A DNA stretch of 64,000 bases from an uncultured Alphaproteobacteria bacterium (GTDB lineage: Bacteria > Pseudomonadota > Alphaproteobacteria > Rhodospirillales > Defluviicoccaceae): assembly GCA_963786265.1 (NCBI GenBank), contig CAWAYT010000003.1, positions 2,152 through 66,151 on the forward strand, in the 5' to 3' direction. Below the pieces are notes generated by a model. It searched no databases. It was not told the DNA's origin and worked only from the letters and a program-made list of their open reading frames with translations. A program made the translations under genes and the position numbers. Below, piece after piece: positions 1-64,000 of this stretch (position 1 is the stretch's first letter; each line of letters opens with the position of its first letter).

Positions 1-225
1 CGCTTCGGAGGTCGGCGCGGAGATGAGCCCGCCGAAGCATGGCGCTCTGCAGGTTCACCTGGATCAGGCTTGCTTCGTGCAAGGTGGCTTCGGTCAAGTC
101 CGATCCAGTCAAACGAGCCTGCCGTAGATCTGCTTGACTTATATCAGGACCGCGCGCGCGAGGCGCGCACCTGCCAGGTTCGCTTCGCGCAGTTCAATGC
201 GGCGCAAATCACCCCCCTCCAGGTT
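1..225 (-). pseudogene. Pentapeptide-repeat protein, 3' part (interrupted by IS21; runs off window edge)
   Basis: Minus strand reads NLEGGDLRRIELREANLAGARLARA...QADLRQARLTGSDLTEATLHEASLIQVNLQSA, an A(D/N)Lxx pattern. Not in the ORF track. Confidence 0.8.
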
Positions 226-381
226 TGTCAGTACCGGATGAATTCTCCCTGAATGTGCCGATTGAAAATTCCCTGATTGGCGTTTGATGGCCCGCTCTGC
301 CGGGACGCGTCCCGGCGGAGCGGGCGGCCGATCGATCGCCGAGGATCACTCCCGTCAAGGGACGACGACGGGAGGGAGGCG

Positions 382-1647
382 GTGGTCAAACTTGGGGAGC
401 TCATGATGATACTCGACCTTCATCGACAGGGACTGTCGGTCTCGGCGATCGCCCGGGAGACGGGCAAGGATGCGAAGACCATCCGCCGATACATCGCCCG
501 CGGCCTGGAGCCGCCGGTCTACGGACCGCGACCGCCGCAGGCGTGCCGGCTCGATCCGTACAAGGCGTACCTGCGGGAGCGGATCACGGCCTATCCGCAG
601 CTGAGCGGCCGGCGTCTGTTGCGGGAGATCCGCGAGCTCGGCTACGCCGGCGGCTACACCGCCGTCACCGACTTCCTGCGCAACGTCCGGCCGCCGGCGA
701 CGCCGCCGTTCGAGGTCCGCTTCGAGACCCCGCCGGGCGCCAGGCGCAGGTCGACTTCGCCCAGTTCCAGGTCGTGTTCACCGACGAGCCGGCGGTGACG
801 CGGATCGTCTGGCTGTTCTCGCTGGTGCTCGGCTCGAGCCGCTGGCTCTGGGCCCGCTTCGTCCTGCATCAGGACCTGCAGACGGTGCTGCGCTGCCACA
901 TCGCCGCCTTCGCGACCATCGGCGGCGTGCCGGGGGAGATCCTCTACGACCGCATGAAGACCGCCGTGATCGGCGAAGCGACGGAGGGCGGCATCGTCTA
1001 CAACCGCTCGCTGCTCGACTTCGCCCGCCATTACGGCTTTCACCCGAAAGCCTGCCGGCCCTACCGGGCCAAGACCAAGGGCAAGGTCGAGCGGCCGTTC
1101 CGCTACATCCGCCAGGACTTCTTCCTCGGCCGCACCTTCCGCAATCTCGACGATCTGAACGCCCAGCTCGCCGACTGGCTCGAAACCGTCGCCAACGTGC
1201 GGCGTGCACGCCACCACCCGCCGGGTCGTCACCGAAGCCTTCGCCGCGGAGAGGCCGAAGCTGCAGGCGCTGCCGGCGTTGCCGTTCGGCTCGGTGCTCA
1301 AACTGGAGCGGCGCGTCTCCCACGAAGGCATGGTCTCGGTCGGCGGCAATCTCTACAGCGTGCCCGACGCCACCCGGAAGCGCGTCGTCGAGGTGCACAC
1401 GCTCGCCGACGAGATCCGCATCTTCGAGGACGGCACGCTGATCGCCACCCATCCGGTGCTCGAAGGACGCAGCCAGCGCCGGGTCGCTCCCGGTCACCGC
1501 AAGCTGCCGCGTCGTCGCCGAACATGCGACGACCACCGCCGATGTCACGCTGATCGCTGCCGTACCGGCGAGCGCGTCGCCCGCCGGTCGCTCGACTTCT
1601 ACGACGCCGTCGGCCGGCGCCTCGCCGGCCAGGGAGAGCGGCCATGA
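382..1647 (+). CDS. istA: IS21 transposase (frameshifted)
   Basis: N-terminal HTH, RFETPPG-QAQVDF, LYDRMKTAV and KGKVERPFRYIRQDF motifs across three frames. Confidence 0.92.
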
Positions 1648-2515
1648 CCGCCGCGCCCGAAATCGTCCCGGCCATCCTCGACCGCATCCGCCACAGCCTG
1701 GTCGGCCTGAGGATGCCCCGCGCGCTGGAGGTGCTCGATCAGACGGTGCGCCAGCTCGAGCGCGGCGAAGTCGCGCCGCTCGAGGCCATCGATACCCTGC
1801 TCGCCGAGGAGCTGACCTTGCGCGAGAACCGCCGCATCAAGACGGCGCTGAGGATGGCGCGGCTCACCGCCGTCAAGACGCTGGCCGGCTTCGACTTCTC
1901 CTTCCAGCCGTCGCTCGACCGCAACCGCATCCTGGCGCTCGCCCAGCTCGACTTCATCGACCGCGACGAGGTCGTCCATTTCCTCGGGCCGCCCGGCACC
2001 GGCAAAGCCACCTCGCGACCGCGCTCGGCGTCGAGGCGGTGAAGGCCGGCCGCAGCGTCTACTTCTCCACCCTGGCCGACATCATCGCTTCGCTGGCCAA
2101 GGCCGAGCGCGAAGGCCGTCTGCGCGAGCGCATCCGCTTCCTCGCCCGCGCCGCGCTGCTCATCGTCGACGAGATCGGCTACCTGCCGGTCGTCCCCGGC
2201 GGCGGCAACCTGTTCTTCCAGCTCGTCAACGCCCGCTACGAGAAAGGCGCCATGATCCTCACCTCCAACCGCGGCTTCGCCGAGTGGGGCGAGGTCTTCG
2301 GCGATCCGGTCGTCGCCACCGCGCTGCTCGACCGACTCCTCCATCACGCCGTCGTCATCCAGATCGAGGGATCCAGCTACCGCCTGCGCCAGCACGCCGA
2401 TCTCATGCCGGAGCACGTGCGCTGCAGAGCGTCGATCACCCCACCAACGGCCCAGCCGCCACGCCGCCGCGGCCGACCGCCGAAAAATAGGAGCCTCGAT
2501 CAACACGCCGGCTGA
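1644..2515 (+). CDS. istB: IS21 helper ATPase (frameshifted)
   Basis: GPPGTGK Walker A, LLIVDEIGY Walker B, LTSNRGF and LDRLLHH; ATGA overlap with istA. Confidence 0.93.
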
Positions 2516-2584
2516 TCACCGACACCCTGCCAACCAGGGATTTTTCGTCCGGCACTTCTCGGGAAAATTCAATCGGCGTTGACA

Positions 2585-2869
2585 AGGTTTACGTTGTGAA
2601 GGCTCGCCCGAGATAGCTGCGCGTCAGCGAGGTGCACCTGCTCCATTGATGCGTTGGACAGACTTGCACCTTCGAGGGACACGTTTTCCAGATTTGTCCC
2701 AGTGAGGTTTGTTCGGCCTAGGAAGCTTTCACTGAGATCGGAACCGCCAAAATCCGAATCCTGAAGATCGAGCTGGACAGATTAACCTGCGAAAATTCTC
2801 GCCGCGAAGTGTCTGGTGACCGGATGTGCGCGCCTCTTCCTGGATCTGTTCCCGCGTTAGCTTTGACAT
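2585..2869 (-). pseudogene. Pentapeptide-repeat protein, 5' part
   Basis: MSKLTREQIQEE...SDLSESFLGRTNLTGTNLENVSLEGASLSNASMEQVHLADAQLSRASLHNVNL; joins in frame to 1-225 once the IS and one AGGTT are removed. Confidence 0.8.
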
Positions 2870-2944
2870 CCCATTCTGCCTAGAAACTTGGATGTACCTT
2901 CTGGGCCTTCAACAAGAAACACTTTGGGGTAAAGCTTAAGGGGT

Positions 2945-2966
2945 GGGTCCGGACATGGCCGGACCC
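2945..2966 (-). terminator. Hairpin downstream of hsp20
   Basis: GGGTCCGG-acatgg-CCGGACCC perfect 8-bp stem; the U-tract is weak. Confidence 0.45.
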
Positions 2967-2998
2967 GACCGTAATCTCAGCGCCCGGAATGCTCGGCC

Positions 2999-3554
2999 CT
3001 ATTTCTCGCCTTTGACCTCTATTTTCTTGGCTTTCTGCTGGGCTTCCGGAGTCTTCGGTAGCGTAATGGTCAGGACTCCCTTCTGGAAGCTGGCGTCGAC
3101 CTTGTCACGATCAATGCCCTCGGGAATTTGGAAGGAGCGCTGGAACGAACCGTAACGCCGCTCGGAGACGTAGTAGTTGCCCCCCTCCTCACGTTCTTCG
3201 CGTTCTTCCTTTTTCTCGCCGCGGATGATCAGGGTGCCATCGGAGAGCCGAACGTCGATGTCCTTCTCGTCCATGCCCGGCAGCTCCGCGCGCACCTGCA
3301 CTTCTTTCTCCTTGTCGATCACATCGACCGCCGGCATGCCGGCACCCCAGGCAAGGGGAGTGCCGCGGAAGGGCTCCATAAGCCCGTGCCGGCGACGCCG
3401 AAACGGACTGAGCATTCCGCCAGACCAAATCTCATCGAACATACGATCAATCTCGTCTCGGAGGTTCATGAGCGACTCCCAAGGGCGCTCAAGGATACCG
3501 CCACCCGGCCGCTGTTCGCTCTTGACCGGAACTTTTCGGAATTTCTTCTGCCAT
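2999..3554 (-). CDS. Hsp20/alpha-crystallin small heat-shock protein
   Basis: PAVDV...AELPGMDEKDIDV...ERRYGSFQRSF...A.F.KGVLTITLPK. Probable start ATG at 3554 after AGGGAG, with one frameshift. Confidence 0.93.
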
Positions 3555-3714
3555 GACCTTAACTCCCTTTCCCGTACTGTGTTGTATTGCTTGCTACCAT
3601 CGGGGCCGGGTTGCCGGTCCCGTCTGCGAGCCGTGCCACCCTAGCCCAGTACCGGGCAGGTGCGTCGAGTGCGGTCCATTTGCGGACTGCGAGCCGCACG
3701 TGGGCCGGACGCTC

Positions 3715-4098
3715 TCAGCCGCCGTACTTGAACTCCGGCAACTTCTTGAGCTCATCCCGGCTTGCCCCCGGCAGCACGATCTTGTCGTCCAGAATGAGAC
3801 TCTGATACGGGACAGCCACCAAGCGACCGCCCAGGCCCAGGAAGCCGCCGACCTGGATTACCGCAAAGAGAACCCGGTCCCGGCCGATGATGATGTCGTC
3901 GATCGTGCCGATCCGCTCGTCATGATCATTCACGACGTCGCTGCCCGTCAGCTTGCTTGCACGATAGCCCTTCGCGACGACTTCCACATCGACGACGACG
4001 AGTTCAACCGCCTGCGAACGCGCGGGCCGCAGGTCCGCGCCGATCAGAACCGCTGTGATCAGAACCGCGGCGGTCGCAAAGCTTTGGAACGTCCTCAT
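3715..4098 (-). CDS. Exported PRC-barrel domain protein
   Basis: Signal peptide, then RASKLTGSDVVN...IGTIDDIII...VGGFLGLGGRLVAVP. Confidence 0.88.
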   Translation of the reverse strand: MRTFQSFATAAVLITAVLIGADLRPARSQAVELVVVDVEVVAKGYRASKLTGSDVVNDHDERIGTIDDIIIGRDRVLFAVIQVGGFLGLGGRLVAVPYQSLILDDKIVLPGASRDELKKLPEFKYGG

Positions 4099-4245
4099 GA
4101 TGCCCTCGCTCTACGAGTGTACGGAATGGCACACGGTTTCAGCATCGAGCGGTCATTCACAGGCCGTCGTTCGCACTGCATGAGACGACGGGACGCTGTC
4201 CCGGGCCTGACACGCTGATTTGTAGTGCAGTCGCTCATCGCCGCC

Positions 4246-4259
4246 ATGATCCGTGTCAA
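4246..4259. promoter_or_regulatory. FNR/FixK-like box
   Basis: ATGAT-CCGT-GTCAA against consensus TTGAT-N4-ATCAA, upstream of the PRC-barrel gene. Confidence 0.4.
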
Positions 4260-4476
4260 TTTTTCCCGAATTTCAGCTCGCGCACGCGCCGGCTCGTCGT
4301 TCTCGGCTCCTCCTCGGCTCCTCTTCGACCGCCACGAACGGTGCTTGCCCCCGCCCCTGTTCCCGGGTGTTGTGCGCCTTGGCGGGTTCGGCAAACGCGC
4401 AGACCTCGCGATCGGGACTTCGAGCTTTACCTCCACGGCACGGCCGCGGCGGTCAAACTTGCGGATGCCGGTGGCC

Positions 4477-5056
4477 TTACGCAGCCGCTACGTGCTTCAG
4501 CGTGGAGTAGAGGAAAATCAGCGCCCAGCCATAAAAGATCAGGTCGATGCCGATGATCACCCCCAAGGCCCAGAGAGCGGTGCCGGGGAAACCGCTCCAG
4601 ATGAGTACGCCGAGCGCGATGCTGATCAGCCCGCTGACGAGCGCCCAACCCCAGCCTGACGTCCCCCGGTACTGGAGAGCGTGGATAGCCTTCAGGATGC
4701 CGGCGGCGACGAAGTAGGCCGCAAGGAACATCGTCAAGGTGATCACGCCCGCGATCGGAAAGATCAGCAGGATAATCCCCGAGGCGAGCGTCAGTAGTGC
4801 CAGCAGAAGCGTCGCCGCGATGTTCCATCCGTCCCTTATGCCGAAGGCGTGGTAACCGTAAAGAACGCCGCCGATAACCAACAGCCAGCCGACGAAGCTG
4901 TTGACGACGAACGAGGCGACAACAGGCAGGATGATGGCCAGGAAACCAAGGACAACAAAGACAATGCCGAGGATCAGCAGCGTCCGCGGACTGATCTTTA
5001 CCGAGGTTCGGAGCATACCGACCGGATCTTGAGTTCGCCTGGGTGTTGATCGCCAT
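4477..5056 (-). CDS. HdeD/DUF308 family membrane protein
   Basis: Six hydrophobic segments with the characteristic GIDLIFYGW end; the 5' end is probably frameshifted. Confidence 0.85.
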
Positions 5057-5081
5057 TGGTCTCTCCCTTAGCGCCCCTGCA

Positions 5082-5461
5082 TCATCGTTGTCCCTGCTCG
5101 CCGGACGTATCCTTCTGGAGGCCAGATGATGGCGGTGGCAGCATCAGCGGGTCGCGGAACTTGACGATCTGCCGGATATCGTAGCCATCGATGACCTCCA
5201 GGCTCGTCAACTGTCTGGGCCAAGGTCGACATACATCTCCCGTGGCCTGTGGACCATGTGGTCCAAACCTTCCAGGGCGATCTCGATGATGTCGTCTTTG
5301 GGATCGTAGGCGATGCCCAGGAGCGGCAGCCATTCCGCCTCGACCTGGCTGCCGAGCGCCAGCGATGCGATCTCGATTTCGGCGCGGTTGCCGACGAGGG
5401 CTTCCGAGACGCGGTCGCAGAAGACGCGCCATTCCGTCTTATCGAGTCTCCGCAGAGCCAT
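5082..5461 (-). CDS. DUF5335-like protein (frameshifted)
   Basis: EW..FCDRVS...AEIEIASLALGSQVEAEWLPLLGIAYDPKDD...LDHMVHRPRE...DPLMLPPP. Confidence 0.75.
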
Positions 5462-5566
5462 GGATGATCCAATCGGGTTTCGCTTACGGGAGCGTTCGGT
5501 GTGCGCCCGCGGCCGGGGTTCCTCCTGGTCGCGCTTCAAGCATGCCCAACCCGGGACGTGCCGACA

Positions 5567-5580
5567 CTGATCCAGGTCAA
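5567..5580. promoter_or_regulatory. FNR/FixK-like box between divergent operons
   Basis: CTGAT-CCAG-GTCAA. Confidence 0.45.
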
Positions 5581-5736
5581 TTCGCCAGGGGTCGGAAGAC
5601 GCTATTTTAGCTTATGCCCTTCGTGCAACCGCAACACGGCGCGCGCTGAGACTCTGCGATCCCTTTGGTCGTGACGGCGATGATATTGATCATACGGCTG
5701 CCAGTAAACGCATCGATAAAAGGGGGCACCGCCTGA

Positions 5737-6472
5737 ATGTTCCCGATCCAAAATGCCGTGCCGTCACGCTATCCGCCGATTCGTCACCTGGACACTGATC
5801 GCGGCCAACTGCGCGGTCTTCTTTGTCGAAATCAGCCTGAGCCCGGCGGAACTCGAGTGGTTTCTGTCCCGTTTTGCCCTGATCCCGGCGCGGTACTTTG
5901 CACCCCCTCCCTATGCGAGCTCGGCGCTCGCCGATTACCTTCCCTTCGTCACCAACATGTTTCTGCATGGAGGCTGGCTGCATCTGATCCTGAACATGTG
6001 GACCTTGTGGCTGTTCGGCCCGACGGTCGAGGATCGGCTGGGGCCCATTCGGTATGCATTGTTCTATCTCGCCTCCGGCGTCCTCGCCTCGGTGACGCAT
6101 TCGGTCTTCAACCCCGGCTCCACGATCCCGGCACTCGGTGCCTCGGGGGCGATCGCCGGCGTACTCGGCTGCTACATCCGGCTGTTTCCGTTTGCGCGGC
6201 TGGTCGTCATGGTCCCGATCCTGTTTCTCCCCCTTTTCTTCGAAGTGCCAGCGATCGTCTTTGCCGGGCTCTGGTTCCTGATGCAGATGCTGCAGGGGAC
6301 GGCAGAGCTGTTCATGCCGGGCTCGGGCGGCGGCGTCGCCTGGTGGGCGCATGTCGGCGGCTTTGTTTTCGGCTTTGCGGTCGGCCCCCTATTGCGCCGC
6401 TCCAGGCGCAGCTATCGGACCTACTACGCCGATGAAGGCATCTTCGGTTTCGACCCCCGGGGACGCAGATGA
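5737..6472 (+). CDS. Rhomboid intramembrane serine protease
   Basis: MFLHGGWLHLILNM, GASG catalytic Ser and AWWAHVGG catalytic His. Confidence 0.93.
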
Positions 6473-6497
6473 GACGCCGCGCGCGGCGGGAGGCATC

Positions 6498-7335
6498 ATG
6501 TCCATGATCGATCTCTTCTGGCTTTTCTTCCTGTTGTCGGCTCTCCAGCCCATGCTGCGGCAGCGCATGCTGGAGGCGATGCGGATGCGGAAGATCGCGA
6601 AACTCGAGCGAAAGCGAAACTCCCGGGTCATCCTGCTCGTGCACCGTCAAGAGACGATGCGGCTCCTGGGCTTCCCCATCATGCGCTACATCGACATGAA
6701 CGAACTCCGAGGAGGTCCTGCGCGCAATTCAGATGACCGACGATGACGTTCCCTTGGACATCGTTCTCCACACGCCGGGAGGACTCGTCCTCGCGGCGCT
6801 GCAGATCGCCGGAGCGATCCGCGGCCACAAGGCGAAAGTGACGGTGTTCGTGCCCCACTACGCGATGTCAGGCGGCACGCTCATCTCCTTGGCCGCGGAT
6901 GAGATCGTCATGAGCAAATACGCCGTTCTCGGTCCCATCGATCCGCAGCTCGGACAGTTCCCGGCGGTTTCCCTGATCAAGGTCATCGAGCAGAAGCCGA
7001 TGGCGGAAATCGACGATCAGACCCTTATCCTGGCCGACGTCGGGCGGAAGGCGATCGCTCAAGTCAAGCAGGCCGCTCGCGAGCTCTTGGACCGTCGGCT
7101 TCCTGCCGATCAGGCGGAGGCGCTCGCGGAGAAGATGTCGAAAGGGACATGGACGCACGACTATCCGATCTCGGCATCGGAGGCCAAGGAACTCGGGCTT
7201 CCGGTCAGCACCGACATGCCGAATGATGTTCTGCAGCTGATGGCGCTCTATCCCCAGCCCGTGCGCATGCAGGCCGGCGGTGTCGAATACCTGCCGGTGC
7301 CGCGACAGAAGGAACCGGCGCGCCGGGAGCCGTAG
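6498..7335 (+). CDS. SDH-family (ClpP-fold) serine proteinase (frameshifted)
   Basis: LHTPGG, PHYAMSGGT, LGPIDPQ and WTHDYPI motifs; N-terminal TM segment. Confidence 0.88.
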
Positions 7336-7409
7336 GACATTGTACTCTCTTCGCAACGGACGGTCCGGCCCACACAGGCGCGGCGTCGGTTCCGCAAGGG
7401 GAGATCGCG

Positions 7410-7875
7410 ATGCAGTTGAAGGAAGAATTCGCGGAAGCGCATGTGCGATGGCAATCCTTAACCGTGTACCAGAAGTTCGAGCATGTCGTCATTCTGATCC
7501 TGACTCTGCTGATCGCAGTCGTCATCGTCTTCGCGGTGTGGAGTCTGGCGGTCAAGATCCTGTTGAGCCTGCTTCTTTTGGAGACTTTCGATCTGACCGA
7601 TCATGCGGTGTTTCAGGCGGTGTTCGGCATGATTTTCACGGTCATCATCGCGCTCGAGTTCAAGCGCTCGCTTCTGGTCGCCGCCGAGCGGAAGAGAGAC
7701 CGTCGTGCAAGTTCGCGCCGTGATCCTGATCGCGATGCTGGCCATCGTTCGCAAGTTGATCATTCTCGACCTCTCGATGACCAACGCGCTGCAGCTGTTC
7801 GGGCTGGCGGCGGCGATCCTGTCGCTCGGCGGGGTGTATTGGCTGATCAGGGAGCAGGACAGACGTGGACCTTAG
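7410..7875 (+). CDS. PsiE-family membrane protein (frameshifted)
   Basis: FGMIFTVIIALEF...VILIAMLAIVRKLIILD. Confidence 0.82.
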
Positions 7876-7918
7876 CTAGCAGTGCCTGGCGAGGTCGCGG
7901 GGAGAGATTGCGGACCGG

Positions 7919-8590
7919 ATGACCGATGCGCTGTTGAGCGAAAGCCTTGTTGTCATTCTCGGGTCCGCTTGCGCGGTCGCTCTGCTCACGCGGGTCGGGC
8001 TTCCGGCCCCTGTCGGCTATGTGCTGGCGGGCTTGGTCATCGGCCCGCACGGGCTACAGCTCGGGGCCGTCAGTGACGAACCAGGTTTCTTGTCGAGCTC
8101 GGCGTCATCTTCCTGATGTTCATGGTGGGGCTCGAGTTCTCGCTGCCGACAATGATCGCGGCGCGAACCGATGTGTTTGGCGCGGGCGGCCTGCAGGTAG
8201 GCTTAACGTCGGTGATCGTGGCGCGTGGCGCCATGCTCGCGGGTGTGGACTGGCGAGCCGCCATCCTGCTAGCTGGAGCCGTGGCGATGTCATCGACCGC
8301 GATCGCTCTCAAGCAGTTGGCCGACCAGGGAGAGATCAGCAGCCAACACGGTCGGCTCGCCTAGGAGTCCTCCTGTTCCAGGATCTTGCCACCCTCCCGT
8401 TCCTCGTCGTCATTGGTGCGTGGCAGCAAAGCGGTGAACCAGACGCCTTGGGAGTTCTGCGTCAGCTCGCCATCGCCAGTGTCGTCCTCGGCGCCGCCGC
8501 CGTAGCTTCCCGGCCGGTGTTCCGCATGGCGCTTTCCTGGGTCGCCCGAGCGAAGTCGACGGACCTGTTCCTGCTATCCGTTCTGTTTTT
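7919..8590 (+). pseudogene. CPA2 (KefB/KefC-like) cation:proton antiporter, 3'-truncated
   Basis: GYVLAGLVIGPHG, GLEFS, AMSSTAI and GVLLFQDLA motifs; homology ends near 8590. Confidence 0.85.
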
Positions 8591-8874
8591 GAGAGAGACA
8601 TATGCCGGAGCAACGCAAGCCTTTCAATTAAGCCTGCGCCTGGCGCCTCTCCTAGTCAGCCTTATCACGTCGCCCCGCAGATCGTCACGTTCCACGCGTG
8701 GCCGGGGCCACCGCTGGATTTGTGGGATGCTATAATGGGTACGCAAGGATATGGCAACGCGCACTGGCCTGAGCACTAGATGTTGTAGCGTCTCAATTTT
8801 GCAACAGTGCCGGTCTACCAATACGAGCAGTCTCTTCGTTTTGGTTGTGTGGGCGAGCGCTGGCGGGCGTAAAC

Positions 8875-9595
8875 TTATGCCAGTTCGAAAGAAGGATGGC
8901 CTTCGGACAGAAAAGAGTTCAAGAAGCCGGCGGTTTCTTTCTACGCGGCAAAGACGATTTTCGACAAACTTCAGGCATGGCCTGAACTACATTCATACGA
9001 GTATATGTTGCCGACTGTGAACCCTACTAAAGAAATCCATCGTGCTTTGCCATACGAATTAGAAGTCATCAGGTACTTTATCTCTCATCCAGAAAAAAGC
9101 GAATACAAAAACGTATACGATAGCACTGATGGCCCTGTTCTGAGGCTGTTCGAACCCATCAAAGTCGATCATGAGGGCTGTCTCGATTGTCACAGCGAGC
9201 CGGCAAAGGCGCCTCCGGCGATGCTGGCCGAGTATCAACTATTTGGTTCAAAAGCAAATAACGGTTTCGGGTGGAAGATGGGCGAGGTCGTAGGCGCGCA
9301 AGAAGTTTCGGTGCCGATGTCGGAGCCGCTCGAGCAAGCTCGTTCCACTTTTATGTACTTCGCCGGATTGCTCGCAGGTATCTTCCTGCTCTTGCTCGTG
9401 TTGTTGAACGTTCTCTTGCACTTCTTCGTTATCCGGCCTGTCACAGAGATGTCTCGAATAGCTAACGAGGTCAGCCTGGGAAAACTCGGCCTGCCAGAGT
9501 ATGTGGTGAGAGGTTCGGATGAGATCGCCTCGCTGTCCGCCTCCTTCAATAGAATGCGACGCAGCCTTGAGGAAGCGTTGAAGGAATCAGGCTAG
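8875..9595 (+). pseudogene. DUF3365/Tll0287-like heme-c sensor with TM and HAMP domains, 5'-truncated
   Basis: LPTVNPT, CLDCH heme motif, GFGWKMGEVVGAQ, HAMP DEIASLSASFNRM; lower GC than flanks. Confidence 0.8.
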
Positions 9596-9679
9596 GCGTA
9601 AAGATGAAGAAGTAAGAGGATCAAAAGAAGGATGCTAAGGGAAAAAGGCGCCGGCGCTCTCCTTCATTCTGTCATCTAG

Positions 9680-11304
9680 CCCGATCTATGCACGGCGAAA
9701 CGACACATATTGAGTGTTAAATCTTTGGTGCGAGTCATGGTTGTTGTTGGCGAGCGGGTTGGCTCCCGCTGCAGCGGTGTGGGGAATTGGGAGGGTAGAG
9801 AGGCGCTTGGAGATTGCGGGGAGCGGTCTGGTAGTTAGGGGGCGCACCGCCCCGGCGTTCAGGTGACGAGACGCGGCAGGCGGCCGAGGACGAGGTGCCA
9901 GACCGCTTGATCGGCGCTGCTGCTTGGCAGGTGGACCTTGATCCTGGATTTCAGCTCGACAATGCGGGCGGCGGTCTTGATCAGCCGCAGCCTGAGCGTG
10001 TCGAACTGCGCCACACGCCAGGACGAGGCCCTCGGCATCAGCGCCCGCAGGCTCCACAGCAGCCAGTAGGCGCCGGCGTGCAGGAACAGGCGGAACTGAT
10101 TGGCGGTGGCCTTGGGGCAAGAGGTGCGGTCGGCGGCGAGATGGGCTTTCCAGGCCTTGATGTGGTTTTCCGCCTGGCCGCGGCGGCAATAAAGCTCCTG
10201 GTATAGTGATCGGCCGCTGCCGTGGCCGAGGTTGGTGACGATGAAGCGGGTATCGATGCCGTCGGCACCGGCCTCGACGCGGGCGACGATGCGGCGGACC
10301 CGGCTCCAGCTGCCGGCGGCGGCGTAGAACTCCTTGAAGCGGCGAACCTTGCCGGCGGCCGGCGCGGCCTTGAAACGGCCGGAAGTACTTTCCGCGAGGC
10401 CGGTGACATGGCGCTTCAAGGTGCGCGTCGGGGCGAGGCCGAGGACGTAGTCGAGGCCGTTTGCCTCGCACCAGTCGAGCACCTCCGGGCAGGCGTAGTG
10501 GCTGTCGGCGCGGACCAGGATTTGCACGTTCGGCCAGTTGGCGCGGATCGCGCGCACCAGGCGGCGGAGAAAAGCCCGGATCTCGACGCCTTTCGGCCGT
10601 TTCGCCGGGCGCAGGAGCGCAGTGACGAAGCGACCATCCTGATCGAAGACGACGATCGGCTGGAACCCGTAGTCGTCATAATGGGCGTTGAACAGCCGCA
10701 GTTGCTGGCCGCCGTGCACCGCATCGAAGGTATCGTCGAGGTCGAGGGTGATCCGACACGGCACCTGCCGGAAGGAGGCGCAGTAGAGATCGACGAGCGC
10801 CCGGCCCAGACGCAGCAAGGTTCGCGCATCCGGCAGGTTCTCCAGCCGCGAGATGGTCGACTGCGAACACAGATCCCGCTCCGACGGCGGGCGTTCGAGC
10901 GCCAGCTTGAACACCGGATCGGTGCGCAAGCCGGTGGCGTCGTTGCCGTCCTCGTAGCCCGCGGCGATCATCAACAGCCGGAAGCGGATGATGTCGGCAA
11001 CCGTGTGCACGATGTTGTCGGGATCACGCGGATCGTCGATGCAGGCGGCCAGACGCTCGGCCACCTTGAGGCGGCGCTCGATCTCGCGCAGAACCAACAA
11101 ACCGCCGTCGGACGACAGCCGGCCGCCATCGAACCGGGCGACAATCGCTTTGCCCTCGATCGGTGACAGGCCGGGTAGCGGCAGGGTAGGATCAACCATG
11201 GCGGGTGGGCACTCCGGAAACGACATGGACGGGCTTCGACAAGCGAATCCTATGCGAATCCAACGGATTACGCTACACCCGCCAACCCCCGTGCATAATC
11301 CGGG
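9680..11304 (-). mobile_element. IS1380-family element, complete
   Basis: Imperfect IRs CCCGATCTATGCACGG / CCCGGATTATGCACGG; CTAG on both flanks (9676-9679 and 11305-11308). Confidence 0.9.
9859..11226 (-). CDS. IS1380 DDE transposase
   Basis: FDGGRLSSDGG, AGYEDGND, LDLDDT, VRADS and RGQAENHIK motifs; open frame. Confidence 0.95.
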   Translation of the reverse strand: MSFPECPPAMVDPTLPLPGLSPIEGKAIVARFDGGRLSSDGGLLVLREIERRLKVAERLAACIDDPRDPDNIVHTVADIIRFRLLMIAAGYEDGNDATGLRTDPVFKLALERPPSERDLCSQSTISRLENLPDARTLLRLGRALVDLYCASFRQVPCRITLDLDDTFDAVHGGQQLRLFNAHYDDYGFQPIVVFDQDGRFVTALLRPAKRPKGVEIRAFLRRLVRAIRANWPNVQILVRADSHYACPEVLDWCEANGLDYVLGLAPTRTLKRHVTGLAESTSGRFKAAPAAGKVRRFKEFYAAAGSWSRVRRIVARVEAGADGIDTRFIVTNLGHGSGRSLYQELYCRRGQAENHIKAWKAHLAADRTSCPKATANQFRLFLHAGAYWLLWSLRALMPRASSWRVAQFDTLRLRLIKTAARIVELKSRIKVHLPSSSADQAVWHLVLGRLPRLVT

Positions 11305-11430
11305 CTAGACAGCACCCGCTTGAGAAAAGCGGTTTCTCTCGCCATCGCCTTCGTCGGATGTGCGACTGGGACAGCGGCCGCGGTGTTGAGTCTATCGACG
11401 GTTTGTAGTTCGGCGCACATCCGCGCACAA

Positions 11431-12441
11431 GGGTTCTCGTACGGCTTCCGACCCGGGCGCAGCCAGCACGATGCGCTGGACGCGTTGGTGGTCGGGATCA
11501 CCAGCACCAAGGTGAACTATATCTTGGATTGCGACATCCGGTCGTTCTTCGACGAAGTCAGCCAGGAATGGCTGATCCGCTTCTTGAACCACCGGATCGG
11601 CGATCCGCGCATCATCCGCCTGATCCAAAAATGGCTGAAGGCGGGCGTTCTCGAAGACGGGGTCGTGACGACCAGTGAGATGGGGACCGGGCAGGGATCG
11701 GTGGCCTCACCGCTGCTCGCCAACATCTACCTGCACTACGTGTTCGACCTCTGGGCCGAGCGTTGGCGACGGCGCGAGGCGACCGGCGACATGATCATCC
11801 TCCGCTATGCGGACGATATCGTCGTCGGCTTCGAGCACGAGGCCGAGGCCCGGCGCTTCTGGGACGCGATGCGCGCGCGGTTACAGGAGTTCTCCCTGTC
11901 GCTGCATCCGGATAAGACCCGCCTGATCGAGTTTGGCCGTCTTGCAGCGGACAGACGCGCCCGGCGCGGGCTCGGTAAACCGGAGACCTTCAACTTCCTG
12001 GGTTTTACCTTCATCTGCGGCCAGTCCCGCCGGGGCAAGTTCCTCCTCAAGCGGCGGACCCGGCGCGACCGCATGCGGGCAAGGCTCAGGGAGATCAAGG
12101 AGGAACTGCGACGGCGGATGCACCAGCCAATCCCGCAGCAGGGACAATGGCTGAGGCAGGTTGCGACCGGCTTCTTCGCCTATCACGCCGTGCCGACCAA
12201 CAGCGCGGCACTAGGCGCGTTCCGCCACCATGTCACCAACCTCTGGCGGCGTTCGCTGCAGCGACGCAGCCAAAAGGACGGCTGCACATGGCAGCGGATC
12301 GCGAAGCTGGCCGACGCCTGGCTCCCGAAACCCCGCATCCTTCATCCTTGGCCGAGCGACCGCTTCGCCGTCAAACACCCAAGGTGGGAGCCGTATGCCC
12401 GAATTGGGCACGTACGGATCTGTGCGGGGGGCGCTCAGTAA
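11431..12441 (+). pseudogene. ltrA: Group II intron reverse transcriptase/maturase, 5'-truncated
   Basis: SYGFRPGRS, DIRSFFD, GTGQGSVASPLLANIYL, RYADD, FNFLGF and X domain; RT0-1 missing; no En domain. Confidence 0.93.
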
Positions 12442-12460
12442 TGAGCGTCCCTACCGCGAT
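12388..12460 (+). ncRNA. Group II intron domains V-VI and 3' splice end
   Basis: GAGCCGTATGCCCGAATTGGGCACGTACGGATC (DV), then GGGGCGCTCAGTAATGAGCGTCCCTACC-GCGAT (DVI with bulged A, AT end). Confidence 0.9.
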
Positions 12461-12729
12461 CATGGGGTAATTGCGGTCGGCTGCTTTCCGGCGGCGTCAA
12501 GTCTGACAGGATTGGGCTTGGCATTGGCAAAGGAGAGCAGCCATGGGGCAGTATCTTATGGCGAGAAGCGGTCTCCAGACTGAGAACACTGCCCCCTGGG
12601 CAGCCAGCCACAGCTTGACCTGGCTGGATCTGACCGAGGTAGTTGATAACGTGTTTCTCGTGGCAAGGGTAATGTATAAAGCCGTATTAGGGCTGCATTT
12701 TCAACGACAACAACAGAAGAAGAAAAACG

Positions 12730-12993
12730 GCGGCGAATGGTCTTCGCATCCTTGCCCGTCTCACGGGCGATCGCAGCAACGGATAATCCCTGTCGATGAA
12801 GGTCGAGTATCATCATGAGCTCTCCAACTTTGACCACCGCCTCCCTCCCGTCGTCGTACCTTGACGGGAGTGATCCTCGGCGATCGATCGGCCACCCGCT
12901 CCGCCGGAACGCGTCCCGGCGGAGCGGGCCATCACACGCCAATCAGGGAATTTTCAATCGGCACATTCAGGGAGAATTCATCCGGTACTGACA
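12730..12993 (-). mobile_element. Truncated left end of a related IS21 copy
   Basis: Reverse complement closely matches 226-490 (TGTCAGTACCGGATGAATT...) with scattered substitutions. Confidence 0.92.
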
Positions 12994-13058
12994 TCGCCCT
13001 CCGGAATGAATCAGACGTCATCAGATGCTAGAAAATTCGCAGCAGGTAAACGCAGATC

Positions 13059-13677
13059 TTATGCGGCGGACGCGCGCGCCGAGTTCACCTCCCGCGCAAT
13101 GCGATCGCCGAGATCGGCGAGCACGGCCGCTGAGCGAAGCCGCATAAGCATCGTAGCCTTGGCCTTCGATGCGTCGCTGCAGCGTCTCGTCGGCGACGAG
13201 CAGCGCCCGCGCCGTCGACCGCGCGTAGAGCTGCCAGCGCGCCGCGAGGGTCGCCTCGCCGGTCGCGTCGACGTCGAAGCGGCTGACGTCGACGGCGATG
13301 CGGTAGTCGAAGCTGGCGTCGCCGATTTGCGGGAACGCGACGACACGGTCGGATGGCAGTCGCAATCGCCACGTCCTCGACGAGCACGCGCGGCAGCATA
13401 TCGTACAACGGCGCCGCCCATTGGTCATAGGCGGCGAGCTCGAGCTGATAGGCGCTCTTGCGCGTGACGATCTGCGGCCGGTCGATGTAGTCGGGCAAGG
13501 TTACCGGGCCGACGGCGACGACGGCGGGCGGCGATTGCGGCGACCGGGTGTCCGCCGCGGGCGCGCGCGGCAGACAGCGTGTACAGGTTGGTGGGCGGCG
13601 ATCCCGCGCAGCCGGCGACGAGGAGCGCCAGCAGGAGGCCGACGGGCCGGCGGATGATGCCGATGCGGGTCGTTCAT
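13059..13677 (-). CDS. pqiC: PqiC-family lipoprotein (frameshifted)
   Basis: LVAGC lipobox, VGPVTLPDYIDRPQIV and QWAAPL motifs. Confidence 0.85.
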
Positions 13678-13683
13678 GGGCGT

Positions 13684-15329
13684 TCAGGGAGCGGGCTTGC
13701 CGACGATGAGCGCATTCGGGTTCTTCTCCAGGAAGTCCGCCAGCGTGCGCAGCGAGCGCGCGGTCGTCGTCAGCTCCTTCAGCAGCCGCGCCAGGTCGTA
13801 GCGCAGCGCCGAGTCCGGCCCCACCGCCGCGCCGGCCGACTGCATCGTCGTACCGGCGTGCTCGAGCGTGACGCGGGCGGCCTCCGACGTGCTCTTCAGG
13901 CTTTCGAGCAGCGGCTTGACCTCGCGCAAGCCCTCGACGCCCTGCTTTACCGACGCGGACGCGAGCAGTCGGTCTGCCTGCTGCACGGTGTCGCGGAGGT
14001 CGGCGACCAGCTCGGCGACCGGCGCCTTGTCGAGCTTGTCGAGGAAAGCATTCACCTTGTCGCTCAGCACCTGGATGTCCGACGGCACGGTCGGAATTAC
14101 GGGTATGTTGTCCTCGTAGGTCAGAGCCGCCTTGGGCGCGTCCGGAAAAACCTGGAGCGCTACGATCATCTGCCCGGTCAAGAGATTGCCCGATTGCAGT
14201 TGGCCGCGCAGCCCGTGCTCGACCCACTTGGCCATGCGCTGGTTGGCGATCGCCGGCGTCGCAGGGGGTTCTCCCTTGATCGTCCAGCGCTGCGGCTCGA
14301 GCGAGATGGTGACCGGAATTCGTATCGTCAGTTTGATCGGGTCGGTCTCGAGATGGACGTCGGTGACCTCGCCCAACTTCATGCCCTCCAATACGACGGG
14401 CGCCCCCGGCTCGAGGCCCGAGACCGATCCCTCGAAGTAGAGGACGAACGGCATCTTGACCGTGTACTGAGCCTGCTGGATCGCGTCGTAAGAGGCGAAC
14501 AGCGGGAAGGTCGGCGTTGTCCTCGGCGAGCGGGCTGGCGCTTCCGCGGACCGGCGTGTCGAAGGCGATGCCGCCCATGAGGATCGCCTGCAACGATTCG
14601 GTGCGGACGTTCACGCCGGCGCCCGTCAGCGAGACATCGATGCCGCTGGCGTTCCAGAACCGGCTGTCCCGCCGGACGAACGCATCGTAGGGCGCGCGCA
14701 CGAACCCGAAGATGCTGACATCCTTGCCGTTCTCGTCGAGTTGATAGCCGAGCACGCCGCCGACCTCGATGCCGCGGAAGTAGATGGGCGAGCCGGGGGA
14801 GACGGAGCCCAGCTTCTCCGCCTGCAACGTCAGGCGCTTGCCGGGAACGTCCACCTGGTAGACGGGCGGGGTTTCCAGCGCCACGAAGTCCCGCGTCGGC
14901 TTGCCGGCGCCCGGCCGCATGCCGATGTAGGCGCCGGACAGCAGCGTGCCGAGGCCGGAGACGCCGCCGGCGGTGATGCGGGCGCTCTCGATCCAGAACT
15001 GGGTTTCCTCTCGCAATTCGTTCTCGGCGGCCTTCTCCATCCGCGCGGTGACGACGACATGCTGAAGATCGTCGCTGAGCGTGACGGACTCGACCAGGCC
15101 GAGCTGGACGTCCCGGTACTTGATCGGCGTCTTGCCCGGCTCGAGGCCCGATGCGGACTGGAAGGTGATGGTGATCGGTCGGCCCGCGTTCGGCGAAGGT
15201 CGTGTAGACGAGCCACGCGCCGGCGATCGCCGCGACGATCGGGATCAGCCAGACGAGCGAGAAGCGCCGCTTGCCCCCGACGGCGGCTTGCGGAAGCTCG
15301 GGCGGCGTCTGCGGTGCTGTTCGGATCAT
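13684..15329 (-). CDS. pqiB: PqiB multi-MCE protein (frameshifted)
   Basis: SLVWLIPIVA, LGTLLSGAYI, RFWNASG and SVSGLEPGAPV MCE motifs. Confidence 0.9.
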
Positions 15330-16620
15330 CGCTCATCGTTGGCCCCGGCGGCGTCCCACATCAGGCGCGGATCGAAGACCAACGCCGCGATCATCGTAAG
15401 CACGACCACGCTCGCGAAGGCAACAATCCCGACATTCGGCGTGATGCCGGCGATGGACCCGAGTTGAACGAGGGCGACGAGAACCGAGACGACGAATACA
15501 TCGACCATCGACCACCGCCCCACCGCCTCGACGATGCGGTAGATCAGGCGTCCGGTCCTTCAGTCGCCAACGCGATCGCCTGCGCACGGAGATCAGCAGA
15601 TACGCCCAGGAAAACCATCTTGAGCATCGGCACGAGGATGCTGGCGACGAAGACGATCAGCGCGAGCGGCCACATGTTCGCGGCGATGAGCTCCTTGACG
15701 CCGCCGATGATCGTCGACGGTTCGCCGTGACCGAGTGAACTGAAGGTCATCACCGGGTAGACGTTGGCGGGGATGTAGAGCAAAGCCGAAGTGATCAGCA
15801 GCGCCCAGGTTCGGTCGATGCTGTTCGGCTTGCGCCGGTGCAAGGACGAGCCGCAGCGCGGGCAGAGCGCGTCATGCTCCGACGGTCCCTGCGGCAGGCG
15901 GGAGACGAGCTGGCAACAATGACACCCGACCAGCTGCCGGCGTTCCCGGCGGTCGGGCACCGCAACACGCGGCGCGCGGCACAGCCTCTCCCAGACGTCG
16001 TGCGGATCGACGGCCGAGTCGGCGGCGATCATTACCAGGATCAGGCCGACGAACGCGATCAGCGAGGGGCCGATCTCCACCGTGGCGAGGTCGATCAGCT
16101 TGGTGTAGGCGACGAGCACGCCGAGCAGGAAGATCTCCATCATCGCCCAGGGGTGCAACCTGTCGAAAAGGCGGTACAAGGCGTTGGCGCCGGGTAGTTT
16201 ACGGCCGAATGTGAGCGGCCCGACGACAGCCAGGCCAATGAGGATCTTCAGCAGCGGGAAGACGACAACGAACAGGATGATGGCGACAGCGATCTCCGGC
16301 ATGCCCTTGCGGTACAGATCGATGGCTCCGGAAATCAAATGGCTCGACTGCAATTGTCCCTGCACCTTCAACGTCAGGAACGGAAACGCATTGGCGATGA
16401 CGAGAAGAAGCAGGGCCGCCAGATAGAGTATGAACGCGCGCTCGAAACCGTGCGGCTTGTAGGCGAACAGCGTGGCGCCGCATCGTGAGCACGTCGCGCT
16501 CGTATCCGGCGGCACCGATCCGACGCTCTGCAGGAGGTCGCACTCGTGACAGCGGATTAAGAGGGCTCCGCCATTAGATCCGGCCGTCCCGGCGCGTGGT
16601 ATCCTGGTTTGAACGAACAA
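15326..16620 (-). CDS. pqiA: PqiA paraquat-inducible membrane protein, two domains (frameshifted)
   Basis: Two CxxC..CxRC zinc ribbons; PWAMMEIF and GRWSMVDVFV motifs. Confidence 0.92.
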
Positions 16621-16869
16621 GTCGAACCTGCCGCAGTCCTCGATGGCGCCCTAGGAGAGGAGACGGGCGACGCTAATAGGTGATCCAGCGGGCGTCCAGT
16701 GCCGCTAAACGAAGATTGTGCCCCGGTTTGTACAGTGCCGGTCGCCGAGGACGTATCAACCGACGTGGTCGCATCATCGCTCCTGATTGAAGCTGCATTC
16801 TCGGCGTCCGCCGACGGTAATAGGGTGACCTATTCACCGTCGGTTCCCGGTCGGGGCTTGGGGATTGAT

Positions 16870-17788
16870 CTAAAGTCCAGCGCCCCAACGGAACTGCCAA
16901 GCTACTCCAACCTGGTCGTAGTCGGTGCCGGTCTTCGAGTACACGCCCGTGCTGCCATACAACTTCACAGAATTGCGAATATTCACCGGGATAGTCAAGG
17001 TCAGGCCGACGCGAGCGTTTTCCTTGCTTTCTCCTTTTCTTCCGTCGATGGTCGGTTGGCCGCCGGCGTAATAAAGCCCGTCGAGTCCCAGCCACAAGCC
17101 GGGGGTGAAGGAATAAATGAGATGGGATTGCACCGAGTAGAGCGGGCTCAACTCGAGGGTTTTCCCGTCCAGAAAATCATTGTTGTCCGTGTAAAAGCGA
17201 ACACCGAGCGGCGAGCTCCAGGGTTATCGGCTCTAAACTCTTGGAGATGCCGATCGCGGGCTTGAACGACCACCGATTGGTGCCGAGATTGAGCAGCTTA
17301 TCCGAGTCGTATTGACTGAATGGCGCAGTGGCTTCGAGACTTACGCCGATGATCCAATCCGGCGTGTAGTCGCGAAATTCTTCGAGCGACAATGCCGGCC
17401 CGCCATAAAGCAGCGTGGAGAAGCGAAAGCGGGGATCGGCGAGCCCAGAGACGTCTCGCGTATTCTTCTGGCCGGCGAATTCGGCGCTCCCGAATGCCCA
17501 AGAGTAGGGCAATATGACATCGACCTTCCCCGACCGCCCCCAGACGTCTAGGCTGCGGACGTAAGCGAGGACAGCGGTATGGAACGTGACTTCGGTATCC
17601 TCCAGAGGAACCGACGGGTCGGTCCCCACGGTGCCTTCCGTATAAGCATAACCCCCGATCAGAAAGTTAATCCCAACCGGCGTATTGGCGAAGGCCCTCG
17701 GCTCGATATCCTGGGCATGGGCCGCAATGCTCGCCGACCCCAACGCGAGCGCGAGGATGAACCAGCGCAAGACGCGCGCATAAGGCAT
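16870..17788 (-). CDS. Outer-membrane beta-barrel transporter, MetA-pathway-like (frameshifted)
   Basis: Signal peptide, QDIEPRAFANTPVGIN, GLADP, NLGTNRW and a C-terminal WQFRW strand. Confidence 0.78.
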
Positions 17789-18107
17789 TGTCGCGGGCTT
17801 TCCGGGAATTTCTATCGTCCAATCGGCGGTCGGCAGACGCCTGGTCTGCCATAAACCGTTCGCAGTCATAATTGACGCTTTCGAGGTCCGCAAATCAGGA
17901 CACTGTAGCCGTCCAATGCTGGCGAAAAATGCCAGCTCGGCCCGCGAACGCAGAGCCATCCTACCGACATGCTCGTGCAGCTTTCCGGTAGCTTTGACCT
18001 CCGCACCTGCGCCTGTTCCCCGGTGACCGCTGTCGTCGGCCAGGCGCAGATCTAAGAAAGCATCATTGGCAGTTAAGTCGCGCAGTGCGGGCGCAAGCGC
18101 GGTTAAG

Positions 18108-18347
18108 CTATCTGAGTGCTTCGGCCGCCTTCAGATAGGACTCGCATGCGATAGCCTTCGTCTGATCGCCACCCGCATCCTTAACGCAGTCCTGATACTT
18201 CTCTATCAACTCCAGCCGCTGCTCGGCGATCCGCTCCTGCGCCTCGTAAGCCCGTTCCTGGGCACGGTCAGCCTGTCTTGCGGATGAGCCACAGCCGGAC
18301 ATCAGACCGGCCAGACCGAAGCACGCGACCGTCACGAGGAGGCGCAT
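18108..18347 (-). CDS. Small coiled-coil lipoprotein
   Basis: LMSGC lipobox; two further Cys residues. Confidence 0.65.
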   Translation of the reverse strand: MRLLVTVACFGLAGLMSGCGSSARQADRAQERAYEAQERIAEQRLELIEKYQDCVKDAGGDQTKAIACESYLKAAEALR

Positions 18348-18508
18348 CGGAACTTTTCCTCTTATAGCTGTTGCTTTGGCAATGGATTCCACCTTGCCAA
18401 CTCAGTTGCCGCCGTCCTGGACGGCGGCATTACATCAAGCGCACGGCTCCTGCGCGTTGCGATCCTCCCGCGAGGTCGCCTGGTCGGTAGGGGCGATCCT
18501 AATCTGAG

Positions 18509-18895
18509 TCATCGGCTGCGCAACCAGGCAAGCGCGTCCTCTCGCTGCCCGGGCGCGAAGAACCGAACGACTGCCTGCTTGGCGATGTCGGCGAGCCGAG
18601 GTTCTTCATCGGCAAACTGGGCGCCGGCGATGACCGCCACCTTGCGGATGGCATCGCCGATCGTCTTGGTGGTCAACGTGCCGAGCGTCTTCGCACCTTT
18701 TTCCCACCCTTCGAGATCTTGCCAATCCACCAGCATGCTGAAGCCGCCGCGCTCGCCGCCCCGCAGATGCACGCCAACAGCAGGGTAGCGGGCCTGCAAC
18801 GCGTCGATCGCTCCGTCGATATCGGATTCGCTGATCATCCCCTTCATCTCGACCACGAGCACACGAGCGGCATCATCGATCTTAAGGTTGATCAT
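18509..18895 (-). CDS. STAS/SEC14 (SpoIIAA-like) protein
   Basis: MLVDWQDLEGW, IRKVAVIA and VRFF..REDALAWL motifs; GGAGG RBS. Confidence 0.82.
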   Translation of the reverse strand: MINLKIDDAARVLVVEMKGMISESDIDGAIDALQARYPAVGVHLRGGERGGFSMLVDWQDLEGWEKGAKTLGTLTTKTIGDAIRKVAVIAGAQFADEEPRLADIAKQAVVRFFAPGQREDALAWLRSR

Positions 18896-19472
18896 CGTCC
18901 CTCCTTCAGTCTCGCCCACACACGACGTTGGCCGGCATGGCGGTTGCCATGCGACGAAGTATTGCCATTTTGCTGATGCAAACGAGCATTTTCGAAAGGC
19001 GGGCGATACGATGTATATCGAGGGCGGTTCTCACGTCGTCAGCTAGCTGCAACGGCGCATTCAAAGTTCACTTCATCGTCAATGAAAGGACGGAGCGCGA
19101 ATGCAGACTGATGACACTGTTTGAACGCGTCGACTGCCTTTTGAACCTCTCAGGATTGTCACCCCCCTTCCGAGGTTATGGCACACGTTGGACTATAAAA
19201 TCCCCTTCAATGAGGGTGCGGATCACTATCACGGAAGAAAACGCATCATCAACATAAAGATATAATTCTGGCCGCTAGCCGGTGGCCACAGTATACTTAA
19301 ATAAGTCATACTGGAGCAGCACCTATGTGGTGGTGTCAACGTAAATTAAAATTATTCTATCCTATTGTCTTCTTGCTGATTGTGGCTTGTATGTCGCCGG
19401 CGTTTGCCCAAGCGCCGCAAACAAAAGGGCCGTCGGTCGCGTGCGGAACAGGCAAAAAGCGTCATCCGCAAC

Positions 19473-19708
19473 GCATTGAAAATAAAGCACAAAAACGGAG
19501 ACGGTTAGATCGGGGTTGCTTTCCCTCCGCCAGTTCGACAGCTCGGGAAATTCTCTCTGCACTTTCGAGCGCGAGAAAAGCACGTTATATCAAAGGCACT
19601 TACCGAATGGGCTGAGTACCGCCCCCGCCGCCTGAAGCCCGTTTTCCCTCTCTCTTCGGCCGTTTTCTCCGCAGGCTGGGAACTGCGCCAATTTAGTACC
19701 CAGCTTGG
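19473..19708 (+). repeat. Island-end repeat, copy 1 (left part)
   Basis: Aligns with 59840-60075; shares CCGTTTTCTCCGCAGGCTGGGAACTGCGCCAATTTAGTACCCAGCTTG. Confidence 0.85.
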
Positions 19709-19892
19709 GGTTTGCTGCTAGATCAAGCGAGTAGCCACCGGCGCAACCTGGCCAAGTTCGAGAGTGCGACTGGGTGTCGGAAGGTTCCGGGAATGTTCTC
19801 TCGCGTGCCCAGCTGTGACATCTTGTGGACCTCCGCATCATAAGCTGAGCAAGAGATGCGATTCGATCGCCGCAAGCAGAGACCAACATCAT

Positions 19893-20132
19893 TCATCTTC
19901 GTAGTTCTAAAAGCTGCGGAAAATACACGTCGCGCCGATCATAGACAGCGGCCTTCTGGTACGGACAATCGGCAGCGAGCCGATGGCGAACATCGGGTAA
20001 CCGTGTCTCTTTTCCATACCGCTCGATCATGCGCGTGAGGCGTTCGCGTCCATAGGGGTCGCATTTTGTGCAGCGGATCTCAAGAAGGTGAAGGCTGCCC
20101 TCGAGCTCACCGACGGTGAGTGACCCTTTCAT
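19893..20132 (-). CDS. Small CxxC hypothetical protein
   Basis: LEIRCTKCD..GR...LAADCP. Confidence 0.55.
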   Translation of the reverse strand: MKGSLTVGELEGSLHLLEIRCTKCDPYGRERLTRMIERYGKETRLPDVRHRLAADCPYQKAAVYDRRDVYFPQLLELRR

Positions 20133-20334
20133 TTTTGGCACCGAGAGCGCTGACTCCATGTCGCGGGGGCGTGCCCGCACGAGTGGTGGATCGGCAAGCC
20201 CGAAATTACGTCGCCGCAGTCCTCCGCCTCGCGAAGCGTCACTCGGGACGGGGGTGCGGGATGTCTCCCCAGAAGTACGGCGGACAAGGGCCTTGAGGGA
20301 TGGTCTCAGCGAGCTGCACTTGTGCATACTTGGT

Positions 20335-20395
20335 GTCGGTCTACAGCCTTCTCGCCGGCTACGAGGACCTCAACGACGGCGAACGGCTCGCCGTC
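20335..20395 (+). pseudogene. IS1380-type transposase fragment
   Basis: SVYSLLAGYEDLNDGERL. Confidence 0.5.
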
Positions 20396-20581
20396 ATCCG
20401 GCGAGGCCGGATTTGTCCGCTCCGGCACGACTGGGCGTCAGCCTGACGTCCGGAATCAAAGGCGTCGATATTGGCTGTCGGGCACCAATCTCGTAGCCCG
20501 GATGCGGCGCGTCGCCAATCCGGAAAGAAATTTGTCATGTCTTGGCAGCACTTGAACACACCAGCACGTGGAGGAAGTAAT

Positions 20582-21133
20582 ATGTTCCCTAGTCCAACCC
20601 GCATGTTCTTGACCAAGGGTTTGGGCGTCCATCGCCATGCCCTCGTTGCGTTCGAGTTCGCATTACGCGACGCTGATATCGAGCAGCAGAACCTAGTTTA
20701 TGTGTCGTCCATTCTTCCGCCGCGCTGCGAGGTTATCACCCGCGAAGCAGGGGTCGAATTGCTCAGGCCTGGGGATATCACCTTCTGCGTCTTGGCCCGG
20801 TCAGAAACCAATGAATTCGGGCGCCATGTCTACGCCAGCATCGGTTTGGCCAGACCGGCGGATCCGGACATGTATGGATATATTTCGGAGCAACATGGAT
20901 ACGGCATGACCGCCGAGGCGAGCGGTGAACAGGCCGAGGATCTCGCCGCGACCATGCTGGCCTCGACACTCGGCCTGGATTTTGATCCCGAGGCCGCGTG
21001 GAACGAGCGCAAACAGATATACGAACACAGCAGCCTAATCATCGACAGTACGTCGATCACGGCCGCCGCCGAATGCGGCTCGGACAATCAGTGGACTTGT
21101 GCGATCGCCGCCGCCGTGTTCCTGTTTTCCTAG
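20582..21133 (+). CDS. pdaD: Pyruvoyl-dependent arginine decarboxylase
   Basis: FEFALRDADI..NLVYVSSILPP (Ser-Ser autocleavage site) and YGYISE; GGAGG RBS. Confidence 0.88.
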   Translation: MFPSPTRMFLTKGLGVHRHALVAFEFALRDADIEQQNLVYVSSILPPRCEVITREAGVELLRPGDITFCVLARSETNEFGRHVYASIGLARPADPDMYGYISEQHGYGMTAEASGEQAEDLAATMLASTLGLDFDPEAAWNERKQIYEHSSLIIDSTSITAAAECGSDNQWTCAIAAAVFLFS

Positions 21134-21254
21134 TCGCGCCTGCTCCATCCGCACTTGGTTCTATGTCAGCGTTCCCACTCACTTCCGCCTTCCTTTCGAC
21201 ACTCACTCTACCGCGTGTGGCTTCCAAGGCGGTCTGCACAACGTCCGCGTTTGA

Positions 21255-21512
21255 TTAGATCTTACGGCGACCCATCACTGCGTGGTAGGCGACGAGCACG
21301 ACGATCGCCCCGATGACGGCCACGATCATGCTGTAGACATTTAGTCCGGTGACGGGAGCAGCCCCGACGAGTGAGAAGAGAAAGCCGCCCACGACGGCCC
21401 CGACAATGCCGAGGACGATGTCGAGAATGATCCCCTCACCGGTCTTGTTGATGATCTTGCTCGCAATAAAACCGGCGATCAGTCCGAGAATGAGCCATCC
21501 GATGATCGACAT
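21255..21512 (-). CDS. GlsB/YeaQ/YmgE (transglycosylase-associated) stress membrane protein
   Basis: MSIIGWLILGLIAGFIASKI...GIVGAVVGG. Confidence 0.92.
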   Translation of the reverse strand: MSIIGWLILGLIAGFIASKIINKTGEGIILDIVLGIVGAVVGGFLFSLVGAAPVTGLNVYSMIVAVIGAIVVLVAYHAVMGRRKI

Positions 21513-21631
21513 ATCGTTTCCTTTCGATACGATGTAGCGGGAAGCGCTCGAACGCCGTTCTCAGCAACGGCTTCGAGCCCGTCTAGGTCAGGACTTCTTC
21601 GCGCAACGAAATGCCACGGCGTCGGGCTCGC

Positions 21632-21823
21632 TCAGCGGCGTCGCTTGCGCTTAACCGCGGCTAGCCAAGCACTGGTCCAGAAGCGGGTTGCCTGCTTGGT
21701 TAGCGCAGCTTGTTGTCTGTTCGCCTCCGCCGTCGCGTGGCCGCGCGCACGGCTGGCCACCGCGTTGGCGGCGCTCAACCACATGCTCATGAAGGGGTTC
21801 TTCTTCGTCCATGGGTTCGCCAC
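21632..21823 (-). CDS. Small basic hypothetical protein
   Basis: MANPWTKKNPFMSMWLSAAN...; GTG start after GGAG. Confidence 0.55.
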   Translation of the reverse strand: MANPWTKKNPFMSMWLSAANAVASRARGHATAEANRQQAALTKQATRFWTSAWLAAVKRKRRR

Positions 21824-21954
21824 TGGCGAGGTCTCCGATCGGGGTCCATGCGCGCGCAAAGCCGCAACGCAGCAGAGTGCCAGACCGTTCCGGATCGCCC
21901 TATCTGTGCGACGACCATGCGTTCGCGGCATGAGAGCGGCCGGCGTTAGCTTAC

Positions 21955-22420
21955 TCATTGCGATGATGCCGGCCTGATCCAGAGGAGGCCACCCTTCTGT
22001 CCCGCAAGCGCCCATTCGGCGGCCGGTGGCGGACGCAGCATCGCCTGAAGAAGCTTGGTATCGGGGATCCAGTATGGAATGTACCACTCGCGGTCCACGT
22101 CCATGATTAGGACCTGCCCAGCCTCCTGATCGTAGGCGGCGATCGGCGAAATATGCGGCCCGTCCCAATCGCCCGTGAATACGCCCTGATTAAAGTGGCC
22201 AGAATATGTCGTGATCCGTGGCCTCGTTCGTCGCGAGCGCGTGTTGCACCTTAGCGAGAGATTCGGCCGTGTTATGGGTAGGACGGATCACCTTGACGAC
22301 ATACTTCTGAAGCCGGAAGGCCGCGAGACTCGATATGAACTCAGCAAAAGTGACGCCGCTGCCTCGTTCGGCGGGCCTCTTTGATCCACTTCCGGTCGCG
22401 ACCTTCTTCAGACGGCTGGA
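21955..22420 (-). pseudogene. Phytochelatin-synthase-family (papain-fold) relic, 5'-truncated
   Basis: HFNQGVFTGDWDGPHISPIAAYD..VLIMDVDREWYIPYW (His/Asp catalytic region); catalytic Cys region not found. Not in the ORF track. Confidence 0.65.
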
Positions 22421-22621
22421 GCCACTGATCCGCGAGGCTTGGGAGCCCTCGGATGAAGTTCAGAGTCATCAAGGCCATACGCGCACAAATGTACCCTCAA
22501 TGCCGAAGAGAAACTCTATGCGCTCGGGCGGCCGATTGGCCGTCCGGAACCCTTTCAACTGCCTAGTCCGATGTCAGGTTCGCCCAACTGGTTGGAGACC
22601 GGTGGCGAGGGTTGGCGACCG

Positions 22622-23160
22622 TCACTGCGGCTGCGACCGCAGCCATTCGATGAAGCGGGCAGTTTGCGGGTCCGTGCGCTGACCCACCAAGGTGACAACC
22701 GCGATCTTGTCGCCCGTCGCCTCGTAAATGCTCCATACGGTATGGTGCACGCCGGGGCTCCATTCGATGATTCGGTGCACGCCGGGGCTCCATTCGATGC
22801 TTCGGTGCACGCCGGACTTGTCAGTAAAGCCAGAGTCCCACCTTGGATTTAACCACCGCGACGTTGCCAGATACGTATTTGCCGATGATCGTGGCGTGGT
22901 TGTTAGCCGCCCACGCGGCGCTCCAGTTCCTTCCGGATCGCAGTCTTGCCGACACAAGGGGTCCAGCATAGGCCCCCTCCTTGGACGATCGCGTCATCGC
23001 TATACAGAGCGAGCGCCGCGGCCACATCGCCGCGGCTTTCGGCCGCCATATCTCGCTTCGCAAGCAATGCTGGATCTACCTGGGCTGGCGCCGGCGTGGA
23101 CACGGCAAGGGCGAGCAGGGACGCTAACAAGGTCGCGAGACAGATAGTGCGCTCATTCAT
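22622..23160 (-). CDS. Exported SnoaL/NTF2-like protein (frameshifted)
   Basis: Signal peptide, then GDVAAALALYSDDAIV..CVGKTAIRKEL. Confidence 0.6.
22744..22813. repeat. 30-nt tandem repeat, about 2.4 copies
   Basis: GGTGCACGCCGGGGCTCCATTCGATG(A/C)TTC units. Confidence 0.9.
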
Positions 23161-23408
23161 CGACTCGCCTCCTGTTCGAGATCTATCTCGGAAAATCAGG
23201 GCAACGCGACTTGCAGAAAGCGAGTTGCAGTCTGTCGAGGGTGCGCTCGACGCCTCGCGCACAACTTCAAGAGATTTCTCCATCCCAGAAAGATAGCGGC
23301 TACGACTTCGGGATGTCTGAAATCGATCGTTCTGGAATTGAGTTTGCTCGCGCGCGGAAATGATTGCGGGTTTGTTGGCGGCACTGCTTAGTGGATTGTG
23401 CTTTGGTG

Positions 23409-24428
23409 CTACGCCATCGTCAGCACCATCCGGAAGCGCGCATCGCCCCGCATCATCCGCGCGTAGGCCTCTGCGGCGCGCGCGCGAGCGGCATTGTCTC
23501 GATCATCGGACGCACGCCCGACAGCGCGCTGAACGCGAGCGTGTCCTGCGAAATCGATCGACGCGCCGGCGGCGTGACCGACGACGCTGCGGCTCGCGCC
23601 AATCAGTTGCAGCGGCGAGACCTGGATCGGCTCGGCGTCGACGCCCACCACGATGAGCCGGCCGCGCACCGCGAGCCCCTCGATCACGGGCGTCATCGCC
23701 TTGGCGCTGGTGACGGTCGCCAGCACCGCCCGCGCGCCGCCGAGGCGGTTGAGTGCCGCCGCCACGTCCTCGGTCGCGCTGTCGATGAAGTGGTGCGCGC
23801 CGAGCTTGCGCGACAGCGCCTCCTTGTCGGCGCCGCGTGCGATCGCGACAGTGCGGAAGCCGAGTTTGTTTGCGAACTGCACGCCGAGATGGCCGAGGCC
23901 GCCGACCCCCAGGATCGCGACCACGTCGCCCGGCATCGCCCCGCTGTGGCGGAGCGCATTGAAGGTCGTGACCCCGGCGCAGAGCAGCGGCGCGGCTTCG
24001 GCGGCGCCAAGCTCGTCGGGGATCGCGGCGAGCGCGTCGGCCGGGGCCACCATCGCTTCGGCATAGCCGCCGTCGTACGAGATGCCGGGAATGCGCAGGT
24101 TGCGGCAGTCGATCAGCCAGCCGCGCCGGCACGGCTCGCAATGTCCGCAATGCCCTCCAAACCAGCCGACGCCGACGCGCTGCCCGGCGCGCCAGCCGAC
24201 CACGCCGGCGCCGAGTGCATCGATCACGCCGGCGATCTCGTGCCCGGGATGCGCGGGAAGGAGAGGCCGGGCCACTGCCCTTCGACGGTGAGACTGTCGC
24301 TGTGGCACACGCCGCAGGCCTCGACGCGGACGCGGACCTCGCCCTGCGCCGGCTCGGGCAACATCGCGCTCAACGAGTTCAAGCGAGCCGCCAGCCCGCG
24401 CCACCTGCACCGCCCGCATCTTTGCCAT
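23409..24428 (-). CDS. Zn-dependent alcohol dehydrogenase, AdhP-like (frameshifted)
   Basis: CGVCHSD, GHE, CGHCEPCRRG..C, LLCAGVT and GVGGLG motifs. Confidence 0.93.
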   Translation of the reverse strand: MAKMRAVQVARAGGSLELVERDVARAGAGRGPRPRRGLRRVPQRQSHRRRAVARPLLPAHPGHEIAGVIDALGAGVVGWRAGQRVGVGWFGGHCGHCEPCRRGWLIDCRNLRIPGISYDGGYAEAMVAPADALAAIPDELGAAEAAPLLCAGVTTFNALRHSGAMPGDVVAILGVGGLGHLGVQFANKLGFRTVAIARGADKEALSRKLGAHHFIDSATEDVAAALNRLGGARAVLATVTSAKAMTPVIEGLAVRGRLIVVGVDAEPIQVSPLQLIGASRSVVGHAAGASIDFAGHARVQRAVGRASDDRDNAARARAAEAYARMMRGDARFRMVLTMA

Positions 24429-24698
24429 CGCCGCCTCCTGGTCGGGCGCACAGTGCCGCGCCCGGTGCCGGTCAGCCGAAAAGTGAGAGTCGATGGATGC
24501 GGTGTTCCCACCCCAGGCCCGACGGTGGGTGTAAGGATAGACCCGGGTTGATCCGGCGGCAACAGCACAGTCCGGGCACTGTGGCTTACTCATTGGTCCG
24601 GGTTTTTGTAGCGCCTGATCTGTCCGGATTTACAACCGCTCGAAACGGGAGCGGGCGATGGGCCGGGCGGAGGTGCTGCAAAGGGGTAAGGGAGATGG

Positions 24699-24850
24699 TG
24701 AAGTTCCCCCGAAAAAGTGGACGCTGGTTACGCGGCCTGAAGCTCTGCCTGTTCGGCGGTGAGGTAGCCGAGGGCGGAGTGGAGCCGCTGACGGTTGTAG
24801 TATCCTTCGATATAGGCGAACAGGTCACGCTTGGCCGCCTCGTGGGTCGC
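24699..24850 (-). mobile_element. IS3-family right-end relic
   Basis: LFAYIEGYYNRQRLHSALGYLT, then an end reading GTCCACTTTTTCGGGGGAACTTCA. Confidence 0.8.
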
Positions 24851-24923
24851 ATCTCGAATGGCAGGCGGAAGGGCTGAAGGCGCTCTTGCCTCGGGACCGA
24901 CGAACGAACTCGCGTGGATGATC

Positions 24924-25298
24924 CTCTCTCTTGGGCCGTTTTCTCCGCAGGCTGGGAACTGCGCCAATTTAGTACCCAGCTTGTGATTTCAATGTTCTCA
25001 ATTGCTTGCGGGGGTGACGGCCGGGTACCAGTTCGAAAACGCGATTGCTAGGCGCAACGTTCTGCAAATGTTCCATGGAGGTGCCGCGCGGCGCTCTCCT
25101 CGGCTCGCACGCGGGTCAACATGAAAAGTTGCGGACGCCAGGCACGGCGGGGAGCGGACGAGCTGACGGCGGTTTGCGACCTCGTTTAGCGTCTGTTGCC
25201 GGGAGGGCTATTGCCGTCGCAGTACGAGCATCGTCGATATCGCGGCTGGCGGAAAGCCGACGCCCGTCCATAGGAAAGCGGAAACCAGTATTGGGCAC
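24924..25298 (+). repeat. Island-end repeat, copy 2 (right part)
   Basis: Aligns with 60015-60165 and 60318-60496. Confidence 0.85.
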
Positions 25299-25358
25299 AC
25301 CTCGCCATGCGTGCAACGCGACGCTTCATCCCCACCAGGCGACTCCGAGTATCACTAG

Positions 25359-26885
25359 CAGGCTGTTGAAGAAGTGCCTGGTTCGGCCGACATCGGCATG
25401 ATTCACTGTCAGTTTGGAGGTCGGGGGATTGATGCGCGGCGGAGACGAGCGGTCGGGGGAGTTGTTCAGCTACATCGACCTGGAGGCGCGGGTTCGGCGG
25501 GATCATCCGCTGCGGGCGATCCGGGAGATCGCGAACGTGGCGCTGGAGGCGCTGGAGCGCGGACTTCGCGGCGCTGTACTCGCGGATGGGTCGGCCCTCG
25601 ATCCCGCCGGAGCGGCTGTTGCGGGCGATGCTGCTGCAGGCGTTCTACTCGATCCGCTCGGAGCGGCAGCTGATGGAGCGGCTGGAGTACGACCTGCTGT
25701 TCCGCTGGTTCGTCGGGCTCGGCATGGACGATGCGGTGTGGGACCACTCGATGTTCTCGAAGAACCGCGACCGGCTGCTGGAGGGCGAGATCGCCGGCGA
25801 GTTCCTCGCCGCGGTGCTGGCGCAGCCGCGGGTGAAGCGGCTGCTGTCGAGCGAGCACTTCTCGGTCGACGGCACGCTGATCGAGGCCTGGGCCTCGATG
25901 AAGAGCTTCAGGCCGAAGGACGGCACTCCGCCGCCGAGACGGTGGCGATGCCGGTACGGGCGGCGGCGGGCGCAACGCCGACGGCGACTTCCAGGGCGAG
26001 AAGCGCTCGAACGACGACGCATGCCTCGACGACCGATCCCGACGCCGGCTCTACCGCAAGGGGCCAGGCATGGAGGCGAAGCTGTGCTTCATCGGCCACG
26101 GGCTGATGGAGAACCGCACGGGCCTGATGGTCGATGCCTGGCTGACACGGCTGGCGGGCATGCCGAGCGGGTGGCGGCGCTGGACATGATCGAGCCTCGG
26201 GCCGATCGGCCGCGGGCGATCACGCTCGGCGCCGACAAGGGCTACGACGCAGGAGACTTCGTCGACGAGCTGCGCTCGATGAACGTGACGCCCGCATGTG
26301 GCGCAGAACACCAGCGGCCGGCAGCTCGGCGATCGACGGGCGCACGACGCGGCATCGCCGGCTACGCCGTCAGCCAGCGCATCCGCAAGCGCATCGAGGA
26401 GGCGTTCGGCTGGATCAAGACGGTCGCCGGCCATGAGCAAGACCAGGTTCCGCGGCCTGTGATCGGGTCGGACTGGGCCTTCACCTTCGCGGCCGCCGCC
26501 TACAACCTGGTGCGGCTGCCCAAGCTGCTCGCGGAGGCGCCGCCGTGAGCACACCCATGGACTGTCAGTTGATCGGCCGCTGGCGGATCGTCGAGGCGGA
26601 TATCTGGGACAGCGACTTTCTCGACCTGGTCGAGCCGGCCATGATCGTCATCGAGGCCGACGGCCACGGCGAGATCGCCTTCGGAGCCATGCAGGCCGGC
26701 CTCGACGTCGACTACGCCCGGACGCTGGTCTTCTTCACCTGGGCCGGCTTCGACGAGAGAGACCAAGTCACCGGATCCGGATCGGCCGAACTCCAAGACG
26801 ACGGCACGCTCGAAATCGAGTTCGCCTACCACTTCGGCGACGAGGCAGCCCTCAAGGCCGAGCGCGTGAATTCTTCAACAGCCTG
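25359..26885 (+). mobile_element. IS5-family element carrying a passenger ORF
   Basis: Perfect IRs CAGGCTGTTGAAGAA / TTCTTCAACAGCCTG; CTAG at 25355-25358 and 26886-26889. Confidence 0.93.
25432..26548 (+). CDS. IS5 transposase (frameshifted)
   Basis: GRPSIPPE, VDGTLIEAWAS, GADKGYD and RKRIEEAFGWIK motifs. Confidence 0.92.
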
Positions 26886-26889
26886 CTAG
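26545..26889 (+). CDS. IS5 passenger protein, small acidic and beta-rich
   Basis: 114 aa; GTGA overlap with the transposase stop; its TAG stop lies in the CTAG target site. Confidence 0.75.
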   Translation: MSTPMDCQLIGRWRIVEADIWDSDFLDLVEPAMIVIEADGHGEIAFGAMQAGLDVDYARTLVFFTWAGFDERDQVTGSGSAELQDDGTLEIEFAYHFGDEAALKAERVNSSTAC

Positions 26890-28447
26890 TCTTACTCAGT
26901 CTGAGTCACAAAGCTGCAGTATGAAGTGTCTGCGGCCTCAGCTATCAGGATATGGTATTGCACGGGGTATTTTCCGACTATATCCGAGGCTGCGATGGAC
27001 CGCCTGTCCCGTGACGAGAGTGAATCGCGCTTTTCGGCCTATGTCGAGGGTGCTTGTCGGCGTGATCGGCCATGCCGATCGGGCGGTGCCGCTGCGGGAT
27101 TACTGCCTCGGGCTGCTGATGCCCGGCGAGCGCAAGAGCGTGGAGCCGATGGCGGCGGTGACGGCGCCGGCGCGGGTGGCGGCGCAGCACCAGTCGCTGC
27201 TGCATTTTGTCGGCAAGGCGCCGTGGTCGGACGAGCGGGTGCTGGCCAAGGTGCGCGAGATGGTGCTGCCGGCGATCGAGCGGCAGCGGGCCGATCGAGG
27301 CGTGGATCATCGACGATACCGGCTTTCCCAAGAAGGGGCGGCACTCGGTCGGCGTGGCGCGGCAGTATTGCGGCCAGCTCGGCAAGCAGGACAATTGCCA
27401 GGTGGCGGTGACGCTGTCGCTGGCCAACCACGCCGCCAGCCTGCCAGTGGCCTATCGGCTCTATCTGCCGGAAGACTGGGCGGCCGATACCGACGCGGCG
27501 CGACAAGGCCGGGGTGCCGAGGACGATCGGCTTTGCGACCAAGCCAGAGATCGCGCTCGAGCAGATCCGTGCCGCTGTGCGCGGCCGGCCTGCCGCCGGG
27601 CGTGGTGCTGATGGACGCCGGCTATGGCAACGACACGCGAGCTGCGCACCGAGATCACCGCGCTCGGCCTGGCCTATGTCGCCGGCATTCAGCCGAACAC
27701 CACGGTCTGGCCGCCCGGGCACCGGGCCGCTGCCGCCGAAAGCCTGGTCCGGGCGCGGCCGGCCGACGAGCCGGATCCGCCGCGACCCCGAGCACCAGCC
27801 GGTCTCGGTCAAGGCGCTCGCCCTCGGCCTGCCCGAAGCGGCCTGGCAGACGATCACATGGCGCGAGGGCTCGGCCGATTGGCTCACCTCGCGCTTTGCG
27901 CGGCTGCGCGTGCGCGTCGCCCATCGCGATGACCGGCTGAAGCGAGCGCAGAGCCGAAGAATGGCTGCTGATCGAATGGCCGGACGGACGAGACCGAGCC
28001 GACCAAATACTGGCTCTCGACCCTCCCGGACCGACATCCCCTTCGATCGCCTGGTCGATCTCGCCAAGCTGCGCTGGCGCATCGAGCGCGATTATCAGGA
28101 GCTCAAGCAGGAGCTCGGGCTCGGCCACTACGAGGGGCGCGGCTGGCGCGGCTTCCACCATCACGCCACGCTCTGCATCGCCGCCTACGGCTTCCTGATC
28201 TCCGAGCGGGAGACGATTCCCCCCTCAGGACCATCGTGCCGCCCCGATATTCCCGGCGCCTGCCCTTCCCGATGGTTACCGACCCCGAGGCGCCGCCGAT
28301 CCGGCCCGAACGGCACATCCCGAACTCGATCGCCACCATGCGCCGACGCCTCATCGCCGCTCTCGCCAGGAGCCTCGACCGATGTCCCTGCTGCAACGCG
28401 CCTGCGCAAACCCAGCCACATCCCTCGACGCTTATGACACAGTAAGA
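26890..28447 (+). mobile_element. IS701-family element
   Basis: Ends TCTTACT..GTCACAA / TTATGACACAGTAAGA; CTAG on both flanks. Confidence 0.88.
26995..28445 (+). CDS. IS701 transposase (frameshifted)
   Basis: RKSVEPMA, IDDTGFPKKG, QYCGQLGKQDNCQ, DAGYG and RWRIERDYQELKQELGL motifs. Confidence 0.92.
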
Positions 28448-28481
28448 CTAGGTACTAGCGCTTTGGGTCATAACCGCACAC

Positions 28482-30280
28482 CTATCCCCCAAGAAGATAA
28501 CGCTTAATGAATGGTGTGGTAGCCTGAGGCTTAACGGGCACAAGCTGACTTCCGCATCTCTCGAAGTAAACACCATCATATTGGCTAGGGTCTTCCTGTG
28601 CCTGGGAATCAAATACATATACGGTACGATCATAATAGCGAACCGCCTTTAGGTTCCTAGCAAGATATCCGCGAAGAGGTTCAGAAACAGGAGAATTTCG
28701 GATCTTCTCGACAACCATGTTAAAAAATTGATCAGAATTCTTCTTGGATGTTAAAATTTCGTGATCTATGCCAGTGATAAAAATCCCCCGAACGTCCTTG
28801 GCTTTGTCCTATATAGCGATTCGACTCTGCTGGCTGTGGCTAGTTTATCAATAATACCGATGAGCACATACCCCCTTGCCCCTCGCATAATATTTGCAAT
28901 TCCCACACATGTCTGAAGTATTTTGGCGAAGCTATCGTTGTCGAACTGCGAAGATTGATCCAAAACTAGAAATCCCTGTTTGAAGTCATATGCATTCTGC
29001 TCGGTATACGATTGCGACAAAATATTTTCTAATTGGGTTACCCAATGTACTGTTGCGGGGTCTACAATGGTAGCCGGACCAAACGCCTTCCTATACATTC
29101 CGCATACGCTTTGCACAGTAGTCTGCCGAACATCGCTACCCCATCGACCTCCCTCAGGAATACTTATCTGGCTTCCATTGTCTCGCATCTTTTGTATCAG
29201 TAGATTCCTATCTGTAACCTCCATCTGCTCTCGTACGATCAGTTCGAAAAACGCCAAAAAAACAGCCTGAAAGTACCGAGGAGCCCTGGGTGGCTGTTTA
29301 CCGAAAAGAAGAACACCAAACGTTAAACCAGAACGTTCCAGTGTAAGTTTGATCTCGTCCAACGTACGTTGGAAGTCATTTACCACCAGCTCGGCGGTGC
29401 GCTTTTGAACGAAAAACTCGACTTCATTAAAGCGCGCATGTGAAGCATCATCATCACCCATACCGAAAAAATCATCGATGAACTCAGAACGAGAAGAAGT
29501 CGGGCTCTCACTCACCATGTACGCTACAATATCCGCTATTAATTCTTCATCGCGGCTTGCGCGAACCTGATCCTTGGTTAATATTCCTTGAGCTACCCAG
29601 AAGATATCGTCGACACTTATCCCATACGGTAATTCTCGATTTGTGATACTGATTTTTTTCATATCGTTTAGGCGTAGAAGGTCCGACGATGAATCGTCCC
29701 CACGCACTTTTGCCGCGATCTTTCGTACTACCTCTGCGAAATGGCCGGTGGAGCCAGCTGCGCGTAGCTCCTGCCTTGACAGCTTCCGTCCTCCGGAATT
29801 GATGCGTCGGAATACGGTATCGATGCTACCGACGTCCGCCGATTCGTATATGGACAGAGGGAGCAAGTAAGACGCTACCTGAACACACTTGTCGCGGGCC
29901 ATCACGGGTTGGCGCTGCTTAAGCTTGTCATCATCGAATAGGGCCTTTGTTATAGCCATTGTGTTCAGGTCGAAAAATGTGTCGTCAACTGCATAATCAT
30001 TTTCAATGAAGGACATAACAGCGTTTAGTCTCTGCATACCGTCGAGAATCTCGAAGGCATTTCGCCCCCTAGTCTTGTTCTCAGCCAGCAATATGATGGG
30101 GACAGGATATCCATGCAATATTGAGTCGATGAATGCGATCTTTTCATCTATAGTCCATATTAGTTTTCTCTGATAACGGCGGTTGACGAGGTATCTATTA
30201 TCGACGTAGTTGCCATAAGCGCGCTCGATTAATTCGCCACGAACCGTAAGATCTTGCGCCGAACTAGCGTCGGTGATCAT
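28482..30280 (-). CDS. DUF262 (GmrSD/ParB-like) protein with a C-terminal AlbA_2/Schlafen-like domain
   Basis: YQRKLIW, FIDSILHGYPVP, ILDGMQRL, FRRINSGG; then EQNAYDFKQG..CVGIAN..GYVLIGI; continues in 28482-28718 after a frameshift; low GC. Confidence 0.8.
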
Positions 30281-30519
30281 GTTTGTAATTCCCCTAGATT
30301 AATCCTTCGCACCGGCAGTCGCGTGAAGGCTGGTTGCACCGGATCACTGGCATCGCATACCCCCTGGATCCAGCAGGGTCGCCCTTAGCCGAGACCAGAA
30401 AGTATAACAACCAGAGGCCGGTATTGTCTCCTTCTGGCGAGCCTCGTCGATTGGCGGGCGTCGCTTCCCTACCGCCCGGGGAATGAATCGATCGGATCAA
30501 CAATCCCCTGCCGTGTTGG

Positions 30520-31311
30520 TCACTTCAGAAAGGCCGACAACACCGGTCGCCGCTCGACATGCTTCTGGACCGTGGCCCGCAGGCTGTCCATCGAGGCATC
30601 GAGATGGGCTGGCGTCAGATCGCCGCGCACCATGCCATATCGGAGAAAGACGCCGTAGGTTGCGAGCACGTCGGTCAGGCAGTAATCCGCCACTTCGCTC
30701 AGCCGGCCCGCTTCCACATAAGCCTCGACCTGACTGCCGTCGACGCCGTCGATCTTCACCGGAATGTCCGCCAGCGCCGCCATCTCGGCCAGGCTGGGCT
30801 TGGCTGAAGCACCATAGCCGGAGAGCACGTCGCAGAGATCGACGTGATCCTGTCCGAAGCGATGCCAGTAATCGCGACGACCACCGCCATGCAGCCCCGG
30901 CACCGGAACACCGAGTGCGAAGGCGCGATAGCGCAGCAGTGGCAGGTCGAAGCCGTTGCCGCCGAAGGTCACGAGGACCGGGCCGATCCCGCGGCCATCC
31001 ATCGGCAGGGCTTTCACGAAGCCGAGCAGCACCTCGGCCTCGGTCTTCTCCCCGACCAATCGGCTGCCGATCTGGGTCACCGTCCACGCGCCGCTGTCTT
31101 CCCGCTTGGCGTTGAGGGTGGCGATGCAGACGATCCGATAGATTGGCACCTTGAGGAATGCCGTCGTGGGATCCTCGCCATCGTGCGAATAGCGCTGGCC
31201 CAACAGCCGCCTGATCTCCGCATGGGGCATGCTGTCGGACTGGCCGAACAGGCGACGCGCCACCTCATAGTCGGGAACGGCCTCGATATCGAAAACAACC
31301 AACGTGGTCAT
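30520..31311 (-). CDS. Stand-alone DEDD 3'-5' exonuclease (PolB-exo-like)
   Basis: VFDIE, GNGFDLP, HVDLCD and YCLTDV motifs. Confidence 0.88.
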   Translation of the reverse strand: MTTLVVFDIEAVPDYEVARRLFGQSDSMPHAEIRRLLGQRYSHDGEDPTTAFLKVPIYRIVCIATLNAKREDSGAWTVTQIGSRLVGEKTEAEVLLGFVKALPMDGRGIGPVLVTFGGNGFDLPLLRYRAFALGVPVPGLHGGGRRDYWHRFGQDHVDLCDVLSGYGASAKPSLAEMAALADIPVKIDGVDGSQVEAYVEAGRLSEVADYCLTDVLATYGVFLRYGMVRGDLTPAHLDASMDSLRATVQKHVERRPVLSAFLK

Positions 31312-31644
31312 GGATCAATCCAATGCGTGACGGGAACCGTGCCGGAGCAGCACTTCCGACAACATCCAGGCCGAGGGCGCCGGGGATGGCGGCGAGCAGA
31401 TTATTTGCGATCGAACCTCTTGGTGGTCAGTGCCGGTTGGTCGGTCATGATCGACGACCCCGCCTCATCGTCTATAATTCTGCAGCGTCATCTCACCTCC
31501 GGACGCTGACGGGGATGTAATATCGATGTCCGCTTGACCTCGGTCTGCGAAAGCCGCAGTCATGAAACTCGGTTTCATCTCATCGGGGATGGCTTCGCGG
31601 AGTGCGCAGCCCGATCAATGGGCCGTGAGGGTCTTCGCGGAGGT

Positions 31645-31810
31645 TCTTATGCGGATCCGTATAAGATGCGGTGATAACAGGCGGCACGAGAGGTAACAAA
31701 TGGATTTTGAACGGATTTTCGGAGTTGCATGCGGCGCTTCATCGCGGGTTATACGAACCCGAACCCGGTTTTCCGCATCTTATGCGGATCCGTCTAATCA
31801 TGTGTTAGCC
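31645..31810 (+). promoter_or_regulatory. attI-like integron site with upstream repeats
   Basis: GTCTAAT-CATGT-GTTAGCC simple site; TCTTATGCGGATCCGT repeated at 31645 and 31778; 19-bp inverted repeat 31653-31671 / 31773-31791. Confidence 0.6.
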
Positions 31811-32820
31811 ACCACAGGAACACTTTGTGTCCAAACGCAAGACCCTACAGAAGACCCCACAGGAAGAGCGCGCAGTCGTCTTGGGTCAACCGAACAAGCG
31901 ACCCTACGGCGTACGGGTGCGCATTCACCTGCAGACTGCAGGCGCGCTCGGCTATGTTGAAGAGGTCTGTGTGTCTCTCCATACAGGTGCGTTCCTTTCA
32001 ATTGCGCCCACTCGTACCGCGCCTTGGGAAGGCGGGAAGAAGTACGTCGTCACATTGGAAGGCTTTCCTACGGCTGCCTCCGCTGAAGCGGCGGGCCGGC
32101 GCTTGGTTCAAGCGCTGCTCTGGGTGGCGGTAAGCACAGACGCACCACTCCGCCTCGAATACCTCAGTTACGTACCCGCCTCTGTGTTCGAGCGCAATCG
32201 CTCAACCGGCGCTACGTGCGAGGCCTACGCAGAGGTCGGCTATTCGCCCACGGTCGTACTGGGAGAGCTACAAGACGCATACGCGCTCCTTCCAGAGCCA
32301 GATAAGAAGCTTCTCCTGTCCATGGAAATCTTCTGCTCGGCGCGTCTCGAATTCGAGTTCAGAGGGCCATCTTCTTGACGCTCGTCTCTGCACTCGAGCC
32401 CCTCGCGCGCGAAGCGTCCCTTGGGGACAAGGTGGATGCGTTCGTCGCTGAATGCGTGGCCAAGCTGAAAACTTTGGGAGACATTCCGGCCGAACTTCGC
32501 GCTTCCCTTGAGGGTCGGCTGCTTAAACTGAGGAAGGAGTCAATCGGTCAAGCGCTAAGGCGCCTTGCGCGCGACACGCTACCCAATCAGCCAGACGCGG
32601 CGCAAGTGATAGACGAGGCATACGCCCTTCGTAGTCAACTGATCCACAGCGGCCTTCCAGCTGACCTCGACGTTGACCTTGACCGCGAGTCACGTGTTTT
32701 ATCGCGAATTATCAGGGACATATATGCCGGCATGCTCAACAGCAGCCTTGCGCGTGGTGGCTAACCCTTCCATCGAGTGGACAGCACCGGCAAGGCGGTG
32801 TCTGCCGCTCATGTCAAACG
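31805..32820 (+). mobile_element. Integron gene cassette
   Basis: Starts at G|TTAGCC; single promoterless ORF whose stop lies in the complementary GGCTAAC; ends at G|TTAG. Confidence 0.85.
31827..32764 (+). CDS. HEPN-domain protein (frameshift near 32355)
   Basis: LVSALEPL...ESIGQALR...YALRSQLIHSG (R-x4-H motif). Confidence 0.72.
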
Positions 32821-32826
32821 TTAGCA
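32759..32826 (+). other. attC recombination site, 68 bp
   Basis: GGCTAAC CCTTC CATCGAG TGGACAGCACCG GCAAGG CGGTGTCTGCCG CTCATG TCAAAC GTTAGCA; the L boxes pair with one extra C. Confidence 0.88.
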
Positions 32827-32959
32827 AGTAGCCCGGATTGCGTTGCTACGCGGCGTGCCGCTCGGTTCCGCTCTTGCCCCAATCGCAGACGCTACGGGCG
32901 GCGGCTTTGCACCATCTTCATGTCTCTTATTGGCAATCCTGCGCCGCTGTCCCAGCTGC

Positions 32960-33343
32960 CTATGCGGCGCCTCGCGGCAACAGTCTCTTGCGCTGCTCTT
33001 CCCATCCGCTCGGAATCGCCCCCGTCAGCTCCTCCAGCTGCATGCCCTTCGGCTGACGGCCGTCAAGGATCGCCTCAACGATGTCCGGCGCCAGCAGCGT
33101 CAGCCGCAGCAGCCGGTTGACGAAGCTGCGCGTGACGCCCTCCGCTTCGGCGATCTCGGCCGCCGACCGATACTTCCCCTCCTCCAGCATCCGCTTCCAC
33201 CGATGCGCCCGCGCCAGCGCGCGGATCAGCGTCTCGTCCGGCCGCGGCTTCGCCGGCGCCCACGCGTCGCCGCCGTCCGGCGCGATGATCACCTTGCGGC
33301 CGCCGCGGCATTTAAAGGTCGTCGGGATGCGGACGGTCACCAA
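32960..33343 (-). pseudogene. Serine-recombinase partner gene, copy A (5'-truncated)
   Basis: VRIP.TF.CRGGRKVIIAP..RALARAHRW..LRLTLLAPDIVEAILDG..WEEQR. Confidence 0.8.
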
Positions 33344-33581
33344 TCCGGGAGATGCTCAGCACATCGACGCTGCCGATTCGCCAGGGCAGCGCTGCGAACG
33401 CCATCGGTGCTCGTATGCCAGGAACATCGCAAGCCGCTCCCGCGCAACGGATTTGCAAGTGCCGGCGCGCGTCTGCTTGACGCGAGGATGTCAGACCCCG
33501 TCAACCTCTTGTCTCATCGTAAGCGCGACATAACCGGCGGCCGAGAGCGGCAGGTGGGCCGGCAGCCAGCAGAAGAAGGAG

Positions 33582-33977
33582 ATGATGGTGTCGATCGGTC
33601 AGAACACGGCTGCAGCGGAGAAGCTCACGGCTTTGCTCGAGCGCATGGAGCATCTGCTCGATGAGATCGACGGACTGAAGGACGACCTGAAGGACCTCAA
33701 GGGACAAGCCAAAGACGAGGGCTTCAACGTTGCAGCCCTCGTCCGACTGCTCGCGATCCGCCGTAACAAGGGTCGGGTGGACCAGGAGAACGAGTTCCTC
33801 AACGATCTCCTGCTGTACGCACATGCGACCGGCACGCCGCTCGACATCGCCTTCGTCGACGACTCGGCCGCCGCCAACTCAACGAAGACCTCACCATTCG
33901 ACCCGGCTACGGCGCCAGCAGAAGAAATTCATCAGCCGAATGATGACCTCGCTTCCGAAAGCCATCGGCCAACCTAA
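33582..33977 (+). CDS. GapR/DUF2312-family DNA-binding protein
   Basis: [11 protein letters not shown]...[22 protein letters not shown]...LLLYAHATG. Confidence 0.72.
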
Positions 33978-34639
33978 TTGGCGCCGCAGCACCGCTTGTA
34001 TTTCCGGCCCGAGCCGCACGGGCACGGATCGTTGCGTCCTGGCTTGGGCGTGCGTCCTGGCGCTTGGCGCCGGGCCTTCCAAAAGCGGTCGATGAGGACG
34101 ACGCAGGGGCCGATCAACTCCGTCGCCTCACGTCTGAGCTGCCCGATCCCGTCTGCGTCACCTCGGATGATCGGATCGCCGTCCTCATCGTGCAGGTGCG
34201 CGACGATCGGCGCGAGCAGTTGCCTGTCTTCTTCCGAGTCCAACAACACCTGCCATGCCCCCGGCCGAAGCTCGACCGCCTCCATGAACCCTTCAGCCCA
34301 GTCGGCAGCGACGGCCTCTCCGTCCTTGGTCGTCCAGAAGATCGGCTCGAACTCATCGGGGGCGTGCTGGAGCAGATGGAGGATCTCGTTGTAGCGGCCC
34401 ATGATCGCGTTGAGGATGCGCTGCGCTTCCTCCATGCTTTCGAACTCGGGCTCAGCACCGCCCCAAATCACTGGAAGCCACTCGCTCGGCATGATCAGCT
34501 CCGGGCCAATGGCGATGCCGGCGAGGAATCCATCGAGGTCGGAAAGCTGCATGCAGTCTTCCGGAGCACGATCGGACATCAGGAAGGCGTCGAGTGCGTC
34601 GAGGTCGAAGTCACTCGCGCCAAGCAGCGGCGAGCTCAT
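33974..34639 (-). CDS. UPF0149/YecA protein with SEC-C motif
   Basis: [23 protein letters not shown] and [18 protein letters not shown] motifs. Confidence 0.92.
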
Positions 34640-34869
34640 GCCCCTCTCCTCCATCGTGTCGCAAGCTTTGCTGATTGCCGAAGGTTCTGGCATACGGTTG
34701 GCCAGATAACCAGCGTTCTCTGCTGATCTCCCGCTATCCAGAGCAACTTCGGCGCAAGTTTCGGGAGACCTTGCTGTCACGCAAATTTCATGCGCGGCCT
34801 GTCATCATTGATTGAGGATGCCAGTGCAGACAGGGAGACTCATAGAACCTGTGCAGGAAAGACAACGCA

Positions 34870-36813
34870 ATGGCGAACGACGAGCTTGGGTCACAGACGG
34901 AAGAGTGCAGCAACCCGCTTACGGCGCCGACGATCGGTGACGTCTTGCTGGCCCGGCTCAGCCGTCGTGAGGCCTTAAGCGGACTGACTGCGGTGGCGGC
35001 GCTGGCGACGCTGGCACCGCTCAGCAATCGCTTTGCCGGCGAGGCGCAGGCGGCGAGGGCGCCGCTCGCCTTCGAGGAAGTGCCGCACGGCAATACCGGG
35101 ACGCACGCGGTCCCGGCCGGCTACGAGGCCCAGACGCTGATCCGCTGGGGCGATCCGCTGGTTGAGGGTGCACCGCCGTTCGATCCGCTGCAGCAAACCG
35201 CTGCGAAGCAGGCCCTGCAGTGGGGCTATAACAACGACTTCATCGGCTGGATGCCGCTGCCGGAGGGCTCGACGAGCGCCGGGCACGGCCTGCTGTGCGT
35301 CAATTTCGAGTACACCGACTATTACCTGATGTTCCCCGGCATTAGGGAAGGCGAGCTCGCCAAGCTGACCCGCGAGCAGTGCGAGGTGGAGCTGGCCGCG
35401 CACGGCCACGGCGTCGTCGAGATCCGTCGCGACGACGCGACGAACGCGTGGTCGGTGGTCCAGGGCAGCCCCTACAACCGCCGCATCACCACGTTCGCTA
35501 CCGAGTGTCGGATTTCCGGCCCGGCCGCCGGGCACGAGCGGCTGAAGACCAACGGCGATCCCACCGGCACAAAGGTGATCGGCACCCTGAACAACTGCGC
35601 CGGCGGCAAGACGCCGTGGGGCACGGTGCTGATCGCCGAGGAGAACTTCAATTTCTACTTCGGCGGCGATCCGAAGAAGACGCCGGAGGCGCGCAACCTC
35701 GAGCGGCTCGGCTTCAAGCCCGTGCCGCGGCACGCGTGGTATCTGCATTTCGACCGCTTCAACGTCGAGAAGGACCCGCGCGAGCCGAACAAGTTCGGCT
35801 GGATGGTGGAGGTCGATCCCTACGATCCGACCTCGGTCCCGGTGAAGCGCACCGCGCTGGGCCGCTTCAAGCACGAGGGTGCGACGACCGTGCTGAACAA
35901 GGACGGCCGCGTCGTCGCCTACGGCGGCGACGACGAGCGCTTCGAGTACATCTACCGGTTCGTCAGCGACGGCCGTGTCGATCCCGCGGCCGGCAAGGCA
36001 AACGGCGCCCTGCTCGACACGGGCACCCTGTTTGTCGCCCGGTTTCACGACGACGGCCGGCTGACCTGGATGCCGCTGGTCTTTGGGCAGGGACCGCTGA
36101 CTGCGGAGAACGGCTTCGCCAGCCAGGCCGACGTGCTGATTGAGACGCGGCGCGCCGCCGAGCTGCTGGGAGCGACGCCGATGGATCGGCCGGAGGACGT
36201 CGAGGTCAACCCGGTCACCGGCATCGTCTACGTGGCCCTCACCTACAACGAGAAGCGCAAGGCGGAACAGGTGAACCCAATGAATCCGCGTGGCCCGAAC
36301 ATGCACGGGCATGTGATGGAGCTGATCGCCCCCGGTGGGAGCGCCGCCGAGCGCGACCATGCGGCACTGGAGTACCGCTGGGAGATCTTCCTGCAAGCAG
36401 GCGATCCATCGAAGCCGGAAGACGCCGCGCGGTACGGCTTGGGAGTGACCACGAACGGCTGGCTGTCGGCACCGGACAACGTCGCCTTCGACCGGGCGGG
36501 ACGGATTTGGATCGCGACCGACGGCCTTCCCCGCTTCGGCGTGGCCGACGGGGCATACGTCGCCGAAACGCAGGGCCCGAACCGCGCCGTCACCCGCCAG
36601 TTCTACCGTACACCGCTCGGCGCCGAGCTGTGCGGGCCGGAGCTCAACACCGACGATACGGCGTACTTCGCCTCTGTGCAGCATCCGGGCGACAGTGAAG
36701 GCTCGACCTTCGATACCCCCTCGACGCGCTGGCCGGACTTCAAGTCGGACATGCCCCCACGGCCGTCGGTGCAGGTGATCGTCAGGCGAGGCGGCGGCAC
36801 GGTAGGCGCGTAA
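34870..36813 (+). CDS. phoX: PhoX-family alkaline phosphatase with Tat signal
   Basis: SRREAL signal, GYNND, NNCAGGKTPWGT..EEN, GRFKHE, MDRPED, PDN, AELCG and VQHPG motifs. Confidence 0.93.
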   Translation: MANDELGSQTEECSNPLTAPTIGDVLLARLSRREALSGLTAVAALATLAPLSNRFAGEAQAARAPLAFEEVPHGNTGTHAVPAGYEAQTLIRWGDPLVEGAPPFDPLQQTAAKQALQWGYNNDFIGWMPLPEGSTSAGHGLLCVNFEYTDYYLMFPGIREGELAKLTREQCEVELAAHGHGVVEIRRDDATNAWSVVQGSPYNRRITTFATECRISGPAAGHERLKTNGDPTGTKVIGTLNNCAGGKTPWGTVLIAEENFNFYFGGDPKKTPEARNLERLGFKPVPRHAWYLHFDRFNVEKDPREPNKFGWMVEVDPYDPTSVPVKRTALGRFKHEGATTVLNKDGRVVAYGGDDERFEYIYRFVSDGRVDPAAGKANGALLDTGTLFVARFHDDGRLTWMPLVFGQGPLTAENGFASQADVLIETRRAAELLGATPMDRPEDVEVNPVTGIVYVALTYNEKRKAEQVNPMNPRGPNMHGHVMELIAPGGSAAERDHAALEYRWEIFLQAGDPSKPEDAARYGLGVTTNGWLSAPDNVAFDRAGRIWIATDGLPRFGVADGAYVAETQGPNRAVTRQFYRTPLGAELCGPELNTDDTAYFASVQHPGDSEGSTFDTPSTRWPDFKSDMPPRPSVQVIVRRGGGTVGA

Positions 36814-36919
36814 GCCGGCCGCTCTCGCCTGCGTGCTTGCAGAGCCGAATCGACGCTCCTGGCGAGCTTGAACGAAGACGAACCAGGGCCGCTGGACCGG
36901 AGCAGGTGAGGTTTAGCGG

Positions 36920-37025
36920 CCGGCACGCTCGCAGGCAGCGCCTCGTTGCGCTTGACGGTGCCACCGGCGATGAGCTGGAGGCGGTCGAACAGCGCCGAGA
37001 GCACCTGCTCACGCGTGGATGGCAT
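36920..37025 (-). pseudogene. Prophage tail-region gene, 5' fragment
   Basis: MPSTREQVLSALFDRL...RNEALPASVPA; from recall, the gene that follows DUF6441 in alphaproteobacterial prophages. Confidence 0.55.
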
Positions 37026-37128
37026 GGCTGCCCGCTCGTGGTTTACCTGGCCTTGCGATCGGCGACCTGTTACGCTGCTGCAATGCAGCAAATTCATGCT
37101 GCATTGCATGAAGGGCCGTGGTGCGACG

Positions 37129-37668
37129 ATGGCGTTTTTGACCGAACTGGGAGAGGTGCTCCACGAAGAACATTTCCGCATTCTCTCGCTGATTTGTGGC
37201 CTCGAGAACCGTGTTATCGGCGCCGAGGGACGGCGGCCGATCGACCCGAGAGACGAGGACGAGAAGGAGCATCTCCAGGAGCTCATCGTCTCTCTCGACC
37301 AGATCATCGACCACAACGCCTTCGAGGAAGCGGTTCTGTTCCCGCTCATCTGCGCGCGAGGCGGCGGCGAGCTGGCGTCGCTCCTGACCCACGAGCACGT
37401 GATCATCGGGCCGCTGGCGAGGCGTGTGCGTGGGATCGCCGCCAGGATCCTCGAGGATGGTATCGATGCCGACCGCTGGGCGGAGTTCCAAAGTGCCGCA
37501 ACCGACCTCGTCGCCGAAATGATGGCGCACCTGCAGAAAGAAGAGCTGACGGTGGTCCAGCGGCTGCGGGCCTTTCTCGATACGGACACCGATCACCGCC
37601 TGGCGCTCAGACACCGTGCCGAGCGGCCGCCGACGCGGATCAAGATTGCCTTCCAGCAGGCGGCGTAG
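37129..37668 (+). CDS. Hemerythrin-like (HHE) domain protein
   Basis: LHEEH, HNAFEEAVLFP, LTHEH and HLQKEE motifs. Confidence 0.82.
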   Translation: MAFLTELGEVLHEEHFRILSLICGLENRVIGAEGRRPIDPRDEDEKEHLQELIVSLDQIIDHNAFEEAVLFPLICARGGGELASLLTHEHVIIGPLARRVRGIAARILEDGIDADRWAEFQSAATDLVAEMMAHLQKEELTVVQRLRAFLDTDTDHRLALRHRAERPPTRIKIAFQQAA

Positions 37669-37669
37669 G

Positions 37670-37932
37670 TCGGAGACCGCTACGCAGATCCAAACCAATG
37701 CCGCAGCACCAGCTGCGGCAACATCCTGATCCACTTCTCTGCAATACCGGCGACGTCCAGCCGCTTCCGGACCGTCACCTGCGGCACCAGGATGAACAGC
37801 GGCACGGTGGTGCGACCTGAGAGCCGGGTGTACGCCGCCCCCTGCCGCCGCCCGATATTCGCCGCCGCGCGTCCACGCTTCGTCAGCCGGGCGTTGTCGG
37901 CGACGAGCAGCGACGGCGCGCCGCGGCGATAA
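37670..37932 (-). pseudogene. DUF6441-like prophage gene, 3' fragment
   Basis: YRRGAPSLLVAD..TVPLFILVPQVTVRKRLDV. Confidence 0.65.
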
Positions 37933-37950
37933 CCGAGTTATGGGCTGGAT

Positions 37951-38372
37951 TCAGTTGATAATCTCGCGTTGTTCCTCCCACCCGTCCGGGATCGCCCGGG
38001 TCAGCTCCTCCAACTGCATCGCCTTCGGCTGCCGTCCGTCGAGAATCGCCTCGACGATGTCCGGCGCCAGCAGCGTCAGCCGCAGCAGCCGGTTGACGAA
38101 GCTGCGGGTGACGCCCTCTGCTTCGGCCAGTTCCGCCAGCCGATCGGTACCTGCCCTCCTCCAGCAACCGCTTCCACCGATGCGCCCGCGCCAGCGCGCG
38201 GATCAGCGTCTCGTCCGGCCGCGGCTTCGCCGGCGCCCAGGCGTCGCCGCCGTCCGGGCGCGATGATCACCTTGCGGCCGCCGCGGCGTTTCCAGGTCAT
38301 CGGGATGCGGACGGTGATCGTCGTGCCGTCGAACTCCCAATTCTGCCGGCGATCTTGCGCTTCGTCTCTCAT
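37951..38372 (-). CDS. Serine-recombinase partner gene, copy B (full length, frameshifted)
   Basis: ATGA-coupled to the recombinase stop; near-identical to copy A. Confidence 0.8.
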
Positions 38373-39310
38373 GCCGCTTTCGCCTCCCGCGACCGGAGCT
38401 CCTCGACCAGCGTCTGCAGCCCCTCGGCGCGCAGCCGGACCTGCATGCCGTCGGGCGACGAGATCGACCCGCTCGACCAGCAGCCGGACGATCCGCGCCT
38501 GCTCGGCCGGGAAAAGCTCGTCCCACAGCGGCGCGAAGTCGGTGATGCGTCTTGACGACCTCGCGCTCCGGCATCTCGAACCTCGTCGCTTCGCCGCCGC
38601 CCACGTCCGCGCGATGATCTCGGGCGTGCGCAGCAGGTGCCGCACCTGCGCGACGACCGCTTCCTCGACCTCCGCCGCCGGCACGCTGCGCACCGGGCAT
38701 TCCGAGTAGCCCTGGCGGATGGCGTCGGTGGCGACGTAGTAGCGGTAGAGCTTGCCGTGCTTTGCGCGTGTGCGACGGCGTCATCGCGTGGCCGCCGGGC
38801 GCGAAGATCAGGCCCCGCAGCAACGCCGGCGTCTGCGCGCGCGTGCCGTTGGCGCGAGCGACCGTATTCTCGGCGAGGATGGCGTGCACCTTGTCCCAGG
38901 TCGCGCGATCGATGATCGCCTCGTGCTCGCCGGGATAGCTCGTGCCCTTGTGCACCGCCTCGCCGAGGTAGATGCGGTTGTCGAGGATCTTGTAGATCGC
39001 GCCCTTGTCGATCGGCTTGCCCGGCCGGTGCTTGCCGTCCTGCGTCGTCCAGGATTTCGTCGTGTGGCCGGCGCGCCGCAGCTCCTGCGCCAGCTTGGTC
39101 GCCGAGCCGAGGCGCAGGAAGCGCCTGAAGATCAGCCGGACGAGCTCGGCCTCCGTCTCGTTCACGACCAGCTTGCGCTCGATCACGTCGTAGCCGAGCG
39201 GCGGCGATGCCGCCCATCCACATGCCCTTGCGCCGTGAGGCGGCGAACTTGTCGCGGATGCGCTCGCCGATCACCTCGCGCTCGAACTGGGCGAACGAAA
39301 GCAGGATGTT
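38369..39310 (-). pseudogene. Large serine recombinase, catalytic N-terminus missing
   Basis: NILLSFAQFEREVIGERIRDK..KGMWMGG..GY, recombinase domain, GEHEAII, LLRGLIF and YRYYV motifs. Confidence 0.9.
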
Positions 39311-39429
39311 CCTCGTGCTTTACGATGCCGCCCTAGCGGCAACGTGGTAGGTGACTTGAAGATCGGCCTCAACTCCTCAGCGTGGCTCAGCAGTCGGGCA
39401 TAGGCCCGAGGCTCGCTGCAATTCCTCCT

Positions 39430-39588
39430 GGGGCATCCGGCGCCAGCAGCGTCAGCGCAACAGTCGATTCACGAAGCTGCGAGTGATGCCTTCGGTCTCG
39501 GCGATTTCGCCGGCCGACCGACATGCCCCATCCTCCAACATTCGCTTCCACAGGTGTGCCCGCGCCGGCGCGCGGATCAGAGCCGCTG
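39430..39588 (-). pseudogene. Serine-recombinase partner gene, copy C (degenerate)
   Basis: LIRAPARAHLWKRMLE..EIAETEGITRSFVNR..LTLLAPD. Confidence 0.75.
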
Positions 39589-39758
39589 CGACTCCTTTCC
39601 ACATACCCGAGGAAGCGTTCAGGAACGGACGGAACCAGATAACCCCCGGTTATGAGGGGCGGAAAGAAATTCACTTCGGTTTTCATTCCCTTCCCGTATT
39701 CGCGGCGCTTTAGTCGGGGTCGGACTTCGTCGCGCCAGGGCGACAAGATCCACGATAT

Positions 39759-40382
39759 GTGGACGGTGCAGTGTTACCAAGCAATGCGCTGTTCATTCGA
39801 CCTGCCAGGCTCGAGGACTGCTACAAGATCGCCCGACTGTTCTTGATGGCGTCTGAGGGCCTCGCGGAGTACATCTGGAGCCGGATAGCGGAGCCAGGCG
39901 AAAGTCTGATCGAGGCCGGTGCCCGCAGGTGCTCCGGCAACGCTATCGTGTGCTCCTATCAAAACTGCTTCATTGCCGAACTCGCGAACACGACGGTCGG
40001 CATGTTGAACTCGTTTCCGATGGAAGAACGAGACGGTCCTGATGACCTAAACGCCGACCCGGCCCTGCGACCTTTGGTTGAGCTTCGCGACTACGGCAGC
40101 CTTTTCGTCTCTGGCGTTGCCGTTTTTCCGGAACATCGCGACCGCGGCATCGGCACACGCCTTCTCGCGACCACCGAGCAACAGGCGGTATCGTATGGAC
40201 TCACGCGGTTGAGCCTGATCTGCCTTGAGCAGAACGATGGCGCAATGCGGCTCTACAGCCAACTCGGTTTCCGAGAGATCGACCGACGGCCGCTCGTTCC
40301 CCATCCGGTCTGGCGGTCGTGTCAGGGCGATGCCGTGTTGCTGATAAAGCCGGCAGATCAGGATCGCCGCCCAGGCGATTGA
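39759..40382 (+). CDS. GNAT acetyltransferase
   Basis: IRPAR, VAVFPEHRDRGIGTRLL and N..AMRLYSQLGF motifs. Confidence 0.88.
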   Translation: MDGAVLPSNALFIRPARLEDCYKIARLFLMASEGLAEYIWSRIAEPGESLIEAGARRCSGNAIVCSYQNCFIAELANTTVGMLNSFPMEERDGPDDLNADPALRPLVELRDYGSLFVSGVAVFPEHRDRGIGTRLLATTEQQAVSYGLTRLSLICLEQNDGAMRLYSQLGFREIDRRPLVPHPVWRSCQGDAVLLIKPADQDRRPGD

Positions 40383-40442
40383 CAAAGCTGCGGTCGATAC
40401 GCTCGGTTTCGGCGATTTCGGCTGCTCGGGTATCGTCCTTCG
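40370..40442 (-). pseudogene. Serine-recombinase partner gene, copy D (short relic)
   Basis: AAEIAETERIDRSFVNRL. Confidence 0.6.
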
Positions 40443-40622
40443 TGCAGCAACCGTTTCGCTTCTCGCACACAACGCGCACTTTCCTCGACGACGGTATGGT
40501 CCTATGTCACCGCCTGCGCAGGCCCCGAGTTGTTCGCAGGTTCAGTCGTCTGAAGATTTACCTAGCCGCAGAGGTTAGAAGCGCAGCCAATCCTACTGCC
40601 GAGGTCTTCAGAAGGGATTGCG

Positions 40623-40925
40623 ATGGATTTTCCGGTTCCGGAAAACGAGCGTGAGCGGGTGAAGGCGATAGATTCCTATCGCATTATTGGAACGCCGCCG
40701 GAACCGGCCTTTGACGATGTGGCCGAGTTGGCGGCGCAGATCCTCGACTGCCCCGTCGGCATCATCAATCTCATTTCTGATACGCGCGAATGGCTGAAGG
40801 CAAAGTATGGCGTGACGCCCGAGCTTACCGAAATGCCGCGGGGAACCACCTGCTCGACCACCCTCTGCCAGAGCGATCTCTTGGTCGTGCCGGATCTGCG
40901 CGAAGATGACCGCTTCCGCGAGCTC
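40623..40925 (+). pseudogene. GAF-domain sensor, N-terminal fragment
   Basis: PENERERVKA..YRII.TPPEPAFDD..LVVPDLREDDRF; then truncated. Confidence 0.82.
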
Positions 40926-40939
40926 TCAGACGCTCGTCG

Positions 40940-41252
40940 GTCACGTAATCGATAGCATTGATCCGAATAGTGCCGGCGAACTTCTCCCGAAATTCGCTCA
41001 AGGCCGCAAGCTCGGCTTCGATTTCCTCGAACCAGGGCCCAAGGGCGTTAAGCAGGCATTCGCCCGCTTCGTTGGCGAGACGCTGCGCGTGGTGCGCATC
41101 AGTAGGCGCACTCCAAGCCGCGCTTCTAGCTGACGGATGGTCTGGCTCAGCGCCGATTGCGAGACGCCAAGATTGGCGGCCGCCTTGGTGAAGCTTTGCT
41201 CGCGCCCGACGGCGATGAGGGCGCTGAGGTCATCGAGACTTCCGCGCTTCAT
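40940..41252 (-). pseudogene. LysR regulator fragment (HTH)
   Basis: SFTKAAANLGVSQSALSQTIRQLEARLGVRL.RTTRSV. Confidence 0.85.
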
Positions 41253-41269
41253 TCATTCGTCCTGCTTAT

Positions 41270-42093
41270 CGCGCCCCGGATAGCGGCGAAGGGTGTCGCG
41301 GTAGATCGCAACGTAGGTCGCGCCGGCGCCGACGTGCGGGCCGTATTGCGATAGGCCTCCTCCTCACGGCCTGCCTTGAGCAGCACGCCCTCACAGAAGC
41401 GGTCGATCTGTCGGTGATCGTAGGCTCTGGATACTCGCCTTCCGGCAGGCGTCGGCAAAGGCGAGCGCCGCATCGTAGTGTCCCTGGCGCGTTAAGGCTT
41501 CCGCACCGAAGCGCTGATCAGACCAGAACCGATTGCGGGCGTTTGTAAGGAGATCCAGCAACTCTTCGTAGCGGCCCGCCTCCAGCAGGCACGAGAGGCA
41601 GATCGTGTCGCCGGTGACATAGACGTAGGGTCGCCGGCTCGGTGCACCAGACCCGGCGCAAGAGGGGCAGCAGAAGGTCGGCATACTCGTTCATCAGCTC
41701 AGGAAAGACGGCGATCTCGCCCCAGCGCTCCTCGAGCGGATAAAGGTACTGCACGCCGTCCTCCTGGACGGCGTGATAGAGCCGTTCCAGCCAGGCGGCA
41801 CGCACTTTCGGCATCGCCGGAGCGGCGATCAGGATCGGAATGATCTCCTCAAGCGTGGCGTTGACGGCGGTGCCCAAGGCGCCGGATGAGGTGTCGATAT
41901 CCTGAAACGTGGGCCAGAGCCGCTCCATCAGCACGATGGCCCCTTCCCCGGCGGCGACCGGGTCTGTCCTGTTGACCGCCTTGATCTCCGAGACGGCCTC
42001 CTTCAGGCGCGCGATCGCCGTCTTCGAGCCCCGCCAACCGTAGGCTCGCGCGCGGAACCTGGATTTGAATGTCCATCGGTAGCCGCCGACCAT
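41270..42093 (-). pseudogene. Helical hypothetical protein, 3'-truncated
   Basis: WTFKSRFRARAYGWRGS..IDTSSGALGTAVN; continues over frameshifts. Confidence 0.6.
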
Positions 42094-42170
42094 GTCCGCG
42101 CCTTCGTTATCCGCTCAGCCGAGGCGACGCCTCGCAAGCAATCCGTATTTCAACGAGATAGCCTATGCCG

Positions 42171-42535
42171 TTAGGCCATGTCGTCATTGCCCGATCTCGC
42201 CGGTTCCGGTACTTCGTCGGCATCGCCGGTGTCCTTGTAGACCTCCTCGCGGATCACCTTGTCGGTGACCTGGGCCAGATACTCGGTCAGCGCGGCGTTG
42301 ATCTCCTGGAACTCTGGCCAGAGAACCTTGTCGAGGAAACTCTGCGGTGCCCGCAGGATGACGCTTTGCCGGCGCATGCGGGGATAGCGGTACGGCCGCA
42401 AGCCATACCGCCGGCACAGCGCGATAAACATCTGCCGCGACCACGGATCGGGCAGGCTGAAGCGCATCTCGACCGGCTTCTCGCGCTTCTCCTCCTCCCG
42501 CAACCGGGCGCGGATCGGTCCGCCGCGGCGCCGGC
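42171..42535 (-). pseudogene. Hypothetical protein, 5'-truncated
   Basis: FSLPDPWSRQMFIALCRRYGLRPYRY..VLWPEF. Confidence 0.55.
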
Positions 42536-42598
42536 GGCGGCTTTCTTCCCGGCCGTGCCAGCACATACCTCGCGCTGCGGACATCCTCGGCCGCCGCC

Positions 42599-42656
42599 CT
42601 TGACACGCCGAAGCCGCTGGACTAGGTGATTGGCGCTCGTCCGGAGAGAGTGCTAA
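42599..42656 (+). promoter_or_regulatory. Heat-shock promoter with CIRCE (HrcA operator)
   Basis: CTTGAC at 42599; TTGGCGCTC-N9-GAGTGCTAA at 42630-42656. Confidence 0.85.
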
Positions 42657-42674
42657 CAACCGGGCGCATGGTGA

Positions 42675-44683
<2,009 letters not shown>

Positions 44684-44715
44684 GTCTCGCCCTTTCCTCC
44701 GGACCGAGCTCCATC

Positions 44716-44750
44716 GAGGGCCGTGGCGCAAGCTGCGGCCCTCTTGCTTT
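44716..44750 (+). terminator. Intrinsic terminator after groEL
   Basis: GAGGGCCGTGGC-GCAA-GCTGCGGCCCTC followed by TTGCTTT. Confidence 0.7.
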
Positions 44751-45539
44751 GCGCGCCGCGCTCGCCGAGCAAGAGGAACAGGACGACCTCGGTGACGTCC
44801 TCGGGCGAGCTGGCCAGCCTCCGATGCTGGCGGCCATGTCGAAAACGATAACTCAGTTACTCAGTTCGGCGGAACTATCCTGCGGCCCGTGCTGCTTGCG
44901 AAGACCCTTGTGTTCGTCGATCAACGCGCTGGCGCATCGGCGCACCTTTCCCGAGGAATGCGCATACCAAGCGAGCCTGTCGCTCAGGCGACCTCCTGAC
45001 GTATCGTCATTACCCTACGTACGCTTCGCTGACTGGCAGGCTTTTCCTGCTGCACGACCAACGGGTGGGCTTACGCCCAAGGAATTCTTTCGGATCCCGG
45101 TCAACTGCCAAGTCATCCTCCCTTGCCGGGACGGAGCCGGCGGACTTGTCGGAGCGCCCCCAAGAAGCTGGCGGAGACAAGTCCGCCGGTCGGTGAGCCC
45201 CGGGTGCTCGGCCGTCAGCAGCGGCTGAAGGCCGCCCCCGCCCTCGGCATCGATCGGTCCGCGCTGACCGACGCGCTGATCGCATGCTTCGCGGTGAAGG
45301 TGTTAGCCAACCGGCAGCCGAAGGTCGCTGACGAGGTGGTCCTTTTCGCCCTCAACCAGCAGGTGTCCGCCACTTTCGCGAACAACAAAGATTCAGAAGC
45401 AAGCGCATGCCGGCCGCATGGCTCAGCGTGTTGCCCTCCGGCCAGCGCTGCTCGCCCAGCACCCCTCTCCGCTTCGTTTGCCCTTGAAGCGCGGCGCCGT
45501 CCCGATGCCTTCGGATCTGATCCCAGCGCCGGTTCGGCT

Positions 45540-45613
45540 GCGTCCTCACTGCCGTAGACCGCGTATATGATGCTGGAGGAACCCGCACTGATGGCGAAAA
45601 AGCCGGGATCCAC
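45540..45613 (-). pseudogene. ackA: Acetate kinase N-terminal relic
   Basis: AISAGSSSIIYAVY resembles the NAGSSS.K motif and lies directly after pta. Confidence 0.55.
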
Positions 45614-47033
45614 GGCCGCTACCCGCCGCCGCCTTCAGCAGCGCGGCACCCCGGCGCAGCTCGGCCGCAAACAGCACGGCGACCGCGCAGGACGCGAGGC
45701 GTGCGTGGACGCTGTCGGCCCGGCTGGTCAGGATGATCGGCACGCGGGCGCCGATGACGATCCCGGCCGCCTCGGCGTTCGCCATGAATATCAACTGCTT
45801 CACCAGCATGTTGCCGGCCTCGAGATTCGGCACCACCAGAATGTCGGCCTTGCCCGCGACCGGAGAGACGATGCCCTTGGTTTTCGCCGCCTCTTCGTCT
45901 ATGGCGTTGTCGAAGGCGAGCGGCCCGTCGATCAGGCCGCCCTTGATCTGGCCGCGATCGGCCATCTTGCAGAGTGCGGCCGCCTCGATGGTCGAGGGAA
46001 TTTTCGGGGTCACCGTCTCCACCGCCGAGAGGATCGCCACCCTCGGCTTAGCGATGCCGATGGCGTGCGCGAGCTCGATCGCGTTCTGGCAGATGTCGGC
46101 CTTCTCCTCCAGCGTCGGCAGGATATTGATGGCGGAGTCGGTGACGATGATCGGCCGCGCGAACGTCGGCACGGCGATCAGGAAGCAGTGGCTGAGCCGT
46201 CGTTCGGTACGCAGGCCGCCTTCTTTTTTCATCACCTCATGCAGCAATTCGTCGGTATGCAGGCTCCCCTTCATCAAAGTTTCGGCCTCGCCGGCGCGGA
46301 CCATCGCCACCGCCACCTCGGCGGCATGATGGCTGTGCTCGGTGGACACGATGCGATAAGGCGACAGGTCGATTTTTTCGCTCGCGGCAACCGCGCGGAT
46401 CTTCTTTTCCGGGCCGATCAGAATGGGCGTGATCAGATTGCGCTCGGCCGCTTCGATCGCCCCCTTCAGCGCGTCGTCGCTGCACGGGTGAACGACGGCC
46501 GTGGTCAACGCCGACAGGCCATCGCACGCCTTGATCAACTCAAGTATCGGTCCTCGTGCCGCAACTGGATCGTCGGCAAGTCCCTCAGCGCATGGCGGAT
46601 CTTCTGCCTGGCCGCCAACACCTCGAGGGTGCCGACGAGCAGTTCCTGGCCACTGTCGTCGGTGCACGCGCAATCGAGCACGACGGTGGCGCTTTTCGTC
46701 CGCTTTTCCTTGACGGTGACGGTCGCCGTCACACGCTGGCCGATCCGCACGGGCCTGATGAAGTGGATGTCCGCGGCCGTGGTCAGCGATCCCAAACCTG
46801 GCAAGCGCGTTCCGGCGACCGTCGAGAACAGCGCTGCCGCCCACATCGCCTGTCCCCCGCCGTACGGAAACATCGACGAGTTGGCCGGCGACGGGTCCAG
46901 GTCAATCAGATTAACGTCGCCCGTCAACGCCGCCCACGTCTCGCCGTCATCGCTGTGCAAGGTGCGAACTCAGCGATGCCGTGTCGCCGACACGGATCTC
47001 GTCGAATGTTTTGTTCTCGATCATTTCGTTCAT
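45546..47033 (-). CDS. Bifunctional MaoC dehydratase / phosphate acetyl(butyryl)transferase (frameshifted)
   Basis: IENKTFDEI, TGDVN, GTRLPG; LMKGSLHT, DGPLAFDNA and ILTSRAD motifs. Confidence 0.9.
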
Positions 47034-47347
47034 GCGGACAGCTCCCCGGGAATGGCGCAGGCCGGACGCCAGGCAAGCGATCGACGGCTGCCTGCGGACT
47101 GCGGAGGGCGAGGCTGACGCCGGCCTGCTTCTGCAGGCTACGCCCGCAGCAGCGGTTTCCGGTCGACGATCGAGTACGGAAGACTATCGGCCGAGCCGAT
47201 GGTGCGCAAGGTCGCCCGCGGCGATGCGATTGCTGAGTTTCGATGAACGCGGCGGGCGCCTCGGCATGCTTTCGGCCGCCGCGCGGCTGTGCGAGGATGG
47301 CGAAGTGCGGGCTCCGCGAGGGCCCTCCATGCGGGGCTTTCAGTTCA

Positions 47348-50023
47348 GTGTCCGTCGCCACTCTCGATACCCTGTTCCGGCCGCGATCGATCGCGCTCAT
47401 CGGCGCCGACAATACGCCGCGTTCGGTGGGTGGGGTGCTGGCGCGAAACCTGTTCGCGGGCGGCTTCGATGGACCGGTCATGCCGGTACATCCTCGCGAC
47501 GCCGCAGTGCACGGTGTGCTCGCTTACCGCTCCGTCGCCGACCTGCCAGTCATCCCCGATCTCGCCGTCATCGCCTCGCCGCCGGAGGACGTGCCTGGCT
47601 TGATCGCCGACCTCGGCGCGCGCGGCACCCGCGCCGTGGTGGTGGTCTCGGCGGGGTTCGATCGCGCGGGGCCGGCCGCGGGCGCAGCACTCCGGCAGGG
47701 CATGCTGGACGCGGCGAAGCCGCATCGTTTGCGGATCGTGGGACCGGCCTGCCTCGGCATGATGGTGCCGGGACTTGGCCTCGATGCCACGTACGCGCAC
47801 GCGCGGGTCAGGCCGGGCGACCTCGCCTTCGTCAGCCAGTCCGGCTCGTTGATGACGCTGATGCTCGATTGGGCGGCCGCTCGCGGCGTCGGGTTTTCGC
47901 TGCTCGCGTCGCTCGGCGACATGGCGGATGTCGACTTTGGCGATCTTCTCGACCACCTGGCTCTCGATCCGCTGACGCGCGCCGTGCTGTTGTGCGTCGA
48001 CCACGTCGCGCACCCGCGCAAGTTCCTATCGGCGGCGCGCGCGGCGGCGCGGCTGAAGCCGGTGATCGTGTTCTCGGCCGGCCGCAGCGACCGCGTCGGC
48101 GGAGCGGCATCGGCGTCCCCCCGGCAGCCGCGCCGCGCCGACGTCTACGACGCCGCGTTCCGGCGAGCCGGCATGCTGCCGGTGCCCAGTCTCGCCGATC
48201 TGGTGGCGGCCGCCGGCACGCTCGGCACCGGCATTCGCGTCAACGGCGACCGCATCGCGGTTCTGTCGAACGGCCGCGGCATCGGCGAGGTGGCGGGCGA
48301 CCTGGTGCTGCGGGAAGGGGGCAAGCTCGCCCAGCTCGCGGATGCGACGCTCGCGGCGCTCGACGCGGTCTTGCCGGCGACCTGGGGGCGTCGGAATCCG
48401 GTCAATCTGTTCGCCGACGCGACCGCTGCGCGCTATCGGGACGCGCTGGGTCCGCTGCTCGCCGACCCCGGCATCGACGCCATCGTCGCCATCAACACGC
48501 CGACCGCCGTCGGCGACACCTTGGAAGCGGCGCGCGCCACGGCCGACAGGCTCGCCCACGAGCGCAAGCCCGTCGCCGCCGTCTGGCTCGAACAGAGCAC
48601 ACTCGAGGAAACGCGCCGGCTGTTCGCCGAACGCCGCATCCCGCTGCACGACGGCCCGGCGCCGGCCATCGAGGCGCTGATGCAGTTGGTCCGCTATCGG
48701 CGGAACCAGGACATGCTGATGGAGACCCCGGCCTCGGTGCCCGAGCTGTTCGAGCGAGACGCCGAGCAGGCGCGCGAGATCACCCGCCGGGCGCTGGCGG
48801 ACGGCCGCAATCGGCTGAGCGAAGCCGAGGCGCTGCAGGTCGTCGCCGCATACGGCATTCCCGTTGCCGCCAGCCACCCCGCCGCGACCGCCGAGGAAGC
48901 GGCGGCGGTCGCCGAGCAGATCGGCTTCCCGGTGGCGCTGCAGGCGTTGGGCAGTGAGCTGGCGGCTGGCGATGCGACCTGGGTCGCCCCGGATCTGCTC
49001 AACGCGACCGCCGTGCTGGCCGCGGCGCGGCGATTAGAGCGCCGTTGGCAGGCGCGCGGCTACACCACCCCGCTCGCCAGCTTCGCGGTGCGACCATGGA
49101 TCGACCGCAACGACGCCTGCGCGGTGCGCCTGGGGATCGCGCTGACGAGACCTTCGGGCCGGTGATCGTGGTCGGCCGCGGCGGCCTGATCGGCCAATTG
49201 CTGCCGGACCAGGCAGTGGCTTTGCCTCCTCTGAACCTCAACCTCGCCCGCCAGGTGATGGCAGAGACGGATGTCTCGCGGCTGCTGCAGGGGGCTTGCG
49301 GGGGCGCGCCCGAGGTCCTCGACGAGATCGCGCTAGCTCTCGTCAAGCTGTCGCAAATGGCCGCCGACATCGCCGAGATCGTTGCCCTCGAGATCGACCC
49401 GCTGCTCGCCAACATCCACGGCATCGTTGCGCTGACGGCCGACATCCGGCTCGCTCCCGCTCCTGCGCAGCCGGCCGAAGCGCGGCTCGCCATCCGCCCC
49501 TATCCCAGCGAGTTCGAGAAAACGGTGCACGCGCGCGACGGCCGGGCGCTGACGCTTCGGCCGATCCGACCCGAGGACGAGCCGGCGCTGCAAGCCTTCG
49601 TTCTCCGCCAGTCGCCGGAGGACCGCCGCCTGCGGTTCTTCTCTGCAAGTCAAGGAGTTGAATCATCAGATCGCCGCCCGGCTGACGCAGATCGACTACG
49701 ACCGCGAGATGGCGTTCGTGCTCATCGATCCTCACGCGGAAAAGCCGGCAATCCTGGGAATAATGAGCATTTTCGCCGACCCGGAAGGGGCGCGCGCCGA
49801 ATACGCCGGCGCGGTGCGCTCCGACCTGAAGGGCCAGGGTCTCGGCCGCCTGCTCCTGGAGGAGATCGTCGAGTGCTGCCAGCGCCGCGGCATCCGCGAG
49901 ATTTGGGGCGAGGTGCTGAGGGAGAACGCGCCGATGCTGGGCCTCGCCCGCAAGCTCGGTTTCTCGATCAAGACGGACCCCGACGATCCGAGCGTCATGA
50001 TCGTGACCAGGCCGCTGCAATGA
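47348..50023 (+). CDS. Acetate-CoA-ligase-like/GNAT fusion (Pat/PatZ-type protein acetyltransferase), frameshifted
   Basis: LFRPRSIALIGA, SQSG, ATP-grasp relic, IRPYP, RPIRPEDE and LTQIDYDREMA motifs. Confidence 0.9.
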
Positions 50024-50114
50024 TCCTCAAGGGCGCAAGCGCAAGGCGCCTGCAAGCGCTCGCTGGCGCGAGAGTCCTATACCAGCGGTTCGGACAAGAG
50101 GCCGGCCTGGTCCA

Positions 50115-50825
50115 TCAGGTGAAGGTGCCGGGCAGGGCGACGTCCAGGACCGCAGCGTAGTGGCAGGCGGCGCCTGCCATGACGAAACCATGCCAGATCG
50201 GCTGCTGGTAGGCGAGCCGCTCCCAGAGGTGAAACAGCACACCCACGCTGTAGAGGATGCCGCCCGCCGCCAGCAGGACGATCGCCGGCAGTGACGCCGA
50301 AGCAGCCAGCGGTTCAATCGCCACCAGAATAGTCCATCCGAGGAACAGATAGAGCATCACGGAGAGGCGTTCGAAGCGCTTCACCCAGATCAACTTCAGC
50401 GCCACGCCCAAGCCCGCCACCGCCCAGACGTACAGAAGCAGCCAGCGGCCCCAGCCGCCATCCATCTTCACCGCGAGGAACGGCGTGTAGGTTCCGGCGA
50501 TCATCATGAAGATAGCAGCGTGGTCGAGCCGGCGGAGCAGATCGTTGCGGGGCCACGCGCTGCGAGCGTTGTAAACCGCCGAGCAAATCAGCATCGCCAG
50601 CAGGCCAAGGCTGTATACAAGCAGGCTGACGGTCAGCCTAGGGCTCCCCTGCGGGATCGCCACCGCCATCAGCACAATGACCCCGACGAAGCCGGCAACG
50701 ATGGCGAGCCCATTGACCCATAGGTCCACGATTCGCTCCCCCCGGCTGAGCGGTCGGGGCACCGCTCTCCAGGCGTCCAACATGGGAATCGACTGGCCGT
50801 CCTCCGTAACGGTACTCCGATCCAT
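50115..50825 (-). CDS. Hemolysin III / PAQR (TrhA) membrane protein
   Basis: RRLDHAAIF..IAGTYTP and IWHGFV..ACHY motifs. Confidence 0.92.
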   Translation of the reverse strand: MDRSTVTEDGQSIPMLDAWRAVPRPLSRGERIVDLWVNGLAIVAGFVGVIVLMAVAIPQGSPRLTVSLLVYSLGLLAMLICSAVYNARSAWPRNDLLRRLDHAAIFMMIAGTYTPFLAVKMDGGWGRWLLLYVWAVAGLGVALKLIWVKRFERLSVMLYLFLGWTILVAIEPLAASASLPAIVLLAAGGILYSVGVLFHLWERLAYQQPIWHGFVMAGAACHYAAVLDVALPGTFT

Positions 50826-50931
50826 CGCACCGCTCAGCGGGTCGAAAAGATTGCTGCTTTAGCCTATCCTTGGCAGCCTCCACCATCGTTACCGCCGAAT
50901 TCAAGCTTCGGTGCACGCGGGGAGATTGAAA

Positions 50932-51890
50932 ATGAGGAAAACCAGCGCACTACCGGGATTGATCTTTGTTGTCATTGTCGGCATTGGCTTGGCATTCGCA
51001 TACTTCGAATATACCAATTCGGCTTATCGCGAAAGCCTGTCGATCGCGGTCGGCGCCTTCGTCATTGCCGTCGTTGCTTCTTACTCGATCAAGATTGCGG
51101 ATCAGTGGGATAGGGCGGTGGTTTTGCGGCTGGGGCGCTTCCGCTCTCTGGAAGGGCCGGGATTGTTTTTTATAATCCCGATCATCGAAACGGTGCCCTA
51201 TTGGATCGACACTCGCGTGATTACCAGTTCCTTCAAGGCAGAAAAGACACTCACGAAAGATACGGTGCCGGTGGATGTCGATGCCGTGTTGTTTTGGAAA
51301 GTCGTGGACCCAAAAAAGGCGGCGCTCGACGTTGCCGACTATGGCAGCGCCATTAGCTGGGCTTCTCAAACGGCTCTGCGTGACGTGATCGGCAAGACCA
51401 TGCTTTCGGACATGCTGGAGGGGAGGGAAAAAATTAGCAACGATCTTCAGAAGATCATCGATATACGTACCGAGCCATGGGGCATCAATGTCATTTCGGT
51501 GGAGGTCAAGGACGTTCTTATTCCTGCGGCCCTCCAGGATGCGATGTCAATGCAGGCCCAAGCGGAGAGAGAACGTCAGGCCCGCGTGATTTTGGGGATT
51601 CGGAAAAACAGGTGGCGGAGAAATTTGCGGAAGCGGCGAAGACCTACGTCAATGATCCCATCGCGTTGCATCTCAGGGCAATGAACATGCTCTATGAGGG
51701 TTTGAAGCAGAATTCCACGATTGTCATTGTACCAAGCTCGGCCGTGGAAACGATGCAGCTCGGCGGCCTGGCCGGACTAACGGCGCTTACTATGGGATTG
51801 GGCCAAGAACGCGCAAAGCAAGGGAAGGAAGGCACGCAGCCGGGCCCGTGGTCTGAACCTGGTCCTGCGAAAGCCGTCGTTGGACAATAG
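50932..51890 (+). CDS. Slipin/stomatin SPFH protein (frameshifted)
   Basis: RAVVLRLGR..GPGLF, LTKDTVPVDVDAV and QAQAERERQAR motifs. Confidence 0.9.
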
Positions 51891-52149
51891 GGCAGCCCAC
51901 CCACAATGCGATCTGAAGGGAAAGATGGCTGGGGCACCCGGTGGGGACAAGACGCTTCCGCCTCATCGTCGACGAAGGAGGGAACGTCATCCAAGGGTCG
52001 ATGATTGATTGACTTCGGCGATCGTGCGCTCCCTACCTCGGTGCGCAAACCCGGCGCATGAATGTGGCTAAAAGGAGGTCTTCGTTGATCATTCGATCCT
52101 CAGATCAAGTGCCTCGCGTCACGGCGCTGAAGCGGTTTCCGGTGCCGAG

Positions 52150-52275
52150 GAACTTTGTGTTCGCCGAGTCGCGCATCATGCGGCAGCGGACATGGCCGGC
52201 CCCAGCCAGTACCCGAGTGAAAGCCCTTGAAGTCTATCGCTACGATCCGAACTCACAGGGCAACCCGCATCTCGG
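52150..52275 (+). pseudogene. SdhB-like N-terminal relic
   Basis: SRI...TWPAP..RVKALEVYRYDP..GNP. Confidence 0.45.
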
Positions 52276-52783
52276 CACCTCGCCGGAGCTTTCGGCGCCC
52301 TCGCGATTTGGGCCGCCGAGAGCGAATCACCTTACCGCACGCCTCGGCATCGGTATTGCTCCCGGCCTAAAGCCGAACTGGTTGCCCCCCGCATTGTCTG
52401 GGGCGGCTTATGGGGCTTCTGTTATGGGCGAGGTCACTGGTGGCTGCGCGGCACATTTTCAGCCTCGCGCCGACGGCATTCCAATTGCTGTACGTGTTTC
52501 CGGTCAGGCTGGTCAGGGCTTATTCGGCCTTGGCCTCGGTGCGCTGACGCCCGTTTTCATGCTCACTCGCTTGCCCGCCGCTTCAACCTCGGCTACGGCT
52601 AGGCCGCCATGGTTCCCGCGCTAGGCTAGGGCTGCCGTCCGCACCCCGCCAATGCCCTACCGGCTCCTCAAATTGGCTGAGGCTCATGCGTAATCCCGAC
52701 GCGGCGGACCAATGGGGCGAGGCGAGCCGGAGCGCCAAGCCGCGCCGGCGCGCGTCCGCTCGTGGCTCGCCGCGGCCAGAGGG

Positions 52784-52812
52784 GGTTGAGCGCCCCCGCT
52801 GCGGCACATACA
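52784..52812 (+). promoter_or_regulatory. Possible RpoH promoter
   Basis: GTTGAG-N14-CACATAC upstream of hsp20. Confidence 0.4.
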
Positions 52813-52906
52813 ATCACCCCCGGCGCGGCCCCGGATCGACTCCTCGGTCCGAGCACGGCAAGTCCGCACGCGGTCTGGAAACTCTGAGATCGGACAGGAG
52901 GGTGAG

Positions 52907-53347
52907 ATGGTCAGGTATTCGCCGGGAGTGGACCTGTGGGGTGAACCGCTGGCGCCGCTCCGCCGCATTCAGGAGGAGATCAATCGGGCCTTCGGCGAGC
53001 AGAGGTGGGCTCCCTCGGCCGAATTTCCGCCGATCAACATCTGGCGCGGCCCGGACGGGATCATCGTCATCGCCGAAATTCCGGGCGTCAGTCTCGACGC
53101 CGTCGATCTGACCGTGCATCAGAACACGCTCACGATCAAAGGTCGCCGCGAGCCGGAGGCGAAGGAGCCGGAAGCCGGCTTCCACAGGCGCGAGCGGACG
53201 TTCGGTCCGTTCTCGCGCACGATCGCTCTGCCGTTCAACGTCGACCCCGAGCAGGTGAAGGCAGCGGCGCAGAACGGCATTCTGACGGTCGATCTGCCGC
53301 GCCCCGAGAGCGACAAGCCGCGGAAAATCAAGATCAGCCAATCCTGA
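52907..53347 (+). CDS. Hsp20 small heat-shock protein
   Basis: FPPINIW, AEIPGV, RRERTFGPFSR and NGILTVDLPR motifs. Confidence 0.93.
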   Translation: MVRYSPGVDLWGEPLAPLRRIQEEINRAFGEQRWAPSAEFPPINIWRGPDGIIVIAEIPGVSLDAVDLTVHQNTLTIKGRREPEAKEPEAGFHRRERTFGPFSRTIALPFNVDPEQVKAAAQNGILTVDLPRPESDKPRKIKISQS

Positions 53348-53365
53348 GGACGAGGAGTACGCGAC

Positions 53366-53468
53366 ATGGCCGACATGATTGCTCATCCGCAAGCCGGCGA
53401 GCGCGCAGAGAGCACGCGCAATGCGCCGATCTTCGTTCCCGCCGCGGATATTTATGAAACAGAGGACG
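53366..53468 (+). pseudogene. Second Hsp20, truncated
   Basis: ERAESTRNAPIFVPAADIYETED, then an abrupt junction with the convergent kinase gene. Confidence 0.75.
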
Positions 53469-56400
53469 ACCAGAACGACCTTGTTCCCCAGGTCCTCCGG
53501 AAACACATCCGGGGAATCTTCTTCCCGCCCCACCGGGGAGGACGGCGCCCGCGGCAGGTAGAGCTTCACGCATGTGCCTTGCCCGACCCGGCTGTAGATG
53601 CTGACGTGCCCGCCCGACTGTTTGACGAAGCCGTAGACCATGCTCAGCCCGAGGCCGCTGCCCTGTCCCACCTCCTTCGTCGTGAAGAACGGCTCGAACA
53701 CCCGCTGCACGATCTCGGGCGGCATGCCGGTTCCGGTATCGGCAACGGCGAGCAGCACGTACTCGCCGGGCGTCACCTCCTCGTACTGCTCGGCATAATC
53801 CTCGTCGAGGACAGCATTGCGCGTCTCCAGCGTGAGCGTGCCGGCGCTCCGCATCGCATCGCGTGAATTGACCGCGAGATTGACCAGCGCGCTGTTCCAG
53901 TTCGCCGCGGTCGGCGAATGCCTTCCACAGGTTCGGAGCCAACGACTCCTCGATGCGGATGCTGGCACCCAAGGTTCGGCGCAACAGTTCGGTCATGCCC
54001 CGAACGACGTCGTTGAGGTCGATGACGGCCGGCTTGAGAGGCTGTTTCCTCGCGAACGCGAGCAAGCGGTGGGTGAGTTCACCGCCGCGTTTCGCCGACC
54101 AGAGAGCATCGTCAAGGTATTCCCGAGCCTTGGCATCGCCGCTCACGCGCTCTTGCAACAGCTGCAGATTGCCCATGACGATGGCGAGCAGGTTGTTGAA
54201 ATCGTGCGCGATGCCGCCGGTGAGCTGGCCCACGGCCTGCATCTTCTGCGACTGGCGGAGCTGCTCCTCCATCTCCTTGCGCTCGGTGATGTCCTCCTTC
54301 ACCGCGACGAAGTTGGTGATCTTCTCCCCCTCCTTGACCGGTGCGATCGAGGCGAGCTCCCAGAACAGCTCGCCGTTCTTCTTCTTGTTGAGAAACTCAC
54401 CGCGCCACACGCCGCCTGCAGATAATCGTCTTCCATAGTTCCGCATATTGTTCGGGCGGCGTGTGCCCGGACTTGAGAATGCGCGGATTCTGGCCGATGG
54501 CCTCCGCCAGCGTATACCCCGTGACCTCGGTGAACTTGGGATTGACGTATTCGATGTTGCCGTCCCGGTCGGTGATGACGACCGACATCGGGCTCTGCTG
54601 GATGGCTTGAAAGAGCTTGCTCAGGTCCGCCTGCGATTTCTTCTGCTCGGTGATCTCCCGCGCATAGACGGCCACCTCCGAGACGGGCTTGTCGGGCTGA
54701 AGCACCGGATAGAACCAGAACTCGAACCAGCGCGAGCGGATCGGCACATCGCAATGCACGAGCGTCGCCGTCGTGGCGACCTGCCGGACGATGGCCATCC
54801 TCTACTCCACCTGGTCCCGCGGCAACAGCCGATCGAGGTGAGCGCTGACCGGAGTAGACCCGCCCGTCCTCTTGGCCAACCTCCGCTCGGCGGCTTTGTT
54901 GATGGCGAGAACCTCGCCCTCGCGTGGACATCAGCAGGATCTCGTCCTGGCTCGCGTCCAACAGCGCGCGCATGCGGACTTCGCTCTCCCGCAAAGCCCG
55001 TTCGGCTTCTTTGCGCTCGGTGACGTCGGCCGCCATGCTCACCACCAGACCGCCGGCCGCGGTCATCGCTGCCCAGCGGCGCAGAGGAGAATGTCCAGAC
55101 GCGCGTCCGGCCGTCGGCGGTGCGGATGAGGTACTCGCCCTCGTCGACCGCCTGGTCGAGCGCGTAGAGCTGGTCGATGTCGGCGCGCACCACCTCCTTG
55201 CGTTCGCCATAGGCCCGTTCCGTCCAGGCGGCGATGGTGCCGATCTCCTCGCGGGCATAGCCGGTCAGGTCCAGCCAAGCTTGGCTGAGATGCACGACTT
55301 CGCCGTCCTCGGCATGCACCATGATCGGGAAGGGAGCGTTCTCCACCGTGCGTCGCAGCCGCGCCTCGCTTTCGCGCAGCGCGTCCTCGGCTTCCTTGCG
55401 CGCGGAGATGTCGAGGTTGAAGCCGACCCATGAGGTGATGCGATCCCGGTCATCGCGCACCGGCCGGCCCAGGCTGAGAATGGTGCGATAGACGCCGTCC
55501 TTGCCTTTGACGCGGTGCTCCCAGGTCCACTCGGAACCGGTGCGCACGCACTCGTGCCAGGCGTCCAGGGTAGGCTTCAGGTCCTCGGGCGGCAGCCGGT
55601 CCAGCCATCCTCGTGGTTTCACCTCGTCCAGCGTCTTGCCGATGAGGTCGAGGAATGTCTGGCTCACAAACTCCACGCCACCCTCGGGATTGCACACCCA
55701 CACGCCGTAACGGATGGCTTCGCCGGCGGTGCGATAGCGGGCTTCGCTCTCGCGCAGCGCCGCCTCGCTCCGCTTGCGCTCGGTGATGTCGTGGGCGACC
55801 AGTACGGAGCCGGCAATCCGGCCCTCGATCACCAGCGGCGCGTTGGAGCAGGCGACCGGGACCTGCGAGCCGTCCTTGCGGAAGAACACGTCCTCGTGCC
55901 TGACGAGCGTCTCCCCGGTCGCGTAGACACGGCTGAGCGGGCATTCGGACGCCGGATAAGGACGGCCGTCCGGGTGACGGTCGTGAATGGCGTCGTGCAG
56001 CTTTCGGCCCGTCAGCTCCTGTCGCGACCAGCCGAAAATCCGCTCCGCCGCCGGGTTCATCAAGGTGACGCGATCTTCGCCGTCGGAGACGAAGATGGCG
56101 TCCGCCGCGCTGTCGGTTATCGCGGTGAGCAGGCCGAGCTGTTCGGCGAGCCGCTCCTCGGCGCGCTTGCGGGGGGTGATGTCGGTGCCGAAGGTCTGGA
56201 ACGAAACGATGTTGCCGGCGTCATCGAAAAATCCGTAGAGGTGACACAGGTACCAGCGCACCTCCCGGTCGGCCCGCGTGCTGCGGGTTTCCTCGTGCCG
56301 CTCCGGATGCTCGGGCGTGAACGACGACAGCTCGTCGAGGAACCGTGGCCGCTCGTCCCTGGCGCGCGAAGTCGAGCCAGCGCCTGCCGATCAGCTCTTC

Positions 56401-58331
56401 CGGCTCTCGACCGTAGAACTCGGCATACGCCCGGTTGACGAAGGTGAGCGTCGTGTCCGGCAGAAACCGGCAGATCGGGTCCGGTTGTGCCTCGACGAGC
56501 GTGCGGTATCGTTCCTCGCTTTGGCGCAGCGCTTCCGCTGCGGCCAGTCGGGCGCGATGCAGGCGATCGAGGCGCGCGGCATTCCACAGCAAGGCGTTTC
56601 GCCAGCAGCGCGATGGTGGCCAGCGTGATGAGCCCAACTTGGAAGTCCGGCCCGTAGAGCCCGGCTTGCTTTCCCGAAGTGAACAGCCAAGCGAGCAGTA
56701 CCGGGCCGGCCACGGCAACGGGCAGCAGCATGCGGGCGGAAGTGGCACCTGGCATATCGCCGGAGAGCAAGGCCATCCAGCCCGTATCCGGGCGCAGCGC
56801 CAACGCGCCCAGGAAAAGGACGACGAGACCGAGCGCCGCGTGCAGGGCGATAGGGGTGAAGAAGGCCACGGATTGCAGCACACCGGCGCCGATCAGGTAA
56901 CCTAGAAGCGGCGCGGCCATCAGGAGCAGCCCGACGGTGCCGATGGTGGAGAAAACCCCTCGTGCCCAGGCTCTCTCGACGCGAGCGAGCAGAAGCATCG
57001 TACCGAGCAAGGCGAAGGCGATCGACGTGGCCTCGGCGACCCGGCCCGGGTGCGGATGGCCCGGCTGATTGCTGACGGCCGTCGGGAAGAGCCACCGATC
57101 GGTGCCGAGGTCGAGCCCCGTCGCGTATTGCAGCAGCGTCTGCAGGCCGATGATCAAGACCGTGCCGGCCAGCGCCATGGACACTGCAGCCGCGATCCGG
57201 CCCGGAGCGGTGGCCGCCAGCAGGGCTCCGCCGGCGAGCGCGATGGCCGTGGCGGCCCAGGGCTGCATGGCGAACAGCCCCGGCAGCACGCTCTTGAGCG
57301 CTGTCACGTCGAACGCCCAGCCGAACAGGACAGCAAGGCCGAGCGCGAGCGCTATCAGCCCGCATGCTCGCGAGATCACGCGAGCTCGGGAACTCGACAG
57401 CCGCGCGCTCCCCTGGCAATTTTCCTGGAGCGCTCTCGGCAAGTCGCCGGCTCTCGGCGCGCAACGAGAGAGACTGCCAGAAGAGCATGCCCAGCAGCAG
57501 AAGAGCCGTGGACGCCCCGGCAAGCCATCCGATGCGCCCGGGAGTCCAGAACGACGGCGCCGCAGCGTACCACTCGGAGTAGAGCTTCCTGTATTCCGGA
57601 GGAATCGAGAAACTCGGCAACGGCCGCATCCAGCCGGTCGCGCAGACCGGGCAGGTCCTGCCGCACGGCAATGGCGCGCTTCACCTCCGTCAAGGGTTCT
57701 CCCACGACCTTGATCCGGTCGGCGAGGCGCGCCCTCTCGCTCACCTTCCACACCGAACTCTCGAAGGAGACGAGGGCGTCGACCTCGCCCGACAGCAGGC
57801 CGAACAGCGCGTCCTGCAGACGGGCGTACGGCACGAGACGCGCGCTCGTCTCCCGTTCGCTGAGGATTTCCTCCGATACGCCGCCTTCGATCACGCGCCA
57901 CCCTGCGGCCGGCGAGATCGGTCCAACCGCGAATGTCGTCGGTATCTTGTCGGACGAACAGAGACGACGGGCGACGTTACGAGCGGGCGCGTGAACAGCA
58001 TGCGGCCTTCGCGCGCTCGGGTGACAGAGACAACGGGAACGACATCGGCGTCGCCGCGTTCGAGCGCCGCGATGAGATCGGCCCAGGTTTCGAACACGCG
58101 ATAGGTCACGCTCAGCCCGGCCCGCTTCGCCACCGCGTTCATCATGTCGATGGCGAAGCCTCCCGGACGGCCATCCGCGTCGACCACGTACTCAGGGTAG
58201 AAGTCACGAGCGACGGCGGCGACCACTTCCTTGGTTTCGGCCTGCGCCGCGTGCCCGGCAGAGGCGCCGACAATCAGGCACGCACCGATGATGACGAAGA
58301 CGAGCAAAGCGAGGCGTTTGTATTCGCCCAT
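53465..58331 (-). CDS. Hybrid sensor histidine kinase: periplasmic solute-binding domain, TM region, six PAS domains, HisKA, HATPase and truncated receiver (frameshifted; may be two genes)
   Basis: PGGFAIDMMNAVA (SBP family 3); six PAS/PAC units; GGIAHDFNNLL, NLAVNSRDAM, DTGTG, FEPFFTTK and GLGLS; receiver stops after KVVLVV. Confidence 0.85.
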
Positions 58332-58384
58332 GCTACCCTCCCACGCGGTAGGACCGCGTCCCTGGTTTTCTTGGCGAGCCGAGC

Positions 58385-58766
58385 CTAAGAGGATTCTTGC
58401 GATCCCAACACGGCTCGAAGCTCGCTGACCTCGATCGGCTTGTTCAACGTTGTCACCGGCCGGAGGCCTTTGTACTCCGCCAGCACCTTGGCGTGGGCCG
58501 CGTAGTCCGGCGTATATCCAGTGATGATGATCAGCCGCGCCGTGCATTTCTGCTTGCGCGAGCCAGAGAACGATCTCGTTGCCGTCCATGCCCGGCATGA
58601 TCATGTCGAGGATGATCGTCGGTTGGCTTGAAGCTGTCGTACGCCTCGATGAACGCGCGCCCATCGGTCGTCACGCGGACCTCGTAGCCGAGGTCTTCGG
58701 CGACGTTTTGACGAAGCGGCCGAAGGCAGGCTCGTCGTCGCAGATCAACAATCGTTTGTCCTGCAT
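58385..58766 (-). CDS. Single-domain response regulator (frameshifted)
   Basis: LLICDDE, IILDMIMPGMDG, IIITG and SKP motifs. Confidence 0.85.
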
Positions 58767-58913
58767 TCCCACCCTATGCTCCGCTCTCGAATTGTCCCTG
58801 GGCGGCACGCCGCACGGTAGTGGATATGGCGAGAAAATCACACGGGGCTTTTCATCTGATAGTGGCCAGAGCAGCGCTGCACTGGCAGACGGTGGAGCGA
58901 AGGGAGGCAGGCT

Positions 58914-59627
58914 ATGACCGAGAACAGCAGAGACGCGCAGGCGCCACAGTACAACGCTGCAGAGATCGGCGCACTTGCCCATCTCTACCGCGGCGAGATG
59001 TACCGCAGCACCGTCTGGCGCACCCGGCTGGACACCACCACGAACTGGGCCATCGTCACCACCGGCATCGCGCTTTCGGTGACGTTCAGTTCCGTCCAGG
59101 CGACGCCCTTGCCGATCGTCCTCGTCTCGTTCCTGCTTGCCGCATTCCTGCTGTTCGAGGCTCGCCGCTATCAGTATTTCGATATCTGGAACACGCGTCT
59201 CCGCGTGATCGAGTCATGTTTCTACGACCCGATCTTGCGCGCCAGAGGAATCTGCACCGATAGCGACTGGAACAAAGTGCTGGCCGATGATTTGAAGCGC
59301 CTGCGACTCCACATCGGTCTGCTCGATGCCGCCGGTCTTCGCCTTCGGCGGAACTACGGATGGATTTTTGCGATCCAGATAGCGAGTTATTGGAGCAAGA
59401 TCGGAGTGCACCCGACACCGCTCGCGTCTTTCAGCGACCTATGGGAAAGAACGGCGGTCGGCCCTGTCCCTGGGCAGGTCGTCTTGATGGTCGGCGCCTT
59501 CTTTTATCTTAGCCTTTTCGCGATCGGTGTCATCACCTTCCGTCCGCTCAACCGGGTCAAACGAGACCCTGGCGCAATGCCCGCTCAGGATCGCCTTCGG
59601 ATACTGGCCGGTACCGAGCAATACTGA
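58914..59627 (+). CDS. DUF2270-family membrane protein
   Basis: LAHLYRGEMYRSTVWRTRLDTTTNWA, EARRY and RLRRNY motifs. Confidence 0.85.
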   Translation: MTENSRDAQAPQYNAAEIGALAHLYRGEMYRSTVWRTRLDTTTNWAIVTTGIALSVTFSSVQATPLPIVLVSFLLAAFLLFEARRYQYFDIWNTRLRVIESCFYDPILRARGICTDSDWNKVLADDLKRLRLHIGLLDAAGLRLRRNYGWIFAIQIASYWSKIGVHPTPLASFSDLWERTAVGPVPGQVVLMVGAFFYLSLFAIGVITFRPLNRVKRDPGAMPAQDRLRILAGTEQY

Positions 59628-59839
59628 ACGTCTCGCGTTGCTCGATCGCGCGGCAGGGTCCAGGCCTTCACGTGCAGAACTTCCATCTGCGGCCACCTGC
59701 CGGTTTCGCTGGCGCACGTCGCGCGGAGGCGATTGCTCGCCACCCCTTGGCGGGCGAAACTACCGCGCCGCGCTCCTGCCTGGGTTATACCGCCAGTCGT
59801 TCGTTGGTCCTGCGCGCAACAGGAGGCGCCATTCACAAG

Positions 59840-60496
59840 GCATTGAAAACAAAGCATGAAAAACAGAGATGGTTCGATTCGGGGTTCGCTTCCCTCCGCC
59901 AGTCACACTACCCGGAACGTTCTCTCCACCGCGACAGCGCGAGAAAAACGCGTTATTTCAAAGGCATTTACCGAATCGGCTGGGTACCGCCCCCGCCGCT
60001 TGAGGCCCATCTTCCCTCTCTCTTCGGCCGTTTTCTCCGCAGGCTGGGAACTGCGCCAATTTAGTACCCAGCTTGTGATTTCAATGTTCTCAATGGCTTG
60101 CGGGGAGTAACGGCCGGGTAGCAGTTCGAAAACGCGATTGCTAGGCGGAAAGTTCCGCAAACGTTCTTGGCGAAGCGACCGCTAGGCGGTCTTCGCGTCC
60201 TGCTCGGTCCTACCCCGGCTGGCGAAATGATAGTTGCCACCGCGAAGGAGTGGGAAGCCGAAGCCGGGGGGGAAGCGGCAAAAGGCGTCGGCTTCGGGCG
60301 ACCGGACGCCTCCGCGATATGAAAATTGCGGGCATTACGGGCGGCGGGAAGCGGACGGACTGAAGGCCGTTTGCGACGTCGTTTAAAGTCCGTTTCCAGG
60401 AGAGATATCGTCGTCGCAGTGGAGAAAATCGTTCGATATCGCGGCTGGTGGAAAGCCGACGCCCTTCGATAGAAAGGCGGAAATCAGTGGTGGGCA
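59840..60496 (+). repeat. Island-end repeat, copy 3 (longest), with a degenerate tRNA-3'-like motif
   Basis: GGTTCGATTC...CCCTCCGCCA at 59871-59901; spans the regions matched by copies 1 and 2. Confidence 0.8.
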
Positions 60497-60634
60497 TGTC
60501 CCCCGGCGGCCGGCATCCCTGCAATCCGACGCTCGATCCCCAGGGTGCAAAGCCCATCACCGCAAAGCGGAAGCGGCTGGCGTCTGGCATCGGGGGTCGA
60601 ACGGAAGCCGCGGGCTCGTCTGCATGGTAAGACG

Positions 60635-60750
60635 ATAGCGCAGGGTTTGTCGCGGCTGCTGGCCGATACCTACACTCTGTACGTCAACACACGCAATTTT
60701 CACTGGAACGTGACTGGGCCGCAGTTCAACACCCTGCATCGGATGTTCGA
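60635..60750 (+). pseudogene. Dps fragment
   Basis: LSRLLADTYTLY..NFHWNVTGPQFNTLH.MF. Confidence 0.82.
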
Positions 60751-60751
60751 C

Positions 60752-60975
60752 GTCCTGGCCCACAACCTGGCCAGCTTCCTGCGGACCCTGGCACTGCCGG
60801 TGCGAAATCCAGCACTGGTCGCTGACGACGCTCAGGGAGAAGGTGGTCAAGATTGGTGCGAGATTGGTCGAAGTGTTATCGCCCATGCCCGCTATTCGGT
60901 ATTCCAGATGGCCGAGGTAGCCGTGCCCGTGCCTTGTTCCGCCACATCCTGGAGATGATCCACGACCTCCGGCCA
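60752..60975 (+). pseudogene. IS1380-type transposase C-terminal relic
   Basis: LAHNLASFLRTLALP..HARY.VFQMAEVAVP. Confidence 0.7.
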
Positions 60976-61004
60976 AGGCAAGTGGCGCGATGCCGGCGAG
61001 CGCG

Positions 61005-61430
61005 ATCCTGCATCGCATGCTCGACCACCTACGTAAGGGGGATGCCGTCGTGGTCTGGAAGCTCGATCGCCTGTCCCGCTCGCTGAAGGACGTGCTGCAC
61101 ATCATGGAGCGCATCGCCAAGGCCGGGTCGGCTTCCGCTCATCACCAAGAATATCGATACCACCACTCCGGCCGGGCGCATGATGATGCAGATGGTCGGC
61201 GCTTTCGCCGAGTTCGAACGCGCCATGATCAAGGAACGGACTTCCGCAGGTTGTGCCGCTGCCCGCGCTGAGGGCTGCATTGCGGCAGACGCAAGAGCCT
61301 CGAGGCTGCCAAGCGTCGCCGAGATCGCCGAAAGCGTCATCACCGGCCGGGAAGTCCGGCGCCGAGATGGCCCGGCTCTACAACGTCAGGGCGTGTCACG
61401 CATTGTGGCGCAACATCGAATGGTTCATCC
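61005..61430 (+). pseudogene. Small serine resolvase/invertase relic
   Basis: VVVWKLDRLSRS, DTTTPAGRMM and AEFERAMIKERT motifs. Confidence 0.85.
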
Positions 61431-61599
61431 TTAGACTGTGGGTGACGAACCCTGAAGTCCAGGGGGTAACTGATGCCGGTCTCGAAGAAGCCGTGCCGAA
61501 AAGCTGCGCGGAAGCCCCAGCGGAAGGTCGAGGCCATCGGGGCGTTGCCGGTTAAGGTTCCGTGGCTACTGTGGGGGCGAAGGAAGGCGCAGATACTGT

Positions 61600-64000
61600 G
61601 GGCGGCGCGGCAGGTGGAGATTGGGAGCAGCCTGAGCCAGGATCCTCTGGGCGAGCGGGCGGACAACCTGGAGCGGGCGATCGCGCACTACGGCAGGCGC
61701 TCACGGTCTATACCCGCGAGGCCTTCCCCGAGACTGGGCGGCGACCCAGAACAACCTGGCGGACGCCTATGCGACGCGCATCCGCGGTGAGCGGGCGGAC
61801 AACCTCGAGCGGGCGATCGCGCACTGCCGAGCAGGCGCTCGCGGTCTATACCCGCGAGGCCTTTCCCGGCGACTGGGCGATGACCCAGAGCAACCTGGCG
61901 AGCGCCTATCGGGATGCGCATCCGCGGCGAGCGGGCGGACAACCTGGAGCGGGCGATCGCAGCACTACGAGCAGGCGCTCACGGTGTATACCCGCGAGGC
62001 CTTTCCGCGAAGACTGGGCGATGACCCAGAACAACCTGGCGAACGCCTATCAGCAGCGCATCCGCGGCGAGCGGGCGGACAACCTGGAGCGGGCGATCGC
62101 GCACTCCGAGCAGGCGCTGACGGTCTATACCCGCGAGGCCTTTCCGGAGGACTGGGCGATGACCCAGAACAACCTGGCGGCACGCCTACAGCCGAGCGCA
62201 TCCGCGGCGAGCGGGCGGACAACCTGGAGCAGGCGATCGCGCACTCGAGCAGGCGCTCACGGTCTATCACCCGCGAGGCCTTCCCCGAGCACTGGGCGAT
62301 GACCCAGAACAACCTGGCGAACGCCTATCGCGAGCCGCATCCGCGGCGAGCGGGCGGACAACCTGGAGCGGGCGATCGCGCACTATCGAGCGGCGCTGAC
62401 GGTCTACACCCGCGAGGCCTTCCCCGAGCACTGGGCGATGACCCAGAACAACCTGGCGCATCGCCTACGGCGATCGCATCCGCGGCGAGCGGGCGGACAA
62501 CCTGGAGCGGGCGATCGCGCACTATCGAGCGGCGCTGACGGTCTATACCCGCGAGGCCTTCCCCGAACACTGGGCGATGACCCAGAACAACCTGGCGAAC
62601 GCCTACGGGGATGCGCATCCGCGGCGAGCGGGCGGACAACCTGGAGCAGGCGATCGCGCACTACGAGCAGGCGCTCGACGGTCTATACCCGCGAGGCCTT
62701 CCCGGCAGACTGGGCGATGACCCAGAACAACCTGGCGAACGCCTATGGCGAGCGCATCCGCGGCGAGCGGGCGGACAACCTGGAGCGGGCGATCGCGCAC
62801 TACGGCGCAGGCGCTCACGGTCTATACCCGCGAGGCCTTCCCGGCAGGACTGGGCGAGGACCCAGAACAACCTGGCGAACGCCTATCGGGATCGCATCCG
62901 CGGCGAGCGGGCGGACAACCTGGAGCAGGCGATCGCGCACTACGACGCGGCGCTCACGGTCTATACCCGCGAGGCCTTCCCCGAGCACTGGGCGATGACC
63001 CAGAACAACCTGGCGAACGCCTATCGCGAGCGCATCCGCGGCGAGCGGGCGGACAACCTGGAGCAGGCGATCGAGCACTCGAGCGGCGCTCACGGTCTGT
63101 ACCCGCGAGGCCTTCCCGGCGGACTGGGCGATGACCCAGAACAACCTGGCGACCGCCTACTGCGGACCGCATCCGCGGCGAGCGGGCGGACAACCTGGAG
63201 CGGGCGATCGAGCACTACGGCGCAGGCGCTCACGGTCTATACCCGCGAGGCCTTCCCGGCCGAGTACCGAAGAACGCAACGCAATCTCGGCGCCCTGCAC
63301 TTCGGCCGGGAGGATTGGGCGCGCGCTCATGCGGCCTTTACCGCGGCGATCGAGGCCGGCGCGGATCTGCTTGCGGCGGCGTATACCGAGACCGGCCGGC
63401 GCGCCGAGGTGGGTGAGAGCGCCCGCCTCTATGCCGAAGATGCTTACACGCTGCTGCGTCTGGAACGGCCCGGGGATGGCCTGGTGCGTCTGGAGCAGGG
63501 CAAGACCCGGCTTTTGAGCGAGGCCCTGGCTCTGGCCGCGCTCGATCTCACGATGCTGGCGGAAGCCGACCAGGAGGCCATGCGGTCGGCGCGGCAAGCC
63601 GTCCGCGAGCTCGAGGCGGAGATGCGCCTGCCCGCGGACACGCCGGCCCGCCGCAGCGACCGGGACCTGGCGGAGGCGCTGCGCCAGGCCCGGGCCGACC
63701 TCGACCGCCTCATCGCGAGCATCCGGGCCGAACGGCCCGAGTTCATGCCGACCGGCCTGGATCTGCCGGGACTTCTGGGTCTGATCCCCGAAGGTGGCGC
63801 ACTGGTCGCGCCGCTGTTCACCTCGAAGGGCAGTGCGGTGTTCGTGCTGCCGCACGGGACGGCGACGGTGACCAAGGAGCATGTCATCGAGCTGGATCGG
63901 TTCACCGAAGCGGACCTCCGCGCCCTCCTGCGGGGGCCTGACGATGAACCAGAGCTGGGCGGCTGGCTCGGGGCGTACGCGAACGAGCACGTGCCGACTG
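61600..64000 (+). CDS. TPR-array protein of the TPR-CHAT type (5' end unclear; runs off window)
   Basis: 46-aa repeats, then LEQGKTRLLSEAL, a coiled coil and IRAERPEFMP, the typical pre-CHAT linker. The catalytic domain is not in the window. Confidence 0.75.
61653..63260 (+). repeat. Twelve near-identical ~138-nt coding tandem repeats
   Basis: GAGCGGGCGGACAACCT starts near 61653, 61789, 61929, 62069, 62209, 62348, 62487, 62626, 62765, 62905, 63043 and 63180. Confidence 0.95.

Follow-up and report, generated by a model that had tools for sequence, protein, structure and literature searches.

An Integron Remnant Retaining attI, One Gene Cassette, and the Tail of intI in a Defluviicoccus-Like Alphaproteobacterial Genome

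Introduction

How does a single gene cassette, framed by integron recombination sites and without a working integrase gene, come to lie in an alphaproteobacterial genome? The question was raised by one locus in a stretch of DNA of 64,000 nucleotides (the window, whose positions are used throughout), which belongs to a MAG with a 3.6-Mb assembly. A preliminary description had read the locus as the head of a foreign integron, fixed in a prophage-like island, and had noted that integrons are considered very rare in Alphaproteobacteria. This rarity is documented in the literature: no integron, In0, or CALIN was found in 243 alphaproteobacterial genomes, which was called "extremely puzzling" (PMC4889954), and in a later survey the class had no more than six complete integrons (PMC9024848). 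The host was also correctly placed. Its genome is Defluviicoccus-like, Defluviicoccus being a member of the Alphaproteobacteria, the MAGs of its family are alphaproteobacterial, one relative considered below (G010) is of the same genus, and a GapR gene was found near the integron unit.

Results and Discussion

The attC Site

The attC site is located at 32759-32826 on the forward strand. It is 68 nt long, inside the usual range of about 57-141 nt, and it was delimited by a covariance model match and by the boxes of attC(aacA4). The 5′ half is composed of R″ GGCTAAC (32759-32765), the spacer CCTTC, and L″ CAT(C)GAG, after which the variable stem begins, and the 3′ half of L′ CTCATG, the spacer TCAAAC, and R′ GTTAGCA (32820-32826). 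CAT-C-GAG pairs with CTCATG and leaves the C at 32774 (top strand) extrahelical, as had been proposed for the L box of a 68-bp attC, and the unpaired central spacer is present. In comparison with RYYYAAC and GTTRRRY, R″ and R′ are each 1-2 positions off the strict consensus, with AAC and GTT kept. As far as its sequence tells, the window attC is structurally complete.

For the covariance model, named R1, six attCs from annotated integrons were used, all from outside the present genome: those of VIM, aadA1, aac(6′)-31, and aacA4, taken from class 1 plasmids, and two from a Diaphorobacter plasmid integron. R1 matched 32759-32826 on the forward strand with 41.1 bits (E 1.2e-7), the sole match in the 64-kb window. 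When the whole assembly was searched, the window attC was the best of two matches (E 1.4e-6), the second being at another locus of this genome, C49. Shorter attCs were chosen for R1 because a MAFFT alignment including the 76-nt attCs of Stutzerimonas stutzeri misplaced the L′ box. A heuristic based on MFE folding with forced AAC/GTT closure overlooked even the window attC and was discarded. R1 itself is blind to the 85-nt attC of a further locus, C28, which is visible by eye, and gives weak scores for the S. stutzeri attCs, so that the attC counts obtained with it are lower bounds. At gathering thresholds, Rfam returned no attC family in the window, only a group II intron.

The ends of the window attC, CTAACCCTTCCATCGAG and CTCATGTCAAACGTTA, are those of attC(aacA4) and attC(aac(6′)-31). 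With attC(aacA4)/attC(aac(6′)-Ib) it shares CTAAC CCTTC CATCGAG on one side, CTCATG TCAAAC GTTA on the other, and the extrahelical position. The lengths are similar (68 nt in the window, 72 nt in the latter). The central stem-loop is unrelated to that of attC(aacA4), and so is the window cargo, which is no resistance gene.

The Cassette and Its Broken Gene

The integron gene cassette occupies 31805-32820 on the forward strand (1016 bp), from the TT of the R box of attI to the G of the attC R′ box. Both boundaries fall on GTT sites and are the points where the conservation of the flanks ends and resumes. The GTTAGCC at 31804 had been noted as the exact complement of the GGCTAAC at 32759. These coordinates are right, and the 7-nt complement is part of a perfect 12-nt inverted repeat, GTTAGCCACCAC (31804-31815) against GTGGTGGCTAAC (32754-32765); by a rough estimate, about 0.1 such pairs per 1.8 kb are expected by chance. 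The repeat looks like one attC stem split into its two halves by the opening of a circular cassette at G|TT.

The single cassette of the preliminary description is present, but its gene is not one reading frame. The first part (31827-32378, forward strand, 183 aa) covers an alpha/beta N-terminal domain and ends prematurely by a +2 frameshift; the second (32306-32764, forward strand) lies in a different frame and covers a HEPN-like helical domain. Alignment with homologues placed the frameshift at about 32349-32362, the frame breaking at ...ARLE|SSQRA.... It could be an assembly error. The stop codon TAA (32762-32764) lies within R″, as stated before for the inverse core GGCTAAC.

Homologues of the cassette ORF numbered 161, mostly of about 304-311 aa (a family of about 307 aa), with identities of up to 87% among those from metagenomes. 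One of them, 77% identical in amino acids, is the last of the 7 cassettes in an array of S. stutzeri (CP015641, L024), so the family does occur in cassette arrays. In S. stutzeri, an intI pseudogene and an attI precede the array, whose attCs are uniformly 76 nt long, and the homologous cassette begins with GTTAGCC and ends with GGCTAAC, as in the window. On the metagenome contig L026, a homologous cassette with window-type ends stands alone, after a large serine recombinase gene and at a joint that is not an attI; its 3′ joint is without GTT.

The attI Platform

Upstream of the cassette, the attI platform extends over 31629-31810 on the forward strand. Its limits are based on the conservation up to GTT and on homology to the region that follows the integrase gene in the metagenome contig L104. 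It is formed by a first site, the near-palindrome TCTTATGCGGATCCGTATAAGA (31645-31666); box 2, GCGGGTTATACGAAC (31744-31758); a third site, CCGCATCTTATGCGGATCC (31773-31791); the L box GTCTAAT (31792-31798); and the R box GTTAGCC (31804-31810). Besides GTCTAAT-N5-GTTAGCC, repeated half-sites TTAT(G/A)CGGATCC are present. The spacer between the L and R boxes measures 5 nt against 4 nt in most copies, and for this reason the window attI may be impaired.

Comparative junctions place the crossover point between G31804 and T31805. The conservation of the platform, about 190 nt, halts exactly at G|TT in the four copies of this genome and in relatives. The 5′ flank conserved up to GTT was seen at the window locus, at C38 and C28 of the same genome, and in G003, G015, G026, G010, and G002; at C49, a more diverged copy, the junction reads ATTGCGC, without GTT. 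At 99 further loci from other phyla, the heterogeneity likewise starts after GTT, and 75 of these have NTGTT after CTAATCA, followed by diverse cores of the GTTRRRY type. All 27 R1 matches at platform loci are on the platform strand, 24 of the 27 are downstream of the junction, and there are at most 3 per locus.

Taking into account these junctions and the homology to the L104 region after IntI, the GTCTAAT-N5-GTT stretch that had been called attI-like (31792-31798 and 31804) is indicated to be a true attI. A MITE or an IS200/IS605 end, considered as the origin of the 5′ flank on account of subterminal hairpins, was dropped, the flank being the region that follows an intact intI. A consensus scan for a cassette promoter Pc, which is uninformative for this host, gave one sigma-70-like site at 31451-31478 and none within attI.

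A Decayed intI Precedes the Platform

Between about 31470 and 31628 on the forward strand lies the decayed 3′ end of intI, about 150 nt that correspond to its last 50 codons or so and are frameshifted; the 5′ limit is approximate. It was recognized by translating the stretch and by aligning its DNA with the intact L104 intI and with copies that are less decayed. One frame reads LRGVRSPINGP* with the TGA at 31626-31628, where the window has GVRSPINGP* and L104 GVRSPVDGL*; upstream, in the shifted frame, ...HLIGDG stands against HVLNRG. The relic is so heavily decayed that it did not score with the IntI profile, and it was identified by its DNA homology to better copies and by the 10-codon in-frame tail.

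L104 encodes an intact IntI of 344 aa (TIGR02249, 493.6 bits, cut-off 265). Its stop codon lies about 146 nt before the platform core motif on the same strand, and the platform region follows directly. Considering that the window aligns with the end of this gene, 31470-31628 (approximately) is the stump of a co-oriented intI. IntI C-termini were found at the equivalent position in G062:C13 (TIGR02249 positions 277-313, E 1.7e-10), G025:C63 (250-311), and G026, and C-terminal relics also at the platform in L081 and L085. G026 has two longer intI pseudogenes; at least one of them (L021) carries the IntI-specific motif KYPNAP..W.WQ, and the second (L022/L023) precedes its own variant of the window-type attI architecture. 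No further intI remains were significant by tblastn and HMM at 31200-31470 or beside C28, C38, and C49. The earlier statement that no intI is present therefore holds for a functional integrase and fails for the gene, whose co-oriented 3′ end is still there.

Copies of the Platform in the Genome, the Family, and Other Phyla

By BLAST, the 280 bp that lie 5′ of the cassette recur in the same assembly at C38 (91%), C28 (81%), and C49 (about 75%). The unit is one of at least four diverged platform copies in this genome. The four loci are non-syntenic, 75-91% alike, and have different DNA downstream of each. The 5′ copies are conserved through ...GTCTAATCA(K)T-GTT and then diverge, into GTTAGCC in the window, GTTAGAT at C38, and GTTAGGC at C28. 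The 3′ copies are alike from aacG|TT on, and each has before that point its own attC, whose R″ reads GTCTAAC at C28 and GCCTAAC at C49. Judged by comparison of the copies, this pattern is the signature of different cassettes inserted in the same attI.

The conserved 3′ flank (32821-32945, forward strand, about 125 bp) begins precisely with the crossover TT. Its identity to the sequence behind the attC of C28 is 80%, C49 has a similar stretch, and further copies were found in G009, G010, G015, G017, and the metagenome contig L111, that is, only in the genus or family and in one related contig. According to these alignments, the flank adjoined attI until the cassette was inserted. At C38 the cargo is cut off by the contig end.

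The points at which intI is truncated on the left differ between the copies (about 31470, 31523, and 31545 in window numbering), which, together with the 75-91% likeness, favors several old platforms that decay independently over a recent duplication. C49 and the window have in common a 5′ fragment of the neighboring exonuclease gene, a hint of some segmental copying.

The platform was present in 11 of the 43 genomes of the family, distributed over 5 of its 9 genera, and one genome can hold as many as four copies. Platform loci of different genomes showed no synteny, the context being always different. A pattern search with the platform core returned 19 GTDB genomes and at least 120 metagenome contigs, from many phyla and nearly always without intI. 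All copies that were inspected closely (window, C28, C49, G026, G062, G025, and G010) have a recognizable attI and an attC cassette, and the integrase is gone. From these comparisons, the wider pattern appears to be that integron platforms recur in an alphaproteobacterial family in which the integrase is systematically lost.

Search for an Integrase

No TIGR02249 match above the cut-off was obtained in the present genome, which is 73% complete, and tblastn with the IntI of L104 found only Xer-like genes without the IntI extra domain. The assembly therefore encodes no IntI, in agreement with the earlier note, although an integrase could lie in the missing part of the genome or on a plasmid. TIGR02249 gave no match above the cut-off in the 43 genomes of the family, nor in 401 genomes of the order (136 genera). 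An intact intI beside the platform was seen in none of the 19 GTDB genomes that carry it (0/19). Of the retrieved metagenome contigs that extend far enough upstream, only L104 has a full intI; that of L093 is probably full but is cut at the contig start.

In the assembled genome, the lack of IntI leaves the unit frozen: cassettes can be neither gained, lost, nor shuffled unless IntI is supplied in trans. Since the cassette gene is broken as well, this is most likely inert DNA. A trans-acting IntI could still act on the unit, given a complete attC and an attI with only one spacer base more than the consensus.

Origin of the Unit

The reading that we consider very probable is that the region 31470-32945 (approximate at its left end) is what remains, frozen, of an "inverted integrase" chromosomal integron, in which intI is co-directional with the cassettes. 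The original order would have been intI, its stop codon, an attI of about 180 nt, and the cassettes. In this attI, a 7-6-7 palindrome would have been followed by a GTTATAC box, by the L box GTCTAAT with a second half-palindrome fused to its front, and by the R box GTTAG. Later, intI would have eroded to its last 50 codons or so and become frameshifted, while attI would have stayed essentially intact, bar the one extra base in the L-R spacer. The two G|TT joints would record one attI × attC insertion, with IntI as its presumed maker, and the cassette gene, which may have encoded a two-domain protein (alpha/beta and HEPN-like), would later have been broken by the +2 frameshift.

Different accounts of the same sites have to be weighed against this one. 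The four delta-intI/attI platforms might be live docking sites, distributed in the genome, on which an integrase from elsewhere acts in trans, its gene lying in the unassembled 27%, on a plasmid, or on a transient element. Such an account fits the DNA after the junction, which is different at each of the four platforms (among them HEPN-like, a TIR fragment, and haem-peroxidase-like), and the homology of the 3′ flank across the window, C28, and C49, the three complete units, so that the cassettes entered or were exchanged after the platforms had separated. It would also explain that attI and attC look structurally intact although intI is gone, and that more than 90% of the attI occurrences in other phyla are likewise without intI. 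We nevertheless regard it as improbable, considering that no IntI was found in the assembly or in the genomes of the family (43) and the order (401), that at least two cassette genes are broken (frameshifted in the window, a fragmentary TIR gene at C28), that copies 75-91% alike suggest age rather than activity, and that differing intI truncations are what independent decay would leave. Highly improbable is the proposal that no integron ever existed here and that the unit is a SALIN made by off-target insertion of a free cassette into an ordinary genomic attG. Single cassettes that lack an integrase occur commonly, this route has been shown experimentally (bioRxiv 10.1101/2022.09.11.507474), and the family of the window cassette does occur at a non-attI joint in L026. 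The window site, however, is a sequence of about 180 nt conserved across phyla; in L104 it comes after an intact IntI, in the window the tail of an intI gene lies before it, and attG sites differ greatly from attI in sequence and structure (bioRxiv 10.1101/2022.09.11.507474).

The preliminary description held that a prophage-like island had captured the head of a foreign integron. This is weighed here as one recent event, with, for example, a gammaproteobacterial or betaproteobacterial source. The cassette gene is clearly mobile between lineages, as seen from the homologues of 87% identity in metagenomes and 77% in Stutzerimonas, and the region is a mosaic that is non-syntenic with relatives. 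The neighbors of the unit are a low-GC GmrSD gene, a PolB-type exonuclease gene, and multi-copy recombinase relics; one of the relics (127 aa) starts at 32960, 134 bp after attC, and agrees with the recombinase-partner relic reported within about 140 bp. No phage genes were among the Pfam matches of the neighboring genes, which speaks against a prophage-like captor. The platform is spread over 5 of the family's 9 genera, its four copies in this genome lie in unrelated contexts with 9-25% divergence, and the 3′ flank is confined to the genus or family and one related metagenome contig. A single capture is on these grounds quite improbable. The reading as an orphan integron head, composed of attI, one cassette, and attC, is right.

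It is conceivable, if unlikely, that the platforms without intI are functional landing pads, dispersed with several in each genome for an integrase that is rarely resident and acts in trans, or the footprint of a purge of intI across the lineage that followed repeated entry of integrons. If one of these were true, the lack of integrons in Alphaproteobacteria would become a testable case in which integrons enter, intI is selectively lost, and attI and cargo stay.

Relation to Known Integrons

An "inverted integron-integrase" group, in which intI is co-oriented with the attC sites, has been described, for example, in Treponema (PMC4889954). The window unit is like this group in having the intI tail, the attI, and the cassette all on one strand, with G|TT joints and an attC with R″, L″, L′, and R′ boxes and an extrahelical base; its intact relative L104 has intI, attI, and co-oriented cassettes downstream. 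It differs in that intI is only a relic of about 150 nt, that there is one cassette, and that the host is alphaproteobacterial. A further difference is that the window-type attI, with its TTATGCGGATCC half-sites, is strikingly conserved across phyla; in the literature on integrons that we consulted, no description of this conservation was found.

A single attC and a cluster of attCs lacking an integron-integrase are termed SALIN and CALIN, respectively (PMC4889954; bioRxiv 10.1101/2022.09.11.507474). The window unit has one attC cassette and no integrase gene nearby or in the genome, and IntegronFinder would file it as a SALIN. In 95% of CALINs no recognizable intI pseudogene is nearby, and the definitions of SALIN and CALIN omit attI (PMC4889954; bioRxiv 10.1101/2022.09.11.507474), whereas the window unit retains both attI and the tail of intI. 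These show it to be the remnant of an integron rather than an attG insertion. The window element is, in short, an integron remnant that is formally a SALIN and keeps its attI and intI tail.

The S. stutzeri integron of CP015641 has in common with the window the 77%-identical cassette gene with its GTTAGCC and GGCTAAC ends, an intI pseudogene, and an attI in which GTCTAAT, 4 nt, and GTTAG follow TTATAC repeats. Unlike in the window, its intI is divergent from the cassettes, of which there are 7 with uniform 76-nt attCs, and the attC of the common cassette differs from that of the window in the center.

The platform stumps in 11 of 43 family genomes are direct sequence evidence that integrons reach Alphaproteobacteria and that it is the integrase gene which does not persist there. 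The idea that some unknown mechanism hinders the establishment of integrons thereby becomes testable. In addition, a highly conserved attI is now defined for a widespread environmental clade of integrons with co-oriented intI, and it can be used to locate platforms that tools based on intI or attC clusters likely overlook or class as SALINs.

Cargo of the Platforms

The AlphaFold2 model of the cassette protein (pLDDT 83.7) shows two domains, alpha/beta at the N-terminus and helical at the C-terminus. When residues 150-301 (approximately) were compared with 48,161 chains, the six best were mostly labelled HEPN, as toxins or domain proteins, with Z between 9.6 and 7.9, which falls in the grey zone taken for helical bundles (Z < 13). 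An R-x4-H motif, RSQLIH, is encoded at 32630-32647, and its R263 and H268 are invariant across 41 homologues. Pfam and PADLOC gave no match for the cassette protein, a HEPN profile included, and Foldseek against the PDB returned nothing. The grey-zone fold match and the motif together suggest that the C-terminal domain is likely a HEPN domain, and the cargo probably functions as an RNase.

At C28 the cargo is a TIR-domain fragment beside an nSTAND1 NTPase gene, and at C49 it is a haem-peroxidase-like gene. The HEPN-like and TIR cargo and the adjacent STAND NTPase fit the view that cassettes carry defense or toxin functions.

Conservation of the attI Platform

The attI platform, a region of about 190 nt (TTATGCGGATCCGYATAAGA ... 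GGCGTGTTATACGG ... CCGCATCTTATGCGGATCCRTCTAATCAYTGTT), is conserved across many groups, as was seen in the GTDB and metagenome loci L071-L169. Its hosts there were Nitrospira/Nitrospirota, Nitrospinota, deltaproteobacterial MAGs, Planctomycetes, and Phycisphaerae, together with Gemmatimonadota, Calditrichota, Kiloniellaceae, and Cypionkella. Among the occurrences having enough upstream DNA, an intact intI was missing in >90%. A co-oriented attC was found upstream of the platform in three loci (L114:82-147, L071:5550-5610, and L134:746-802, in oriented coordinates). In L114 this attC is followed by about 150 nt and then by a truncated platform, as might result from the transfer of an attI fragment into an array.

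Platform Copies and Integrase Remnants in the Genome and Its Relatives

The genome of the window (G000) holds a second platform copy on the minus strand of contig C28 (G000:C28:31100-32353, locus L015), whose cassette contains a fragmentary TIR-domain ORF. Its attC, of about 85 nt, was not detected by the covariance model R1, built from six known attCs. With an 823-aa nSTAND1 NTPase as its divergent neighbour, this platform appears to sit in a defence locus. The third copy, more diverged (G000:C49:19100-21560, locus L017), carries a haem-peroxidase-like cargo of 467 aa. Judging from N-terminal sequences only, its two flanking genes probably encode a glucokinase and a zinc-type alcohol dehydrogenase. 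In the DNA upstream of this third platform, a stretch of 67 nt duplicates, at about 93% identity, the 5′ end of the PolB-type exonuclease gene neighbouring the window unit.

Two integron-integrase pseudogenes were present in G026, a relative of the same family. The one at G026:C2:256383-256955 (L021) keeps the IntI-specific motif and has lost its N-terminal part, with an IS110-like transposase gene upstream. The other (L022/L023, G026:C2:1034138-1035058) is close to full length, with a frameshift and a stop, and has the variant attI GCTTATACAGACTGCATAAACATT|GTTAGGA after it.

The HEPN-like cassette, the cargo family of the window unit, was also found as a lone insertion just 3′ of a large serine recombinase gene (597 aa) in ENA contig k141_1084896 (L026:9714-11000). 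The cassette ends, GTTAGCC/GGCTAAC, are those of the window unit, and the 3′ joint (…CAGACG|CTCTGC) is without GTT. This insertion looks like an off-site (attG-type) event.

Surroundings of the Unit in the Window

Directly after the integron unit there is a 127-aa "ParB-HTH-like" recombinase relic (32960-33343, minus strand). It is multicopy: copies with 83-92% identity occur on contigs C18, C38, and C46, two more lie in the window (37962-38315 and 39436-39580, the latter a partial match of 146 bp), and another is located beyond the window on the same contig, C3. Five relatives have one to four copies each. A patch of 45-50% GC, in a genome of about 65% GC, contains a restriction gene of the GmrSD type (DUF262; 28766-30280, minus strand), which lies two genes upstream of the integron stump. 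The sole Rfam hit at gathering score within the window was a group II intron match (RF00029, 12386-12460, plus strand, 45.8 bits).
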